A stretch of 64,000 nucleotides of DNA from Fimbriimonadales bacterium (GTDB taxonomy: Bacteria > Armatimonadota > Fimbriimonadia > Fimbriimonadales > JABRVX01): the NCBI GenBank assembly GCA_045862955.1, contig BTVI01000003.1:40762-104761 (forward strand), in the 5' to 3' direction. Both the position numbers and the translations under genes were made by a program. Positions within the stretch are counted from its first letter, which is position 1, and each line of letters opens with the position of its first letter. This document shows positions 1-64,000 of this stretch, piece after piece. The notes beneath the pieces were generated by a model that had not been told where the DNA came from, searched no databases, and saw only the letters and a program-made list of their open reading frames with translations.

Positions 1-30
1 GGCGGGCCCACTCGAGTCGCATGATGTAAG

Positions 31-96
31 CAAATCCACAAAAAAAAAAGTACACAAGTAACTATTGACAAAACCTGGTGGGTAGGGCAGTATATA
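31..96 (+). promoter_or_regulatory. AT-rich island upstream of the first gene: A10 tract (40-49), perfect -35-like TTGACA (65-70), TATATA (91-96)
   Basis: Read directly. The region is strikingly AT-rich for this genome. Spacing from TTGACA to TATATA is 20 nt, which is non-canonical; a weaker CAGTAT lies at 17 nt. Confidence 0.3.
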
Positions 97-127
97 AGTG
101 CTGTTGGGCTAGTGCGTGGAAACCGAG

Positions 128-1336
128 ATGCGAACGCATGTGATGAAGCCTTATACGATAGCTGCCGCCGCATACGTCCTGGCGGGCGTAGGGGGTGTCG
201 GAGCGGTGTTACTGCACGTTGGCGAACCTCGGCAGTACTCGGAACCCGTCTTCTACTATGCTCCCGACTGCCCCGGCTGTGGTGACGTGCTGCCCTCTAT
301 AAAGCAGTTGGCAGGCTTGCGTTACGTGGATATCTCGCAGGCAGACGGATACGAGCGGGCTGTCGCGGCGCAAGGCAGCCCCGAGGTCGAGGTTCCATAT
401 CTGCAACTCGTCGTAGCCGGCTCACTCCGTACTGCGGTGGGCTCGGACGAGGTCTCGGCTCTAGCCCATGCGGTCACTGCTACCGACCGCGAACGAGAGA
501 CCTCGTTCAAGGTGGCTGTTGGGCTGCTTGGAATAGTCCTGCTTGCCGGCGCCGCGTCCTGGGCTTGGCTGGGCGAGCTGGCCCCTCCTGCGGGCGTTCT
601 TCTCTCGCTTCTGGCGGCGATGAGGCCGTGCACGGCATGCGCGTCGGGGGATCGCCTGCTGAGTGCGGCAGCCTCGGTTCTGGGCGTGGCCGTCTTCCTT
701 TGCATCATGGTGGCAGCCCGAGCGCAGGCGCCGCCGAGACACGTGGCGGCCTGGCTGTGCGTAGCCGGAGCCATAGTACAGGCGGGCATGCTGGTAGTAG
801 CTCCGAAATTCTGTGTTCCGTGCCTCGGGGTAGGCCTATGCTTCCTGCTCGGCGCCAAGATGCTGCCCAACCTGCCCGTGCCTACCGTGTCGCATCCCCA
901 GAGGTCTCGCGCATGGACAGTCTTCGCCGGGGCGGCACTAGGGTGCAGCGTTGCACTGCAGGCCGCCTCATCGTCGTACTGGCCCGTTCCCAGCGGAGGT
1001 CGCCCCATCGCTGAGTATCGGGGCAAAGAGGCATCGGAGCTTGTCGGCATGCTCCCCGAGGGAGCGCCCCGGCTCGTGGTGCTGGTGGTGGCGGGGTGCG
1101 AGGCATGCCAACGTGCGGTGGGGGCGCTCACGAGGGGCGGGGTGCCCTTCATTGCAGTGCAGAGATGCAGCGAAGCTGCCGGTCCACCCTGCTTCGCCGA
1201 TGCAGCGCTAGACACCGCATACCCCACCTTTCTGGTGCTGGACGAGAGCGGGCGGATCGAGAGGATTTCGGCGGGATGGCCTTCGGGTGCAACCGCCGAT
1301 GAAGCCGTCGAGTATTACAGGAGGTGTACGCAGTGA
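128..1336 (+). CDS. Polytopic membrane thiol-disulfide oxidoreductase with two thioredoxin-fold domains (TRX-CPGC / ~6 TM with CTAC and CVPC / TRX-CEAC)
   Basis: ORF 116..1336, with ATG at 128; GTG 116 and ATG 143 are alternative starts. It has an N-terminal TM helix, a thioredoxin-like segment with CPGC, further hydrophobic helices carrying CTAC and FCVPC, and a C-terminal thioredoxin-like segment with GCEAC. Stop TGA 1334-1336 overlaps the GTG start of the next gene. Confidence 0.7.
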   Translation: MRTHVMKPYTIAAAAYVLAGVGGVGAVLLHVGEPRQYSEPVFYYAPDCPGCGDVLPSIKQLAGLRYVDISQADGYERAVAAQGSPEVEVPYLQLVVAGSLRTAVGSDEVSALAHAVTATDRERETSFKVAVGLLGIVLLAGAASWAWLGELAPPAGVLLSLLAAMRPCTACASGDRLLSAAASVLGVAVFLCIMVAARAQAPPRHVAAWLCVAGAIVQAGMLVVAPKFCVPCLGVGLCFLLGAKMLPNLPVPTVSHPQRSRAWTVFAGAALGCSVALQAASSSYWPVPSGGRPIAEYRGKEASELVGMLPEGAPRLVVLVVAGCEACQRAVGALTRGGVPFIAVQRCSEAAGPPCFADAALDTAYPTFLVLDESGRIERISAGWPSGATADEAVEYYRRCTQ

Positions 1337-1412
1337 AGCTCGACACGTTGCTGAGGAAATCCTGGCGCGGCGCCGTTGCCGTGCTTGGCGTGACGATGAT
1401 TCTGGGGCTGAT
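1078..1412 (+). repeat. High-identity duplicated block, copy 1 (3' end of the oxidoreductase gene plus the leader of the Cys-rich gene); partner at 3118-3452
   Basis: Aligned by eye at offset +2040. I count about nine mismatches over ~335 nt. Similarity ends abruptly at 1412/3452. Confidence 0.9.
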
Positions 1413-1731
1413 CCAGATGCCCGGCAGCGGGCAGGTGCCGCCACCCATAGACCCCGATGACTGCAAGCCGAGCGTTCAATCAGACACGGGGTGCAAGGAC
1501 TTCCAGTATATGTGCAGCCTACTAGGCTGGAACTGGCAGATCATCGTAGAATGCCACAGGTGGTGTTGCTATCGCGATGGATACCTATACGCGACGATCT
1601 GGGAAGTACCCTCGGCGTGTGACTGTACGCAGAACCGGACCGAGTGCTGTTCGATCTTCTTCCCGAGAAACTGCATGGAGACTGCACAGCACATGCAGAG
1701 CACGAAGCCATGCCCGCAGGTTGAGCGCTGA
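1333..1731 (+). CDS. Secreted or signal-anchored cysteine-rich protein, variant 1 (12 Cys in ~100 aa mature region)
   Basis: In-frame GTG 1333 lies 8 nt after AGGAGG (1319-1324), with a GTGA overlap on the upstream stop. The leader is basic then hydrophobic (KLDTLLRKSWRGAVAVLGVTMILGLI). The Cys framework is C-9-C-6-C-12-C-3-CC-16-C-1-C-6-CC-7-C-12-C. A paralogue lies at 3373..3762. Confidence 0.75.
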   Translation: MKLDTLLRKSWRGAVAVLGVTMILGLIQMPGSGQVPPPIDPDDCKPSVQSDTGCKDFQYMCSLLGWNWQIIVECHRWCCYRDGYLYATIWEVPSACDCTQNRTECCSIFFPRNCMETAQHMQSTKPCPQVER

Positions 1732-1911
1732 GGTTCTATGAGGAGTGACCAAGGCCGGGTACCCGGACGTGCTCGTCGCTCTCCGTTCGGGCGGTACTGC
1801 TGGGCGATCGTGCAGGGGAAAATGCGCGTGGCCCGCGGTGTCGGACGCCACTCTCCCCCGCGCGGGGCCGAGAGGTCGTTGTCGGTTATCACGTAGGAGG
1901 GGAAATCGGAC

Positions 1912-2322
1912 ATGAGCGGACTGGCGGATGAGATTCGATCGTGGCGTCCAATATACCAGTGCGTGGCGCTAGGGGCGGCCGCAGGATTCACGTTCGGCGT
2001 CTTCGCCATGGTAGGCTACTACGTCCTCGGGGAATTCAGAGGTGAGCCGACGCAGACTGTCGCTATCAGCACCCTACTCTGTGCACTTGTCATAGCGCCT
2101 TGCGAGTCTCGGTGGGGCAGAGCCGGCTTGATCTGGGCGAACGCAGCCCTAGCCGTAGTCTGGATCGCGTTCTACTTGGTGGCTGCAGCCTACACCGGCC
2201 GCGTGTTCGTCGTCGGAGGTCTACGCGGCACTATCGTGGTGCTAACCGTGCTGCCCCTGCTAGCGGCGGGCAGTAGTGTGCTGTACGTACGGTTTCGGCA
2301 TAGTCTGATGGTTGGTCGCTAA
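1912..2322 (+). CDS. Small 4-TM membrane protein (family type 1)
   Basis: ATG 1912 follows a gtaggagggg RBS. The 136-aa product has four hydrophobic helices. Paralogues lie at 3911..4327 (diverged) and 4353..4744 (degraded). Confidence 0.7.
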   Translation: MSGLADEIRSWRPIYQCVALGAAAGFTFGVFAMVGYYVLGEFRGEPTQTVAISTLLCALVIAPCESRWGRAGLIWANAALAVVWIAFYLVAAAYTGRVFVVGGLRGTIVVLTVLPLLAAGSSVLYVRFRHSLMVGR

Positions 2323-2332
2323 GAGGTGTTGT

Positions 2333-3061
2333 ATGCTCAGGCGTGGTGTGGGACTAACGCTCGTGGAGCTACTCGTGGTCACCGCAGTGATCGCCGCGCT
2401 CGCTGCGATTCTGTATCCGGTAGTCACAGTCGCACGGAAACGTGGGCAGAGCGCTCAGATCGTGAGTAACATGCGACAGCTCGCACAAGCGGTTAATGTA
2501 TATATGGATGACTACTGCCTGCGTTTGCCACCCTTAGATCCCAGGCCTCTACTGAAGAACCCGGCGGTCAGAGCCATCGCCTACTACCCACACAAGATGG
2601 CGACGCGGTCGGAGATGGACAGCGCACCGAGAGAAGAAGTTCCATTCCTCGGAGACTACGTGTACTGCCGGGAGGTGATCGGGCCGTCCGTTGGCTACGT
2701 GGTGTTTGATCACTGGCCAGACTTCTGGCGCGACCCCGACGCTGTGTGGAACCACTACTGGACGGGCGTTCCGGCTTCCCCTGTCATCCTGGTATCCCTG
2801 CACGACGCGGGCTTTCACATGCTACCCCGCCAGAAGCCGCTGTGGGCGGTCTTCGACACCAAGTATGATGATCCGCCGCCGCCACCGTGGCTTCGTTTTC
2901 CCCCTAGGGTGCTGCGCTGTCGGCTGGACACTTCGGTGCGCACGTACCGTATCTTGAGGCACATGCAGACGAACATGGTCTTCTCCTATCTGCCGCTCTG
3001 TAGGAACAGGTTTGTCTGCTGTAGGACGTGTGAGGAGGCTGGTCAATACTGTTCGGAATAG
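2333..3061 (+). CDS. Prepilin-type N-terminal cleavage/methylation domain protein with Cys-rich C-terminal tail (pseudopilin, variant 1)
   Basis: ATG 2333 follows GAGGTG. The N-terminus G/LTLVELLVVTAVIAALAAILYPV is a class III signal with Glu at +5. The C-terminal tail is CRNRFVCCRTCEEAGQYC. There is no H-X9-DG motif. Confidence 0.8.
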   Translation: MLRRGVGLTLVELLVVTAVIAALAAILYPVVTVARKRGQSAQIVSNMRQLAQAVNVYMDDYCLRLPPLDPRPLLKNPAVRAIAYYPHKMATRSEMDSAPREEVPFLGDYVYCREVIGPSVGYVVFDHWPDFWRDPDAVWNHYWTGVPASPVILVSLHDAGFHMLPRQKPLWAVFDTKYDDPPPPPWLRFPPRVLRCRLDTSVRTYRILRHMQTNMVFSYLPLCRNRFVCCRTCEEAGQYCSE

Positions 3062-3115
3062 CCTCCGACGACGTCGGGGCGAAGCCCCCCTGTCTGCTCG
3101 GTAGCGCCAGGCGAC

Positions 3116-3376
3116 TTGGTGCTGGTGATGGCGGGGTGCGAGGCGTGCGAGCGTGCGGTGGGGGCGCTCACGAGGGGCGGGGTGCCCTTCATTGCAGTGC
3201 GGAGATGCAGCGAAGCTGCCGGTCCACCCTGCTTCGCCGATGCAGCGCTAGACACGGCATACCCCACCTTTCTGGTGCTGGACGAGAGCGGGCGGATGGA
3301 GAGGATTTCGGCGGGATGGCCTTCGGGTGCAACCGCCGATGAAGCCGTCGAGTATTACAGGAGGTGTACGCAGTGA
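3116..3376 (+). pseudogene. 3' fragment of an oxidoreductase paralogue (C-terminal thioredoxin-fold domain only); may still be translated as an ~82-86 aa CxxC mini-protein
   Basis: It matches codons ~322-406 of the 128..1336 gene almost exactly and keeps GCEAC. No upstream TM or TRX1 portion is present. In-frame TTG 3116 and ATG 3128 exist. Its stop overlaps the next gene's GTG, as in copy 1. Confidence 0.6.
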
Positions 3377-3452
3377 AGCTCGACACGTTGCTGAGGAAAT
3401 CCTGGCGCGGCGCCGTTGCCGTACTTGGCGTGACGATGATTCTGGGGCTGAT
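3118..3452 (+). repeat. High-identity duplicated block, copy 2; partner at 1078-1412
   Basis: Same alignment as above. Confidence 0.9.
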
Positions 3453-3762
3453 ACCGGTGCACACGTTGGGACAGGGAACGCCCCCGCCGCCGATGCAGTG
3501 CACGACCACTTCCCATGGGATGTTCGGCTGCAAGGACTACCCTGGTTCATGCTCAACCTCAGAGACTAACTGGGACATTATCGTCGCTTGCGATCGCAAG
3601 TGCTGTTATGTCGAAGGACAACTCTACTCCGAGACGTGGACTCTTTCGTCTAACTGCTGGTGCGTTCAGCTGCAGGGCTGCTGCGATTATAATCGCAATT
3701 GCACACAGACGGCGGACATGATCAAGGACAGGTGGCCCTGCCCGCGATACCAGCAGCAGTAG
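3373..3762 (+). CDS. Secreted or signal-anchored cysteine-rich protein, variant 2 (12 Cys)
   Basis: Same RBS, GTG start and leader as variant 1, with one nucleotide difference in the leader. The mature region is highly diverged but keeps the framework C-9-C-6-C-12-C-3-CC-16-C-1-C-5-CC-5-C-12-C. Confidence 0.75.
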   Translation: MKLDTLLRKSWRGAVAVLGVTMILGLIPVHTLGQGTPPPPMQCTTTSHGMFGCKDYPGSCSTSETNWDIIVACDRKCCYVEGQLYSETWTLSSNCWCVQLQGCCDYNRNCTQTADMIKDRWPCPRYQQQ

Positions 3763-3910
3763 GAGCTTAGCAGCATGAGGCTTGAGAACGGCGGGCACAC
3801 CGCGAGTGGCTACGCGCAGGGCCTCAGGTCACACCCTCCCAGGGAGGAATTGGCGCGTGAGGAACCAGCCCCGCTTGTCGTGTTGGCGAACTTCTGAAAG
3901 AGGAATCTAA

Positions 3911-4327
3911 GTGGACGTTAGGTATCGCGGCATTTGGGACGAGGTGAGGGCATGGCCTGCATGGGTCCGTGTTCCGGCTGTCGGTGCCGCTGCCGGCGCT
4001 TCCTTTGGGGTGTTTGCATCGGTGGGGTACTATTTGGTTGGGCAGTACCGTGGTAGGCCATGGGAGATCGCCATCATCGCTGCTTTGTGGGGCGCTGCAG
4101 TTGTCGCTCCTCTGCACAACAGGTACGGCCGCGCAGCAATAGCATATGCCACCTTGCTAGCAGCAACCTTGTGGCTGCCGTTCTCTGTGTACACGGGCCA
4201 GCTTACCGCGGAGCACATGGCCACCGAGCTCTTCTATACTATTCTGTACGTCACGACATTGCCGCTCCTATCCGTCGGCACGTCGACGGTCTATACACTG
4301 ATGGAGCGGGCAATGCGTGGGCACTAG
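3911..4327 (+). CDS. Small 4-TM membrane protein (family type 2, diverged paralogue)
   Basis: GTG 3911 follows AGAGGA. The 138-aa product has the same helix layout as the 1912 gene, including the shared ...GVFA.VGYY.(V/L)G(E/Q)(F/Y)RG... segment, but low overall identity. Confidence 0.7.
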   Translation: MDVRYRGIWDEVRAWPAWVRVPAVGAAAGASFGVFASVGYYLVGQYRGRPWEIAIIAALWGAAVVAPLHNRYGRAAIAYATLLAATLWLPFSVYTGQLTAEHMATELFYTILYVTTLPLLSVGTSTVYTLMERAMRGH

Positions 4328-4352
4328 CGGTACATCCGACGAGGAGCGCTAA

Positions 4353-4744
4353 TTGGGGACGGGCGGACTAGCGGATGAGATTCGATCGTGGCGTCCAATA
4401 TACCAGTGCATGGCGCTAGGAACGGCCGCAGGATTCGCCTTCGGCGTCTTCGCCACGGCAGGCTACTACGTACTCGGGCAATTCAGAGGTGAGCCGATGC
4501 AGACTGTCGCTATCAGCACCCTACTCTGTGCACTTGTCGTAGGGCCTTGCGAGTTTCGGTGGGGCACAGCCGGCTTGATCTGGGCGAACGCAGCCCTAGC
4601 CCTAGTCTGGATCGGGTTCTACTTGGTGGCTGCAGCGGAGGTCCACTCGGCACTATCGTGCTGCTAACCGCGCTGCCCCTGCTAGCGGCGGGCAGTAGCG
4701 TGCTGTACGTTCTGTTTCGGCATCGTCCGATGGTCGGTCGCTAG
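4353..4744 (+). pseudogene. Degraded copy of the type 1 4-TM gene (start codon and RBS lost, 25-nt deletion causing a frameshift)
   Basis: ORFs 4353..4667 and 4547..4744 together reproduce the 1912..2322 protein. The segment ctacaccggccgcgtgttcgtcgtc, present near 2195 in copy 1, is absent near 4637. The ATG context acatgagcgg is replaced by acgggcgg. Confidence 0.7.
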
Positions 4745-4754
4745 GAGGTGTCGT

Positions 4755-5489
4755 ATGCTTAGGCGTGTCGTCGCACTGACGCTGATAGAGCTACTCGTGG
4801 TCATTGCAGTGATCGCCGCGCTCGCTGCGATTCTGTACCCTGTCATCTCGGGAGCGCGGAAACGTGGGCAGAACGCTCAGATCGTGAGTAACATGCGGCA
4901 GCTCGCACAAGCGGTCAATGTCTACATGGAGGACAACCACCTGCGTCTTCCGCCCTTCGACCCTAGGCCGCTGCTGAAGAACCCGGCGGTCAGAGCCATC
5001 GCCTACTACCCGCACAAGATGGCAACGCGGTCGGAGATGGACAGTGCACCCAGAGAAGAGGTTCCATTCCTCGGAGACTATGTGTACTGCCGGCAGGTGG
5101 TCGGAGTCTCTGCAAACTACTTCGTGGTTGAGCGCTGGCCCGACGTCATTTGGCGCGACCCCGACGCCGTGTGGCGCAACTACTGGACAGACATTTCGGC
5201 GTCACCTGTCATCCTGGTATCCCTGCACGACGCGGGCTTTCAGATGCTGCCCCGCCAGCAGCCGCTCGGGGACTCCGTCCCGGACACTGAACACGACAAG
5301 CCGGTCAGACCACCGCCGGTGAACTTCCCGCCGAGGGTCCTTAGGTGTAGGCTGGACACTTCGGTGCGGACGTATCGAATCGTGGAGCACATGCAAACGA
5401 ACATGGGATTCTCGTATATCCCGTTGTGTATGAACAAGTATGCCTGCTGCAAGCACTGCCAAGAGGCGGGCCAGGACTGCTCCGAATAG
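4755..5489 (+). CDS. Prepilin-type N-terminal cleavage/methylation domain protein with Cys-rich C-terminal tail (pseudopilin, variant 2)
   Basis: ATG 4755 follows AGGAGGTG. The N-terminus is [23 protein letters not shown]. The C-terminal tail is CMNKYACCKHCQEAGQDC. Confidence 0.8.
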   Translation: MLRRVVALTLIELLVVIAVIAALAAILYPVISGARKRGQNAQIVSNMRQLAQAVNVYMEDNHLRLPPFDPRPLLKNPAVRAIAYYPHKMATRSEMDSAPREEVPFLGDYVYCRQVVGVSANYFVVERWPDVIWRDPDAVWRNYWTDISASPVILVSLHDAGFQMLPRQQPLGDSVPDTEHDKPVRPPPVNFPPRVLRCRLDTSVRTYRIVEHMQTNMGFSYIPLCMNKYACCKHCQEAGQDCSE

Positions 5490-5501
5490 CGGTAGACGAC
5501 A

Positions 5502-7703
5502 TCAGGGCGACGGTGCGGTTGCCTGCTCGGTAGAACCCGGCGACTTGTAGGAAGGCAGCGGGATGCGCCATGCGCCGCGCCCGTGCGTGGCAGCCGTCAG
5601 GTAGCCGGTGCGCCGGTTGAGCGATAGGCTCTCGACCGGAGTGTGCGGGATGCCCTTGCCGAAGCGCTTCCACTGCCCTCCCCCGGTGTTCGACACGAAC
5701 ACGCCGCAATCCAGCGCCACGTAGATGTCGTCCGGTCGGGTAGGGTCAATGGCGATGTGACGCACGGGAGCATCCGGAAGGTTGTCATCTACCGAGCGCC
5801 AGGAACCACCCGCGTTTTCCGTGAGGAACACGTGCTTGTTACCGAACCCGGCCAGCCCGACGATCACCCTACGCGGCGAGCGAGGGTCTACGGCGACCCA
5901 AGTGATCCACTGCGCGGGCAGTCCCGCCGAGATGTCGTACCACTGTTCACCCGTGTTAGGAGTGACCCACATCCGCCCCCACCGGTTGCCGCAGTAGATC
6001 ACCTCGGACTTGCCATAGGCGATACCAATCGCGGATATGGGGCCGATGTCACCGCTGATAACCTTCCACGTGTCGCCCCCATCGGTGGTGCGCGACGCGC
6101 GGAGGGCCCCCGCAACCAGGATGTCCGGGTCGTTCGGGTCCATGGCATAGGGTGCATAGAACAGCGCGCCCGTGCGGTCGATCCTATCGGCGATGGACTG
6201 CCAGCTCTCGCCCCCGTCGTCCGACTGATACATGGCAAGCCCTACGTAGGTGGAATAGGCCCGCTTGGGGTTCTTATAGTTGAAGAGACTGATGCCACCG
6301 TCTCCCTGCACCGATATCCGCCACACGGGGTTGCCGCGGTACTTGAGTGTGCCGTTATCCTGTGTGCCACCAATGGCATCGTATGGGTCCCACGGGTGCG
6401 TGTCTATGGTTTCGAATTGGATGTTGGCCAGGCCGGTGTTGATGGCACGCCAGGTGTCGCCTCGGTCATAGGTGACGAACATGCCGCCATCGGTGGCGCC
6501 ATAGAGCACCTTCGGGTCGTGTGGGTCGAAGGCGTACCCGTGCCAGTCGGGATGAACGCCCCACTGGAAGGACCGTGCTGCGTCGATCCAAGTCTCGCCG
6601 CCATCCAAGCTGCGGAAGCAGCTGGAGCCCGCCGCATACACCACCTTCGGATCGTCCGGCCCGCATGCGAGGAAGTTATCGTACCAGCTGCCGTAGTTCG
6701 GTGCGTTGGGGAGGTGCACCCACGTTCGGCCGCCATCGTCTGTTCGGTACATGACGATGCCCGCATCGGTGACATAGGAGACGTACACGGTGTTGGGCAC
6801 GTCGCGGCACTGGGCGAGTTGAGTGCGACCGAAGGTGCCTGGCGCGCGCAGTCCTCCCTCGAGCATCTCCCACGTGTTCCCCGAGTCATTCGTCTTGAAT
6901 ACACCTTCTTTGGGTGGGGTCCCACCACAGGCGTAGAAGGTATCCGGCTGCTTGGGGCTGTTGACGACGTCGCGGAAGTAGCCCTCGAGCAGTCGCGTCC
7001 AGGTGTTGCCTCCATCGAGAGAGCGAAAGAGACCGCGCGATGTGGCGGCCAGCAGCAACCCCGGGATCTTGGGGCTCGCGGTCAGCTTGGCCCAATACGC
7101 GCCCGCGAACTGCTCTTCGGCCAGCAGCTCCCATGTGCGGCCCGCATCCATTGAGCGCAAGAGCCCCGCACCGAAGTAGCTGTCTCCGGAGCCGTGCGCC
7201 TCACCAGTGCCCGCGTAGATGATGTCCGGGTTGAATGGGTCGAGAATGAGCGAGCCGAAAGAGAGAGACGCCTCGAAGTCCGAGAGCGGCTCCCAACTCG
7301 CACCCCGGTTGGTGCTCTTGAACACTCCGCCGTGCGATGCGCCGATGTAGATGCGGTTGGTGTTGCGCGGGTCCACCGCGATGCTACTGACACGCCCCGC
7401 ACACTCGTACCCGCCCCATCCATCGCGGAGTTTGCTGGGACCGATGAACTCCCACGCGGGCACGTTGCCCTTGGCATCCGTCCAGTAAGGCAACTGGAGA
7501 GCGGCCAGCCAGGCCGAACGCCGCGCCTGCCACGCGGGCGCCTGGGGCGAGACGCGGAGCTGGTCGAAGTACTCCTCACGCTGCTCGAGTAGCTTGGCAT
7601 ACTGAGAGACGAGCTGTACGGGCGGGCGGTCTTGCGCGTCCTTCGGTGGGCCTATTTGTACGAGAAAGGCGGCGAGCACGACCAGCGATGCAACGAACCC
7701 CAT
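5502..7703 (-). CDS. Secreted BNR/Asp-box repeat protein, tandem beta-propeller type (GH74 / sortilin-VPS10 / Ycf48-like)
   Basis: The 733-aa product has at least 10 S-x-D-x-G-x-(T/S)-W motifs, including SMDAGRTW, SLDGGNTW, TDDGGRTW, SDDGGESW and TTDGGDTW. It has an N-terminal hydrophobic signal. Confidence 0.8.
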   Translation of the reverse strand: MGFVASLVVLAAFLVQIGPPKDAQDRPPVQLVSQYAKLLEQREEYFDQLRVSPQAPAWQARRSAWLAALQLPYWTDAKGNVPAWEFIGPSKLRDGWGGYECAGRVSSIAVDPRNTNRIYIGASHGGVFKSTNRGASWEPLSDFEASLSFGSLILDPFNPDIIYAGTGEAHGSGDSYFGAGLLRSMDAGRTWELLAEEQFAGAYWAKLTASPKIPGLLLAATSRGLFRSLDGGNTWTRLLEGYFRDVVNSPKQPDTFYACGGTPPKEGVFKTNDSGNTWEMLEGGLRAPGTFGRTQLAQCRDVPNTVYVSYVTDAGIVMYRTDDGGRTWVHLPNAPNYGSWYDNFLACGPDDPKVVYAAGSSCFRSLDGGETWIDAARSFQWGVHPDWHGYAFDPHDPKVLYGATDGGMFVTYDRGDTWRAINTGLANIQFETIDTHPWDPYDAIGGTQDNGTLKYRGNPVWRISVQGDGGISLFNYKNPKRAYSTYVGLAMYQSDDGGESWQSIADRIDRTGALFYAPYAMDPNDPDILVAGALRASRTTDGGDTWKVISGDIGPISAIGIAYGKSEVIYCGNRWGRMWVTPNTGEQWYDISAGLPAQWITWVAVDPRSPRRVIVGLAGFGNKHVFLTENAGGSWRSVDDNLPDAPVRHIAIDPTRPDDIYVALDCGVFVSNTGGGQWKRFGKGIPHTPVESLSLNRRTGYLTAATHGRGAWRIPLPSYKSPGSTEQATAPSP

Positions 7704-8028
7704 GCACTCCCGTTACGCCATCGAAATCCTCCTTCCTGCCCCGGTGACCTCGTGGCAGTAGGGGTTACCAGTATCGCAACAGTCGGCACACTGGCTGGAC
7801 CTACGCGCTGCCCACACCTGCCCATGCGGTCTCGGGTCTGCCGGCATTCGAGAGCCATGGCGCTCACGGGCGATGCGGCCAACGGTACGGGGCAGCGAGC
7901 TGAGAGCCCGTGGGCCCCTCCGCGTATTCCGCTCTCATTCCGAGCCAGCCCGCAGTAGTGGTGGAGACATCAGCGCGCAGCAGGGCGGCAGCGATCGACG
8001 GGAGACCTGTCGCGGTAAACTGAGCCCC

Positions 8029-8769
8029 ATGCGACACAAGGACCGGACCGCCTTGGTCACCGGCGGCTGCCGGGGCATCGGATTGGCGGTCGCGCTGAGG
8101 CTGGCAGAGGAAGGCGCCGACGTCGCCATTATCTCCATCTCTCCCGAGTGCGTGGCAGCGGGCGTCGAGCGCATCCGCGCCCTCGGACGTCGTTCCGTGG
8201 GTGTCCCCGCCGACGTCTCCAAGACCGAGGAGGTGGAGCGGGCCTTCGGCCTGGTGACTCAGGAGCTCGGCGACATCCACTATTTGGTGAACAATGCCGG
8301 CGTCACCCGGGACCAGCTCCTGCTGCGGATGAAGGACGAGGACTGGGACCGCGTGATCAACGTGAACCTGAGGGGGGCCTTTCTGTGCACGCGCCAGGTT
8401 ACGCGCTCGATGATGAAGAACCGCTTTGGCCGCATCGTGAACATCAGCAGCATCGTGGGCCTCGGTGGGCAGGTGGCGCAGGCGAACTATGCGGCGAGCA
8501 AGGCCGGGCTGATCGGGCTGACCAAGAGTGTTGCGAAGGAACTCGGCTCGCGGGGTATCACATGCAACGCCGTCGCCCCGGGCTACATTCAGACCGAGAT
8601 GACCCGGGACTTGCCGGAAGAGTTTCGAAGCTGGGCTGAGGAGCACGCGCCGCTGCGGCGCCTCGGATCGGTCGAGGACGTAGCGGGCGTGGTCAGTTTT
8701 CTGCTGTCCGATGACGCTGCGTTCATCACGGGTCAGACGCTGGTGGTGGACGGCGGGCTAACTCTATAG
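8029..8769 (+). CDS. fabG: 3-oxoacyl-[ACP] reductase
   Basis: SDR motifs are present: TGGCRGIG, NNAG and YAASK. It sits directly upstream of acpP-fabF. ATG 8029 was chosen within the longer ORF 7873..8769. Confidence 0.9.
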   Translation: MRHKDRTALVTGGCRGIGLAVALRLAEEGADVAIISISPECVAAGVERIRALGRRSVGVPADVSKTEEVERAFGLVTQELGDIHYLVNNAGVTRDQLLLRMKDEDWDRVINVNLRGAFLCTRQVTRSMMKNRFGRIVNISSIVGLGGQVAQANYAASKAGLIGLTKSVAKELGSRGITCNAVAPGYIQTEMTRDLPEEFRSWAEEHAPLRRLGSVEDVAGVVSFLLSDDAAFITGQTLVVDGGLTL

Positions 8770-8817
8770 GGGACCGGGCCGCCGGGTGGTGGTCCGAAGC
8801 ACGGAAGGAGTGAACTT

Positions 8818-9057
8818 ATGGACCAGGCAATTTACGAGCGCGTCGTGAAGCACGCAGTGGAGCAGCTGCACGTGAAGCCGGAGGACCTTACGCCGACGAC
8901 GTCCTTCGAGGGCGACCTCAACGCAGACTCGCTGGACGTCGTCGAACTGGTGATGAAGCTGGAGGAGGAGTTCGGGGTCGAGATCCCGGACGTGGACGTG
9001 GACAAGATCAAGACCGTCGGCGATGCCGTGGAGTACATCTCCGGCAAGCTCGGCTGA
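8818..9057 (+). CDS. acpP: Acyl carrier protein
   Basis: The 79-aa product carries the DSLD phosphopantetheine site ([13 protein letters not shown]). A GGAAGGAG RBS precedes it. Confidence 0.95.
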
Positions 9058-9072
9058 CCGACGGCGATACTG

Positions 9073-10332
9073 ATGGCTGAACGCACGCAACCGGCCCACC
9101 GCGTCGTCGTTACCGGCATCGGCGTCGTCACACCGATTGGCCTGAACCTGCGCGAGTTCTGGGAGGGCTGCCTCGAAGGCAGGTCTGGCGCGGGCCCTAT
9201 CACGCTGATGGACGCTTCGGCGTACGACTGCCGGATTGCCGCCGAAGTGAAGGGCTTCGACCCGAGCGCGTTCATGGACCCCAAGACCGTGCGCAGGTCC
9301 GACCGCTTCACGCAGTTCGGTATCGCTGCCACAGAGATGGCGCGCCAGGATGCTGGGCTAACGATCGACGAGTCGAACGCGGAGCGCATTGGCGTGATGA
9401 TCGGCTCTGGCATCGGCGGCATCGGCAAGCTGGAGGCCGAGTACGATGTGCTGATGGAGAAGGGCCCCAGTCGGGTGAGCCCTCTTCTCGTTCCCATGAT
9501 GATCCCGGACATGGGCTCGGGCATGGTTTCCATTCAGCTCGGCGCGAAGGGGCCGAACTCGTGTGTGGTGACCGCGTGCTCGACCGGCACGAACGCCATC
9601 GGAGATGCCTACCATATCATTCGTCGGGGGGATGCCGACGCGATGTTCGCGGGTGGCACAGAGGCGCCGATTACGAAGACGGGTCTCGGCGGTTTCTGCG
9701 CCGCCAAGGCCGTAACCTTCCGGAACGACGATCCGCAGCACGCCAGCCGGCCCTTCGACAAGGAGCGGGACGGCTTCCTAATGGCCGAAGGGGCAGGCGT
9801 GCTGGTGTTGGAGCGCCTGGAGTTCGCGAAGGCTCGAGGTGCAAGGATTTATGCCGAGATCGTAGGATACGGCATGACGGGGGACGCCTTTCACATCACG
9901 CAGCCCGATCCAGAGGGTGACGGGGCTTACCGAGCGATGCGCATGGCGCTCGACACAGCGGGGCTGCCGCCCGAGTCGGTGGACTACATCAATGCCCACG
10001 GGACATCCACCCCTCTGAACGACAAGTTGGAGACATTGGCCATCAAGCGAGCGTTCGGCGATCATGCCAGGAAACTCGCCATTAGTTCCACCAAGTCCAT
10101 GGTGGGCCACCTCTTGGGGGCTGCGGGGGCGGTGGAGGCCGCCGCCTGCCTGATGGCTATCCAGACCAACACGCTGCCGCCGACCATTAACTACGAGGTA
10201 CCCGACCCCGAGTGCGACTTGGACTACGTGCCCAACACGGCTCGGGACGCCAGGGTGAACGTCGTGCTGTCCAACTCGTTCGGGTTCGGGGGGCACAACG
10301 CCACCATCCTGTTCAAGAGGTTCACCGACTAG
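9073..10332 (+). CDS. fabF: 3-oxoacyl-[ACP] synthase II
   Basis: KAS II motifs are present: VVTACSTG (active-site Cys), [16 protein letters not shown] and a C-terminal FGFGGHNA. Confidence 0.95.
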
Positions 10333-10335
10333 GTA

Positions 10336-10746
10336 TTGGTATCCGAGGCTGCAGAGCTGATGCGAGCGGAGGATGTGCCTCCGGGCCACAACGAGCCGTC
10401 CCTCGCCGACCGGCGAGCGCTGGCAGGGCTCGTGATGTCTTACGTCGCTCTTAGTCTGTCCGCGCTGGCGTGGGCTACTGCGCTGGTGTTCCTCGCCGCT
10501 TTCCGCAAGGACCTCGATGTGGGCCCATGGCTGGTGCTGGGTGCCGGGATTGCGTCGCTCGCCGGGTGCGTGCTTTCGTGGATGGCTCGGCGCCGCGTGC
10601 GCGATGCCTCGCATCTGCACGCCGCGCTCGACTTCGTGTCCACGTTCGCTTGGCACGTGTCGTGGACGAGCCTCGTGGTCGTGATGTTCTGCGCATCCCA
10701 GGTCTACTCGGCCTGGCAGGCAGCGCAGGAAGAGGTGGTGCTGTAG
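10336..10746 (+). CDS. Hypothetical membrane protein
   Basis: The 136-aa ORF starts 4 nt after fabF and has 3-4 hydrophobic helices. I recognise no family. Confidence 0.5.
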
Positions 10747-10883
10747 CCTTCCTGATTGCTCGGACCGCCTGCATAGCCGCCGCCACGCCAAGTCCTGGCA
10801 GGAGTCTCTTGGTCCCATAGGCAGGCATACACGAATGTCTACATGTCGTGTACAATGGTCGTTTGCCGAAAAGGGGAGGCCAG

Positions 10884-13793
10884 ATGCCGCAGGACAAGAT
10901 CGTCGTCGTTGGAGCACGCCAACACAACCTGAAGAACATCACCGTAGAGATCCCGCGTGACAAGCTGGTGGTGATCACCGGCCTCTCGGGTTCGGGCAAG
11001 TCCAGCCTCGCCTTCGACACCATCTATGCGGAGGGGCAGCGCCGGTACGTCGAGAGCCTCTCCGTCTACGCTCGGCAGTTCTTGGGGCAGATGGACAAGC
11101 CGGACGTGGACCACATAGACGGCCTCTCCCCCGCTGTCTCGATTGATCAGAAGGGCGCCAGCAAGAACCCCCGCTCTACGGTGGGCACGGTGACAGAGAT
11201 CTACGACTACCTTCGCGTGCTGTTCGCACGGGTCGGCATTCCCCACTGCCCTCAGTGCGGCGAGCCCATCACTCGGCAGTCGGTGGAGCAGATCACGGAC
11301 GCGGTGCTCGGGCTCCCCACGGGCAGCAAGATCCAGGTGCTGGCCCCGTTGGTTCGGGGACGAAAGGGGGAGTACAGGCAGGTGCTCCAAGACGTGCACC
11401 GGCAGGGTTTCGTGCGCGTGCGAGTGGATGGCCTAATCTACGAGGTGACCGACGACATCCCGATGGACCGGTACAAACAGCACACGATCGAAGCGGTGGT
11501 GGACCGCCTCGTGGTGAAGGAGGGTATCGAGCAACGGCTAGCCGACTCCATCGAGACCGGACTGCGGCTGGGCAAGGGGCACCTGGTGATCCTGGGCCCG
11601 AACGGCGACGAGCGCATGTTCTCGGAGCAGTTTGCGTGCCCACGCTGCGACATCAGCGTCGGCGAGATCGAGCCCCGGACCTTCTCCTTCAACAGCCCGT
11701 ACGGAGCGTGCTCCGAGTGCACAGGCTTGGGTTTTCGGCGCGAGTTCGATATCCAGCTGATGGTGCCGGACTCGACCAAATCGGTCCGCGAAGGCGCGCT
11801 GGCCCCATTCATGCACAAGAGCGGTGATCCGAAGTCCTGGTACCCGGAGCTGTTCGAAGCGGTGGCGGAGCGTGTCGGCTTCGACATAGACACTCCCTGG
11901 CAAGACCTCGCTCCCAAACACGTTGCGGCGCTGATGGACGGAGTGGAAGGCAAGGTTTCCGTCCGCCTGGGCAGCCGCTTCGGACGCGCCCGCTACTTCG
12001 AGACGGATTTCCCCGGCGTAAAGGCCATCCTTCGCAAGAAGTATGAGCAGACCGAGTCCGATTGGGTGAAGCAGGACCTCGAGCAGTACATGGCGGAGCG
12101 CCCCTGCCCTGCTTGCGGCGGCAAGCGGCTGAAACCCGAAGCCCTCTCGGTGACCTTGGCCGGGAAGGCCATCTCAGACGTCACCTCGATGTCCGTGAGC
12201 CAGGCCGCCGAGTTCTTCGCTCGTCTGCCGAAGGAGTTGCGTGAGCGCGAACGCTTCATCGCCAGCCGCCTCATCAAGGAGATCCGGGAGCGGCTAGACT
12301 TTCTTAGCGGCGTGGGCGTGGGCTATCTGACGCTGGACCGGACGGCGCGGACGCTTGCGGGCGGCGAGGCCCAGCGTATCCGACTGGCGACGCAGATAGG
12401 CAGCGGGCTAATGGGCGTGTTGTACATCCTAGACGAGCCTTCAATCGGCTTGCACCAACGGGACAACCGCAAACTGATTGGGACGCTGGAGCGGCTGCGC
12501 GACCTGGGCAACACCGTGATCGTAGTGGAGCATGACGAGGAGACCATGCTGGCCGCCGACCACATCATCGACCTCGGCCCCGGGGCAGGCGAGCACGGCG
12601 GACATGTGGTCGCGGAGGGCACCGTGGAGCAGATTCGGCGCACTCCGGGGAGTATCACGGGGGCTTACCTGCGCGGCGAGCGGGCGATCCCAGTACCGGT
12701 GCGACGACGCCCGGTGAACGACAAGTGGATCGTGATCCGAGGCGCTCGCGCGCACAACCTGAAGAACGTGGAGGCGAGGATCCCGCTCGGCGTGTTCGTG
12801 TGTGTGACGGGCGTGTCGGGCAGCGGCAAGTCCACGCTGATCCAGGAGACGCTGTTTCCGCGCCTCATGTACCACGTCTACGGCACTCGAACCGTGTGGG
12901 GCCCGCACGACGACATAACCGGCATGGAGCACGTGGACAAGGTGGTGGACATCGATCAGTCTCCAATCGGCCGCACACCGCGCAGCAATCCGGCTACCTA
13001 TACCGGTGCGTTCAATATGATCCGTGATCTGTTCGCGCGCACGACGGACGCTCGGGTGCGCGGATACAAACCCGGGCGGTTCAGCTTCAACGTGAAGGGC
13101 GGTCGCTGTGAGGCGTGCCAAGGCGACGGCATCATCAAGATAGAGATGCACTTCCTACCCGACGTGTACGTGCCGTGCGAGGTGTGCAAAGGCAAGCGCT
13201 ACAACCGGGAGACGCTGGAGGTGAAGTACAAGGGTAAGTCCATCGCAGACGTGCTCGAGATGACTGTCGAGGAGGCCTTAGAGTTCTTCGGCCCAGTGCC
13301 GCCGCTCAAGCGCAAGATCGGCACGCTGATGGACGTTGGCCTAGGCTACATCAGACTGGGACAGCCTGCCACCACGCTTTCGGGAGGCGAGGCACAGCGC
13401 ATCAAGTTGGCCGACCACCTATCGAAGCGAAGCACCGGCCGAACCGTGTACATTCTGGACGAGCCGACCACCGGTCTGCACTTCGAGGACGTGAACAAGT
13501 TGCTGGGGGTGCTGCATCGCCTGGTAGATCAGGGCAACTCCGTCATCGTGATCGAGCACAACCTGGACGTCATCAAGACAGCCGATTGGGTATTGGACAT
13601 GGGACCCGAGGGCGGCGATGAGGGAGGCCAGGTGATCGCCGAGGGGACGCCAGAGCAGGTCGCGGCCACGAAGGGGACCCATACCGGGCGCTACCTGAAG
13701 GCGATGCTCAAGGGTGCGCCACGGGGCGAACTCGGTGCCAGGGACGGCCGTCCCGTGGGTGAGGCCGAACCCGCTCTCGTGGGCGAGGGCTAA
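10884..13793 (+). CDS. uvrA: Excinuclease ABC subunit A
   Basis: Two ABC modules are present (GLSGSGKSS and GVSGSGKST, each with an LSGGEAQR signature) plus CxxC zinc-finger pairs. ATG 10884 follows AGGGGAGG. Confidence 0.95.
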
Positions 13794-13865
13794 CCGGGAC
13801 GTTGCACTTGTCGGCGCCTGTGCGGGCATAATTGCTTCGGGATGCCACTTCAAGGAGGAATCATC

Positions 13866-15125
13866 ATGAGCAGGATCGGCATTCGCCTCGGACTAGCCGT
13901 AGCAGCCCTCCTCGTCTCTGTCTGCGCACTCGCACAAGACGGCTGGGACTACGAGGTGTCCATCGAGGCGCGCGTGCGCGGTGAGGCTCGCGACAACCGC
14001 GACTTCTTCGACGCCTCGAACGACCGTAGGGACGACATCTTCGGCCGATTGCGTGTCGGCTTTCGAATGTTCAACGAGGAGCAGGGGGTCTCTCTCTTCT
14101 TGCAGCCGCAGGAGTCGTACGACCAGTACTACACGCCTGCGCGCAACGATAACGACCACTACTTCGACATCTATCAGGCCTATGCGGAGTTTCAGGACAA
14201 CACCAAGGCATGGAAAGTGCGTGGCGGCAGACAGGATGTGACGATGGGGCGCAAGCGCCTCTTCGGAGCCGGCTATTGGGGCAACTTCGGACGGTCCTAT
14301 GACGGCTTGCGCATAGACTATGCTGTCACTAGCCAGGTTAACATCACCGCCTTCGGTGGCACCATTGGCTCGTCGGGCAGGCGGCCGCGGCATCCCGACA
14401 TCGGCTTAGTCTTCGGTGAGTGGAAGTCGAAGGAAGGACCCGCCGAGGTGTACTACATCTACAAGCATGACAATCTCGCGGGGATCTCCAACACCGTGCA
14501 TACGTTCGGGGCTCGGGCTGAGCGCAAACTGAAGAACGGCATAGACTTCATCGCCGAAGCTGCATTCCAGAGTGGCGACTATGGCGACAAGAGTATCGAA
14601 GCGATGGGAGCATACTTGACAGGCGGATACACGTTCCAGGCTCCCTGGAAGCCGCGGCTCGGGTTCGAGGTCACCTATGCGTCGGGCGGCGACCCCGCGG
14701 ATGACAAGTACAAGACCTTCGACCAGCTCTTCGCAATCGTCCATCCGGAGTATGGGATTGCCGACTATCAGGGCTGGCGGAACATGCGTGCGCTCATGAT
14801 TGACGTGACGGCGGTTCCCGCCAAGAACTGGCAGTTCCGTGCCGCTCATCACTGGTTCCGATTGGACAACGCGAAGGATGCCTGGTACGGCTCGACCGGC
14901 GGGAAGAACTCGGGGGCTGGAGGCACCTATCAGGACCCGACGGGAGCCGCAGGCAAAGACGTTGGTCACGAACTAGACTTGATTCTCACCTATAAGCCGA
15001 ACAAGGCTTGGGCCGCGGAGATTGGCGTCGCGCGCTTCTTCCCCGGTAGTTTCATCAAGACCATCAATGGTGGTAGTGCACAGAACTCGGACTGGGGGTA
15101 TCTGTCGGTCACCTGGTGGTACTGA
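13866..15125 (+). CDS. Outer-membrane beta-barrel porin, alginate-export (AlgE-like) family
   Basis: ATG 13866 follows AAGGAGGA. The signal peptide ends ALAQ. The product has an alternating beta-strand pattern, an N-terminal R/E-rich segment typical of the family, and a C-terminal aromatic ...VTWWY. Confidence 0.65.
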   Translation: MSRIGIRLGLAVAALLVSVCALAQDGWDYEVSIEARVRGEARDNRDFFDASNDRRDDIFGRLRVGFRMFNEEQGVSLFLQPQESYDQYYTPARNDNDHYFDIYQAYAEFQDNTKAWKVRGGRQDVTMGRKRLFGAGYWGNFGRSYDGLRIDYAVTSQVNITAFGGTIGSSGRRPRHPDIGLVFGEWKSKEGPAEVYYIYKHDNLAGISNTVHTFGARAERKLKNGIDFIAEAAFQSGDYGDKSIEAMGAYLTGGYTFQAPWKPRLGFEVTYASGGDPADDKYKTFDQLFAIVHPEYGIADYQGWRNMRALMIDVTAVPAKNWQFRAAHHWFRLDNAKDAWYGSTGGKNSGAGGTYQDPTGAAGKDVGHELDLILTYKPNKAWAAEIGVARFFPGSFIKTINGGSAQNSDWGYLSVTWWY

Positions 15126-15175
15126 CAGCTAGCTTCCGCTACATGCCGTATCCCTCGCCACTGGGAGAGGTGGGT

Positions 15176-15386
15176 CTGTGCGAGGGTGCAGCCGTGCGGG
15201 GCCGTCATGCTGAGCCTGTCGAAGCATGCCCTCGCCATCCGCATGGTAGTGCCCGTCATGCTGAGCCTGTCGAAGCATGCTGCCTCCAGACGCGCAGGTA
15301 GTAGCAGTAGAAGATCACGGGCGGCAATCGCCGTCATGCTTCGACAGGCTCAGCATGACGGCCCCGCACGGCTGCACCCTCGCACT
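15176..15386. repeat. Composite REP/MITE-like element: ~51-nt inverted arms (15176-15229 and 15333-15386) enclosing a third core copy
   Basis: Core GTCATGCTGAGCCTGTCGAAGCATG occurs at 15204(+), 15255(+) and 15333(-). The flanking gtgcgagggtgcagccgtgcggggc is matched by its exact reverse complement at 15361-15385. Confidence 0.85.
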
Positions 15387-15649
15387 GTCCCATCCTCTGC
15401 GGGTGTTGAGGGAAGCTCCTTTGGATAAGGGCGACCCGGAACCGACCACCGGTCGGGGACGAGGGCGGCTCAACCACGCTGTCCACGACTCTCGTCCCGA
15501 CGACTCCGCATCCGTCCGCCAGAACTGGGATGCCGACCCTTCCGAGGCCGCTTCGCTTCGGGGGAAGGGGGGGCCGCGCGATTCCGCCTCGACGGCACGT
15601 GGGGTGATACGTTGGCGCCTGCCACTTACTCCCACCCCACCGACCCCTT

Positions 15650-15818
15650 ATACCGTCATGCTGAGCCTGTCGAAGCATGCCCTCGCTATCCGCATGGTAG
15701 TATCCGGAGCCCGTCATGCTGAGCCTGTCGAAGCATGCTGCCTCCAGACGCGCAGGTAGTAGCAGTAGAAGATCACGTGCGGCTATCGCCGTCATGCTTC
15801 GACAGGCTCAGCATGACG
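15650..15818. repeat. Second copy of the ~160-bp composite REP unit (matches 15204-15361)
   Basis: Cores occur at 15655(+), 15713(+) and 15791(-). The sequence is near-identical to 15204-15361. Confidence 0.85.
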
Positions 15819-15977
15819 GCGTGGGACGCTGCTGCTCACGCGTGGGATGCTGCTGCTCGCTAGGCGTGGGACGCCGCTGCTCACGCGTGGGATGCTGCTG
15901 CTCGCTAGGCGTGGGACGCTGCTGCTCACGCGTGGGATGCTGCTGCTCGCTAGGAGTGGGATGCTGCTGCTCACTAG
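15819..15977. repeat. Tandem repeat, 45-nt unit x 3.5 (each unit is two ~21-24-nt half repeats, gcgtggga[c/t]gctgctgctc..)
   Basis: Units lie at 15819-15863, 15864-15908 and 15909-15953, with a partial unit at 15954-15977. The array starts immediately after the REP terminus ...GCTCAGCATGACG. Confidence 0.9.
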
Positions 15978-16064
15978 GAGCCTATTCAGGGCTGCTCAGT
16001 CTCTGACTGCGCTTGGTACACGCGATGCGAGCACGTTCGGGATGCCGCGAGGCAGAGCGCAGCG

Positions 16065-16784
16065 CTATCGCTTCTTCCGCCACCAGACGTAGCAGTTGTC
16101 GGCGTGGAGTTGATCGCGCGTCATCACCTTCGCATGGCCGTCCACGAAGGCTACCATTGCGGACTTCTTGCCGCCGTGTCGGTACTTCACAATGCCGTAG
16201 TCGGCCGTGAAGATGCGGGTGCCGAGCGTCGTGTCCATGCACTTGTATGCTTCCGGCTCTGCGATCCAGTCACCGTCTCCGTTCTCCGTCACTATGATCG
16301 TCTCGCTCGGCACTTCCACACCGTTCACACGGGCGGTCTTGTGATCCTGGTAGTCGGCGACGTTGGGGTTGACGTTGGTGAACACATCTATGTACGCCCA
16401 GTTGTTGATGCCGTACTGCCCCAGAAACTTCACCTGCGGATTGGCGTAGTAGTCGCGGCAATCCCACCCTTTGCCCTCGAAGCTAGGACAGCTGTAGAGC
16501 TCGTCCGCCTTCTGATACGGCTTGGTGATCTGCTTCCACGAGGCGTTGTCGGCGCACCAAGGTCGGTCCCACAGCCAGGTGATAGGCAGCACGTCGTCGT
16601 GGTCGCCGTAGTACATTGCGATGGCCATGCCCACCTGGCGCATCTGCTGTCCGCACACGACTTGCTTACCGTGCTCGCGAGCCCGCGAGAATACGGGCAA
16701 AAGGATGGCGGCGAGCACCGCGATGATAGCGATGACCACCAGAAGCTCGATCAGCGTGAAGGCGCTGAGCCTCGATCGATTCAT
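16065..16784 (-). CDS. Prepilin-type N-terminal cleavage/methylation domain protein (H-X9-DG-like family)
   Basis: The N-terminus is [24 protein letters not shown]. The C-terminus is ...RHGGKKSAMVAFVDGHAKVM. Confidence 0.85.
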   Translation of the reverse strand: MNRSRLSAFTLIELLVVIAIIAVLAAILLPVFSRAREHGKQVVCGQQMRQVGMAIAMYYGDHDDVLPITWLWDRPWCADNASWKQITKPYQKADELYSCPSFEGKGWDCRDYYANPQVKFLGQYGINNWAYIDVFTNVNPNVADYQDHKTARVNGVEVPSETIIVTENGDGDWIAEPEAYKCMDTTLGTRIFTADYGIVKYRHGGKKSAMVAFVDGHAKVMTRDQLHADNCYVWWRKKR

Positions 16785-17205
16785 TGTTCTTCACTCCCGA
16801 GCCACTGAGCCGCAACTTCCGTGCCGTTCGGCGCCCCCAGAATGCTTCTTGCGATGCATGCAGCTCGAATTGAGAATATCAATCTGGACCTTGAGAAATC
16901 TTAGGTCCTTTGGCTCGCAGCGCAACGAAACACAAGGTCGGAGTGTATTCTGGGCAGAGCAGGTAGCCGTGATGGAGCCTGCAGGGGAGAGCGAGGATGG
17001 AAATGGCGCTCAGTCTTACGAAGGAAGAGGCGTTTGCGCTGCTCGAGCTGGCGCTCGCCTCGGCGACGGAAGAGGACGAGGTGGGCGAGCGGGCATTGAG
17101 GAAGCTGGTAGAGGTATGCAAGCGGTACTTGAGCCAAGAGGTAGCGGTAGCCTAGGGACCGATGGGCCATCGTCCCCGAGGCTCCGGGGTAACCTCGAAG
17201 GGGAG

Positions 17206-17604
17206 GTGATCGGAGTGGCGTGTGATCGGGTTGCGCTGTCGCTGGGCATCGCGCTCGCCCTGTTTGCGGCAGGTTGCCGGCCTAGTTCCTCGGGGCGGGA
17301 GGTGGTGAAGCCCCAATCGGGTGGCGGCGCAGGCTCTCAGTTGGCTCGCAGCGACCCGTCAGCCGCGGACGGTGAAGCCCTCTTCGCCAGGCACGGCTGC
17401 ATGAACTGTCACCGATACCAGGGGAGGGGGTCGCCTACACCCGGTCCAGCGCTGGACAAAGCGGGCCAGAAAGACGCGGAATGGCACCTCGCCCATCTGC
17501 GGGACCCGCGGTCCAAGTCGCCAGATAGCGATATGCCTAGCTATGCGCATCTGCCCGACGAGGACCTCGAGGCCTTGGCCCAGTGGTTGGCGACTCGCCG
17601 GTAG
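17206..17604 (+). CDS. Mono-haem c-type cytochrome lipoprotein (CcoO/FixO-like C-terminal motif)
   Basis: It has the CMNCH haem-binding site, a DMPSY Met-ligand region, and a lipobox LFAAGC. GTG 17206 or 17215 follows GGGGAGG. The rest of ORF 16621..17604 is not credible. Confidence 0.7.
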   Translation: MIGVACDRVALSLGIALALFAAGCRPSSSGREVVKPQSGGGAGSQLARSDPSAADGEALFARHGCMNCHRYQGRGSPTPGPALDKAGQKDAEWHLAHLRDPRSKSPDSDMPSYAHLPDEDLEALAQWLATRR

Positions 17605-17778
17605 AAACGCTGTTGACTCCCGCCGAGGCGGCGTGGGATAATCCCGTCATCCCAGCGAAAAGGGGGTGGTGCAGAACGATGAGTAATTCAGATATGCGCC
17701 AGGAGGGTCGCAGGTTTTAGCGGCCGCCGGGCGCGGCGTCAGTGATGAACCGCGCCCTCCTGGCTGAAAACCTACTTC

Positions 17779-17800
17779 GCCCCGGACTTCGCTCCGGGGC
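17779..17800 (+). terminator. GC-rich hairpin (gccccgga-cttcgc-tccggggc) between the cytochrome c gene and kdsB
   Basis: An 8-bp perfect stem with a 6-nt loop, followed by gttgtactt. The U-tract is weak, and the hairpin lies only 9 nt before the kdsB ATG. Confidence 0.3.
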
Positions 17801-17809
17801 GTTGTACTT

Positions 17810-18550
17810 ATGGCTCACGTTGTCGCTGTAATCCCGGCTCGAATGGGCAGCACGCGCTTCCCGGGAAAGCCGCTTGCTCTAATAGCCGGCAAGCCCATGC
17901 TGCAGCACGTCTGGGAGCGTGTCGTAGAGGCTCGTAGCGTAGACGAGGTGTACATCTCGAGCCCGGACACCGAGATTCTGGAGGTTGCCACGCGCTTCGG
18001 CGCCGACGCGGTCCCTTCGAGCCCAGCCTGCCCCACCGGCACAGACCGGGTCGCAGAGGTTGCGGCATCCACGCTGGGTGACATCTACATCAACGTGCAA
18101 GGCGACGAGCCACTGATTCGGACGCAAGACGTGGAGGCAGTGGTGCGCCCGATGTTGCGAGATAACCCACCCGACTCCGCCAGCCTCTGCTGTCCGTGCA
18201 CCCTTCAGGAAGAAACCGATCCCAACGTGGTCAAGGTGGTGCTGGACGTGTGGGGGTATGCGCTGTACTTTTCCCGGTCGCAGGTTCCCTATCCACGTTC
18301 GCGCCAGCAGCGCGCGCTGCGACACCTAGGCATTTACGCCTTCAATCGCGAAACGATCCTGCAGTTTCCGCACCTGAAGCAGACGCCGTTGGAGAAGTCC
18401 GAAGGGTTGGAGCAGCTTCGCCTGCTAGAGCACGGCTACACGATGGCGCTCACGCGGGTCCGGCGACCAGCAGGCCCTGCGGTGGACACCCCCGAGCAAC
18501 TCGTGGAGGTCGAGCGGCTGCTATCCCGCGGGACTCGACGGTCGTCTTGA
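17810..18550 (+). CDS. kdsB: 3-deoxy-manno-octulosonate cytidylyltransferase (CMP-KDO synthetase)
   Basis: It has the N-terminal motif VIPARMGSTRFPGKPL and the length (246 aa) is typical. Confidence 0.9.
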   Translation: MAHVVAVIPARMGSTRFPGKPLALIAGKPMLQHVWERVVEARSVDEVYISSPDTEILEVATRFGADAVPSSPACPTGTDRVAEVAASTLGDIYINVQGDEPLIRTQDVEAVVRPMLRDNPPDSASLCCPCTLQEETDPNVVKVVLDVWGYALYFSRSQVPYPRSRQQRALRHLGIYAFNRETILQFPHLKQTPLEKSEGLEQLRLLEHGYTMALTRVRRPAGPAVDTPEQLVEVERLLSRGTRRSS

Positions 18551-18580
18551 GTAGTAGTTGGACGCGGGGGGTAGCGCCGG

Positions 18581-19603
18581 CTACTCGACACGGGCTTCGC
18601 CGCGGATTGCAGTGAGCAGGAAGTTCTGCACGGCGCGCTCGTCGGCAAAAGCCACCTCCTCGCGGAGCACCCACAGATCCGGCGCCCCTGGCAGCGAACG
18701 AAGCTTCACCGCGTCCTTCTCTGTGGTAACGGCCGTCATCCGGCCCAGATTGTCGAGGTCGGCAGCGCTGTAGTCATGGTGATCACCGAATCGGAGGCTG
18801 GTCACCGAGGCCCCGAGATCTCGTAGGGTCTGCTCGAAGCGCTCCGGATTTCCAATCGCTGAGACGGCCAGCACCTTCTCCCCACGAAGCAGGGCTAGTT
18901 CTCGCCGCTGTGTGCCGTCCAGCGAGCGCAACTCCTTGGGTCGCCGAGTCACATGGAACGTAGGGAGGGGAGGTAGGTTCGGGGGTGTATGGTCTCCGAC
19001 GACGAGCAGGGCACTGGCCCTCCGCAACCCACTCTTCGGCTCGCGCAGCGGGCCTGCGGGTAGGCATCGGCCGTTTCCGAAGGGGCGCGCCCCGTCCAGC
19101 ACCACGAGGTCTAGCGTGCGGGCGAGTGGCAGGTGTTGGAAGCCGTCGTCCATCAGGATCACGTCCACATCGGACCGACCAGCCACCGTTTTCGCCATCC
19201 TCACACGGTTTCTGCACACGATAATCGAGGCGTCGGGCAACGCCTCGCGCAAGAGCACCGCCTCGTCTCCCACCAGGCGAGGGTCCGCCTCTTTGCCCGG
19301 CGGCACCGCTGCACAGGGGCAGGTGCCTCCATACCCGCTGCACGAGACCAACACGCGCAGCCCTGCGCCTTGCAGAAGGTGGCCGATAGCGATGGTGACG
19401 GGGGTCTTCCCTGTCCCGCCAACCGAGATTGAGCCCACGCAGACTACGGGTACCGCAGGCTCGTGACGTTTCCGGAAGCCAAGCGCATACCACGCAAGGT
19501 ACAGCCGCCAACCCAGCGCGTACAGATGGGACGCGGGGAGGAGGGCGGCTCGCTTGAGGCGGTCGCCGTGCGCGGGCGAATCCCACAAGCCTGGCCAGTC
19601 CAT
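18581..19603 (-). CDS. lpxK: Tetraacyldisaccharide 4'-kinase
   Basis: It has the P-loop VGSISVGGTGKTP. ATG 19603 (MDWPGL...) was chosen because it avoids overlap with divergent mtaB. Confidence 0.85.
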   Translation of the reverse strand: MDWPGLWDSPAHGDRLKRAALLPASHLYALGWRLYLAWYALGFRKRHEPAVPVVCVGSISVGGTGKTPVTIAIGHLLQGAGLRVLVSCSGYGGTCPCAAVPPGKEADPRLVGDEAVLLREALPDASIIVCRNRVRMAKTVAGRSDVDVILMDDGFQHLPLARTLDLVVLDGARPFGNGRCLPAGPLREPKSGLRRASALLVVGDHTPPNLPPLPTFHVTRRPKELRSLDGTQRRELALLRGEKVLAVSAIGNPERFEQTLRDLGASVTSLRFGDHHDYSAADLDNLGRMTAVTTEKDAVKLRSLPGAPDLWVLREEVAFADERAVQNFLLTAIRGEARVE

Positions 19604-19644
19604 GGGCGGATTATGGCACCCGGCCCGTCGGGTAGGATCGGCGC

Positions 19645-20973
19645 GTGCTGACGGCTGCATTCACCACGCTAGGCTGCAAGGTCAACCAATACGAGACGCG
19701 TCGCATCGCCGAGAGCTTCGAGCGTCGGGGATTTCGCGTGGTGCCCTTCGAGGAGGCTGCCAGCGTGTACGTGGTGAACACCTGCTCCGTGACTGCGGTT
19801 GCGTCCAGCAAATCGCGGCAGATCCTGCGGCGGGCGAGACGCACCAACCCAGCCGCGAAGGTCGTGGTGACCGGATGCGAAGCGCATGCTGCGGCACGCG
19901 CGGGACGCCTGCTGCCAGAGGCCGACCTGGTAGTGCCAAACCCCGAGAAGTTGGAGACCATCTCGCACTTCCTGCGCGCGTTTCCAGAGTACGCCGCTCG
20001 TGCTGCCGCTCCGTGTGCCGATGTAACGCTCCCACGGCCACAGCGACGCACGCGTGCGGTGGTGAAGGTCCAGGACGGATGCAACGTCTTCTGTTCCTAC
20101 TGCTCGATCCCCTATACCCGTCCCGTACTTTCGAGTAGGCCTTGGCGTGACGTCGTGGAAGAGGTCGAAGAACTGGTAGCCGAGGGACATCGCGAGGTGG
20201 TACTGACCGGCGTGCTGATCGGCGACTACGGACCACACACCGGGAGCGGCGGGCCGAACCTGAGCGGACTGTGCGCCGAACTCGCGGACATTCGACGCTT
20301 GCAGCGCATCCGTATCAGCTCCATCGAGGTGACACAGGTCTCCGACGAGTTGATACGCCTGATGCGCGAAGAGCCCAAGATGTGCCCGCACCTGCACATC
20401 CCACTGCAGTCCGGCAGCGACCGGGTGTTGAGTGGCATGGGACGGCCTTACTCTCGCGACGAGTACGTAGCGAGGTGCTCGGAGGCGAAGGCTAGCGTGC
20501 GTGACCTGGCCATCACCACGGACATCATGGTAGGGTTTCCGACGGAGGACGAGACCGCGCTGGGTGACACCGTGAGAGTCGTCGAAAGAGTGGGATACCT
20601 GTCAGCACATGTGTTCCGATACTCTCCTCGGCCGGGCACACCCGCCGAGGCGCTGGGAGACTCCGTGCCGCACGAGGAGAAGATGCGGAGAAGCAGGATC
20701 GTGTGCGAGGCCGCAGCTCGCTCTGGTCGCGCCTACCGAGCCGGGTTCATCGGGCGCCCAGTGCGAGTGTTAGTGGAAAGTGTGCAACGAGCGTCGGGGC
20801 TGTTGAAAGGACACTCCGACAACTACCTCGAAGTGGAGTTCCCCGGGTCCGGTGAGCTGGTAGGTGATCTCGTCACGGTGCGAGTTCTCGCTGACGGCCC
20901 TCACTGCCTGTCGGGGGAGATCATGGAACCACACAATGCAAGGAGGACGAATGGACGGCTGCATATTCTGTAA
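19645..20973 (+). CDS. mtaB: tRNA t6A37 methylthiotransferase (MtaB-type radical SAM MTTase)
   Basis: It has the N-terminal TLGCKVNQYE, the radical-SAM motif CNVFCSYC, and a C-terminal TRAM-like segment. Confidence 0.8.
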   Translation: MLTAAFTTLGCKVNQYETRRIAESFERRGFRVVPFEEAASVYVVNTCSVTAVASSKSRQILRRARRTNPAAKVVVTGCEAHAAARAGRLLPEADLVVPNPEKLETISHFLRAFPEYAARAAAPCADVTLPRPQRRTRAVVKVQDGCNVFCSYCSIPYTRPVLSSRPWRDVVEEVEELVAEGHREVVLTGVLIGDYGPHTGSGGPNLSGLCAELADIRRLQRIRISSIEVTQVSDELIRLMREEPKMCPHLHIPLQSGSDRVLSGMGRPYSRDEYVARCSEAKASVRDLAITTDIMVGFPTEDETALGDTVRVVERVGYLSAHVFRYSPRPGTPAEALGDSVPHEEKMRRSRIVCEAAARSGRAYRAGFIGRPVRVLVESVQRASGLLKGHSDNYLEVEFPGSGELVGDLVTVRVLADGPHCLSGEIMEPHNARRTNGRLHIL

Positions 20974-21295
20974 GATCGCGTCGAAGGAGGCACCCTCTCA
21001 ATACGTTCACGAGACCGAGTACACGGTGGCTTTTCGCGATCTGAATCCCGTTGCGCCTTCGCACATTCTGATCATCCCAAAGCGGCACATACTTAACCTG
21101 GACGCCGCCTCCGCAGAGGACGCAACGCTGCTCGGCGAGATACTACTAGTAGCTGCTGCGATCGCGCGCAGTGAGGGATTCGCAGAGAACGGCTATCGGG
21201 TCGTACTGAACGTTGGGCCGGATGGCGGGCAGACCGTCGGCCATCTCCACGCGCACTTACTGGCCGGCCGCCACCTCACCTGGCCCCCGGGGTAG
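20951..21295 (+). CDS. HIT (histidine triad) family nucleotide hydrolase
   Basis: It has the GHLHAHLL triad and an N-terminal CIFCKI. ATG 20951 follows AGGAGGA. Confidence 0.9.
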   Translation: MDGCIFCKIASKEAPSQYVHETEYTVAFRDLNPVAPSHILIIPKRHILNLDAASAEDATLLGEILLVAAAIARSEGFAENGYRVVLNVGPDGGQTVGHLHAHLLAGRHLTWPPG

Positions 21296-21301
21296 TAAAC
21301 A

Positions 21302-23659
21302 TCAGACGTCGTCGTGTTCGGTGCGCGCGATGATCTCGTCTTGCAGTGACTCGCTCAGGTCGCAGAAGTAATCGCTGTAGCCGGCCACACGCACGATCAG
21401 GTCGCGGTGCTTCTCGGGGTGCCGCTTCGCGTCGCGCAGCGTGTCGGCAGTTACTACGTTGAACTGCATGTGGTGGCCGTCCAGACGGAAGTAGGTGCGG
21501 ACCAGATGTCCTAGCCGCTCGATGCCGTCGTCGCCTTCCAACACTTTCGGCGTGAACTTCATGTTCAGCAGCGTACCTCCGGTCCGTAAGTGGTCCATCT
21601 TCGCAGCGGACTTGATTACCGCTGTCGGGCCGTGCCGATCCGCACCCTGCACCGGAGAGATGCCCTCGGAGAGGGGCTCCCCTGCCCTGCGTCCGTCCGG
21701 CGTCGCGCCCGTCACCGAGCCGAAGTACACGTGACACGTGGTAGGCAACATGTTTATGCGATAGCAGCCACCGCGCGTGTTCGGACGGCCGTTAACGGCA
21801 TCGTAGTAAGCATTGAACACGGCTACCATCAGGTCGTCGGCGCAGTCATCGTCGTTGCCGTACTTCGGGCTCTTGTTCACGAGCATCTGCCTGAGCGGCT
21901 CATGCCCCTCGAAGCCGCAAGCTAACGCAGCCAGCAACTCGCTGATGCCGACCGACCGTCTCTCGAACACGTGGTGACGGATCGCAGCCAGCGAGTCGGT
22001 GATAGTGCCTATACCCACCCCCTGCAAGTAGCTAGTATTGTAGCGTGCGCCACCGGCGTTATAGTCCTTCGCGTTCTCGATGCAGTCGTCGATGATCACC
22101 GAAAGGAACGGCGCCGGCATGCGCTGCGCATACAGACGTTCGATGACGTTGCTGCCACGTAGCTTGACGTCCACGAAGTGCCGCATCTGCGCTACGAACG
22201 CCCCCATCAGCTGCTCGAAGCTCTGGAAGGTAGCGGGGGCGCCAGTCTCGAGCCCAATCCGCTTCCCGGTCCTGGGATCGACGCCGTTGTTCAGTGCGAT
22301 CTCTAGCACCTTCGGCAGGTTGAAGTAGCCTGTTAGTATGTACGCCTCTTTGCCGAACGCACCCGTCTCCACACAGCCGCTGGTGCCGCCACAACGCGCA
22401 TCCTCCAAGCTCTTGCCTTGACGCAACAACTCTTCCACTACCGCGTCGGCGTTGAACAGTGATGGTTGCCCCCAGCCCTTGCGCACGATCTTCAGTGCAC
22501 GGCGAAGGAGCCTTTCAGGATTGCGTTTGCTAAGCTGTATGTTCGTGCTAGGTTGCAGCAGGCGCATCTCGTCCACTACGTCCAGCATCAAAAAGGTGAC
22601 ATCGTTCACTCCATCCGAGCCATCCGGCCGCAATCCGCCGTGGCTGATGTTGGCAAAGTCGGTGTAGGTGCCACTCTCGGCAGCGGTAACACCAACCTTC
22701 GGGGGTGCAGGCTGGTTGTTGAACTTCACCCACAGGCACTGCAGCAGCTCCTTGGCCGCTTCCTCTGTTAGCGACCCATCTTCCAGCCCTCGCTGATAGA
22801 AGGGTAATAGGTGCTGGTCGAGCCGACCGGGGCTGAAGGAATCCCAAGTGTTCAGCTCGGTGATGACTCCCAGATGGACGAACCAGTACATCTGTAGCGC
22901 CTCGTGGAAGTTCCGTGGAGCGTTGGCTGGCACGTGCCGGCAAACCTCGGCGATACGTAGCAGTTCGGCCTTCCGTGTGACGTCTGCTTCTTGTGCCGCT
23001 TGCCTCTCAGCCTCTTCGGCGTGACGCTCGGCGAAGCGAATCAGTGCCTCACAGCACACCGACATGGCCCGCAACTGCTCCAGCTTGGCGAACGCTTCTG
23101 GGTCTGTTAGAAAGTCTAGCTGCTCGATGCGCGCTGCGATACGCTGCTGGAAGTCTCGCAGTCCGTAGTGATAGATCTTGTCGTCGGCGACAGTGTGGCC
23201 GGGAGCTCGCTGCTCCATGAACTCCGTGAAGATGCCGGCACCGTATGCGTCTTTCCACTCCGGCGTCATGGCATCGAAGATGGCTTCTCGCAAGCTCTTT
23301 CCCTTCCAGTAGGGGATAATCGTCGTCTCGTAAGCCTTGCGCGTATCTTCGTCCACGGCATAGGGGATCTTCTCGCGCGAGTCGAGGAGGTCCAAGTCGT
23401 CGAGGGTGTGGCAGCACAGCTCCGGGTAGGTGGGAGTGGCCTTCGGCGCGGGTCCTCGCTCGCCAACGATCAGCTCCCCGGGGCCGACATAGATGGTCTT
23501 GTGCTCCATTAGGTGCTGGAAGGCTCGCGCCCTAAGCATTGGGGGCGACATCGATCCGGCGTTGGCATAGAACTGGGTCATCAACAGCGCGCGCTCTGCC
23601 GAGATGCGTGGCTTCGCCCGGAGGCTCTCTTCCCTCAGCTTTTCGACACGATGGTTCAT
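21302..23659 (-). CDS. Glycyl radical enzyme, PFL2 / glycerol-dehydratase-like (1,2-eliminase type), substrate unknown
   Basis: The 785-aa product has the C-terminal glycyl-radical motif RVAGYSDYF and the Cys loop GGTSGCVETG (thiyl Cys with Glu two residues on). Confidence 0.9.
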   Translation of the reverse strand: MNHRVEKLREESLRAKPRISAERALLMTQFYANAGSMSPPMLRARAFQHLMEHKTIYVGPGELIVGERGPAPKATPTYPELCCHTLDDLDLLDSREKIPYAVDEDTRKAYETTIIPYWKGKSLREAIFDAMTPEWKDAYGAGIFTEFMEQRAPGHTVADDKIYHYGLRDFQQRIAARIEQLDFLTDPEAFAKLEQLRAMSVCCEALIRFAERHAEEAERQAAQEADVTRKAELLRIAEVCRHVPANAPRNFHEALQMYWFVHLGVITELNTWDSFSPGRLDQHLLPFYQRGLEDGSLTEEAAKELLQCLWVKFNNQPAPPKVGVTAAESGTYTDFANISHGGLRPDGSDGVNDVTFLMLDVVDEMRLLQPSTNIQLSKRNPERLLRRALKIVRKGWGQPSLFNADAVVEELLRQGKSLEDARCGGTSGCVETGAFGKEAYILTGYFNLPKVLEIALNNGVDPRTGKRIGLETGAPATFQSFEQLMGAFVAQMRHFVDVKLRGSNVIERLYAQRMPAPFLSVIIDDCIENAKDYNAGGARYNTSYLQGVGIGTITDSLAAIRHHVFERRSVGISELLAALACGFEGHEPLRQMLVNKSPKYGNDDDCADDLMVAVFNAYYDAVNGRPNTRGGCYRINMLPTTCHVYFGSVTGATPDGRRAGEPLSEGISPVQGADRHGPTAVIKSAAKMDHLRTGGTLLNMKFTPKVLEGDDGIERLGHLVRTYFRLDGHHMQFNVVTADTLRDAKRHPEKHRDLIVRVAGYSDYFCDLSESLQDEIIARTEHDDV

Positions 23660-23662
23660 CGT

Positions 23663-24547
23663 CTACGCTCCTATCGAAACCTGAAGCCCCTCGCGGGCCA
23701 CGAGGCGGCGCATCAGCTCCAAGTCCTCTGGTGATTGTGTCTCCATCGGGGGAAGGTGGTAGTCGTAGCCGAGGCGAGCGTGCTTATCGGCGGCCATCTT
23801 ATGGAAGGGCAACAGATCAACCCGCGTCACACCGAGGGACTGCACGAACTCACCGATGGCCGACAGATTCTCCTCGGTGTCCGTGATACCGGGAATGAGG
23901 GGCACCCGCACGATGACCTCCGAGCCCAGTGCCACGAGCTCGCGCAGGTTCTGCAAGATCATCTTGTTCGAGACGCCGGTGTAGATCCGATGCTGCTCGG
24001 CATCCATCAGCTTCAGGTCATACAGAAACAGGTCGGTATGTCGAGCGATCTCGCGGACGGTGGCGGTCGGAGCAAAGCCCGTGGTGTCCACCACCGTGTG
24101 TAGATCTTTCGCCCGGCAGGCAGACAGTACGCTCCCCAGAAACTCCGCCTGGAGTAGCGGTTCTCCGCCCGAAAAGGTAACGCCCCCGCCCGATTCCTGG
24201 TAGAAATCCCGGTCCTTCTCCATTTCGCGTAGCAGCTCGGGCACCGTGTACACACGTCCTACGATTTCACGTGCGCCCGTGGGGCAGGCCTCGACGCAGT
24301 CGCCGCACAGCACACACAACAGGCGGTTTTGCACCGCGCCAACCTTGCAGGAGCGAACGCAGGACCCGCAACGGATGCATCTTCCCTCCGTGAATGCTAT
24401 CTCCCGTTCCGGAGCCCGGCTCTCCGGGTTGTGGCACCATGGACACGCGAGAGGGCAACCTTTGAGGAACACAGTGGTCCGTATGCCCGGCCCATCGTGG
24501 GTCGAGAAGCGCTGGATGTTAAATACGGTACCTGTGATTTCTTTCAC
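23663..24547 (-). CDS. Glycyl-radical enzyme activating protein (radical SAM, two auxiliary ferredoxin-type clusters)
   Basis: It has the CPLACPWCHNPE radical-SAM site plus CIRCGSCVRSC and CVLCGDCVEAC. It lies immediately upstream of the GRE. Confidence 0.9.
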   Translation of the reverse strand: MKEITGTVFNIQRFSTHDGPGIRTTVFLKGCPLACPWCHNPESRAPEREIAFTEGRCIRCGSCVRSCKVGAVQNRLLCVLCGDCVEACPTGAREIVGRVYTVPELLREMEKDRDFYQESGGGVTFSGGEPLLQAEFLGSVLSACRAKDLHTVVDTTGFAPTATVREIARHTDLFLYDLKLMDAEQHRIYTGVSNKMILQNLRELVALGSEVIVRVPLIPGITDTEENLSAIGEFVQSLGVTRVDLLPFHKMAADKHARLGYDYHLPPMETQSPEDLELMRRLVAREGLQVSIGA

Positions 24548-24681
24548 GAGATGTGGTCGAGTGCCCAGAGGTTCGCCCGCTCACCGCCCATTGTATCGCA
24601 GGAGCAGGCTCGTTTCGGGCGCAGGACGCCCGATTCCATCGCAGGGCCCAGTGGGACTTCGCGCAATAGGCCACAAAGGGG

Positions 24682-24705
24682 TAGAATGGGCTCAATAATA
24701 GGAGG
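24682..24705 (+). promoter_or_regulatory. Candidate -10 (TAGAAT 24682-24687) and RBS AGGAGG (24700-24705) for acs
   Basis: Read directly. The RBS lies 8 nt before ATG 24714. There is no convincing -35. Confidence 0.3.
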
Positions 24706-24713
24706 TTTGCCCT

Positions 24714-26675
24714 ATGTCCGTTGACCAGACTGCGATTAAGGCGCTGCTCGAAGAGAATCGCACCTTTCCTCCCTCCCCCGAGTTCGTGGCCCAGGCCAAC
24801 GTTTCGGATCCTTCGGTCTATGAGCGAGCCGAAGCCGATCCGGAGGGCTTCTGGGCCGAGTTCGCCAGGGAGCTCCACTGGTACAAGCCTTGGGATACGG
24901 TGTTGGAGTGGAACCCGCCGCATGCGAAGTGGTTCATCGGCGGCAAGTTGAACGCTTCGTACAACTGTCTCGAGCGCATCATCGCCCAGGGCAAGGGGGA
25001 CAAGATTGCTCTGCTGTTCGAGGGAGAGCCTGGCGATAGCCGGACTCTAACCTACAACGAGATGCTCGAGCAGACTAACAAGCTTGCCAACACGCTGAAG
25101 TCCATGGGGGTTCAGAAGGGCGATCGGGTGTGCATCTATATGCCGATGATCCCGGAGCTCGTGATCTCCCTACTGGCCTGCGCTCGGATTGGCGCTCCGC
25201 ACTCCGTGGTCTTTGGCGGGTTCAGCGCTCAGAGTCTCGTGGACCGTATCACGGACGCTGATGCGCACTACGTGATCACTGCCGATGGAGGCTACCGCCG
25301 AGGAAAGGTGGTTCACCTAAAAGCTGCGGTGGACGAGGCACTGAAGAACTGCCCGAACGTCAAGGCTACGCTAGTGTACGAGCGCATCGGCAAGCCCGAC
25401 GTTTGCCCCGTGAACATGGTAGAGGGCCGAGACCACTGGTGGCAGACGCTCATGGCCCAGGCTTCCGACGTGTGCGAGCCCGAGCCGATGGATGCGGAAG
25501 ACGTGCTTTACATCCTCTACACGAGTGGCTCGACCGGAAAGCCGAAAGGAATCGTGCACACCACGGGCGGCTATCTCGTCGGGGCCTATGCCACCGCCAA
25601 GTGGACCTTCGACCTGAAGGACAGCGACATCTACTGGTGTACGGCGGACATCGGGTGGGTGACTGGACACACCTATATCGTGTATGGAGCGATGGCTAAC
25701 GGCGTGACGCAGGTGCTGTACGAGGGAGCTCCGGACTGGCCAGAGCAGGATCGATTCTGGGAGATCGTCGAGAAGTATAAGGTCACGATCATGTACACCG
25801 CTCCCACCGCGATCCGCGCATTCATGAAGTGGGGCGACCACCTTCCGGCCAAGCACGACCTGTCGTCGCTTCGTCTTCTCGGCACGGTCGGCGAGCCGAT
25901 CAATCCCGAAGCGTGGATGTGGTACTACGAGCACATCGGCGGCTCGCGAGTACCCATCGTGGACACATGGTGGCAGACGGAGACGGGGCATCTGCTCATC
26001 ACCCCGCTGCCAGGCATCACGGCCACGAAGCCCGGCTCCGCATGCCGCGCGTTCCCGGGAATCGGTGTGGACGTGATCGACGAGGCCGGCAACAGCGTGC
26101 CCAACGGCAGCGCCGGGTACCTAATCCTCACGCGCCCGTGGCCCGGCATGCTCCGCACCATCCACAACGACCCGGAGCGCTACGTGCGGCAGTACTGGTC
26201 CCAGTATCCGGGCCGCTACTTCACCGGTGACGGGGCGAAGAAGGACAAGGACGGCTACCTGTGGCTGCTCGGCCGCGTGGACGACGTGATGAACGTCGCC
26301 GGCCACCGTCTCAGCACCATGGAGATCGAGTCGGCTCTGGTGGACCACCCAGCCGTTGCGGAAGCTGCAGTCATCGGGAAGGACGACCCATTGAAGGGCC
26401 AGGCCGTAGCAGCGTTCGTGATCCTGAAGCAAGGCTACGAGCGCTCGGAAGAGCTGATCAGCGAACTCAAAAAGCACGTGGGAACGAAGATCGGTCCCAT
26501 TGCGCGGCCGGACGACATCATCGTGACCGCGGAGCTTCCGAAGACGCGGTCGGGCAAGATCATGCGGCGTTTGCTTCGTGACGTGGCCGAGGGGCGTGCG
26601 TTGGGCGATACCACCACGCTTGCAGACCCCGCGGTGGTCGCGGCCCTGAAGCAGAAGTACTCGGACGAGGGGTAG
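24714..26675 (+). CDS. acs: Acetyl-CoA synthetase (AMP-forming)
   Basis: The 653-aa product has [11 protein letters not shown] and a C-terminal [11 protein letters not shown] carrying the acylatable Lys. Confidence 0.95.
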
Positions 26676-26847
26676 AGTTCCCCGCTTCGTGACGTAGGTT
26701 AGGTCGGGGCGGTCCTCCGGGCCGCCCCCATCGCATCGCAGTAGGCTGTCGCTCGTAACTGCCGGATGGCAAGCGGTTGCTAAGTGCCTTTCCGAGCCTT
26801 CGCGGGTCCCCCGGCAGTGGCTGTCTTCCCGAGCTAGTCGCGGCTCC

Positions 26848-27437
26848 CATGCCTCGATGTTTGGGCTGCGGGTAGCGGCAGCCTTCCGCTCAAGACCATC
26901 CCCAGCAGCCGAACGTCGAGGCATCCAACTCGTCCATACCTCGGTGTTTCGGTTGCGGGTCGCGGCAACCTTCCGCTCAAGACCATCCCCAGCAGCCGAA
27001 CGTCGAGGCACAGACGGTGCGCGCCAACAGAAGCGCCGGCATGCGACCCCCACCCCAGCTTCGCAGACCCTCCCCCTTCCGCTTCGCTCCAAGGGGAGGG
27101 GTCGGGGCTCGCTACGGACCGTACCAGAGCACGCGCTGGCAAGCATCGCTGAACGCCAAGCGCTACCACCGGGGCTAGCCGATGCATTCGGTCCATGCCT
27201 CGATGTTTCGGTTGCGGGTCGCGGCAGCCTTCCGCTCAAGACCATCCCCAGCAGCCGAACGTCGAGGCACAGACGGTGCGCGCCAGCCGAAGGGCCGGCA
27301 TGCGACCCCCACCCCAGCTTCGCAGACCCTCCCCCTTCCGCTTCGCTCCAAGGGGAGGGGTCGGGGCTTCCCTGCCTCGATGTTTCGGCTGCGGGTAGCG
27401 GCCCCATGCCTCTGCTGCAGGAGCAGCGGAGGCATGG
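26848..27437. repeat. Composite array of a second hairpin-repeat family (~75-nt inverted-repeat units; a 172-bp unit is duplicated at 26935-27107 and 27194-27366)
   Basis: Unit: catgcctcgatgtttcggytgcgggt...ccagcagccgaacgtcgaggca, with self-complementary ends. It is followed by the hairpin ccctcccccttcc...ggaaggggaggg. A partial fourth unit lies at 27367-27437. Confidence 0.85.
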
Positions 27438-27839
27438 AGCAGTCGGCCACACGACCAACTGCAGCCTCCACGGCGAGAATGGCGAAAGCGCGCGAACAGC
27501 ACCCGACGGCCACTCTTTTCCTAGGCCTTTTCGGGACTTTATCGCGCGAGCCTATTGACACCTTGCAGAAAACCGATCATAGTGTAAGCGGTTCCGGGAA
27601 TGACCGGCCCAATCTCACCAGGAGGAGCAGATCGAATGACCAACCGCATCCGTCAGTATCTGCGGTCCCTCGCGCTGGCTAACAGCGAGGGGCTCCTGGG
27701 CGTCAATGCGTCTGCCTGGAGGAGGGTGTTGTAGGGCTTACAGCCACCAGGACGCAGCGACGCCACGGGAGCCGGAAACCCGTGGCGTTTTCTATTGTGT
27801 GTTGCGCGGCAGACGGCCTTGGGCCGTGAGGAGAAAGAA

Positions 27840-28739
27840 GTGGATGTGCTGACCAAACCGACGAGCGAGAACCCGACGTCATCGCCCCCTGAGCCGGCGG
27901 CGATCCGCGTGGATCACGTCACCAAGACCTTCATGGAAGGCGAAGGGGACGAGGAGCGACTCGTAGACTGGCGGCGGTTCCTGCCCAACCTAGGGCAGAA
28001 GCGCAAGATCAAGAAGGCCGTGGACGACGTGTCGTTCGAAGTGCGGCCCGGAGGCATCTTCGGTGTGCTGGGACCGAACGGCTCGGGGAAATCCACCCTG
28101 ATCCGCATGCTTACAACACTTCTGCTACCCGACGCGGGCCGCCTGGAAGTGTTCGGGGTGGACGTAGTGCGGCGACCGCTCGAGGTGCGCCGGATGATCA
28201 ACCGAGTGTCGGTGGAAGCGAGCTTCTTCAAGTCGCTGTCTACGGCGGAGAACCTGTTGCACGGAGCGAGGCTGTACGGCCTGGACATCATCGAGTCCAA
28301 GAACCGGGCGCTGGACGCGCTGAAGAGGCTCGGCTTCGAGATGGACCGACTTGACAAGCCTGTGATGCATCTCTCGCGCGGCCAACAGCAAAAAGTGGCA
28401 ATCGCCCGGGCGTTCATCACCCGGCCGCAGGTTTTGCTCCTCGACGAGCCCACGACCGGCCTGGACCCGCGGTCGAAGAAAGAGGTCCAGACGTTTCTAA
28501 CCGAGATGCGGGCGGAGCAAAGCACCACGGTGCTACTGACCACCCACGACATGAAGGAAGCAGAAGATCTGTGCGAGCAGATCGCCATCATGAGCCGCGG
28601 CAAGGTGGTCGCGATTGACACCGCGGAGGGCTTGAAGGCCCGAGTGCGCACCGACGGCACCGCCACGATGGAAGACGTGTTCATGGAACTGACCGGAAAG
28701 AAGTTCGAGGAGGAAGAATGGAACATCAAGGAGACGTGA
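27840..28739 (+). CDS. ABC transporter ATP-binding protein (DrrA-like, ABC-2 exporter type)
   Basis: It has Walker A GPNGSGKST, signature LSRGQQQK and Walker B LLLDEPT. The start is ambiguous; I chose GTG 27840 after GAGGAG, while the ORF opens at 27795. Confidence 0.85.
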   Translation: MDVLTKPTSENPTSSPPEPAAIRVDHVTKTFMEGEGDEERLVDWRRFLPNLGQKRKIKKAVDDVSFEVRPGGIFGVLGPNGSGKSTLIRMLTTLLLPDAGRLEVFGVDVVRRPLEVRRMINRVSVEASFFKSLSTAENLLHGARLYGLDIIESKNRALDALKRLGFEMDRLDKPVMHLSRGQQQKVAIARAFITRPQVLLLDEPTTGLDPRSKKEVQTFLTEMRAEQSTTVLLTTHDMKEAEDLCEQIAIMSRGKVVAIDTAEGLKARVRTDGTATMEDVFMELTGKKFEEEEWNIKET

Positions 28740-29308
28740 TCGAGGGAGAACTCGTGAACCTCCGCCGCACCGAGGAGCGGGACCTGCCGTTTCTTCAGGC
28801 GCTGTGGAACGACGGGCGCACGATGGCATCGGTTGGCTACCCGTTCGGTCTCGACATTACGGCGGAGGAAATGCGGCGATGGTGGGTCCGCAACGAGATG
28901 CGCAGCGAAAACGCCCGTTACGGACTCACCGATGACCTCGGACATCGTATCGTAGAGACGAAGCTCGGCCTCCCCGTCGGGGAGTCCGGCTTCAGCCAGC
29001 CTCCTAGCGGCGGTATGGCGACTCTGGAACTAAAGATCCAGGCAGACCACTGGGGCTCGGGCTACGGTAGCGATGCGTTGCGCGCTCTGATCCGCCACAC
29101 GTTCGACCACACGAATCTGGATCTCGTGGTTGTCGAGCCCGCGCTAGATAACCACCGGGCCAGGACGCTATATGCGAAGCTCGGTTTCGAGCCCAGCCCA
29201 CGGCTGGTGCTGCCAGGTCGAGAGAACCGCGGGCTGTTCATGGCGCTCAGCCGAGCCAGGTACCGCGAGGCTCAACGACCTCAGCCAGTGTTTTCGGGAG
29301 CGGGGTAA
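28718..29308 (+). CDS. GNAT family N-acetyltransferase (RimJ/RimL-like)
   Basis: The 196-aa product has the acetyl-CoA loop WGSGYGSDALRALI. GAGGAGGAAG precedes ATG 28718. It overlaps the end of the ATPase gene. Confidence 0.75.
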   Translation: MEHQGDVIEGELVNLRRTEERDLPFLQALWNDGRTMASVGYPFGLDITAEEMRRWWVRNEMRSENARYGLTDDLGHRIVETKLGLPVGESGFSQPPSGGMATLELKIQADHWGSGYGSDALRALIRHTFDHTNLDLVVVEPALDNHRARTLYAKLGFEPSPRLVLPGRENRGLFMALSRARYREAQRPQPVFSGAG

Positions 29309-29338
29309 CCCGCTCCCGTTCCGTTCAGGAGGACTGTC

Positions 29339-30508
29339 GTGACGATCCAACCTATTCGCGAAGAACACGTCGAGCCGGTGCAGCTCCTGTGGGATTTCTG
29401 CTTCAACCGCGGCGAGCGAGGCCCGCGCTTGGCTTTCGAGCAGCTATCGCACGACCGCGTGGAGACCTTCGTGGTGGCGGACGATGGAGGCTTGCAGAGT
29501 GCCTACCTCTCCATCCACTTCGATATGTCGTACGACGCGCATCGGCTGCCCATGAGTGGCATTGCGGGTGTGGCGGTGGCACCCGCGGCGCGTGGACGCG
29601 GCTATGCCCATCGCATGATGCAGCACGCCGTGATGCGCGCTAGGGAGCGCGGTATGCCTGTCAGTATGCTGTGGGCATTCAGTCTCGACTTCTATCGCGA
29701 GTTAGGGTGGGAATTGGTAGGACGCATCTACCAGTTCGAGCTACCTATCAGGGAGATACGACTCGGCGCGGAGTCGCAGCATGTGCGACAGGTGGAGCCG
29801 AACGCGTCCGACGCGATTATGACGCTCCAGAGGACGTATGCGGCTCGCTATCGCGGTGCCTGTGAGCGTGCCCAACGAAGATGGGAGCACCTGCTACGAG
29901 AGAGGGACCGGCCTATCAACATGTTCGTGTACGAGGGAGCGAGCGGACCGGAGGGCTACATGTACTATTGCCTACCACCGGTGGGAGAAGACAGGATGAC
30001 ACTGACCGAGCTGGTCGCGCTAACACCCGAGGCGCACCGAGGGCTGTTAGGCTCGATCCGACGATTGGAGATGCAGGTCGAGCACGCCCAGTGGCGCGGG
30101 CCTGCCGACGACTGGGTGCTGGTCGAACCGTACGATTCTTGCCTGCAAGTTTCGGTCTTGCGTCAGCCGATGCTGCGAGTGGTGGATCCCGGTGCGTTGT
30201 TGGCGCTGCAGTGCCGAGAGGATGTCTCGACAGACTACACGCTGCGCGTCGAGGAAGCCGAATGGGCCGGCGGTCCGACAGGCTATCGGGTGCACGTCCG
30301 TGCCGGTGTATCGGAGGTGACCCCTTGCGCGCCTGAGGATTGTGCGCTCGGCATGACGCAGCGCACGTTCGCGCAGTGCTTCATGGGTGATCCCGACGCG
30401 AGCGTGCTACGACGTGCGGGACACATCGAGGTGCGAGACGAGGCGGCTTTTCACGCGTTCCGCCAGCACTTCCCGCCCGCTGTACCCTATGCGACCGAGT
30501 CGTTCTAA
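29339..30508 (+). CDS. Eis-like GNAT acetyltransferase (GNAT plus C-terminal SCP2-like region)
   Basis: The 389-aa product contains GIAGVAVAPAARGRGYAHRMM...GMPVSMLW. Its length and layout resemble enhanced-intracellular-survival (Eis) type acetyltransferases. GTG follows AGGAGG. Confidence 0.65.
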   Translation: MTIQPIREEHVEPVQLLWDFCFNRGERGPRLAFEQLSHDRVETFVVADDGGLQSAYLSIHFDMSYDAHRLPMSGIAGVAVAPAARGRGYAHRMMQHAVMRARERGMPVSMLWAFSLDFYRELGWELVGRIYQFELPIREIRLGAESQHVRQVEPNASDAIMTLQRTYAARYRGACERAQRRWEHLLRERDRPINMFVYEGASGPEGYMYYCLPPVGEDRMTLTELVALTPEAHRGLLGSIRRLEMQVEHAQWRGPADDWVLVEPYDSCLQVSVLRQPMLRVVDPGALLALQCREDVSTDYTLRVEEAEWAGGPTGYRVHVRAGVSEVTPCAPEDCALGMTQRTFAQCFMGDPDASVLRRAGHIEVRDEAAFHAFRQHFPPAVPYATESF

Positions 30509-30526
30509 AGAAGGAAGATTGGAATC

Positions 30527-31360
30527 ATGGCATCGCCTGCGATACTCTCGACGCGTGCGGCACTAAGCTTCACCGAGCGCCAGTTCATGCTGATCAAGCG
30601 GTACTGGGGCTGGGAGGCCATGTTCTTGGTGTACACGCTGTGCAGCACGTTGGCCATCGGATACCTAGCTGCGGGACTGACGGCGCAGGGCACCGTGCAA
30701 GATGTGGGGGCGCAGCAACGGATCACCATCTATCTCTTGGTCGGGACCCTCCTATGGGGCTACCTTTCCACCTTGTTTTGGGAGCTCAGCGCAATCATGG
30801 GTTGGGAGCGTTGGGAGGGTACCATCGAGTACACCTTCATGGCGCCCGTCCCACGCTTTGCACACCTGTTCGGCATGTGTATCTATGCGATTCTCTACGC
30901 ACTGGCTCGAACGGGAGCCACTCTGCTCATCGTGGTGCTGATGTTCACACTGGCGTTTCAGAATGCTAACTGGATTGGCGCGCTGAGCGTTCTGCTCGTC
31001 GGTACCGTGTCGTTCGTCGGCATCGGGATTCTGGTAGCAATCCTGCCGCTTCTCGCACCAGAGAAGGGTCAGATGATTGCGGGAGCCATCGAAGGCATCA
31101 TGCTACTGATATCGGGTGTGTACTACCCGATCGAAGTGCTGCCAACGTGGATGCAGTGGGCAGCCCGCCTCTCGCCTGCCACATATACACTGCACGGGAT
31201 CCGCGCCTCGCTGGTAGAGGGAGCAGGCTTCTCGGCGCTAACGAACGACCTGTTGGTTCTCGGCGTGATGGGTGTGGTGGCGGTGCCGCTCGGCATGTGG
31301 CTGTTCGGTGTTGCCGAGAACTACTGCAAGCGTACCGGGCGACTTAAGCGCAGCGGGTAG
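30527..31360 (+). CDS. ABC-2 type transporter permease (DrrB-like)
   Basis: The 277-aa product has six hydrophobic segments. It is the last gene in the same-strand cluster headed by the ATPase. Confidence 0.8.
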   Translation: MASPAILSTRAALSFTERQFMLIKRYWGWEAMFLVYTLCSTLAIGYLAAGLTAQGTVQDVGAQQRITIYLLVGTLLWGYLSTLFWELSAIMGWERWEGTIEYTFMAPVPRFAHLFGMCIYAILYALARTGATLLIVVLMFTLAFQNANWIGALSVLLVGTVSFVGIGILVAILPLLAPEKGQMIAGAIEGIMLLISGVYYPIEVLPTWMQWAARLSPATYTLHGIRASLVEGAGFSALTNDLLVLGVMGVVAVPLGMWLFGVAENYCKRTGRLKRSG

Positions 31361-31429
31361 GGGGGCTCCTTCCTGCCAGGCGCGGCCACATGTGTCATGC
31401 CGAGTGCGGTGCAGACGAGCCACGGAGTA

Positions 31430-31534
31430 CGTCATGCTGAGCTTGTCGAAGCATGACGCCGAGAGCCGCATGGTAACAACTAGAGATGCAATGGTAGCGG
31501 CATCCGCCGTCATGCTTCGACAAGCTCAGCATGA
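31430..31534. repeat. REP/MITE-like hairpin element (inverted core pair 31430-31456 / 31508-31534)
   Basis: It has the same core as 15204 (GTCATGCTGAGCtTGTCGAAGCATGAC) and its reverse complement, separated by ~50 nt that contain ccgcatggta. Confidence 0.85.
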
Positions 31535-31596
31535 CGTGCCTGATCCTGCGCATGACGTGCCTGATCCTGCGCATGACGTGCCTAATCCTGCGCATG
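31529..31596. repeat. Tandem repeat, 21-nt unit (catgacgtgcctgatcctgcg) x 3 plus a partial unit
   Basis: Units lie at 31529-31549, 31550-31570 and 31571-31591. The first unit overlaps the REP terminus. Confidence 0.9.
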
Positions 31597-31648
31597 AAGG
31601 TGGCAACTACCTTAGCATGGAGGTGGCAACCAAGCAATCAGGCGCACG

Positions 31649-34600
31649 CTACCACTCCAGTGACACAGACAGGAACGTACCAGCCGGGACGCTAACAGGT
31701 TGCTCCAGCGTTACCGAGGCCAAGCCAGTAGCCGTGCGACCGAGAGTCGCCTTCACCACCTTGCCACTGTGCCGAACCACGCACGATTTCGGCGCGACGG
31801 GTGTCTGCAGCTCCAATCGTGCCACACGCACGGTGCCGTACTTCACGCGCAGCAGATCGGTCTGCCGCCGGCCTTCGCGGGTCTGGTCGAGAGCCCCCCA
31901 ACCCTGTGCTCCCGCGAAGAACGATCGATGCCTTTCTGGTGAAACCGTAGGTGCGAAGCGGATCAGGCCACGCGGTCCATCGTAGAACAGCCCCTGGGCA
32001 CCTGTCAGCACGCTCCAACTGCTCATCGCTCTGGCGTAGTGGTCCCCGCACTCGATCTCGTTCCATGGGCTACGCTCGATGGGCGGTCGCCGCCGACCGT
32101 CATAGCGGTCGTCGATCGCTTTCACGATGCGGTAGGCATCCTCGATCCTGCCACGTCGCAGCAGCATCCCGGCGATCTCGTATTCCAATCCAGTCCACAC
32201 CTCGTCGCTATACAACGTTGCCCGCGGCGGACGTCCGCCGTTCGGCCAGGTGCAGCAGAGCAAACCCCTGTCACCCGCTCCCGCGAAGTACCTCTGCTGA
32301 GGTACCTCCGCAAAGTCCTCGCGCCAGTTGTACTTGAGAATGGATGACAGTGTCGTACTAACTCTATCAGATGGCAGCAGACTTCCCAGCGAAAGGATGT
32401 CCGCCCACCACTGACCGAGTAGCTGATCCGTGTGGCAGCCGGGTCCATAGGGCAGGTCCACGTCGGGGTTGTGCTCGGGCCAGTCCTCCAGCAGCCACGT
32501 AGGCATCCCGTCCTTCTTTTGGTGCAGATGCACGTAGAACTCTCCGTTCCAAAGCACCTCGTCCAGGCGCTTCGATCCGCTCAGGTAGAGACCGCGATAC
32601 AGCTCGGCAGCCTGCCTGTCTCCGTTCAGCAACGCCATCTCCTCGCCGGCCCGCAACGCCGCCAGGTAGAGCGTGCCGATGAACGTGTTCGGCCCGTACA
32701 TGGCAGCATCATAGGTGTTCCACTGCTCATTGACCAGAACGCCATCCTTGTTCGGGTCCCAATCACGTATCACGAACTCCAGCGCCTTCTTGACTTTGGG
32801 CCACCATTCGCGTAGCCACTTGTCATCCTTCGAGTACAGGTGTTCACGGTATGCCTTTAGGATGGTGCCGAGCTGTCCGTCCACGAATGCGCCATGAGCT
32901 CGGGGTGCGCTGAGCGGCAAGGCCGTGCGATGTCTGACCGCACCATTCTCCATCATCTGCACACCGAGGTCGGTCTCCCGCATAATGCGTTCCAACTGAG
33001 GGAACAGCGCCGCGATCGTCTGCTCATAGTTGAACACGTGCGTGCAGTTCATTGGGCAGCAACCCGCACCCTCGAAAGCCGCGAACGTGCCGTCCTCCAA
33101 CCATAATACGCTCTGTGATGTCAGCGTGCTCGCCTGCGACGACACGCGCCGTACCAGCCAGTAGGGAAGGGTGGAGTCGTAAAAGGTGTCACGAAACAAC
33201 GTGGTCTCGTAGCGAAGCCGGCGGAAGTTCGCGGCGACGTATTGCGCAGCGGCCTGCGAGTCGCGGAACCACTTGGAGTACACATGCCCGAGACGGTACC
33301 TTGCTAGGTTGCGATCGTAGGTGGCATAGTGGTTCGGAAAGCTCCACGAGATGATGAATGGCACTTCACGCGTCTCGCCGGGCTTAAGACGGAACCGTGA
33401 TACCACCGCTCCGTTGTACGTAGTGCCTGGGGCACTCGGCTGTGACTTCGGAAAGCCGGCTACGGCTCTGCCCGATGAGAATAACCCCCACAAACCGGCA
33501 GGATCCGTCCAAGCGGCACGCGCGTCCGCCGATCCGTCCAACACGCTTAGGGTCATCGAACCGAACTGCGCAGCTTGCTCCGACAGCGTCGGCAGTGTCA
33601 TATGCACTGCGGTGCATCCCGGCACACGCACTACCTCATTGACATTCCCTCCGTATCCGGCGAAACGCACCCCTTCGATGACACCCACTCCATCGTAGTT
33701 CACCGCATTCTGCAGAGTGCCCATTAGCGCGACGTCCCTCTGTGTCTTGCCCGGGTTGTGCACGCGAAACACATACACGATTGCCGGAAGGCCGGAGTCC
33801 TTCGCGTTGGCAGGAACGAAGGGCGAGAAGGCCTGAAGCTCGACCCGCACAGGCAGCTTCGAATCCGAGTAGCGCAGCTCGGCAATAGGGAATTCGCCGA
33901 AGTATTCGATATCGTCGACCCCAGGCAGGCCGTACTCGGGCTCCTTTGCTAGCACCGAGGCTCTGCCGGGAGTCCAAATAACGAACATCTGCCCAGGCAC
34001 CACGCAACGTGCATTCACTTTGTTGAATATCTGCCACTTGCGCAGCTTGCCATCGCCGCACAGCGCAATGTTGCCTGCTCCAATACCGCCCATTGGCATG
34101 GAGAGGTCCGCTAGGTGCTCGCCCCGGTAGGGCTGACGCGTCGCAGGCTTTAGTAGAGAGTCGTACCACGCCTTGCGGTCGGCCTCTGCTTTCCGAATCG
34201 CTTGCTCTCGCGCACGGATCTCGGCCGGCGTCATCTCGCCCAGGTCGTCCACATTGATATGGCCCCATCCGCTCGTCGCCGTGTCTACCACCAGAAAGTA
34301 CACGTCCTCACCGACGTACTCGGACACGTCCCAGTACTTGCGCACCATCGCCTCGGCGTTTCGCCCAGTCTCGCGATACAGCGCTCTGCCGTCGCTCGCG
34401 CGCACTAACACCACGTAGGTGCGATCGGGATCGTTTCCGCCTCCGACTAACAGCGTAATCCACGGCGAACGTATGCGAAAGGTCGGTGACTGGAGGCTGC
34501 CGGTCGCAGCATCGCCCTTGCTCTCGTAGGTGCCGATGAAGTACGTACCCTGCTTGTTGAAGTTGCCGCCGTGCCGATCGTTGTCGGTGGACGCAGGCTG

Positions 34601-34768
34601 CTTGCCCAGATCGCCCACTACGGCTGTCCAGCCCTGTAGCGTACCGTCTTCGAAGTCGAAGCGTGTGAGCTGCTGCGGTATCCTCGTCGCGGCCAGATAG
34701 GACAGTGACAACGCTATCGCAACCAGTCCTACCAACAGTCGAACCTTCATCACGCCTCCTCCTTGCAC
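31649..34768 (-). CDS. GH116 family beta-glucosidase / glucosylceramidase-like enzyme with an extra N-terminal lectin-like domain
   Basis: It has the GH116-N motif MPMGGIGAGNIALCGDGKLRKWQIFN, a nucleophile-region match VNEQWNTYDAAMYGPNTFIGTLYLAAL, and an acid/base-region match DEVWTGLEYEIA. The signal peptide is followed by a ~190-aa DFEDGTLQGW... domain. Confidence 0.8.
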   Translation of the reverse strand: MQGGGVMKVRLLVGLVAIALSLSYLAATRIPQQLTRFDFEDGTLQGWTAVVGDLGKQPASTDNDRHGGNFNKQGTYFIGTYESKGDAATGSLQSPTFRIRSPWITLLVGGGNDPDRTYVVLVRASDGRALYRETGRNAEAMVRKYWDVSEYVGEDVYFLVVDTATSGWGHINVDDLGEMTPAEIRAREQAIRKAEADRKAWYDSLLKPATRQPYRGEHLADLSMPMGGIGAGNIALCGDGKLRKWQIFNKVNARCVVPGQMFVIWTPGRASVLAKEPEYGLPGVDDIEYFGEFPIAELRYSDSKLPVRVELQAFSPFVPANAKDSGLPAIVYVFRVHNPGKTQRDVALMGTLQNAVNYDGVGVIEGVRFAGYGGNVNEVVRVPGCTAVHMTLPTLSEQAAQFGSMTLSVLDGSADARAAWTDPAGLWGLFSSGRAVAGFPKSQPSAPGTTYNGAVVSRFRLKPGETREVPFIISWSFPNHYATYDRNLARYRLGHVYSKWFRDSQAAAQYVAANFRRLRYETTLFRDTFYDSTLPYWLVRRVSSQASTLTSQSVLWLEDGTFAAFEGAGCCPMNCTHVFNYEQTIAALFPQLERIMRETDLGVQMMENGAVRHRTALPLSAPRAHGAFVDGQLGTILKAYREHLYSKDDKWLREWWPKVKKALEFVIRDWDPNKDGVLVNEQWNTYDAAMYGPNTFIGTLYLAALRAGEEMALLNGDRQAAELYRGLYLSGSKRLDEVLWNGEFYVHLHQKKDGMPTWLLEDWPEHNPDVDLPYGPGCHTDQLLGQWWADILSLGSLLPSDRVSTTLSSILKYNWREDFAEVPQQRYFAGAGDRGLLCCTWPNGGRPPRATLYSDEVWTGLEYEIAGMLLRRGRIEDAYRIVKAIDDRYDGRRRPPIERSPWNEIECGDHYARAMSSWSVLTGAQGLFYDGPRGLIRFAPTVSPERHRSFFAGAQGWGALDQTREGRRQTDLLRVKYGTVRVARLELQTPVAPKSCVVRHSGKVVKATLGRTATGLASVTLEQPVSVPAGTFLSVSLEW

Positions 34769-34852
34769 TCCGTGGCGATGGCAGAACTACTCATGCTACA
34801 CCCAACCGATTGCTCTGTCATTGCCTTCAAATCCAGGTCCGGCGGCCAAAGC

Positions 34853-34957
34853 GTCATGCTGAGCCTGTCGAAGCATGATCCCGTTAGCCGCACGCTATCG
34901 AGTTAGGATGCTACCATCGCGGTACCTGACCGCATGCTTCGATGGGCTCAGCATGAC
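34853..34957. repeat. REP/MITE-like hairpin element (inverted core pair 34853-34878 / 34933-34957)
   Basis: Same core family as the elements above. Confidence 0.85.
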
Positions 34958-34999
34958 GGGTCCTCGGCTATATCGAACGCGCAACCGATCAACGCAGCT

Positions 35000-35959
35000 C
35001 TACGGGATCTCCTCCCCGCCTGCCTCCACGTTCTCCTTCGTGTAAATCCGCGTCGGCAGCACCACCTTCTTCGGTGGCGTCGCCTTATCTCGCAGGATGC
35101 GGATCACCCAATCCACGGCTTCCTTGCCGCCGGTCGGATACAAGAAGGTGGCATCCAAGATCCCCTGCTTCACGTAGTTGATCCCTTCGTGCGGCAGCGC
35201 GTCGATGCCGATAAACTTCATCTCCTTCTCGCGTCCCTTCTGCTTGGCGGCCGTGTAGGCACCATGCGCGCTGGGATCGTTGTGACCGTATACGGCATCG
35301 ATCTTGTCGAACCGCGCTAGCGCGGAGTTCATCTCCGCCATTGCGCGTGTCTCCTGCCATCCGCAGTCCGGGTCGAACACCACTTTGATCTGCGAGCCCT
35401 TGATGCCTTCGATGAAGCCGTTATGGCGGTCCTTGCCCGGCTCGGAGGTCATCAGGCCCTTCAGCTCCACCACCGTGCCCTTGCCGCCCAGTACCTTCAC
35501 GAGATACTGCCCGGCAGCACGTCCGATCTTCACGTTGTCCGCGCCGATGAACATGGTGAAGTCCTCCCCGTTCACTGCGCGGTCCAAAACTATGACCGGA
35601 ATGCCCGACTTGTACGCCTCTGCCACGGGTGCCGTGAGCGGCTCGGTCTCCTTCGGGCTGATGATGATGGCGTCTACTCCCTGCTGCATGAACTCCTTCA
35701 CGTGCTGCTGTTGCACCTCGCTCTTGTTCTGTGCATCCTTGAAGATCACACGAAGCTCGGGGTACGCCTTCGCAGCCTCCTCCACGTCTTTGTTCATCTG
35801 CTGACGCCACGGCTCGCCGAGATTGCACTGGGACATGCCCACGACGAACTGCTTCTCTGCACCGTCGCCAGATGGCCCCCGACTCTCCTTGGCAGGCCCG
35901 CCACAGCCGGCCGACAACAGAACGAGCCCAACGAGCGGGGCTAGAGTCATCCTTCGCAT
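35000..35959 (-). CDS. Sugar ABC transporter substrate-binding lipoprotein (RbsB-like)
   Basis: It has a lipobox LLSAGC and the periplasmic-binding-protein type I pattern (VVGMSQCNLGEPWR..., IGIDALP). Confidence 0.8.
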   Translation of the reverse strand: MRRMTLAPLVGLVLLSAGCGGPAKESRGPSGDGAEKQFVVGMSQCNLGEPWRQQMNKDVEEAAKAYPELRVIFKDAQNKSEVQQQHVKEFMQQGVDAIIISPKETEPLTAPVAEAYKSGIPVIVLDRAVNGEDFTMFIGADNVKIGRAAGQYLVKVLGGKGTVVELKGLMTSEPGKDRHNGFIEGIKGSQIKVVFDPDCGWQETRAMAEMNSALARFDKIDAVYGHNDPSAHGAYTAAKQKGREKEMKFIGIDALPHEGINYVKQGILDATFLYPTGGKEAVDWVIRILRDKATPPKKVVLPTRIYTKENVEAGGEEIP

Positions 35960-35969
35960 AGCGTCCTCC

Positions 35970-37010
35970 TTAGCGGCGAGAGCGGGATTGCTGGATCATC
36001 ACCGCCGCCACGATGATCCCACCTTTCGCCAGCAGGCGGTATGCCTCCTGGACGTTGTTGATGCTGAGAATCTTGTTGATGTAGGCGATGATGAGCACGC
36101 CGATGAACGTGAACACCATGCCCCCGCGTCCGCCCATCAGACTGGTTCCGCCAATGACCACCGCGGCAATCGCGTCGAGTTCGTAGGTGAAGCCCGCCTC
36201 CGAAGGGTCGCCCAGCCCGAGCCGCGCCGCGTTCGAGACCCCTGCCATGCCCGCCGTGATGCCGCAGATCACGTAAGCGAGCACCTTCGTCAGCGAAACG
36301 TTGATTCCCGAAAGTCTGGCCGCCTGCTCGTTGCCGCCTACCGCGTACAGCGTGCGGCCGTAGGTCGTGTACCGGACCACGAAGTACAGCACGACCACCG
36401 TAATCAGGAAAGCGAGCGTGATGGGCTGCAGACCTAGGCCGGGAAGTGGGGAAGTGAGCCAGTCGAACACGGGCGGTCGCCCCGCCTGATACACGTACCA
36501 CGGTTGGGCGCCCGGCTGGATCTTGATGCCCCCAGAGATCACCTTGGCCAATCCGCGTGCAGCCACCATCATCGCTAGCGTGGCGACGAACGGCTGCATT
36601 CGCAGCTTCGTCACTAGCGTGCCACTGATAAGACCCGCTACCCCACCGGCCCCCACAGTGACTGCAATCGCGGGAAGCGCTGCCCATCCGTAGCCGACCG
36701 TCAGCAGCGAGAAAAAGGTCGCGGCGAATCCGAGCAGCGAGCCCACGGCCAGGTCAATCCCAGCCGTTAGGATTACCAGCGTCATCCCGCACGCCAATAG
36801 GCCGTACTCCGCATACTCGTACAGGATATCGAGCTGCGTCGTGGGTTGCAGGAAGATGGAGTGGCCCGTCTTCAGTGAAACGGGGCTGAACGCCACCCCT
36901 AGCATGAACACGAACAGAAACGCGATTACGCCGCGAGCGCCGTCTAGAAGATCCAGAACGGTGCGCACGCGGCTGCGAGTCTGCTCTGCCGGTCCAAGAT
37001 GGGGGTTCAC
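35970..37010 (-). CDS. Sugar ABC transporter permease (RbsC-like)
   Basis: The 346-aa polytopic product resembles RbsC/AraH (..GIDLAVGS.., ..GGTSLMGGRG..). Confidence 0.85.
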   Translation of the reverse strand: MNPHLGPAEQTRSRVRTVLDLLDGARGVIAFLFVFMLGVAFSPVSLKTGHSIFLQPTTQLDILYEYAEYGLLACGMTLVILTAGIDLAVGSLLGFAATFFSLLTVGYGWAALPAIAVTVGAGGVAGLISGTLVTKLRMQPFVATLAMMVAARGLAKVISGGIKIQPGAQPWYVYQAGRPPVFDWLTSPLPGLGLQPITLAFLITVVVLYFVVRYTTYGRTLYAVGGNEQAARLSGINVSLTKVLAYVICGITAGMAGVSNAARLGLGDPSEAGFTYELDAIAAVVIGGTSLMGGRGGMVFTFIGVLIIAYINKILSINNVQEAYRLLAKGGIIVAAVMIQQSRSRR

Positions 37011-37058
37011 GGTTTGCCTTCCCGTTCCGCCCTGGGCATGGGGATTCCTGCCGACGAA

Positions 37059-37949
37059 CTAGACGGTCGTAGGCAGCCCCAGGCTCTCGAACCGCGCCAT
37101 CATCTCGCTCGTCTGCCCCTCGGTGAGGTCTAGCAAGGGTAGTCGCATCTTGCCACCGGGCAGCCCCCGTGCCCGTACGGCGGCCTTTCCAGCGGCGGGG
37201 AGGCCGTATTGGCGCAGCACATCGTTCATCGCCGACAGGCGCTCCTGAGCGCTCTCCGGATCGCCACCGGTCTGAAAGGCTCGCACCACCGCGACCGCGA
37301 GCTCCGGATAGGCGTTCGATGCCCCGCTCACCGTGCCCGCGCCGCCGAGGCGAAGACACTCCAGCAGCAGGTTCTCTTGCCCCACCATCACGCACCTGCC
37401 CGGTAGCCTCTGGAGGGCAGCACGAAGGTAATCGGGTGAACCGGAGCTGTCCTTCATCCCCAGCAGGTTCGGGTGGTCGGCAAGCTCGGCGAGCGTCTCG
37501 ATCTCGATGGGAGTGTCGGTGATTTGCGGAATGTTGTACAGCAGCACCGGCAGTCGAGCGGCGTCTAGCACCCGCAGGTAGTACTCGCGCACTCCGGCCT
37601 GCGGCGGATTCTTGAAATAGTAGGGTGGCATCACGAGAGCGGCATCACAGCCTTCTGCGGCCGCGTGCTTGTTCAGCAGGTTGGTGTCTTCGAGGTTCGC
37701 CGAGCCCGTCCCGGCGATGATGCGCAGTTTCCCGCGGTGCGTGGCGGCCAGCGTGAACAGGTCCATGCGCTCGCGCACGGTCATCGAGGCTGCCTCACCG
37801 TTGGTGCCGCTAACCACCACGCCGTCGCAACCCACCGACTCGTGCCACGCCAGCAACCGCACGAACGCCGCCGAGTCGATCCGCCCCTCCTCGTCGAACG
37901 GCGTGATCACCGCCGGAAACACCCCGAACAACCTCTGTCCCATACCCAA
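37059..37949 (-). CDS. Dihydrodipicolinate synthase / N-acetylneuraminate lyase family aldolase
   Basis: The N-terminus is ITPFDEEGRID...VVVSGTNGEAASMT, and the length (296 aa) is typical of the family. Confidence 0.8.
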   Translation of the reverse strand: MGMGQRLFGVFPAVITPFDEEGRIDSAAFVRLLAWHESVGCDGVVVSGTNGEAASMTVRERMDLFTLAATHRGKLRIIAGTGSANLEDTNLLNKHAAAEGCDAALVMPPYYFKNPPQAGVREYYLRVLDAARLPVLLYNIPQITDTPIEIETLAELADHPNLLGMKDSSGSPDYLRAALQRLPGRCVMVGQENLLLECLRLGGAGTVSGASNAYPELAVAVVRAFQTGGDPESAQERLSAMNDVLRQYGLPAAGKAAVRARGLPGGKMRLPLLDLTEGQTSEMMARFESLGLPTTV

Positions 37950-38213
37950 AGCCTACCCGACCAGGCCTCCCGCGCTCCCGCCCCCTCAGTGCCTCCTTCA
38001 TCCTTCACCACTCGCCGTGGTGAGGCAAGCATGATGTGCGATACGCAAGAGGACTTGTCAGACTAGCCACGAAGCAAGCTGCGGAGTGCCGTACTCAGCC
38101 ACCCGGTTGCCCGCGGGATTGCGGGGTGGCGCGGGACCAAGGGCGGGGATAACCGCAGTCCAACAGAAGAGTCTCCAAGAAAGTGACACTATATATGGTG
38201 TCAAGACGGTATA

Positions 38214-38489
38214 ATGATAAAGAGACGCCTTGTAGACGTCTGGAGGGACGGGAACCGTGCAGGACATCGAGTCGACGAGGTGTTGGCCGAACTGAAGCGG
38301 TTGGACTTCAGCCTCGTGCTGACGACCAAGGGCCACTACAAGATATGGCATCCGAAGCTCGAATGCTGCCCGCACTTCCCGATGGGGTTCATCTTGATAA
38401 ACCCCCATGCTTTCGGAAGGCAGGGCGAAGTCCACCCGGCCGCCATCCGGGACATACTGAAGGCCCTAGATTGGATTGAACAGGAATGA
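38214..38489 (+). CDS. hicA: HicA-like toxin (mRNA interferase family)
   Basis: The segment ..VLAELKRLDFSLVLTTKGHYKIWHP... fits the HicA pattern (L.k.GF....kGSH...hp). It overlaps the hicB start by 4 nt. Its own start is ambiguous: ATG 38214 or GTG 38280. Confidence 0.6.
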   Translation: MIKRRLVDVWRDGNRAGHRVDEVLAELKRLDFSLVLTTKGHYKIWHPKLECCPHFPMGFILINPHAFGRQGEVHPAAIRDILKALDWIEQE

Positions 38490-39082
38490 AGACGCTGAAT
38501 GAGTTGCTGAACGCCTACACGATCAAGGTCACGCCTCTGCCTGCTTCGGATGGTGGGGGGTTCGAGGCGATCTACGAAGAGCTTGCGTCAACCGCTGCCG
38601 GCTATGGTGAAACGCCTGCGGCGGCCGTTGACGCACTCCGCGAGCTTGCAGAGAACGGACTGTCGGACGAGCCGCTGGATAGCATGCCCGCACCACGGAC
38701 CCACGCGCCGTGGGCGTCGTACAGCGGGCGGGTAACGCTGCGCCTGCCGAAGACCCTCCACGCCCGCCTCGACCGGCTGGCGGACGAACAAGGCGTGAGC
38801 CTTAACCAACTGATGGTTCAGGCCCTCCAGTCCGCTGCGGATGCCCTCACCGCAGGCCTGGACTTCGGCCCCGTATTGCCCGCAACGTCTCCGTCAATCA
38901 TCGGCGAGATGCGAGAGGTTCGAGCGGCCATGGACGAGGTAGCGAGTTCATCACTCGTCGTGATTCCTGCTGTTGACTTCGAACCGCAGTATCGGCGCAC
39001 CGGTAAGAGGCACGGACTGAAATTCGAGCGCATCGGAGGTGACGATGGTGGCTACGGGCGTATCGAGCCCAGTATCTGCTGA
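38486..39082 (+). CDS. hicB: HicB-like antitoxin (HicB N-domain plus RHH) with a ~80-aa C-terminal extension
   Basis: The N-terminus TIKVTPLPASDGGGFEAIYEEL...GYGETPAAAVDALRE looks like a HicB fold. It is followed by YSGRVTLRLPKTLHARLDRLADEQGVSLNQLMVQAL (RHH), then an extra tail. Confidence 0.7.
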   Translation: MKTLNELLNAYTIKVTPLPASDGGGFEAIYEELASTAAGYGETPAAAVDALRELAENGLSDEPLDSMPAPRTHAPWASYSGRVTLRLPKTLHARLDRLADEQGVSLNQLMVQALQSAADALTAGLDFGPVLPATSPSIIGEMREVRAAMDEVASSSLVVIPAVDFEPQYRRTGKRHGLKFERIGGDDGGYGRIEPSIC

Positions 39083-39590
39083 GGAGTTCGCCGCATTCCT
39101 CTCTGGTCTCGTTATGCGGTCCATCAGGATTGTGCGCTGCGAGGCCGAGGTTGCATCGCGCCCGGCAACTGACGACTCTCAGGCCCTGCTGGAATTCGGC
39201 GAGGACGCCGAGCTGGTGACTTGCGAGGATCGAATCGCCGTGGTCCATGCAACGTACGGGGTGCGCCTCATTGTGCTTGGAGCCGACGGTGTGCCAGAGG
39301 GACAGCCGGCTGCCGAGCTCACCGTAACGTATCGAGTGGAGTACGACGTGGAGTCCCCGATGACAGAAGACATCTTCGCGGAGTTCCGTAAGGTCACCTT
39401 GCGCTTGCACACGATACCGTTTGCTCGTGAGTGGATACGCGAGACTTCAGCTCGAATGGGCATCAGACCGATCTTGCTGCCGTTGGCGCTGTCGCACCCC
39501 GCTGCCGTACCGCATCGGCCAGCGCCTGGGTCAGGCAGCCCGACGCGAGGAAAGCGAGTGCGGGCGAGCCGAAGGCCGGCTGTTGATTGA
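39039..39590 (+). CDS. SecB-like chaperone (third component of a toxin-antitoxin-chaperone module)
   Basis: The C-terminal motif LHTIPFAREWIRETSARMGIRPILLPL resembles the SecB motif (ILFPYAREcI....G.P.L.L.P.NF). The size (~160-183 aa) also fits. The start is ambiguous: 39039, 39045 or 39114. Confidence 0.55.
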   Translation: MTMVATGVSSPVSAEEFAAFLSGLVMRSIRIVRCEAEVASRPATDDSQALLEFGEDAELVTCEDRIAVVHATYGVRLIVLGADGVPEGQPAAELTVTYRVEYDVESPMTEDIFAEFRKVTLRLHTIPFAREWIRETSARMGIRPILLPLALSHPAAVPHRPAPGSGSPTRGKRVRASRRPAVD

Positions 39591-39598
39591 GAGTGTTC

Positions 39599-39678
39599 CA
39601 TGCCCCGAGCCTCCGGCTGCGGGGCCGGCAGGTGACCTTTCTCCCTCGGCGAAGCCCAGCAGCCGAGCGTCGGGGCTT
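39599..39678. repeat. Diverged solo copy of the second hairpin-repeat family
   Basis: The sequence ccatgccccgagcctccggctgcgggg...cccagcagccgagcgtcgggg aligns with the units at 26848-27437. Confidence 0.6.
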
Positions 39679-39774
39679 CCTACGCTCCTGCGACGGCGCG
39701 GTCCCTGCCTCCCCGACCCCGGTCGGTCACAGCCAGTAGCCCGGGACGCGGCCCGGGGCATAGAGGCCTGAAGC

Positions 39775-40782
39775 CTACCCCCACCGGTCGAAGAGGCTGC
39801 TGACGGACATGTCGAGGTGCACGCGGCGGATGGCTTCGGCGAGAAGCGGAGCGGCGGGGAGCACCGTCAGTTTCGGGAAGCGCTTCGTACGATCGATCGG
39901 CACCGTATCCGTGCACACCACCAGCGAGATGCCCGAGGACTCCAGCCGCTTCGGCGCATCGCCGGAAAGCACTCCGTGCGTGCAGCACGCCACCACGTCG
40001 ACCGCGCCCCGGTGGAACAGCGCATCGGCGCCCTGAACGATGGAGCCCGCCGTGTCGATCATGTCGTCTATCATGATGCACGTCTTGCCTTCCACCTCGC
40101 CAATGATCTCCATGATGTCCACCTTGTTCGGTTCCGGGCGGCGCTTGGCGATGATAGCGATAGGCGCACCGAGCTGCTCCGCGAGCCTCCGCGCCCGTGG
40201 CACGCCCGCCACGTCCGGTGACACCACCACCGTGTCCCGTAGGTGCATCTCGTGTTCTATCAGGTACTGCCCGATCAGCGGCCCCGCATACAGGTGGTCC
40301 ACCGGCAGGTCGAAGAATCCCTGAATCTGGTCTGCGTGCAAATCCACGCACATGATGCGGTCTGCGCCTGCGTTGGTGATCAGATTCGCCACCAGGCGCG
40401 CGCTAACCGGCTCACGGGGCTTAACTTTCTTGTCTTGGCGCGCATATCCGTAATAGGGCATCACCACCGAGATGCGCCGCGCAGAGGCCCGACGGAACGC
40501 ATCCAGCATGATCAGCAGTTCCATCAGGTTGTCGTTCACGGGCGCGCACGTGGGCTGAATGATGAACACGTCGTCCCCGCGCGTGCTCTCTTCGATCTGG
40601 ACGCGTATCTCGCCGTCCGAAAAGCGTGAACATCGGATCTGTCCCAACGTGGTCCCTAACGACTCGGCAATGCGCTCCGACAGCTCCGGGTTGGCGTTGC
40701 CGGTGAAGAGTTTCATTCCGGTCGGTTCGCCGATATCCATGTGGATCGCCGCCTGGGCTTTGCCTATTGTTTGGTCCGCCAT
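39775..40782 (-). CDS. prs: Ribose-phosphate pyrophosphokinase
   Basis: It contains MKLFTGNANPELSERIA, DLHADQIQGFF and the PRPP loop IMIDDMIDTAGS. The start is ambiguous among 40716, 40740, 40782 and 40794. Confidence 0.9.
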   Translation of the reverse strand: MADQTIGKAQAAIHMDIGEPTGMKLFTGNANPELSERIAESLGTTLGQIRCSRFSDGEIRVQIEESTRGDDVFIIQPTCAPVNDNLMELLIMLDAFRRASARRISVVMPYYGYARQDKKVKPREPVSARLVANLITNAGADRIMCVDLHADQIQGFFDLPVDHLYAGPLIGQYLIEHEMHLRDTVVVSPDVAGVPRARRLAEQLGAPIAIIAKRRPEPNKVDIMEIIGEVEGKTCIMIDDMIDTAGSIVQGADALFHRGAVDVVACCTHGVLSGDAPKRLESSGISLVVCTDTVPIDRTKRFPKLTVLPAAPLLAEAIRRVHLDMSVSSLFDRWG

Positions 40783-42137
40783 TTCCGTGCCCACTCCTCT
40801 TTGTTCACTTGCCGGGCCCTGCCGATTGCCAGTGCATCCGGCTCGACGTCCTCGGTGATCGTGGAGCCCGCCGCCGTAAAGGCTCCGTCCCCGATCTGCA
40901 CCGGTGCAACGAGCGTACTGTTCGAGCCGATGAACACGCCTTTGCCGATTACCGTCCGGTGCTTTCGCTTCCCATCGTAGTTGCAGGTGATAGTGCCCGC
41001 CCCGATGTTAGTGTCCGACCCGACCGTCGCATCTCCCACGTACGCGAGGTGCCCGATGCTCACATCGTCTCCAATCTGGGAGTTCTTCAACTCCACGAAA
41101 TCCCCTATCGAGCAGTTGCGTCCGACCTTTGTTCCCGGTCGCAGATGAGCAAACGGGCCGACCCGAGTACCGAAACCGATCTCGCTCTCCACCACGTTGC
41201 TGCTCAGGACGGTGGCGCCGTCCTCCACGATGCCGTCCACGATTCGCGTCCCTGGGCCGATCGTGCAGTTGCGCCCGATGCGTGTCGTCCCCTTAATGCA
41301 GCACCCCGGCTCTACGACGGTGTCCGGGCCGATCTGGACGTCCATGTCCACATAGCTGTTCTTCGGGTCGGTGATGGTCACGCCGCTCGTCGCCAGATCC
41401 TTCAGCTTGCGCATCCGCAGGACTTCGGCTGCCTGACTTAGTTGCCAGCGGTCGTTCACACCCATCAGCAGCGTGGGATCCGGCGTTGTCCAAGTAGCCA
41501 CACGGTAGCCGGCTGCTGCAGCGAGGCCGATGATGTCCGTGAGGTAGTACTCTTGCTGTGCGTTGTCCGCTTTGAGTCGTGGCAGCAGGTCGGCCAACAA
41601 CGCCACCTCGAAGCAATAGAGCGAGGTGCAGACTTCCTTGATTAGGCGCTGCTGGGGTGTGCAGTCGCGCTCTTCGACGATCCCCACCGGCTCTCCCGCC
41701 TGGTTTCGCAGCACGCGCCCGTAGCCCGTCGGGTCGTCGTACTGGCACACCGCAAAGGTGAGCTGCGCCCCCATCTCCTCGTGAGTTCTCAGCAGCGAGG
41801 TCAACATCTCGCCGGTCACTAGCGGTGCGTCGCCGGGCATCGTCAGGGCGCGCGTGGCACCCTGGTTGCGTAGCGCGGGAAGCGCTTGCATCAGAGCATG
41901 CCCTGTCCCCAGTTGCTCGCTCTGGGCAGCGTAGTCGTTCTGAGGGCCGAGCACATCCTGCACTCGCTCGGCACCGTGCCCGACAACGACGATGGGGCGG
42001 GGAACGCCTGCCGAGCGCATCGCGCGCACGCAGTGCTCGGTCAGAGGGATGCCACAGACAGGGTGGAGGGCTTTGGGTAGCTCGGACACCATGCGCGTGC
42101 CTTTGCCTGCGGCGAGGATCACTCCGGACAGTGTCAA
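40764..42137 (-). CDS. glmU: Bifunctional UDP-N-acetylglucosamine diphosphorylase / glucosamine-1-phosphate N-acetyltransferase
   Basis: It has the N-terminal LAAGKGTRM motif and C-terminal hexapeptide (left-handed beta-helix) repeats. The product is 457 aa. Confidence 0.95.
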   Translation of the reverse strand: MTLSGVILAAGKGTRMVSELPKALHPVCGIPLTEHCVRAMRSAGVPRPIVVVGHGAERVQDVLGPQNDYAAQSEQLGTGHALMQALPALRNQGATRALTMPGDAPLVTGEMLTSLLRTHEEMGAQLTFAVCQYDDPTGYGRVLRNQAGEPVGIVEERDCTPQQRLIKEVCTSLYCFEVALLADLLPRLKADNAQQEYYLTDIIGLAAAAGYRVATWTTPDPTLLMGVNDRWQLSQAAEVLRMRKLKDLATSGVTITDPKNSYVDMDVQIGPDTVVEPGCCIKGTTRIGRNCTIGPGTRIVDGIVEDGATVLSSNVVESEIGFGTRVGPFAHLRPGTKVGRNCSIGDFVELKNSQIGDDVSIGHLAYVGDATVGSDTNIGAGTITCNYDGKRKHRTVIGKGVFIGSNSTLVAPVQIGDGAFTAAGSTITEDVEPDALAIGRARQVNKEEWARKWRTKQ

Positions 42138-42163
42138 AACCGTGTGGCTCCTTACAGTGACGG

Positions 42164-42237
42164 TGGCTGGCGGGGGAGGATTCGAACCTCCACAAGCAGA
42201 ACCAAAATCTGCTGTCCTGCCCTTAGACGACCCGCCA
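42164..42237 (-). tRNA. tRNA-Gln (anticodon UUG), CCA encoded
   Basis: The reverse complement folds as a cloverleaf. The acceptor is TGGCGGG/CCCGCCA (U1-A72, as in bacterial tRNA-Gln). The anticodon stem is GCAGA/TCTGC with loop TTTTGGT. The T-arm is GGAGGTTCGAATCCTCC. Length is 74 nt. Confidence 0.9.
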
Positions 42238-42247
42238 GTGCGCCTGG

Positions 42248-42253
42248 ATTATA
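42248..42253 (-). promoter_or_regulatory. Perfect TATAAT -10 hexamer ~10 nt upstream of the tRNA-Gln 5' end
   Basis: The plus strand reads attata at 42248-42253. There is no convincing -35. Confidence 0.35.
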
Positions 42254-42347
42254 CCGTTGTAGGCGATACCCCCCGACTTGCCCAAATAGCGATGGGGAGC
42301 CGCAAGGAGCAGCTCCCCGAAAGGTTCGGCGTGTTCGCCGACAAGGG

Positions 42348-43022
42348 CTATCGGTTGCGACGCCCTCGGAACATGCGGAGCCCGATCAGGCCTAGACCAA
42401 CGGTTACGAGCGTTGCAGGCTCAGGAACGAGACCTGGGACGTACACACCGACGTTCTGACCCGAGTATCCGCCACCGGATGCAGTTGCGACCCAAAGGAT
42501 CCCCGCATCGGGCTCGTACAGGCTGTGGATTTGGAACATCAGCGCGGTGTCGGCTACGTCGGGTGACGCACTGCCTACGCGTATTGCGCTCGAGGTGGTT
42601 CCAGCCCACTCGGCATCTCCAGCAGCTTCATCTCCGATGAAAAACCACGGGATGAAGTTGACTCCCCCGCCCTTGCCACCGCCGTTACCGAGGTTTACGA
42701 ATGGCGAGATATCGGTCAAGCCGAAATAGGTGATTGCGCCAGGAACACCGGTGATGCTGCTGCCCGACACGTTCCGAATTCTATAAGAGTAGAAGTAGCC
42801 AGGATCGCCCACATGAGTGAACGCCCAGTAGTCGACATAGACATCCCCGAGGGAGACCCCCGGAACAGGATCGAGCAACACGGAACCCTGGTACAGGATA
42901 TTTACGTTGGGGTCCAAAGCATCGGGGTCGACATACGATACAGCGCCCGCCTGGACAACGAGACCAGACAGGGCGACCGTAATCAACGTCCCCCAAAACA
43001 ACCTTCTCACGGACACGGCCAT
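42348..43022 (-). CDS. PEP-CTERM sorting-domain secreted protein
   Basis: It has an N-terminal signal peptide. The C-terminus VPEPATLVTVGLGLIGLRMFRGRRNR gives PEP, a TM helix and a basic tail. Confidence 0.85.
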   Translation of the reverse strand: MAVSVRRLFWGTLITVALSGLVVQAGAVSYVDPDALDPNVNILYQGSVLLDPVPGVSLGDVYVDYWAFTHVGDPGYFYSYRIRNVSGSSITGVPGAITYFGLTDISPFVNLGNGGGKGGGVNFIPWFFIGDEAAGDAEWAGTTSSAIRVGSASPDVADTALMFQIHSLYEPDAGILWVATASGGGYSGQNVGVYVPGLVPEPATLVTVGLGLIGLRMFRGRRNR

Positions 43023-43391
43023 CGCGTACCTCCTTGATGTTCGCGATAGTTCCGGGAGTTCGGCACAACGATCACTTCGGCCGTCTAAAACTCTCCTTCA
43101 AACTATTCGCGCTGGACCAGACTGTTAAAAGCAATTGGAGACATGGGGCAATTTCCCCAGTCTCCCAGGTTGCGGCCAAAAACAACGTAGTCAGAGCTAG
43201 CTCGTGACCGCGACTTACATAGGCTGCGCGGCTGCCGTATCCCTCGGACGGCTTTGCGCCGACCGGGCGGCTCACCACTATTCTACACCAAGTTCCCCCC
43301 AATTGGTACAGGAGCGGCGGAAAAAAGGGATAAAACCGTGTCGATCCTCAGGAGCACAGACCCGTGCGCAGCCTCGTTCTGAGCGGGTACC

Positions 43392-44432
43392 GTGCTCTCG
43401 ATGAGTCACATGCTGGACGAGATGAGCGAACAGCCTCGGATTCTGCGCGGCGCCGTGGACAGGCTGTGGCAGCGCTCGGTGGCAGCGGCGAAGGCTGCCA
43501 GGAGCTGCCCATTCGTGGTGATCGCTGCTCGCGGAACCTCGGACCACGCCGCTACCTACGCCAAGTACCTGCTCGAAATCCGTTGCGGCATGCCGGTCGC
43601 GTTGGCGGCGCCGAGCGTCCTCACGTTGTACGGTGCACGGCTCCGTCAAAAGGGGTCGCTGGTTGTTGGCATTTCCCAGTCCGGTGCCGCCCCCGACGTG
43701 ACGGCGGTCGTCCAGGAAGCAAGACGGGCAGGCGCGGTGACCTTGGCCATCACCAACGAGGAGCAAAGTCCGTTGGCGCAGGCAGCGGCGCACCTGTTGC
43801 CGCTGGGCGCAGGACGCGAGCGTTCGGTCGCGGCTACCAAGACCTATACGGCCACTCTGGGGGCGCTGTTGGTCTTTGCGCACGCTCTGGTAGGTATGGA
43901 GCCTCCCAAACGCGAGATCGAGGCAGCGGCCGACGCGGTGGAATCTGCCCTAAAGGCGGCTCCTGAGATCGAGCGTATCGCGGAACGGTTCCGCTTCATG
44001 GAAGAGTGCGTTGTGCTCGGTCGTGGCTACAACTATGCCACTGCTCTCGAGACTGCACTGAAGATCATCGAGACGAGCTACGTAATGGCGAAATCCTACT
44101 CTGCCGCCGATTTCATGCATGGCCCGATGGCGCTACTGCGACAAGGCTTTCCGTGCCTAATGATGGCCAACTCGGGTCCGAGTCTGCCTGCGGTCCGGGA
44201 GCAAGCCACCAAGCTGCTCGAGCGCAAGGCCGAGCTGATGGTGTTCTCCGATGACGAGGAGATGCTGCGGCTGGCACGAGTGCCCATGCGAGTGCCCTTC
44301 TCGATCCCGGACGAGCTGGCGCCGATCGCGTATGTCGTCTATGGGCAGCTATTCGCCTACTACTTGGCAAAGACGCGTGGGCTGAATCCGGACAGGCCTC
44401 GGGCGCTCAGAAAGGTGACCCGCACGCTCTGA
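43392..44432 (+). CDS. Double SIS-domain sugar-phosphate isomerase/deaminase (AgaS / FrlB / GlmS-C-like)
   Basis: It contains VVIAARGTSDHAA, GISQSGAAPDV and VAATKTYTA, and a second SIS half. Confidence 0.7.
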   Translation: MLSMSHMLDEMSEQPRILRGAVDRLWQRSVAAAKAARSCPFVVIAARGTSDHAATYAKYLLEIRCGMPVALAAPSVLTLYGARLRQKGSLVVGISQSGAAPDVTAVVQEARRAGAVTLAITNEEQSPLAQAAAHLLPLGAGRERSVAATKTYTATLGALLVFAHALVGMEPPKREIEAAADAVESALKAAPEIERIAERFRFMEECVVLGRGYNYATALETALKIIETSYVMAKSYSAADFMHGPMALLRQGFPCLMMANSGPSLPAVREQATKLLERKAELMVFSDDEEMLRLARVPMRVPFSIPDELAPIAYVVYGQLFAYYLAKTRGLNPDRPRALRKVTRTL

Positions 44433-44447
44433 TCCAAACATGAGCAA

Positions 44448-44471
44448 GGGCCCGGTGCTTTCACCGGGCCC
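44448..44471. terminator. Bidirectional terminator-like hairpin between convergent genes
   Basis: The stem gggcccggtg / caccgggccc is a 10-bp perfect match with loop cttt. It lies between the stops at 44432 (+) and 44491 (-). Confidence 0.5.
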
Positions 44472-44490
44472 CGCCACGTCAGCGATTAGC

Positions 44491-45378
44491 CTACTGAGTT
44501 ATATCCCACTTGTACGCGTCAATGTCCGTGATCGGACCCGCGTAGTTCGCGACCACATTCGGCACGCCCGCCGCGATCTGCTGGATGGTCATGGACTTGG
44601 CATGTCCGTCCACGAACACCGTGGTGCACTTATCGGTGTGCCACGGCCAGCAGCCACCGAAAACATCCCAGGCATTCGGAAGCTCTGGGTGCCAACCCGT
44701 GTATGGGTAGTAATTGTTGCCCGGTAGCGGCCAGGTGTCCACGCGCGTTCCGTCCGGCTTTACCCACGTACGGGCAGGCGGAATGGCGATCCAGTTGCCG
44801 CCACCGAACGGCTTGCCGCTGGCATCTCTGTTCCACACCGTGTCGATGTGGAGGAACGTGTTGGCGGTCGAAGCGATGCGCCCTTCCTTCGTCGGAACGG
44901 AGCCCCAACCTGACGAAGTGGAATACACCGGGCTCAGATAATATGAGTTCATCCCGACGTTAGTGCGCAGCGACCACTCGTAGTTGCGTTCCCAGCGGTT
45001 GGCCGGTGGCGGGCATTCGCCTTCGTTGCCGTGCTGGGTTAGCTCCTTGTCGTTGGCAGTCGGGTCAGACGGGCAGCGAAAGACTGTCCACTCCTTCACG
45101 TAGCCCTGAAGGGACGTTACCCAGACTTGGTCTCTGTAGTCGTACGAACACCCCGCCCATGCTGCGGTGTGATTGGTGAGGACGAACTTGCCGTTATTGT
45201 CACCGCGATACTGCGCTTGGGCAATCGCGACCTGCTTGTAGTTCGAGATGCACTGCGAGACCTTGGCGGCTTTGCGAGCCTGTGAGAATACAGGGAATAG
45301 GATTGCAGCAAGAATCGCGATAATTGCGATGACAACCAGCAGCTCGATAAGCGTGAAACCGGTCCTTTTCATGATCAT
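44491..45378 (-). CDS. Prepilin-type N-terminal cleavage/methylation domain protein, H-X9-DG family
   Basis: The N-terminus is [24 protein letters not shown]. The C-terminus [18 protein letters not shown] fits H-X9-DG exactly. Confidence 0.9.
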
Positions 45379-45396
45379 GTTCGTAGTCCTTTGCGT

Positions 45397-45633
45397 TTAG
45401 CGTCGGCTCTTGTCGCCTGCACCAGGGAATGGTGGAGGCGTGCCGTACAGCTGATTGTTGTCCAGAACGTCTTTCGAGTTCGGGTCACTCGGCGGCATCA
45501 GGTTCGTGACGTCCGATGGGCTGTCCGTAGCAGGAGCCATGCGTACCGCAGCAAACCAGACCCCGACCCCGACTATCGCGAGGATGACGACGATACCAAT
45601 AACCTTACCCGCGGTGGTATCAAAGAAGCTCAT
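45397..45633 (-). CDS. Small single-pass membrane protein
   Basis: The 78-aa product has one TM helix (VIGIVVILAIVGVGVWFAAV) and a Pro-rich tail. It is wedged between two pseudopilin genes on the same strand. Confidence 0.45.
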   Translation of the reverse strand: MSFFDTTAGKVIGIVVILAIVGVGVWFAAVRMAPATDSPSDVTNLMPPSDPNSKDVLDNNQLYGTPPPFPGAGDKSRR

Positions 45634-45660
45634 AATAGCCTCCTTCTTCGAGAGGCGACC

Positions 45661-46563
45661 CTAATCCTGCAAGTCCCAAATGTACGCGGACTGGTCGCTG
45701 ATCAACCCGTCCCAGTTCTGAAGGCGAGAACACCCCGCAGTGAGTTCATCTGGCATCAAGCGCCGAACGTGGCCGTCGGCGAATACGACCGTGAACCCGC
45801 CGTTGTGCCAGTTCCACGCACCACCATAATAGTTGCTCGACTTCGGATCCGACTCCCATCCCTTCGGGGCCATTCGCCAATAGTATTCGTTCTGCCAGAC
45901 GACCCGTGGGAAAGTGTCCCGATTCACTGCGTTGGCAGCCAGATATCGGCAAGGAGGAACCACGACCCACTGACCCCCGCCGAATGGGCGACCTAGATGA
46001 TCCCGGCCCCACACGCTGTCCACGAAAACGAGCGTCCTCGCAGGGCTGGCGATGCTAGAAAAGCGGTTGGGAAACGCCATCCAGCCAAGCGTCACATCTC
46101 GCACGAGGGGTGAGAGGTACATGAAGTTGAACCCCAAGTTCGTTCGCAAGGACCGAACGTAAAACTCGCCCCAGTCGTCGTCAGGCGCCGCATCCACGTC
46201 GTCCCAACGCCCGACGCGAGCCGGTGTTGCACGTCCAGTGTCACCGGGGCATTCGAACACGTCTACCGACCTGGTGTACGGGTAGAGAACCTGGACCCAC
46301 GTTCGGTCGTCGGGGTCGACTCTCTCGGGGATGTAAGCGTGGTAATTGGTGGGCGGGAACCGATCGCTGTACTCGTCCATGTACATCCGCAGAGCCTTCA
46401 GCACAGCGCTGAAGTTCTCGGCGCACGAGGCACGGATCGCAGCACCGCGCGCAGCGCTCATGACAGGAAACAGCAGCGCCGCGAGGATGGCTATCACCGC
46501 CACGACGACGAGAAGCTCCACCAGCGAGAAGGCCTGCCGATGCCTCAGGTTATCGCCTCCCAC
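45661..46563 (-). CDS. Prepilin-type N-terminal cleavage/methylation domain protein, H-X9-DG family
   Basis: The N-terminus is FSLVELLVVVAVIAILAALLFPV. The C-terminus WHNGGFTVVFADGHVRRL fits H-X9-DG. Confidence 0.9.
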   Translation of the reverse strand: MGGDNLRHRQAFSLVELLVVVAVIAILAALLFPVMSAARGAAIRASCAENFSAVLKALRMYMDEYSDRFPPTNYHAYIPERVDPDDRTWVQVLYPYTRSVDVFECPGDTGRATPARVGRWDDVDAAPDDDWGEFYVRSLRTNLGFNFMYLSPLVRDVTLGWMAFPNRFSSIASPARTLVFVDSVWGRDHLGRPFGGGQWVVVPPCRYLAANAVNRDTFPRVVWQNEYYWRMAPKGWESDPKSSNYYGGAWNWHNGGFTVVFADGHVRRLMPDELTAGCSRLQNWDGLISDQSAYIWDLQD

Positions 46564-46744
46564 ACTCGATTCGAGAACAGTATATCAAAAGTCCCGGTTT
46601 TCTACAAGAGCCGCCGCGCAAGATGCTGCTGATTCGTACTCGCCGTCATCCCACTCCCAGCAAATTAATCGGTGCCAAGTAACCGAATCTCGATCACTCT
46701 TGAACCAGGAAGCCGCAGCCCTGGCTCGGCAGAGGCAGTCCACT

Positions 46745-47962
46745 TCATAGCACGAAGTGCCAGACGACGCCCGGAACGGTTCTCCTCGGGTGCGCAACGG
46801 CTCCGACCGAAAACCCCAATGGCCCCCTCCAGCCTGCGAAGAGAACTGGACCCCGTGTGGTCAAGAAGCCGCTCGCATAGAAGTCCCCGCGCGAGTTCGA
46901 GCGCCACAAGTCCAAGCCCGCCGCAACCTGCAGCCCAGACTCTCGATCGAGCATCAAGCCGATCCGAACCGTCGGAGCACCGATGGAACTCGGCGGCGAA
47001 TACGTTTCGCCAGAAAACCTCGCTGCGAAGAAGTCCGCAACCACTCGGAGTAGCCTGCGCTCCACGAAGACCGCTCCGTAGTGCCCCGTCTCCAGCCAGA
47101 GCATCGGGGGACTACCTAGTGCCTTGTGCAACTTCTCCGTGTCCGTCGCCGGAACTACCGTGTCGAACATCGCGCCAACCAGCAGAACGCGCTCGCCCAT
47201 CTCCGCGTTCACGTACGACAACGGTTCGACGTCCTTAAGGCGGGAACGCAAGCGCTCCTCCGTCCACCCGTTGCGACGCAACACCTCTCGGACGGAAATC
47301 GAAAGGGAGCTGTTCCACAGGATATGCGCAACATCTCCGCCCCCGAGCAGAAACACTCCGAACCGGAGCCTAGGCTCGGCTGCCATGCCTAGCGAAGCGA
47401 TGATGGCTCCGAGACTGACCCCTAGGACGCCGATGCGCTCTGCATCAATGAAGCTCTGAGCTTCCGCCCAGTCCACGGCACGCCGTAGGTCGGAAACTGA
47501 TTGGCGCACCATCTCCTCGAATGCGCCAACGTCGGGTCGCAGTGCCAGCGCCCCGCTGCGATACCCCGGCGGGCTGCGCTCAATGTGATAGGGAAGCGTG
47601 ACCAGCAGCGCCGCCATCCCGCGATCGTTCAGTCGCTTTGCGATGCGCTCCTCGAGGAAGTGGTCCGCGACGCCCAGCCCGTGCAACAGGATCACTGTGG
47701 GCATCGGTTCCTCGGCCCCCGCTGGGCGGATCAGCCGCGCTCGCACGATGTCGTTCTCCGGCCACTCGGTCTGATGTGCCGAGGGGAAGCTGACCTCCAA
47801 GAACCCTGCCTTCTGCACGGTCTGTGCATTGAACTCCTTGGGAGGCGCCGGAAATGTGTCGGCGGCGGACTGGCTCCATGCCGCTGCAACGCACAGCGCG
47901 GCCGCGGCAGGAAGCAGCGCACGGAGAGGTAACAGGATGGAAGATGCAGGAGGTGTCCCCAT
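46745..47962 (-). CDS. Secreted alpha/beta hydrolase
   Basis: It has the nucleophile elbow GVSLG, VILLHGLG, and Asp (MFDTVVP) and His (ETGHYG) candidates. A signal peptide follows the ATG at 47962; the ORF opens at GTG 47998. Confidence 0.7.
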   Translation of the reverse strand: MGTPPASSILLPLRALLPAAAALCVAAAWSQSAADTFPAPPKEFNAQTVQKAGFLEVSFPSAHQTEWPENDIVRARLIRPAGAEEPMPTVILLHGLGVADHFLEERIAKRLNDRGMAALLVTLPYHIERSPPGYRSGALALRPDVGAFEEMVRQSVSDLRRAVDWAEAQSFIDAERIGVLGVSLGAIIASLGMAAEPRLRFGVFLLGGGDVAHILWNSSLSISVREVLRRNGWTEERLRSRLKDVEPLSYVNAEMGERVLLVGAMFDTVVPATDTEKLHKALGSPPMLWLETGHYGAVFVERRLLRVVADFFAARFSGETYSPPSSIGAPTVRIGLMLDRESGLQVAAGLDLWRSNSRGDFYASGFLTTRGPVLFAGWRGPLGFSVGAVAHPRRTVPGVVWHFVL

Positions 47963-49937
47963 GATTGGCCTATTGATTGCCGCTCTCTCCTTGAGCACTC
48001 CCTTCGACGATGCCGCCTCCCGAGCCCTCTCCTCGGCCGGGCTGACGACCGAGACGGCGCGCTTCGATCAGAACCTGTTGCGCTTCTTCGATTTCGACGA
48101 GTTCGTTCTCGGCTCCTTCAGCGCGTATTGGGAAGCTCCGTGGCGGATCCCGACATTCGAGACCGGCATGACACAGCGTATCGTCGCAGCCATCGCGAAA
48201 CCCTCCGAGCTCCTGATGCTTACCGGAGTGCAGATCGGCATCGGTACGCGACGGACGCTCCTCGGCAATCCCATCTCCTCCATGGAGCAGTCGGCCGAGC
48301 AGAGCCCCGACTTCGCCTCGGCGCTTGCGGCTCTCGATGCTTCTGCCGGAGGAGTCGGCAGTGTCGAAAAGTTCCGCGCGGGCGCCGAAGCGGTGCCGAA
48401 GGAGGTCGCGAAAGCAGTAAGCCTTTTGGCGAACGCTGCATCGGCTGTCGTGAGGGCGCGCGAGGTGACCTTCGATGAAGTCGGCGGTCCGGCAAAGGCT
48501 TGGGACACGCTCGCCCGAGGGGACGACGAGAGCTTCGCAGCTGTGGATCGCAGTCTCCGGTTGGCTCGTGCGGTAGACCTCCGCTACATGACCTCGGCCG
48601 CAATCGACCTGACGATGGCTTGTGAGAAGGCGACCGAGTGGCTGCGTGCCGCTCCGAAAACGGACTTCCGGTACGAAGTGGAAACGGCTCTGGGTTGGGT
48701 CTGCCTCCGCGGTAACGGCTCGGATTCCTACGAGTCCCGCCCCTACTTCCTGATCATAGACCTTGCCGGTGACGACACCTACTTGGGTGGCGCTGCGACC
48801 ACATCGAGCGCGAACAGCATTAGCCTCCTCTTCGACATCGAAGGCAACGACCAGTACGTGTCGGACCAGTCCTTGGCCGGCGCAACCGTAGCCGGATCTC
48901 CACTTCGAAACAAGGGGGGCCCGTTGCCGACCACCGGAGGCGCGCTCTGCGGCGTCTCCGTGTTGTTCGACCTCGCCGGAAGGGACCTATACCGCTCGGT
49001 CGCGATGGGGCAAGGCGCAGCGCACTACGGCGTCTCCGTTGTCTGGGACCGCGCAGGCAACGACACTTACGACGGCTACACCCGCTGCCAGGGCTTCGCA
49101 GAACACGGCATCGGCATCTTAGCCGACACCGCAGGCACCGACACCTACGCCTGCTTCAGCCAGGCTCAGGGATGCGGACTGACACGCGGATTCGGCTTGC
49201 TCGCAGACGGGGCCGGTAACGACCGGTACGCAGCAAACGACACCCGGATCGACTTTCCCTCGCCTCAGACGAAGGAGCACAACGTCAGTATGGCGCAGGG
49301 TTGCGGCTTCGGCAGGCGTGCCGACTACAGCGACGGGCACTCCCTCGGGGGCGGTTTTGGCGTGCTCTGCGACGTGAGCGGCGACGATCGGTACTCTTGC
49401 GGGGTGTTCGGCCAGGGAGTCGGATACTGGAAGGCGGTCGGGCTGCTTGCCGACCTGGCGGGTAGCGACGTGTACCAGGGCATCTGGTACGTGCAGGGAG
49501 CGTGCGCTCACTTCGCCATCGGGATCCTGCACGATTACGAGGGTGAGGACCAATACGAGGCGACGATGAACATGGCGCAGGGCGCGGGTCACGACTTCTC
49601 CATCGGCCTGCTGCTCGATGGGGCGGGGAACGACCGCTACCGGGCGCCGAACCTGTCGCTCGGCGGGGGAAACGCCAATGGCATCGGCATCTTCGTGGAT
49701 TTCGCCGGCGACGACGAGTATCGAAGCAGTGGCACCACCCTGGGCAAGGCGAATGCCTCCGCAGGCGGCGTGCGGGACATCGCCCTCTGCCTCGGAGTCT
49801 TCATGGACCTCGGCGGAAACGACACCTACCCGGACGGCAGTCCCTGGGCGAAGAACGGGGCCGAGGCCGTGAACTGGACGACACAACGGGCCAAGCCCTC
49901 GGAGTCGCAGGTCGGGGTGTTCGTGGACCGACAGTAG
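47961..49937 (+). CDS. Secreted repeat protein (~11 units of a ~25-30-aa G-x-G...L-x-D-x-x-G-x-D-x-Y motif; beta-helix-like), function unknown
   Basis: ATG 47961 lies 5 nt after GCAGGAGGTG. The repeats are read from the translation, for example LLADGAGNDRY, ILADTAGTDTY, VVWDRAGNDTY and FVDFAGDDEY. Confidence 0.7.
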   Translation: MIGLLIAALSLSTPFDDAASRALSSAGLTTETARFDQNLLRFFDFDEFVLGSFSAYWEAPWRIPTFETGMTQRIVAAIAKPSELLMLTGVQIGIGTRRTLLGNPISSMEQSAEQSPDFASALAALDASAGGVGSVEKFRAGAEAVPKEVAKAVSLLANAASAVVRAREVTFDEVGGPAKAWDTLARGDDESFAAVDRSLRLARAVDLRYMTSAAIDLTMACEKATEWLRAAPKTDFRYEVETALGWVCLRGNGSDSYESRPYFLIIDLAGDDTYLGGAATTSSANSISLLFDIEGNDQYVSDQSLAGATVAGSPLRNKGGPLPTTGGALCGVSVLFDLAGRDLYRSVAMGQGAAHYGVSVVWDRAGNDTYDGYTRCQGFAEHGIGILADTAGTDTYACFSQAQGCGLTRGFGLLADGAGNDRYAANDTRIDFPSPQTKEHNVSMAQGCGFGRRADYSDGHSLGGGFGVLCDVSGDDRYSCGVFGQGVGYWKAVGLLADLAGSDVYQGIWYVQGACAHFAIGILHDYEGEDQYEATMNMAQGAGHDFSIGLLLDGAGNDRYRAPNLSLGGGNANGIGIFVDFAGDDEYRSSGTTLGKANASAGGVRDIALCLGVFMDLGGNDTYPDGSPWAKNGAEAVNWTTQRAKPSESQVGVFVDRQ

Positions 49938-50105
49938 CTAGGCTTGCGTGCTTTCGGCTCCCGGGTGCCGGCATTTCGGGCTCGATCGCACGACGGGTGG
50001 CGGATGGCATTTAGCTTGCCGAAGATTCTGATGGAGAGCTAGCCGGCGAATGTGGGAGCCCTGCGCTCATGCCGACACTTCCAGACTTGACCGACGGTCA
50101 ATCCA

Positions 50106-50141
50106 AGCGCGAAAGGCCAGCCGGGGGAGGCCTTTCGCGCT
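50106..50141. terminator. 13-bp perfect hairpin in the 445-nt convergent intergenic region
   Basis: The stem is agcgcgaaaggcc (50106-50118) / ggcctttcgcgct (50129-50141) with a 10-nt loop, followed by ctctattct. Confidence 0.4.
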
Positions 50142-50382
50142 CTCTATTCTGCCCCCCGTCGTGCACAGACCGGAGACATAGGGCTACTACAGGTGTTCCG
50201 GAGGCATTCGAGCCCGTCTGCGCTCTCTGCGGCACTTGGCGTGCTCTGCGTGAGAACCGACCCCAGGGCCTTGCTCTCGAAGCGGCCGAGAACCGCCACT
50301 GCACGGCTCAGGTGGTCGCCAAAAGCTCGCAAAGGGATCTGCCAGGATCGCAGGCGCCATCGCCGCAGTCGCCGCCGGTGCA

Positions 50383-52074
50383 TCACACCCGACGAGACGC
50401 CACCCACGCCTCCACGCGCTTGCGCAGGACCGACAAAGGCATCGGGCCCGCCAACAATAGCACCTCGTGGAACTCCTTCAGATCGAACCGTTCACCGAGT
50501 GCATCGGTAGCGTTTCGGCGGAGCTTCTGAATCTCGATCTCGCCGATCTTGTACGCCACGGCCTGTCCTGGCCAAGCGATGTAACGGTCTATCTCGTTCA
50601 CCACGTCCAGCTCGGTCTTGGGTGAGTTCTCTAGGAAATAGTCGATCGCCTGTTGCCGCGTCCACCGCTTCCAATGAATGCCGGGGTCCACCACCAGCCG
50701 AATCGCGCGCCATATCTCATAGGTCAGGCGTCCGAACTCCGCATAGGGATTGTCGTACAGCCCCAACTCATGGCCCAGCGACTCCGCGTATAGCGCCCAA
50801 CCTTCGATGTATGCCGTCCAGTGCCCGTGGCGCCGAAAATCGGGAAGGTCCTTCAACTCCATCGCCAGTGCGATCTGGAAGTGGTGCCCAGGAACCGCTT
50901 CGTGCATGGACAGCGCCGGAATCTCGTGCGTGGGTCGCGACTCGGGCTGGTACAGGTTCACGCGATAGGAACCGGCACGCGACCCGTCGTCAGCGGGCGG
51001 CTGGTAGTACGCTGCCGTGGTGTCGGGCGCGACCGCCTCGGGGATGGGATCCACGCCGTACGGCATGCGCGGAATGGTTCGAAATACCTTCACCAACAGC
51101 GGGTCGATCCGCTTTGCGAAAGCGCGGTACGCGGTGAGAAGGTCCTCGGCTGTCTCGTGAAAGAAACGCGGATCGGTCCGAAGGAACTCGAAGAACTCCT
51201 TCATGCTGCCCGTGAAGCCCGACTCTTGCTTCACCTTCTCCATCTCTGCCCGAATGCGCGCGACCTCTTGCAGGCCCGTCTCGAACACCTCGTCGGGTGT
51301 CATGTCCGTCGTGGTGTACTTGCGAACGAAGTGGCGATAGATCTCCTCGCCGCCGGGCATCTGCCATGCCCCGGCCTGCTCGTAGCAGCCCGGCAGGTAC
51401 TCCTCGTTCACGAAGGCAAGCAGCTTGCGATAGGACGGAACCACACACCCCACGATCGCGTTGCGTGCTGCCTGCCGGAGCCTGCCGGATTCTGCGTCGG
51501 AGAGCCCGGGCATGGCGACGAAGGGGCGGTAGAAGCGGCTCTGCTCGGCGTCGTCTACGATCTGGCTCTCGACTTGCCTCGGCACGCGCTGCATCACCAC
51601 GCGTGAGTGCTTGATGCCGCACCGCAACCCCTCGCGCAACAAGGAGATGGTCTGGTCCATGAGCGTAGGCAGCGCCTCCAGCCGCGCGATCCAGTCGTCG
51701 TAGTCTTTGGCGCAACCGAAAGAAAGCTGCTCGGAAAAGTTGTCTAGCGTTTGGATTCCCCCGCGTGCGTCCAGCGCGATGTAGCGCCAGTTCGTGGAGT
51801 ACTCGTCCGCCGCGGTCTTCTGCTCATCCTGGAACAGGTCATAGTTCAGCTGGTCCTCAGGGGAGAGTGCGGAGCGGTCAATCGCCTCGAGCCTTGCAAG
51901 GTTCTCCAGCGTGTGCTCGTGCCGAGCCTTGAAGCCTTCCTCGCTATGGTCGGTCCAGCGATCGTTGTAGCGCTTGTCACCTAGGTACGAGGCCCACTCG
52001 GGGTGGGCGCGCATGCGGTGCTCCCAGTCCTCGCGAAACAGCTCGTGCAGTGCGCGTGTGGCATCGTTGCTCAT
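50383..52074 (-). CDS. DUF885 family protein (metallopeptidase-like HExxPGHH)
   Basis: It has the MHEAVPGHHFQ motif and typical length and layout. ATG 52074 (MSNDATRALHELF) was chosen within the longer ORF. Confidence 0.8.
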   Translation of the reverse strand: MSNDATRALHELFREDWEHRMRAHPEWASYLGDKRYNDRWTDHSEEGFKARHEHTLENLARLEAIDRSALSPEDQLNYDLFQDEQKTAADEYSTNWRYIALDARGGIQTLDNFSEQLSFGCAKDYDDWIARLEALPTLMDQTISLLREGLRCGIKHSRVVMQRVPRQVESQIVDDAEQSRFYRPFVAMPGLSDAESGRLRQAARNAIVGCVVPSYRKLLAFVNEEYLPGCYEQAGAWQMPGGEEIYRHFVRKYTTTDMTPDEVFETGLQEVARIRAEMEKVKQESGFTGSMKEFFEFLRTDPRFFHETAEDLLTAYRAFAKRIDPLLVKVFRTIPRMPYGVDPIPEAVAPDTTAAYYQPPADDGSRAGSYRVNLYQPESRPTHEIPALSMHEAVPGHHFQIALAMELKDLPDFRRHGHWTAYIEGWALYAESLGHELGLYDNPYAEFGRLTYEIWRAIRLVVDPGIHWKRWTRQQAIDYFLENSPKTELDVVNEIDRYIAWPGQAVAYKIGEIEIQKLRRNATDALGERFDLKEFHEVLLLAGPMPLSVLRKRVEAWVASRRV

Positions 52075-52192
52075 GCTCGGCCCTCCTGGTCTAGGGCCGG
52101 AGTGTACCCAGGCCCGGGAGAGCCGTCGGAAGGAGGCTGAGCGTGCTGAAGCGAAGGGAGGACCCAGACATCGAGCCAACGGAGTTGCCCCT

Positions 52193-53296
52193 ATGATCGG
52201 TCACACCACCCTGTCGAACCTCGCTACCCTTCGGAAGTACACCTCGCGCCGAGCATCCAGCTACGACGTGGAGGGCAAGAACGCCGACGCCTGGCGCCTG
52301 AAGCCCGGCGAGTGCCGCGAGATCATGGTCACCGACAAGCCAGGTTGCATCAAGCACATCTGGTCCACCCTCGGACCCGAGGGACCGGAGTATGCCTACC
52401 CGCGCAAGATCGTGATCCGCATGTACTGGGACGGCGAGCAGACACCCAGCGTCGAAGCACCTATCGGCGACTTCTTCGGCATGGGGCATGGGATGTTGAA
52501 GGACTTCGTCAGCGCGCCACTGCAGATGGGTCCTTCCGGAGGACGGGGAATGAACTGCTGGTTCCCCATGCCGTTCAACTCTGCTCGCATCACCGTAACC
52601 AACGAGTGCTCGGTGGACCTCCACCTGTTCTTCTATATAGACTACGAGGAGTACGACGCACCGCACGGACCCGAGATCGCGCGCTTCCACGTACAGTGGC
52701 GAAGGGAGAACCCGACCCAAGGTTGGCTGACCACCCGGCTAGGCCCCGGACGCATGGAGCCTTGGCAAACCCCGAACCTGAGCGACAAAGACAACTATCT
52801 GATTCTGGAGGCGACCGGCGAGGGCCATTACGTGGGATGTCACCTAGACATAGATTGCTTCCAACGACAGGGCAACGACTGGTACGGTGAGGGCGACGAC
52901 ATGATCGTGATAGATGGCGAGCCGTGGCCGCCGCGCATGCATGGCACCGGCACCGAAGACTACTTCTGCATGGCCTACTGCCCGCAGACGGAGTACTGCG
53001 CACCCTACCACGGCCTAATCCTATACTCCGGGAACAAAGACTGGCCCTTCAAGGGCAAGAACTCGATGTATCGCTACCACATCGAAGACCCGGTGCGTTT
53101 CACCAAATCCATCCGTGTTAGTATCGAGCACGGGCACGCGAACAAGCTGTCCTACGACTACTCGAGTACGGCGTATTGGTATCAGGTGGAGCCGCACGGT
53201 CCGTTCCCGGTGCTCCTGCCTGTCGAGGAGCGACTTCCCCGACCCAACGAGCCGGGTTTCCCCGATAACTCCGTTCCCATACCGCCCTCGATTTAG
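52193..53296 (+). CDS. DUF2961 / GH172 family glycoside hydrolase
   Basis: It contains IRMYWDGEQTPSVEAPIGDFFGMGHG...GMNCWFPMPFNSARITVTNE, which is the DUF2961 hallmark. ATG 52193 was chosen to avoid overlap with the divergent gene. Confidence 0.75.
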   Translation: MIGHTTLSNLATLRKYTSRRASSYDVEGKNADAWRLKPGECREIMVTDKPGCIKHIWSTLGPEGPEYAYPRKIVIRMYWDGEQTPSVEAPIGDFFGMGHGMLKDFVSAPLQMGPSGGRGMNCWFPMPFNSARITVTNECSVDLHLFFYIDYEEYDAPHGPEIARFHVQWRRENPTQGWLTTRLGPGRMEPWQTPNLSDKDNYLILEATGEGHYVGCHLDIDCFQRQGNDWYGEGDDMIVIDGEPWPPRMHGTGTEDYFCMAYCPQTEYCAPYHGLILYSGNKDWPFKGKNSMYRYHIEDPVRFTKSIRVSIEHGHANKLSYDYSSTAYWYQVEPHGPFPVLLPVEERLPRPNEPGFPDNSVPIPPSI

Positions 53297-53355
53297 GCGA
53301 AGTGTCCGCAGGAAGAGCCAGCGCACACGCGAACGTGCGAAGAGGGGAGGATGCC

Positions 53356-54276
53356 ATGGACAAGCCCATTCACGACTTCTGCAGGCTCGGTATCGTGCAC
53401 TTCATGGCCTTTCCGCAGTGCATGAAGGGGGAGGGGCCGATCTTGGAGACCGTGACGCGGATCGCCGAGGACCCCTTCTTCACTGCCGTCGAGATCACGT
53501 GGATTAGAGACGACACGGTGCGGGATCAGGTCCGGCGCGTGCTTCGAGACGCCGGTTGTGCTTACACCTACGGCGCGCAGCCCCCGCTGCTCAGCCAAAA
53601 GCTGGACCTGAACCATCCCGAGCCTGCAGAGCGCAACCGCGCGATTGCCCAAGTGCTAGAGTGTGCGGGCGAGGCCGCCGATGTAGGCGCATCAGCGGTC
53701 GCCGTCCTTAGCGGCAAGGTGCCGGAGGACGGAGACGTCCCAGCGGCCGAGCAGCGTCTCGCCGACTCGTTAATCCAGATAGGCGAACGAACCGAGCGCC
53801 TCGGCATCGGCCTCACACTCGAGACCTTCGATTGCCAGCCATTCGGCAAGAACTGTCTTATCGGCCCGACGCACAACGCAGTCCGGCTCGCGGAGACAGT
53901 GAAGAAGCAGGTGCCTCGCTTCGGGTTGATGCTGGACCTCTCACACCTCCCGCTGCTCGACGAGACGCCACGCCAAGCTCTGGGTGCAGCCAAGGAGCAC
54001 CTCGTTCACGCGCACATGGGCAACTGCCTCTTCAGCGACCCGAACCATCCCGCATACGGCGACGAGCACCCGTTCTTCGGCGCTGAGGGCTCGTGTAACG
54101 GAGCCGCCGAACTGGCCGAGTATCTGCGCGCGCTGATGGAAGTCGGGTACCTTGCGCCGGGCGGCCAACGGATCCTCAGCTTCGAGGTTAAGCCTATCGT
54201 GACTTGGGGGCAGACGTCCGAAGACGCCATTCAGAACTGCAAGGACACCCTCGCCGCGGCATGGGTGATGGTATAG
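53356..54276 (+). CDS. Sugar phosphate isomerase/epimerase (xylose-isomerase-like TIM barrel)
   Basis: ATG follows GAGGGGAGGA. It contains ..LTLETFD.., MLDLSHL and VHAHMGN, which resemble the metal-ligand pattern of the family. Confidence 0.5.
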   Translation: MDKPIHDFCRLGIVHFMAFPQCMKGEGPILETVTRIAEDPFFTAVEITWIRDDTVRDQVRRVLRDAGCAYTYGAQPPLLSQKLDLNHPEPAERNRAIAQVLECAGEAADVGASAVAVLSGKVPEDGDVPAAEQRLADSLIQIGERTERLGIGLTLETFDCQPFGKNCLIGPTHNAVRLAETVKKQVPRFGLMLDLSHLPLLDETPRQALGAAKEHLVHAHMGNCLFSDPNHPAYGDEHPFFGAEGSCNGAAELAEYLRALMEVGYLAPGGQRILSFEVKPIVTWGQTSEDAIQNCKDTLAAAWVMV

Positions 54277-54289
54277 GAGGAACCGTATC

Positions 54290-54871
54290 ATGATGCTCGT
54301 CGTTTCGCTCGATGACTTCCTCGAGGCGATCAAGCGCCACGATCCGACTGGACAGCGCACCGTGTACCGGCACGTGACCAATATCCCCTCCGCTGCGGGC
54401 TCCAGCTCGTTGTTCGGCGGCGGTCCGTCCAACCAGGGCCATATACTCCACGTGACTTACGGGGTGCCGCGGGAGGGGTTCGTCATCGCCGCAGAGGGCC
54501 TCGTCGGTTCCATGCAGGAGGTATCCGACTTCGAGTACACCCTGAAACAGCACGGCATCACGGTGGTAGAGGGGGTTTGGATGGACCAGCCACCGCAAGG
54601 TGCCCGCCAGCCTGCCGCCGAGCGAGTGGCCCCCACAGGCCAATATTGGGTCGCTGCCGTCGCCTATCAGAGTGCCGAGGACGAGCCCGGCCTGTGGATG
54701 GACGCGTTCGACCGCGAACCCAACGAGGAAGAGGTGCTGCGGGCTATGTATGACGAGTTCGTGCGCTCGGGCGACCTGGTGGATGCCAGTTACGAGGACT
54801 TCGTGACAGAAGCCACCCCCACCGTGCAGATTGCAAGCGCCCGCGACATCCAGGAGTGGATGAGGCAGTAG
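54290..54871 (+). CDS. Hypothetical protein
   Basis: The 193-aa ORF lies 13 nt after the preceding gene. I recognise no family. Confidence 0.5.
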   Translation: MMLVVSLDDFLEAIKRHDPTGQRTVYRHVTNIPSAAGSSSLFGGGPSNQGHILHVTYGVPREGFVIAAEGLVGSMQEVSDFEYTLKQHGITVVEGVWMDQPPQGARQPAAERVAPTGQYWVAAVAYQSAEDEPGLWMDAFDREPNEEEVLRAMYDEFVRSGDLVDASYEDFVTEATPTVQIASARDIQEWMRQ

Positions 54872-54886
54872 CCCTTAGCTCTGAGC

Positions 54887-55615
54887 CTACAGCACGTGAT
54901 CGCTGCCGATGTCGGTGAGCGTCCGGAACTTCGCGCCCTTCGCTCTCAGCGCGGCGATGGCATCGCGTAGAACATGCACCTGGTTCACGTAATCGTGCGC
55001 ACCGAGCACGATCACCTTGCCCGGCTGCGCCTGATTCTCGATGACGTCGGCAATCGAGTCCGGCTTGTCTATGAACGCGGGCTGGTTCTTCCCGATGCTG
55101 ACCGGAATGCACAGCAGCTTGGACGGTCCAGGCTTCTTCACGTCGTCGGGATCGGGGTGGTATGGCTGATGCGGCGCCCCGGTCCAGTCCACGAAGAGTT
55201 TGTAGTCGCTGTCGGGCACCGGGCTCGAGTCCACCAGCACCCCGACATCCTCCAAGTACTTGATGTCCGAGGCCTGCAAGGCGAAGCACCCGGCTCGGAA
55301 CGAGGTGGGCTTGATCAGGTGAGATTTCAGCACGTCCTTGGCCATGCGGATGATCGCGCCACGCTCGCGCTCATCCTCTACATAGCCGTTTTGATTCTCG
55401 AAGTGCACGTGCATACCAATCTCGTGCCACGAGGGGATTCGGTGTAGGTACTCCCTGTAGTAGAGGTCTGCGTTTGCAGTCGGGACCTTCTCGGAAACGT
55501 AGATGAGCCACGTGATGGGAACCATGAACTCCTCGGCGATCTTCACGATCTCCGGTGTGAAGCAGCGGTTCTCGTTGGCTGCTTCACAGTCCACGGTTAT
55601 TGCAACCGTCGGCAT
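54887..55615 (-). CDS. Putative polysaccharide-deacetylase-fold protein
   Basis: The 242-aa product starts VAITVDCEA... and has His-rich segments (HVHFEN) suggestive of a deacetylase-type beta/alpha barrel. The assignment is weak. Confidence 0.4.
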   Translation of the reverse strand: MPTVAITVDCEAANENRCFTPEIVKIAEEFMVPITWLIYVSEKVPTANADLYYREYLHRIPSWHEIGMHVHFENQNGYVEDERERGAIIRMAKDVLKSHLIKPTSFRAGCFALQASDIKYLEDVGVLVDSSPVPDSDYKLFVDWTGAPHQPYHPDPDDVKKPGPSKLLCIPVSIGKNQPAFIDKPDSIADVIENQAQPGKVIVLGAHDYVNQVHVLRDAIAALRAKGAKFRTLTDIGSDHVL

Positions 55616-55621
55616 CGCGGG

Positions 55622-57625
55622 TTAACCTCCTTCATCTATCCGCACCTCGTTGGGAGTGAGGCGGATTTCATAAGTCTTTCCTCTCAATCGGACCCCTTTG
55701 AGGGTCAGGCTGCGCCAGCCGGTCGGGAGTAAGGAGCCTGCTCGCAGCGTGTAACCCCCATTCAGAGACTTCTCCGCGCTGGGCCGGCTTCCTCTCCGCC
55801 GGGGTGCCTCACCCGGGGGCAGAACCTCCAGCCCGGCGAAGCCATACAATACCGCCTGGAGGCACCCGCCTGCACCCGTTAGGAAGTATGTCCGCGGAGT
55901 TCCTTTGCGTTTCTCCGAGAACTGCAACCCCGGATTGCGCAGGAAGCGTTCGTAGCTCTTGCGAAAGTACCGCTCGGCCTCCTCGCGACGGCCCAGCCGT
56001 GCCGCGATGATGGAGTGGATGGCGTCCGCCATGGCCGGCCCGGTCTCGATCACCTTGTCTTTGTAGCGATCGAACATTCGCGCTTGAATGGCTGTGGGCA
56101 TCGGCAGTCCGAGCGGGAAGAGGGCAAGCAGCGCCGCGGCCTGTTTGTACGAGATGAGCTTATCGCCTTCGTAGGTCAGGAACGACTTGTCTGCGTCTCG
56201 CGCAAAATAGAGGCCGTCCGCGAGCGCGCGCCACGCGTTGGCTTTCTGCGGCTGGTGGCGCGCCCCCTCCCGCAGGCACCACGCTGCCAGGGCATTGGTA
56301 TACAGGTCATCGTCCACTAGTTCGCCCTCGTCCGGGCTGATCACGCGTCGGATGTGCCCATCCTCGATCCTCGACTCCCAGAACTCGGCGACCCGCCGCG
56401 CGAGCTCGGGATACCCTTGTAAGCCGATGCCCCAATCCATAGCCTGCCGTGCCGCGAACAGTACGTCTCCCGTGATGTGGATCTCCTGCTGAAACTCGGG
56501 CGGCGCGCCCTCTTCGCCCTGCGGAGTGGATTCCCAAGGGTAGAGTGCGCCCTGGAACCCCTTCACCCGCGCGTTCGCTATGGCCTTCGGTAGGAGTTCG
56601 ATCCGCTTGGCAAGTGCCTGCTGCACCGCTTCGGGGCGGAAAGGGAGCAGCGCCGGCAGCATCCAGATCTCTTGGTCCCAAAAAATGCGCCCGCCGTACC
56701 AATCCGACGAGAAGCCCATGGGCGGAAAGAACCCCGCCCCCGAGGACTGATACAGATTGAACAGCCAGCTCCGCACGAGCTGCTGGTCCTCTACGCTGCC
56801 ATCGATCTGGATGTCGCCGCGCCACAGTTCGCTCCAGGCGGCCTTCGAGTCCGCGAGTGCCTCTTCGAACCCGGGCGGCTCGGCGGGGTCCTCGGGTTCC
56901 GTCAGGCGGACCGAGTGTTCCAACACCAGACGGTCACCGGGGCGCAGGTTTCCGTTCCAGGCCCAGTGCTCACCGTCGAATATGATCCTTCCCGAGCCGC
57001 CCCGAGATGCCGCGGCCGACGACCAGTAGGAAGGCTCGGCTCCTGCCGCTTCGTACCGGCACAACACGATCTGCCGCGTGCGCTCTAGCACCAAGGCAAC
57101 GGCCGCCTTTCCGCCGGTGGGGGAGAGAACCGCCTTCAGCATGCACTCGCGCTCCACGCCGACTTCGTATCGCACGGAGGCGACCTCGGGTACGGCTCGG
57201 CTGAGGAAGAGGCTGACGGACACCGATCCCTCCACGCGACCCGAACGCCAGCGATAGCGCGTCTGCAGCAGGCCGTCCTTCATCTCCAGCTTCTGCCGAT
57301 ACCCCGTTCCCGTGTCGGGCTCGATGGGGTTGCGGTTGACGACGAAACGCGCCGTCATCGGGTTGGGCTGCGGGGCGATGCCGAGGCCGGCGTATCGATC
57401 GGCACGGTACAGCGGCAGGTTCTCTCCGCCCGGCCCAGTGCCATCGCCCAGCGCCCCCGCTTTCATCCCCATCAGCCCGTTCGAGAGGTAGATGCCCTCG
57501 GGCGGTGGGGAGTTGCACACGATGGACCACGGCTCGGGTGGAGCGGGTGGCACGGGCGCTGGAGGCGACGGCCGATGGCACCCGGCAGCGACTGCGAGCA
57601 GCAGCACCAGACCGATGAGGCGCAT
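55622..57625 (-). CDS. GH65-like (alpha/alpha)6-barrel glycoside hydrolase/phosphorylase lipoprotein
   Basis: It contains GALYPWESTPQGEE and EIHITGDVLFAARQ, which resemble GH65 catalytic-region motifs. A lipobox LLLAVAAGC follows ATG 57625. Confidence 0.55.
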   Translation of the reverse strand: MRLIGLVLLLAVAAGCHRPSPPAPVPPAPPEPWSIVCNSPPPEGIYLSNGLMGMKAGALGDGTGPGGENLPLYRADRYAGLGIAPQPNPMTARFVVNRNPIEPDTGTGYRQKLEMKDGLLQTRYRWRSGRVEGSVSVSLFLSRAVPEVASVRYEVGVERECMLKAVLSPTGGKAAVALVLERTRQIVLCRYEAAGAEPSYWSSAAASRGGSGRIIFDGEHWAWNGNLRPGDRLVLEHSVRLTEPEDPAEPPGFEEALADSKAAWSELWRGDIQIDGSVEDQQLVRSWLFNLYQSSGAGFFPPMGFSSDWYGGRIFWDQEIWMLPALLPFRPEAVQQALAKRIELLPKAIANARVKGFQGALYPWESTPQGEEGAPPEFQQEIHITGDVLFAARQAMDWGIGLQGYPELARRVAEFWESRIEDGHIRRVISPDEGELVDDDLYTNALAAWCLREGARHQPQKANAWRALADGLYFARDADKSFLTYEGDKLISYKQAAALLALFPLGLPMPTAIQARMFDRYKDKVIETGPAMADAIHSIIAARLGRREEAERYFRKSYERFLRNPGLQFSEKRKGTPRTYFLTGAGGCLQAVLYGFAGLEVLPPGEAPRRRGSRPSAEKSLNGGYTLRAGSLLPTGWRSLTLKGVRLRGKTYEIRLTPNEVRIDEGG

Positions 57626-57753
57626 GAGGCCATTTTGGCAGACCGGCTGAGCCACAGGGCGCGGACGGCGCGGATACCACGAGCGGTCATAATAGCCGCG
57701 AAGCCGATGGCTCGCCGACACGTCGGACTCTAGACACCTCGGCCACTGGGAGA

Positions 57754-59508
57754 ATGCGCTTGAGAAGGTTGACGTCCCTGCTCGTTAGTTTGATGGCCCT
57801 TGCGTTGCTCTTCCTCGTCCCGGGCTGCGGCGGGGGCGGGGGGCTGAACTTCGGCTCGCTGCAGTTCGTAGTGCAGTGGGCCGGCGACGGCCCGAACGGC
57901 GAGACACCCGGCAGCGTTCGCGTCACGCTTTTCCGGGGCACGCAGCAGGTGGCGCAGGGCCTCATCCCGCGCACGGGGCCTGCGGATGCGGGCGAATTCG
58001 GTTCTCTCGCGCCGGCCACCTATCGCGTCTCTGCCGAAGCGTTCACCTCCTCCGATGGCTCCGGCACGGCCTTCGCCTCCATCGACACGCTAAAGCAGGT
58101 TACGGCTGGGCTGCCTACGATGTTCGTGTCGGCTGTGGGTACAGCACCGACGTCGGTGTCGGTGACACCTTCCACCGTGACCGTCCGGGTGGGAGAGACC
58201 GTGCGCCTGTTTGCGATGGCCAAGGACGCCACGGGGTCCGCGGTGTATGCGGCACCGGGCAGCTTCGAGTGGAGCTCTGCGGACGAGGAGATCGCCGTGG
58301 TGGACGCGGGGGGACTCGTGCGCGGCATGTCCACGGGTGCCACCACCATCACCGCTCGCTACGTGCCGACAGACCTCAGCGCGCAGGCAGGCGTGACCGT
58401 AAGTGGCGGCACGCGGACCAAGTACACCATTCTGGTCTTCCTGAACGCGGCGAACGACCTGGACACGTACTCGGACTTGAACGTGAATCAGATGGAAATC
58501 GCGGCGAGCAACCCACAGGTGCGCATCGTCGTACAGTGGAAGCGCATCGGTCAGTTCTCCCCGCCTTGGACCGGAACGAGGCGCTATCTGATCGTGCATG
58601 ACACCAATCCCAACGTCGTCAACTCTCAGCTACTGGAAGAGATGGGCCCGAACGTGGACATGGGAGACTGGCGAACGCTGCGAGATTTCGTGGATTGGGG
58701 AATGAGCAGCTATCCGGCGGATCACACGGTGTTAGTGATGTGGGATCACGGCTCGGGTTGGCGTACCCGCGCGGCGGGCGGCTCGCGCGGTGTGTCGTTC
58801 GACGATGGCACCGGTAACTACATCAAGACATGGGAGCTGGCACAAGCACTCGAAGCCACACCTAAGCTGGACATCCTGGCATGGGATGCCAGCCTGATGC
58901 AGATGCTGGAGGTGGCCTACGAGGTGAAAGACGTCGTAAACTACGTCGTGGGGTCGGAGGAAAGCCCGCCGGGTGCCGGCTACCCCTACGATGCCATCAT
59001 AGCACGGCTTGCTGCGAACCACAACATGAGTCCGAGAGACTTCACCAAGGTGTTCGTGGAGGAGATGATCCGTGCGTACGGTACCAACTCGAACATCACC
59101 CAGTCGTCACTGGATGCATCGAAGCTGGGCGCCTTGGGAACGGCGGTGTCGTCGCTCGCAGACGTGCTGATAGCCAAGAGACCCTTCTATGCGATACAGA
59201 TGCAGAACGCGCGGCAGTCGGCGGAAAGCTACTCGTATTACCCCGAGTATAAGGACCTGAGCGATGTCTGTTCTCAGCTGGCGCAGAAGACGGGTGACAA
59301 CGACATAGCTAACGCTTGCGCCGTGGTGCAGGCGGCGGTCTCCGCCGCAGTGGTGGCAGAGGCGAGTGGGAGCCTGCATCCGAGAAGTCATGGCGTTTCC
59401 ATCAACTACCCCACCGCTGCGCAGTTCTCCACTCAGAGGTCGGCCTACAGCCTGCTCGCCTTTGCGCGACTGACATCATGGGATGAATGGCTGTTGGTTG
59501 CTCCCTAG
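57754..59508 (+). CDS. Clostripain (peptidase C11) family homologue with Big_2-like domain; catalytic Cys position is Ser
   Basis: It has a lipobox LFLVPGC and a Big_2-like segment (VTVRVGETVRLFA...EWSSADEEIAVVD). The C11 motifs are ILVFLNAANDL, MWDHGSGW (His) and AWDASLMQ, where the family normally has DACLM. Confidence 0.7.
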   Translation: MRLRRLTSLLVSLMALALLFLVPGCGGGGGLNFGSLQFVVQWAGDGPNGETPGSVRVTLFRGTQQVAQGLIPRTGPADAGEFGSLAPATYRVSAEAFTSSDGSGTAFASIDTLKQVTAGLPTMFVSAVGTAPTSVSVTPSTVTVRVGETVRLFAMAKDATGSAVYAAPGSFEWSSADEEIAVVDAGGLVRGMSTGATTITARYVPTDLSAQAGVTVSGGTRTKYTILVFLNAANDLDTYSDLNVNQMEIAASNPQVRIVVQWKRIGQFSPPWTGTRRYLIVHDTNPNVVNSQLLEEMGPNVDMGDWRTLRDFVDWGMSSYPADHTVLVMWDHGSGWRTRAAGGSRGVSFDDGTGNYIKTWELAQALEATPKLDILAWDASLMQMLEVAYEVKDVVNYVVGSEESPPGAGYPYDAIIARLAANHNMSPRDFTKVFVEEMIRAYGTNSNITQSSLDASKLGALGTAVSSLADVLIAKRPFYAIQMQNARQSAESYSYYPEYKDLSDVCSQLAQKTGDNDIANACAVVQAAVSAAVVAEASGSLHPRSHGVSINYPTAAQFSTQRSAYSLLAFARLTSWDEWLLVAP

Positions 59509-59518
59509 GACGGTACTG

Positions 59519-61897
59519 ATGAACGTACGAAGTCTGCGTTCTGTTTGTGCGTTTCTGTTCGCATCGCTCGGCGCCACCTCTCATGCCGTGTTCTCTGGCA
59601 CCTACGTAGACGCATCGGGCCAGGCGCATGCCTGGCAGGTGTCCGCCGAGAACGCGCTGATCTGGGATGGGCAGCCCTGGGTGCCGCTAGGACCTATCGT
59701 ACCGGCCTCAGAGACGGATCGCCTAGCAGCCGTTGCGTCGGCAGGGTTGACAGGCGTGTTGCTGCGCTTCCCGCTGGACGCGCCGCTGGCTGCGGTTACG
59801 GATGCCGCGGAGAAAGCAGGTCTACCTTACGTGCTGTCCCCGGAGGGGGCTGCACCTATGGCCTCGGGGCACTTCGTGATGCCGCAGTCCTACCGAGTAG
59901 CTAACATCAAAGGAGAGATGGACCTGCGATTGCGCGTGCCAGGGTCAGACACCACCTTTTGGGTGCTGGTAGAGGCAGATACCTATGGCATCGTGACGGT
60001 TGGCCATGCCAAAGTGGACGCAGGGTTCGCTACCATACTGGTCAGGCCGAGGCGAACCGGCAATTACGTCTTGCTGCTCTATCCGCACGCTACGGCCGGC
60101 AACGTCGTGGACCTGTGGGAAGGGTATGACCTACGGCGCGACACGCTGTTAGCGAAGTTGCGTGCAGCGCGGCTCGGTCCTGGCCTGCGAGCGATCGCGG
60201 ACCCCCTGGGGGAGCATCCCAACTGGTACGACTTCCGTCGCCGCTTCGTTCCCGAGTCGGCCCTGTTCCGGCTCGAGTTCGAAAGGTACCTATCTCGCAC
60301 GTATGGTGCCGTTCACAAGCTGGCAGAACGGTGGCAGTTACAGGGAATGGACCTCGACAGCTTCGGTGAGGCCGCTCGTATGGTACCCCTCTTCGCCGAG
60401 GGCCGCGGCATTCCCTATCTCTGGGATCCCGATACGGACAAGCTGCGCGCAGTGGCCCGAACGTCGAAATACTGGCAGGATATGGAGGCGTTTCTACAGG
60501 GTGCCGCCGTAGAGCGGGCCTCGAACCTTGCCGCGGCTCTTCGCCGCGTGGCGGATGTTCCGGTGGTGTACACCTGGCGGGGTTGGTCGGCAACGACGCA
60601 GGACAAAACCGCCTCCGGGCAGGGGTTAGGTATCACCGGCTTCGGTAGCGGGTTCTCGGCCGCTTCCACCTATGGCGCACATGCCGTGGGTGCTTCGCTG
60701 ACGTGGCTCGAGCCTCCATGGCTACCCGCGCTCGTCATCGCACCGGATCCGTCTGGTGGTAGGTACGATTCGGCGAGTCCGTGCGCCAGTGCAGTGGCCG
60801 CGTTGGCTTCGGTCGGTGCCAAAGGATTTTTCGTGCGGAGTGCACTCGATGATGACAGCCTCCGAGCACTCGTCGCGGCCTCCCATGGCATCGCTGACGC
60901 CGGCTACAGCCCGAAGACACTGGAGTTTCCCGAGACCGCGCAGACACCCGCGGACGTCATGCAACTGCCCGGAGGTGTGTGGTGGGTGCCGAGCCCTCGC
61001 GCGGGTGCGAGGCTCGACTTCGGTGAGACGCTCGAGGCGTACCGCATCACACGACCAGACGGCACCGCTACGGTGTTGTGGTCGCGCGCAGGTCGCCAGC
61101 AGGTCTCACTTCGTGCCTTCGAGCCTCGCAGCGTGCGCGTAGCCGCAGCCGACGCAACCCTGATCGAGCCCAGGGTGCGCCGCGACGGCCTCACGGTAGT
61201 GGTAGACGAGTCGCCGATCGTACTCCTAACACAGGGAGAGATCCCCGTGCCCGAAGTGGTGTTCAAAGAGACCGACGACGCCCTGCGCGCCCTGTTCAAG
61301 GATGATACATTGGTAGGGACGGACCTGTCGGACCTGAAGTATGACTACAACCTCGCAGTCGAGAGTGCTCCTCGCAGCCCCGGTGCGGCCTACTTGAAGC
61401 TGCGCGAGGTGTATTGGAAGCTGTTAGGTCGCCTCGGGCGATACATCTGGATCGAAGGTGAGTCGCCCTCGAAAACCACCTTCGGCTATGTGGAGTCCTC
61501 TGCTGCTGCGATGGAGGGCAGTTGCCTGGTAGTGGATACCCCCTTCGAGCCGTTAGGCGGCGCGTACACCGCATCCTATGTGGTCAACGTTCCGAGCGAT
61601 AGCACGATGCAGCTCTATCTAGCCGGTAGCCTGCACGAAGGGGGCACTCTGCGGTTCGAGTTTCAGATCGACGACGGGACACCGGTGCCATTTCGCTCAG
61701 AGCCCCTCTCGAGGTACGGTGGGCGATTCGCATGGTACGACGGTGGGGTGGTATCTCTGAAAAAGGGCAGGCGTACACTAACTATCTCAGTACGTGGTGA
61801 GCCCGGGGCCTACTATGACGCCGCGATCGATGCCATCACGCTGACCACGGGCAGCTTCCGTCCCGTCGGCACCCGAAAACCCTCAGTCACCAAGTGA
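59519..61897 (+). CDS. Large secreted hypothetical protein (~792 aa)
   Basis: The long ORF has a signal peptide (MNVRSLRSVCAFLFASLGATSHA). I recognise no family. It sits among CAZyme genes. Confidence 0.65.
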   Translation: MNVRSLRSVCAFLFASLGATSHAVFSGTYVDASGQAHAWQVSAENALIWDGQPWVPLGPIVPASETDRLAAVASAGLTGVLLRFPLDAPLAAVTDAAEKAGLPYVLSPEGAAPMASGHFVMPQSYRVANIKGEMDLRLRVPGSDTTFWVLVEADTYGIVTVGHAKVDAGFATILVRPRRTGNYVLLLYPHATAGNVVDLWEGYDLRRDTLLAKLRAARLGPGLRAIADPLGEHPNWYDFRRRFVPESALFRLEFERYLSRTYGAVHKLAERWQLQGMDLDSFGEAARMVPLFAEGRGIPYLWDPDTDKLRAVARTSKYWQDMEAFLQGAAVERASNLAAALRRVADVPVVYTWRGWSATTQDKTASGQGLGITGFGSGFSAASTYGAHAVGASLTWLEPPWLPALVIAPDPSGGRYDSASPCASAVAALASVGAKGFFVRSALDDDSLRALVAASHGIADAGYSPKTLEFPETAQTPADVMQLPGGVWWVPSPRAGARLDFGETLEAYRITRPDGTATVLWSRAGRQQVSLRAFEPRSVRVAAADATLIEPRVRRDGLTVVVDESPIVLLTQGEIPVPEVVFKETDDALRALFKDDTLVGTDLSDLKYDYNLAVESAPRSPGAAYLKLREVYWKLLGRLGRYIWIEGESPSKTTFGYVESSAAAMEGSCLVVDTPFEPLGGAYTASYVVNVPSDSTMQLYLAGSLHEGGTLRFEFQIDDGTPVPFRSEPLSRYGGRFAWYDGGVVSLKKGRRTLTISVRGEPGAYYDAAIDAITLTTGSFRPVGTRKPSVTK

Positions 61898-62434
61898 CCG
61901 CCCAGCCTGACAGCTGCAGCCCTCTCTCTTGCCTTTGTGCCACTCGCTTAGCCTCTGCCCGCGACAGCCAACATGGGTTTCGACAGTAGCGCCAGAGGCA
62001 TGGCTCATAGAGCGACCCCTGAGCCCGTCCAACCCGCGACATGCTGCAATTTTCCTGATATTCTGCACCCGGTACTGCTGAGGGTCCTTGGATGTTGGAC
62101 GAGTGTGCTCCGCCTTCGGGCCCAGTGGGTCGGTCTTGCGACTGGCGTCGGTTGACGGCGTCTTTAGCGTGGATGCCGCTAGCGGTCCTTGTGGTGGCCC
62201 TAGCCGCCGGCATCGCGAGCAAGCTGATAGGGTAGCAGTTGGCCCCAAGCACTGCCTCTTCACTCCGTTGGGCCTTCATCACTCACCCCACCTGCCCGAA
62301 GCGCGCGCAACTGGAAGCGGCGACAAGGCGCATCCTGGGATTGAAGTCCTCGACTGATCGAAGTCCGCCGATCGGGCTACCTGTTCTGTGCCCACTGTTC
62401 CCCGAGCCTGGCAGGCCGAAGTAGCCGGTCAGCA

Positions 62435-64000
62435 TTAGCGCGCAGGTGTCAGTCGAACTGCCGCGCCGCCGCAGGGTGCCAGGGGGACTGTTATCACGTC
62501 TCGCGACGTGACGGCGAGCGTCTCGACTAGCATCTTCTCCGGATGCTCGTCGGCATCCGGGGCGTCCCGAAACACCTGTGCACTGAACCGCCCATCGCCT
62601 AGCATGGTCAGGGGCACATCCACCGTCCTCGCTCGTGAATCCGTCATCGCACCGATGTACCACTCGTTTCCGGAGCGCCTTGCGAGCACGATGTACTCGC
62701 CTACCGAGCCCGCCAGGTACCGGGTCTCGTCCCACGTGGTAGGTACCGTGCGAAGGAACTCCAGGCCCGACTGTCCACGATAGTGGGACGGGTGGTCGCA
62801 CACGCACATGTAAGGGCTCTCGTACACCACGAACAGCGCCAGCTCGTTCGCCCTGGTGCCCATCACCTGTGTAGGACTGCCCATGCGGAACTGCTCGGGC
62901 GTGCGATTCAGGAATCCACCCGGGGTGTAGTCCATCGGACCGCAAAGCATGCGCGTGAATGGTAGCGTCACCTTATGCTCGGGAGTGCAACGGGTAGAGA
63001 ACTTGTTGTACTCATTGCCCAACACCCCCTCGCGTGTCATCAGATTCGGGTAGGTGCGTCGTAGTCCCGTGGGCTTATATGCACCGTGGAAGTCAATCAT
63101 CAATCGGTGCTTTGCTGCTTTCCGAACCACCTTCTCGTACCAGTTCACCATCTCCTGATCGTCCCGCTGCATGAAGTCGATCTTCACGCCTGCGATCCCC
63201 CACTTCTCGAAAAGTGCAAAGGCCTCGTCCAGCTTGCGATCCAGGTCGGACCACCACGTCCACAGCCACAAGCGCACACCCTTCGACGCGGCATAGCGTA
63301 TCAGCTCCTGCATATCCAACTGCGGGATCACCCGTGTTACGTCCGAATCGGGCTTGTCCGGCTCTCCATACCACTGCCAGTCTATCAGTTGGTATGGCCA
63401 CCCCATCTCCCCCGCAAAGTCTATGTACAGCTTGTTGGTCTCCATGTCCATCTTGGCGTCGCCGGTCCACCAGTGGTCCCAGGCCGACATGCCAGGGCGA
63501 ATCCAAGACGTATCCTCGATGGCGCAGGGCCTGCTCAGGTTCAGGATGAGGTTCGACTCGATTAGCTTGCCAGGGTGCTCGCCTATCATCAGCACGCGCC
63601 AGGGCGAGTAGTGAGGGGTGCGCGCTGCTACCAGACCTTGGCCCGAGGGAAGAGGGGATACGATCGTCCGTACGGCCGAGACTTCTCCCTCAGCGGACGG
63701 TGCCACCCCACACACATACATGCCTGCCCAATCGGTCAGCTCCGCCTCGGTGATGGCCACATAGGCGTGCTGGGTCCTCACGAGCAGCGGCATCCCGATG
63801 ATGTCGGTGGGCTTCAGGTCACGCATCGTGCCCTTCGCGTACTCCGACTCCTGGTGCGACACGTAGGAGCCGTGGTTCGCGGCCCACACGGTCGGGTTGC
63901 TGGCAAACCGAAACTCGGTGTCCTCACGCAGCAGGGTGAAGCGTTCCATCCCCTCCTGCCTCGGCAGAAACACTCGGAATGCCACCCCATCATCGTACGC
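62435..64000 (-). CDS. GH97 family alpha-glucosidase/galactosidase (5' end beyond the window)
   Basis: It contains GVKIDFMQRDDQEMVNWYEKVVRKAAKHRLMIDFHGAYKPTGLRRTYPNLMTREGVLGNEY, a GH97 signature region. The reading frame stays open to the window edge. Confidence 0.8.
   Translation of the reverse strand, partial: AYDDGVAFRVFLPRQEGMERFTLLREDTEFRFASNPTVWAANHGSYVSHQESEYAKGTMRDLKPTDIIGMPLLVRTQHAYVAITEAELTDWAGMYVCGVAPSAEGEVSAVRTIVSPLPSGQGLVAARTPHYSPWRVLMIGEHPGKLIESNLILNLSRPCAIEDTSWIRPGMSAWDHWWTGDAKMDMETNKLYIDFAGEMGWPYQLIDWQWYGEPDKPDSDVTRVIPQLDMQELIRYAASKGVRLWLWTWWSDLDRKLDEAFALFEKWGIAGVKIDFMQRDDQEMVNWYEKVVRKAAKHRLMIDFHGAYKPTGLRRTYPNLMTREGVLGNEYNKFSTRCTPEHKVTLPFTRMLCGPMDYTPGGFLNRTPEQFRMGSPTQVMGTRANELALFVVYESPYMCVCDHPSHYRGQSGLEFLRTVPTTWDETRYLAGSVGEYIVLARRSGNEWYIGAMTDSRARTVDVPLTMLGDGRFSAQVFRDAPDADEHPEKMLVETLAVTSRDVITVPLAPCGGAAVRLTPAR

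What the first reader, a model, noticed from the sequence alone, without database searches (positions are those of the whole stretch)
38214..39590. Tripartite toxin-antitoxin-chaperone (TAC) module of the HicA / HicB / SecB-like type
Three overlapping plus-strand genes make up the module. The first is a HicA-like toxin. The second is a HicB-like antitoxin whose RHH domain is followed by a ~80-aa extra tail. The third is a protein whose C-terminus (LHTIPFAREWIRETSARMGIRPILLPL) resembles the SecB signature. In the Mycobacterium tuberculosis HigB-HigA-SecB(TA) system, a dedicated SecB-like chaperone binds a C-terminal chaperone-addiction extension of the antitoxin. HicAB-associated versions have been predicted but are rare. 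The extended HicB tail here fits that model. The locus sits in a slightly AT-richer patch between a sugar-utilisation cluster and prs, followed by a hairpin repeat.
Basis: partly seen in the sequence, partly recalled or inferred. Interest (0 to 1): 0.65.

Follow-up and report, generated by a model that had tools for sequence, protein, structure and literature searches.

The report
HicA-HicB-SecB-like toxin-antitoxin-chaperone module
This is a three-gene toxin-antitoxin-chaperone cassette (a HicA-type RNase toxin, a HicB antitoxin with a long sticky tail, and a dedicated SecB-like chaperone); the type has already been described and tested elsewhere, and here it appears as a very divergent, rare lineage from Armatimonadota bacteria.

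Summary
Three overlapping + strand genes lie at 38214-39590, behind a conserved 20-bp palindrome (38184-38203).

- **Gene 2** is a Pfam HicB (E=1.4e-11). Its RHH domain ends near residue 118 and is followed by an 80-aa tail.
- **Gene 3** has no Pfam match. Its AlphaFold model hits only SecB structures: the top 19 PDB hits are all SecB, and the best is the M. tuberculosis TAC chaperone Rv1957 (E=1.7e-7).
- **Gene 1** is a divergent HicA. It scores below the Pfam cutoff, but a 49%-identical relative scores 26.8 against a cutoff of 27 bits. The model has a HicA-like fold and the "GH" histidine is conserved.

The same toxin-antitoxin-chaperone order, and the same operator, recur in at least 8 unrelated metagenomic contexts, even where the proteins are only 26-35% identical. 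One close two-gene relative has no chaperone, and its HicB tail is short, hydrophilic and free of aromatic residues. This fits the chaperone-addiction model.

HicAB-type TACs were catalogued in 2013, and one was validated experimentally in 2016. This is therefore a new, divergent member of a known kind. It is rare: 2 of 185,579 species genomes, both Armatimonadota MAGs. Chaperone dependence, toxicity and tetramer formation are inferred, not shown. The "hairpin repeat" downstream is unremarkable.

The parts
38184..38203 (.). Palindrome TGACACTATATATGGTGTCA, 10 nt upstream of the hicA ATG. It is the probable HicB (RHH) operator, and its TATATA core may be the -10 element of the promoter.
   Evidence: Inverted repeat I8. 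It is unique in the 64-kb window, with 0 expected by chance. The same motif, TGACAY-YATATAT-RGTGTCA, lies 10-14 nt upstream of the first gene in L001, L003, L005, L008, L009, L010 and L014. A core, CACTATATATGGT, is present in the distant L011. The operator role is inferred.
38214..38489 (+). hicA-like toxin gene (91 aa). It is a divergent HicA with an ~18-aa N-terminal extension and an insertion of roughly 10 aa (about residues 47-58) between strands 2 and 3. Histidines H41, H46 and H65 are conserved.
   Evidence: Pfam HicA_toxin E=0.072, below the cutoff. Ten of 25 family members hit HicA_toxin; the best is P0018 (49% identical to the window protein) at 26.8 bits against a cutoff of 27, E=5.5e-6. 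AlphaFold model pLDDT 93.8 with helix-3 strands-helix. The best PDB fold matches are 1whz (TMt 0.59) and B. pseudomallei HicA 6g26_E/F (TMt 0.65-0.66), but with Foldseek E about 1. H41 aligns with the GGH histidine of 1whz and the histidine of E. coli HicA.
38486..38839 (+). hicB antitoxin core (residues 1-118). [quoted passage not shown]
   Evidence: Pfam HicB PF05534 E=1.4e-11, RHH_1 1.4e-4, RHH_5 1e-4. NCBIfam YlcI_YnfO_N 1e-6. The profile weakly hits the Arc and Mnt repressors in PDB. Alignments.
38840..39082 (+). hicB C-terminal extension (residues 119-198, plus the stop codon): the candidate chaperone-addiction (ChAD) region. It contains a conserved FG (127-128), a helical-looking stretch (138-150), the most hydrophobic 9-mer of the protein (LVVIPAVDF, 157-165; DNA 38954-38980), and aromatic residues F165, Y169, F180 and Y190.
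   Evidence: No family match. [quoted passage not shown] Hydropathy scan. The chaperone-less relative L014 has a 37-aa hydrophilic tail with no aromatic residues. The ChAD function is inferred.
39045..39590 (+). SecB-like (SecB-TA) chaperone gene, 181 aa from ATG 39045. An alternative GTG lies at 39039, and the SD GGAGG at 39035-39039. The product has a four-stranded sheet plus C-terminal helices and ends in a basic Pro/Arg/Lys-rich tail (net charge +6 over the last 31 residues).
   Evidence: No Pfam or NCBIfam hit. The only PDB sequence hit is 5mtw_C, Rv1957 SecB-like, E=0.036. PADLOC PD-T4-9_C E=0.021. AlphaFold model pLDDT 73.4. Foldseek against PDB: ranks 1-19 are all SecB; 5mtw_C has E=1.7e-7, prob 1.00, TM 0.47/0.59. 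Family alignment. The public annotation reads 'hypothetical protein AMXMBFR61_03130, Fimbriimonadales bacterium'.

Best explanation
The locus is a tripartite type II toxin-antitoxin-chaperone (TAC) operon of the HicAB class.

**Transcription (inferred).** One promoter, overlapping the palindromic operator at 38184-38203, drives three translationally coupled genes.

**Toxin (inferred from family).** HicA is a small dsRBD-fold, histidine-dependent, ribosome-independent RNase that would arrest growth by cleaving RNA.

**Antitoxin (inferred from family).** HicB binds and blocks HicA through its N-terminal domain. Through its RHH dimer it also represses the operon at the palindrome.

**Chaperone addiction (inferred by analogy).** The 80-aa C-terminal tail of HicB is hydrophobic, contains aromatic residues, and is probably disordered. 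It would make the antitoxin aggregation- or protease-prone unless held by the dedicated SecB-like chaperone encoded by gene 3. The analogy is to Mtb HigBA1-SecB(TA), Mmet-HicAB-SecB(TA) and E. coli HigBAC. Anything that titrates or removes the chaperone would destabilise HicB and release HicA. Candidate triggers are a surge of unfolded client proteins or, as shown for E. coli TACs, a phage structural protein.

**Shown here:** gene structure, domain identities, the SecB fold of gene 3, conservation of the module and the operator, and correlated loss of the chaperone and the sticky tail in a relative.

**Not shown:** toxicity, neutralisation, chaperone dependence, oligomeric state, and the trigger.
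For: **Identity of the three proteins.**
- HicB identity and the RHH domain.
- The SecB fold of gene 3, with the TAC chaperone Rv1957 as best match and only SecB entries in ranks 1-19. Supporting weak sequence hits to Rv1957, to the CmdTAC chaperone model PD-T4-9_C and to the E. coli SecB motif.
- HicA identity: family-level Pfam hits, a confident model with best fold matches to HicA proteins, and a conserved histidine.

**The three genes behave as one module.**
- The same T-A-C order, with overlapping genes, occurs in L001/2, L003/6, L004/5, L008, L009, L010 and L011/12, in unrelated neighbourhoods.
- The third gene of the distant L011 locus is still homologous (hhalign 99.6%).
- An even more distant HicB + SecB-like pair occurs in L016, with an uncalled HicA-like ORF upstream.
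- The operator is conserved in all of these loci and is unique in the window.

**Tail and chaperone go together.**
- The tail carries the most hydrophobic segment of HicB, plus aromatic residues.
- The chaperone-less two-gene relative L014 keeps the operator, HicA and the HicB core, but its tail is short, hydrophilic and lacks aromatic residues.

**Literature.**
- TAC antitoxins of the HicB class all carry RHH domains (PMC3581621).
- Mmet-HicB has its ChAD at residues 119-159, the same boundary as here, and that system is chaperone-dependent (PMC5105189).
- ChAD elements are aromatic-containing, aggregation-prone disordered tails (bioRxiv 10.1101/2024.02.24.581848).
Against: - Gene 3 fails the Pfam SecB model, and the family profile finds nothing in PDB by sequence.
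- The gene 3 model has only moderate confidence (pLDDT 73). Confidence is low (52-61) exactly over the conserved C-terminal helices, and TM-scores are modest (0.47-0.59).
- The HicA assignment is below Pfam threshold for the window protein, and Foldseek E-values are about 1.
- The window's HicB ends differently from its homologues. It has an extra GGDDGGYGRIEPSIC and lacks the terminal Ala that most homologues (and Mtb and Mmet ChADs) have. Its degron or ChAD may therefore be altered.
- No regular ~30-aa aromatic spacing like that of E. coli HigA ChAD is seen.
- No experiment or complex prediction was possible.
Confidence: 0.82

Rival explanations
1. The same TAC architecture serves as an anti-phage abortive-infection sensor. 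The SecB-like chaperone would be titrated by a nascent phage structural protein, HicB would then be lost, and HicA would degrade RNA. This extends the best explanation rather than excluding it.
For: E. coli TACs (HigBAC, CmdTAC, MqsRAC) defend against phage, and HigC senses the lambda tail protein gpV through the ChAD-binding groove. There is a weak PADLOC hit to the CmdTAC chaperone model. Homologous modules sit beside MmeI-type RM genes, a Fic gene, ~1690-aa DEAD helicases, and an RM specificity subunit + kinase + TIR. GC3 is lower than in the flanking genes, which suggests horizontal origin.
Against: In this window the module lies between housekeeping genes (DHDPS-family/ABC transporter and prs-glmU), not in a defence island. 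No phage, trigger or defence assay is available. Neighbourhood association rests on a handful of loci only.
Confidence: 0.35
2. The locus is an ordinary two-gene HicAB plus an unrelated downstream gene. Gene 3 would be a general SecB-like export or holdase chaperone, or a protein of other function, that merely happens to be adjacent. The HicB tail would have another role, such as oligomerisation.
For: Gene 3 has no Pfam match and only moderate model confidence. A functional-looking two-gene version exists (L014).
Against: Gene 3 overlaps hicB and is found only next to this HicAB type in every locus examined, across 26-56% identity. It is extremely rare (15 clusters in 5.8 billion proteins; 2 of 185,579 species), unlike a housekeeping chaperone. 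Its best structural match is a TA-dedicated SecB. It has a basic rather than an acidic C-terminal tail; my own knowledge is that the acidic surface and tail of SecB contact SecA. Loss of gene 3 coincides with loss of the hydrophobic tail.
Confidence: 0.05
3. The module is a decayed or inactive remnant. The altered HicB C-terminus (read-through into the chaperone gene) and the divergent HicA would mean that the cassette no longer works as an addiction or defence system.
For: The window's HicB has a unique 15-aa C-terminal extension, and its overlap with gene 3 is 38 nt against 4-8 nt in homologues. Another copy (L015) looks frameshifted.
Against: All three ORFs are intact and full length. The conserved histidines, the RHH strand, the chaperone motif and the operator are all preserved. 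A good SD precedes the chaperone ATG. L015 comes from a nanopore-type assembly, so sequencing error is likely.
Confidence: 0.08

Closest known systems
Mmet-TAC (HicA Metme_2813 / HicB Metme_2812 / SecB-TA) of Methylomonas methanica MC09, the experimentally validated HicAB-type TAC (Bordes et al. 2016, PMC5105189)
   Same: The T-A-C gene order is the same, and the TA pair is of the HicA/HicB class. The antitoxin core ends at about residue 118, followed by a C-terminal extension (Mmet ChAD is residues 119-159). The third gene is a dedicated SecB-like chaperone. Sala et al. 2013 note that all TAC HicB antitoxins have RHH domains, as here.
   Different: The tail here is twice as long (80 against 41 aa). 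The chaperone and toxin are too divergent for the Pfam SecB and HicA models. The host phylum is different (Armatimonadota, not Proteobacteria). No direct sequence comparison with the Mmet proteins was possible here. Function is untested.
Mycobacterium tuberculosis HigB1-HigA1-SecB(TA) (Rv1955-Rv1956-Rv1957; PDB 5mtw)
   Same: Rv1957 is the best structural match of gene 3 (Foldseek E=1.7e-7, 21% identity) and the only PDB sequence hit. The logic is the same: an antitoxin with a C-terminal ChAD extension, held by the chaperone.
   Different: The toxin and antitoxin families differ (HigB/HigA-HTH against HicA/HicB-RHH). There is no detectable similarity between the tails. The Mtb ChAD ends in ...VEVA (derived from the primer sequence), whereas the window's HicB ends in ...EPSIC.
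E. coli anti-phage TACs: HigBAC, CmdTAC (PD-T4-9), MqsRAC
   Same: They are tripartite and have a SecB-like chaperone that recognises an aromatic-containing disordered ChAD of about 96 aa in HigA. There is a weak profile hit of gene 3 to PD-T4-9_C (E=0.021).
   Different: The toxins are different (HigB RNase, CmdT ADP-ribosyltransferase, MqsR). A defence role is demonstrated there but only conjectured here.
Canonical two-gene HicAB (e.g. E. coli HicAB 6hpb, B. pseudomallei HicAB 6g26)
   Same: The toxin has a dsRBD-like fold with a conserved His. The antitoxin has an N-terminal HicB domain plus a DNA-binding domain. Autoregulation through a palindromic operator is expected.
   Different: There is no chaperone and no long tail. 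The HicA here is ~30 aa longer, with an N-terminal helix and an internal insertion. E. coli HicB uses an HTH rather than an RHH domain (my own knowledge).

Membership tests
TAC (toxin-antitoxin-chaperone) systems | Three co-oriented genes in one operon, in the order toxin, antitoxin, SecB-like chaperone | tested here: met
   ORFs at 38214-38489, 38486-39082 and 39045-39590 overlap by 4 and 38 nt. The order is conserved in at least 8 independent loci.
TAC (toxin-antitoxin-chaperone) systems | The chaperone has the SecB fold | tested here: met
   The AlphaFold model (pLDDT 73.4) gives Foldseek PDB ranks 1-19 that are all SecB; the best is 5mtw_C Rv1957, E=1.7e-7, prob 1.00. Caveat: this is a monomer model of moderate confidence.
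TAC (toxin-antitoxin-chaperone) systems | The antitoxin carries a C-terminal extension (ChAD) beyond its DNA-binding domain; the extension is variable, aggregation-prone and contains aromatic residues | tested here: met
   An 80-aa tail follows the RHH domain. It is the most variable region. It contains the most hydrophobic 9-mer of the protein and five aromatic residues. The hydrophobic, aromatic tail is absent from the chaperone-less relative L014.
TAC (toxin-antitoxin-chaperone) systems | The antitoxin needs the chaperone to neutralise the toxin, and removing the ChAD abolishes that dependence | not testable with these tools
   This requires co-expression and toxicity-rescue assays. No complex-structure prediction was available.
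TAC (toxin-antitoxin-chaperone) systems | The chaperone forms a SecB-type tetramer (dimer of dimers) | not testable with these tools
   Only monomer prediction was possible.
SecB (Pfam PF02556) | Sequence match to the SecB profile above the gathering score | tested here: not met
   None of the 15 family members hits Pfam SecB at E<=1. The family profile finds no PDB SecB by sequence. Only short motif-level alignments were found. The protein is SecB-like by fold, but it is not a member of the Pfam family as currently modelled.
HicA toxin (Pfam PF07927) | Sequence match to the HicA_toxin profile above the gathering score (27 bits) | tested here: not met
   The window protein scores 13.6 bits, E=0.072. 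A homologue, P0018, scores 26.8 bits, E=5.5e-6, just below the cutoff. Ten of 25 members hit weakly. Control: E. coli HicA itself finds no other PDB HicA by phmmer, so the family is intrinsically divergent.
HicA toxin (Pfam PF07927) | dsRBD-like alpha-beta3-alpha fold with the conserved catalytic histidine after strand 1 (G-x-H) | tested here: inconclusive
   The model is confident (pLDDT 93.8), with helix, 3 strands and helix. The best fold matches are the HicA-like 1whz and HicA 6g26, with TMt 0.59-0.66 and rmsd 3.2-3.8, but the Foldseek E-values of 1.2-5.7 are not significant. H41 is nearly invariant and aligns with the His of 1whz and of E. coli HicA.
HicB antitoxin (Pfam PF05534) | Sequence match above the gathering score, RHH DNA-binding domain, gene immediately downstream of hicA | tested here: met
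   44.6 bits against a cutoff of 21, E=1.4e-11, plus RHH_1 above its cutoff. There is a 4-nt overlap with the upstream gene.

The most novel reading that the evidence does not exclude
This Armatimonadota-centred clade may be a distinct, previously unrecognised lineage of HicAB-type TACs. Its SecB-like chaperone (basic C-terminal tail, invisible to the SecB Pfam model) and its enlarged HicA have co-diverged with a strictly conserved operator. The clade may act as a phage-sensing abortive-infection system. A natural chaperone-less sister locus (L014) may record how chaperone addiction is gained or lost through exchange of the antitoxin tail.
Probability: 0.3. Interest if true: 0.45.

Novelty: new member of a known kind. 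Interest (0 to 1): 0.3.

Why it matters
TAC systems are a compact model for how a chaperone can gate a toxin, and recent work shows that they sense phage proteins. This locus extends HicAB-type TACs to Armatimonadota. It shows that current profile libraries (Pfam SecB and HicA, PADLOC) miss such members; the public annotation calls genes 2 and 3 'hypothetical protein'. It also offers a natural matched pair: a three-gene module with a sticky tail and a two-gene relative with a hydrophilic tail, both behind the same operator. That pair could be used to test how chaperone addiction evolves. It does not reveal a new principle.

Tried and rejected
- **Sequence route to SecB.** Pfam, NCBIfam and a family-profile search of PDB gave nothing for gene 3. 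Only fold comparison settled it.
I used representatives instead.
- **Word-indexed homologue search for HicA** found only one near-identical protein. The exhaustive search found 28.
- **P0025 and P0038** (1011 and 845 aa, multiple 'stretches') are tandem-repeat proteins that match by summed weak repeats. I rejected them as artefacts and left them out of the alignment.
- **Downstream 'hairpin repeat'.** It folds no better than shuffles, is not repeated in the window, and the only Rfam hit is a chance one (mir-3155, E=0.5). I rejected it as part of the system.
- **Sigma-70 promoter scan** found no canonical promoter. The promoter assignment within the palindrome stays speculative.
- **Regular ~30-aa aromatic spacing**, as in E. 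coli HigA ChAD, was looked for and not seen.
- **L015** looked like a variant with a 220-aa third gene, but it is probably a frameshifted or error-prone assembly.
Full report
**1. What is in the sequence**

The interval holds three + strand ORFs.
- Gene A: 38214-38489 (91 aa).
- Gene B: 38486-39082 (198 aa).
- Gene C: 39039-39590. Its likely start is the ATG at 39045, which gives 181 aa. GGAGG at 39035-39039 precedes it, and the public annotation of the identical protein is 181 aa.

A and B overlap by 4 nt (ATGA). B and C overlap by 38 nt. Upstream on the - strand lie a periplasmic sugar-binding protein, an ABC permease and a DHDPS-family aldolase. Downstream on the - strand lie prs and glmU. 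The window matches a Fimbriimonadales (Armatimonadota) MAG, in which genes B and C are annotated 'hypothetical protein'.

**2. Gene B is a HicB antitoxin with an extra tail**

Pfam HicB scores 44.6 bits against a cutoff of 21 (E=1.4e-11) over residues 74-114, with RHH_1 and RHH_5 on the same stretch. NCBIfam and PDB profile hits (YlcI/YnfO, Arc, Mnt) agree that this is a ribbon-helix-helix domain. The N-terminal ~65 residues carry the conserved DGGGF…GYGET…A pattern shared by all homologues.

[quoted passage not shown] They still contain three notable features:
- a conserved FG;
- the most hydrophobic 9-mer of the whole protein (LVVIPAVDF, 157-165);
- five aromatic residues and a recurring distal L-x-[YF]-x-x-[LIM] motif.

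**3. Gene C has the SecB fold**

No Pfam or NCBIfam family is matched by it or by any of its 14 homologues, and the family profile finds nothing in PDB by sequence. Three weak hits all point the same way:
- The single PDB phmmer hit is Rv1957, the M. tuberculosis TAC chaperone (E=0.036).
- PADLOC gives PD-T4-9_C, the CmdTAC chaperone model (E=0.021).
- hhalign places TIPFAREWIRETSAR on E. coli SecB LFPYARECITSMVSR (E=0.053).

The decisive test was structural. An AlphaFold model from the 15-sequence alignment has pLDDT 73.4, with a four-stranded sheet followed by helices. Searched against PDB, it returns only SecB entries in ranks 1-19. Rv1957 (5mtw) comes first (E=1.7e-7, prob 1.00, TM 0.47/0.59). 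The next class of fold, hot-dog thioesterases, appears at E>5e-3. Confidence in the model is lowest over the conserved C-terminal helices, and tetramer formation could not be examined.

**4. Gene A is a divergent HicA**

The window protein scores only 13.6 bits (E=0.072) on Pfam HicA_toxin. An exhaustive search of 1.84 billion representatives found just 28 relatives. Ten of 25 aligned members hit HicA_toxin. The best is P0018 (49% identical to the window protein), at 26.8 bits against a cutoff of 27 (E=5.5e-6), covering profile positions 3-55 of 58.

The AlphaFold model is confident (pLDDT 93.8) and shows an N-terminal helix, then helix-strand-strand-(short helix)-strand-helix. Its best PDB matches are the HicA-like TTHA1913 (1whz; 25% identity, rmsd 3.2, TMt 0.59) and B. 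pseudomallei HicA (6g26_E/F, TMt 0.65-0.66). The Foldseek E-values are about 1, so the fold evidence is suggestive rather than significant.

The nearly invariant H41 aligns with the GGH histidine of 1whz and with the histidine of E. coli HicA. As a control, authentic E. coli HicA (6hpb) finds no other PDB HicA by phmmer even at E<=10. Weak sequence signal is therefore normal for this family.

**5. The three genes are one inherited unit with a conserved operator**

Homologues of gene C are very rare: 15 clusters in 5.8 billion proteins. Only 2 of 185,579 species-representative genomes carry one, a Chthonomonas sp. MAG and a Fimbriimonadaceae MAG.

Every locus I fetched has the same ~90-aa / ~185-197-aa HicB / ~160-aa order with overlapping genes, but different neighbours:
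- SelB;
- an MmeI-type RM gene plus Fic;
- a kinase, an RM S subunit and TIR;
- ~1690-aa DEAD helicases.

A locus found through a HicA only 35% identical (L011) has the same order. Its third protein is still homologous to gene C (hhalign 99.6%, 26% identity). A still more distant HicB + SecB-like pair (92.6%) occurs in L016, with an uncalled HicA-like ORF upstream.

A 20-bp palindrome, TGACACTATATATGGTGTCA (38184-38203), lies 10 nt upstream of the hicA ATG. It is unique in the window, with 0 expected by chance. The same TGACAY-YATATAT-RGTGTCA motif sits 10-14 nt upstream of hicA in all seven close loci and in L014, and its core persists in L011. Together with the invariant RHH strand GRVTLRLPK, this indicates a HicB operator. 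The AT-rich centre may be the -10 element, but that is inference: no canonical sigma-70 promoter was detected.

**6. A natural control for the chaperone-addiction idea**

One close relative sits on a 2.25-Mb contig (L014, GCA_044506935.1). It has the operator, a 90-aa HicA and a HicB whose core is 59% identical, but no third gene. A succinate-dehydrogenase-type flavoprotein gene follows 80 nt downstream, and tblastn finds no chaperone remnant. Its HicB is 157 aa. Its tail (…AHAEAGKETAKPAKAQVRKTRTSTQAESESAKTKSA) is hydrophilic, lacks the FG and the hydrophobic patch, and has no aromatic residue. This is a single case, but the presence of the chaperone and the presence of a sticky aromatic tail go together, as the ChAD model predicts.

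**7. Mechanism**

By analogy with characterised TACs, the tail makes HicB aggregation- or protease-prone, and the SecB-like protein holds it. This allows HicB to neutralise HicA and repress the operon. Diverting or losing the chaperone frees the RNase.

The analogy rests on three sources:
- Mtb HigBA1-SecB(TA) and the Mmet-HicAB TAC (PMC5105189);
- the survey showing that TAC HicBs all carry RHH domains (PMC3581621);
- E. coli HigBAC and CmdTAC, in which the chaperone senses phage proteins.

The antitoxin-core/ChAD boundary reported for Mmet-HicB (residue 119) coincides with the one here. These mechanistic steps are inferred; none was tested.

**8. Deviations and uncertainties**

- **Unusual HicB C-terminus.** The window's HicB ends with a unique GGDDGGYGRIEPSIC. 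Most homologues end …x[VI]A, or at least in Ala. Decoding the primers printed in PMC5105189 gives …VEVA for Mtb HigA1 and …KQYA for Mmet HicB. The larger overlap with gene C suggests a lost stop codon. Whether this changes degradation or chaperone binding is unknown.
- **Basic chaperone tail.** The chaperone has a basic C-terminal tail (net +6), and basic tails occur in all homologues. E. coli SecB has an acidic tail.
- **Composition.** Compositional evidence for horizontal origin is modest. Only hicA and its upstream region are AT-richer, while GC3 of all three genes (0.68-0.73) is below that of the neighbours (0.78-0.82).
- **Downstream inverted repeats.** They are not remarkable.

**9. Comparison with what is known, and verdict**

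HicAB-type TACs were catalogued in 2013, and one was validated functionally in 2016. This locus meets the testable defining features of a TAC: operon order, SecB fold, and a HicB-RHH antitoxin with a C-terminal extension. It does not meet the Pfam sequence thresholds for SecB and HicA. It should therefore be described as a divergent HicA/HicB/SecB-like TAC rather than as a member of those Pfam families as currently modelled.

It is a new member of a known kind. Its interest is modest: it extends the taxonomic range, exposes a blind spot in the profile libraries, and supplies a conserved operator and a natural three-gene/two-gene pair for studying chaperone addiction.

Noticed in passing
window 38184-38203; also L001 ~3139-3158, L003 ~3153-3172, L008, L009, L010, L014 ~2198-2217, L011 ~220-236: A 20-bp palindrome, TGACAY-YATATAT-RGTGTCA, is strictly conserved 10-14 nt upstream of hicA in all related loci, even where the proteins have diverged to 26-35% identity. 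It is unique in the window. It is probably the HicB RHH operator overlapping the promoter. The short spacing to the ATG implies a very short 5' UTR.
   Followed up: yes
window 39035-39082 (HicB residues 184-198): The window's HicB carries a unique 15-aa C-terminal extension (GGDDGGYGRIEPSIC). It overlaps the chaperone gene by 38 nt, against 4-8 nt in homologues. It lacks the terminal Ala seen in most homologues and in the Mtb and Mmet ChADs. It contains a second F/Y-x-R-I-like element (FERI / YGRI). This may reflect a lost stop codon, and the effect on degradation or chaperone binding is unknown.
   Followed up: partly
L014:2232-2974 (GCA_044506935.1, contig JBIQKD010000001.1): This is a two-gene relative: the same operator, a 90-aa HicA and a 157-aa HicB, with no chaperone gene. 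Its HicB tail is hydrophilic and has no aromatic residues. It serves as a natural control for chaperone addiction.
   Followed up: partly
window 39495-39587 (chaperone residues ~151-181): The SecB-like protein ends in a Pro/Arg/Lys-rich basic tail (net +6). Basic tails are present in all 14 homologues. This is the opposite charge to the acidic C-terminus of E. coli SecB. Its function is unknown; it might bind nucleic acid or an acidic partner.
   Followed up: no
L003/L008 1-3084; L008 6249-8510; L009 4550-8489; L004/L005 2473-6175; L003 4674-5831: Homologous TAC modules often sit next to defence-type genes: MmeI-type N6-methylase/Eco57I fusions, ~1690-aa DEAD/Helicase_C proteins, a Ser/Thr kinase + RM S subunit + TIR_2, and Fic. 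This hints at a defence-island habitat elsewhere, unlike the housekeeping context in this window.
   Followed up: no
L016:2260-2500: A HicA-like ORF is readable upstream of the HicB P0057 but was not called as a gene in the source record (…GGHKLYFH…FNCGHGRNPEIK…). Together with the 165-aa SecB-like gene downstream (hhalign 92.6% to A1), this makes a more distant TAC. It lies next to a DDE transposase.
   Followed up: partly
L015:2131-3638: This copy of the module has an N-terminally truncated HicB (132 aa, with a 100-nt gap after hicA) and a 220-aa third gene whose central sheet region does not align. These are probably frameshifts or assembly errors in a long-read assembly, or else a decaying copy.
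   Followed up: partly
window 42164-42237 (- strand): A tRNA-Gln (TTG) gene lies just beyond glmU, about 2.6 kb from the module, next to a lower-GC stretch (about 0.55-0.57 at 42600-43400). I did not examine whether this marks an integration site.
   Followed up: no
window 38898-39410 (-) and 39179-39601 (-): Long antisense ORFs (170 and 140 aa) lie opposite genes B and C. No evidence was sought beyond noting that the + strand genes have conserved homologues. They are probably the spurious ORFs typical of GC-rich DNA.
   Followed up: no
P0025 (1011 aa), P0038 (845 aa): Two long tandem-repeat proteins scored E=1e-11 and 5e-6 against HicA by summing many weak repeat matches. Inspection shows near-perfect ~70-aa (P0025) and ~170-aa (P0038) tandem repeats unrelated to HicA. 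This is a search artefact worth remembering.
   Followed up: yes
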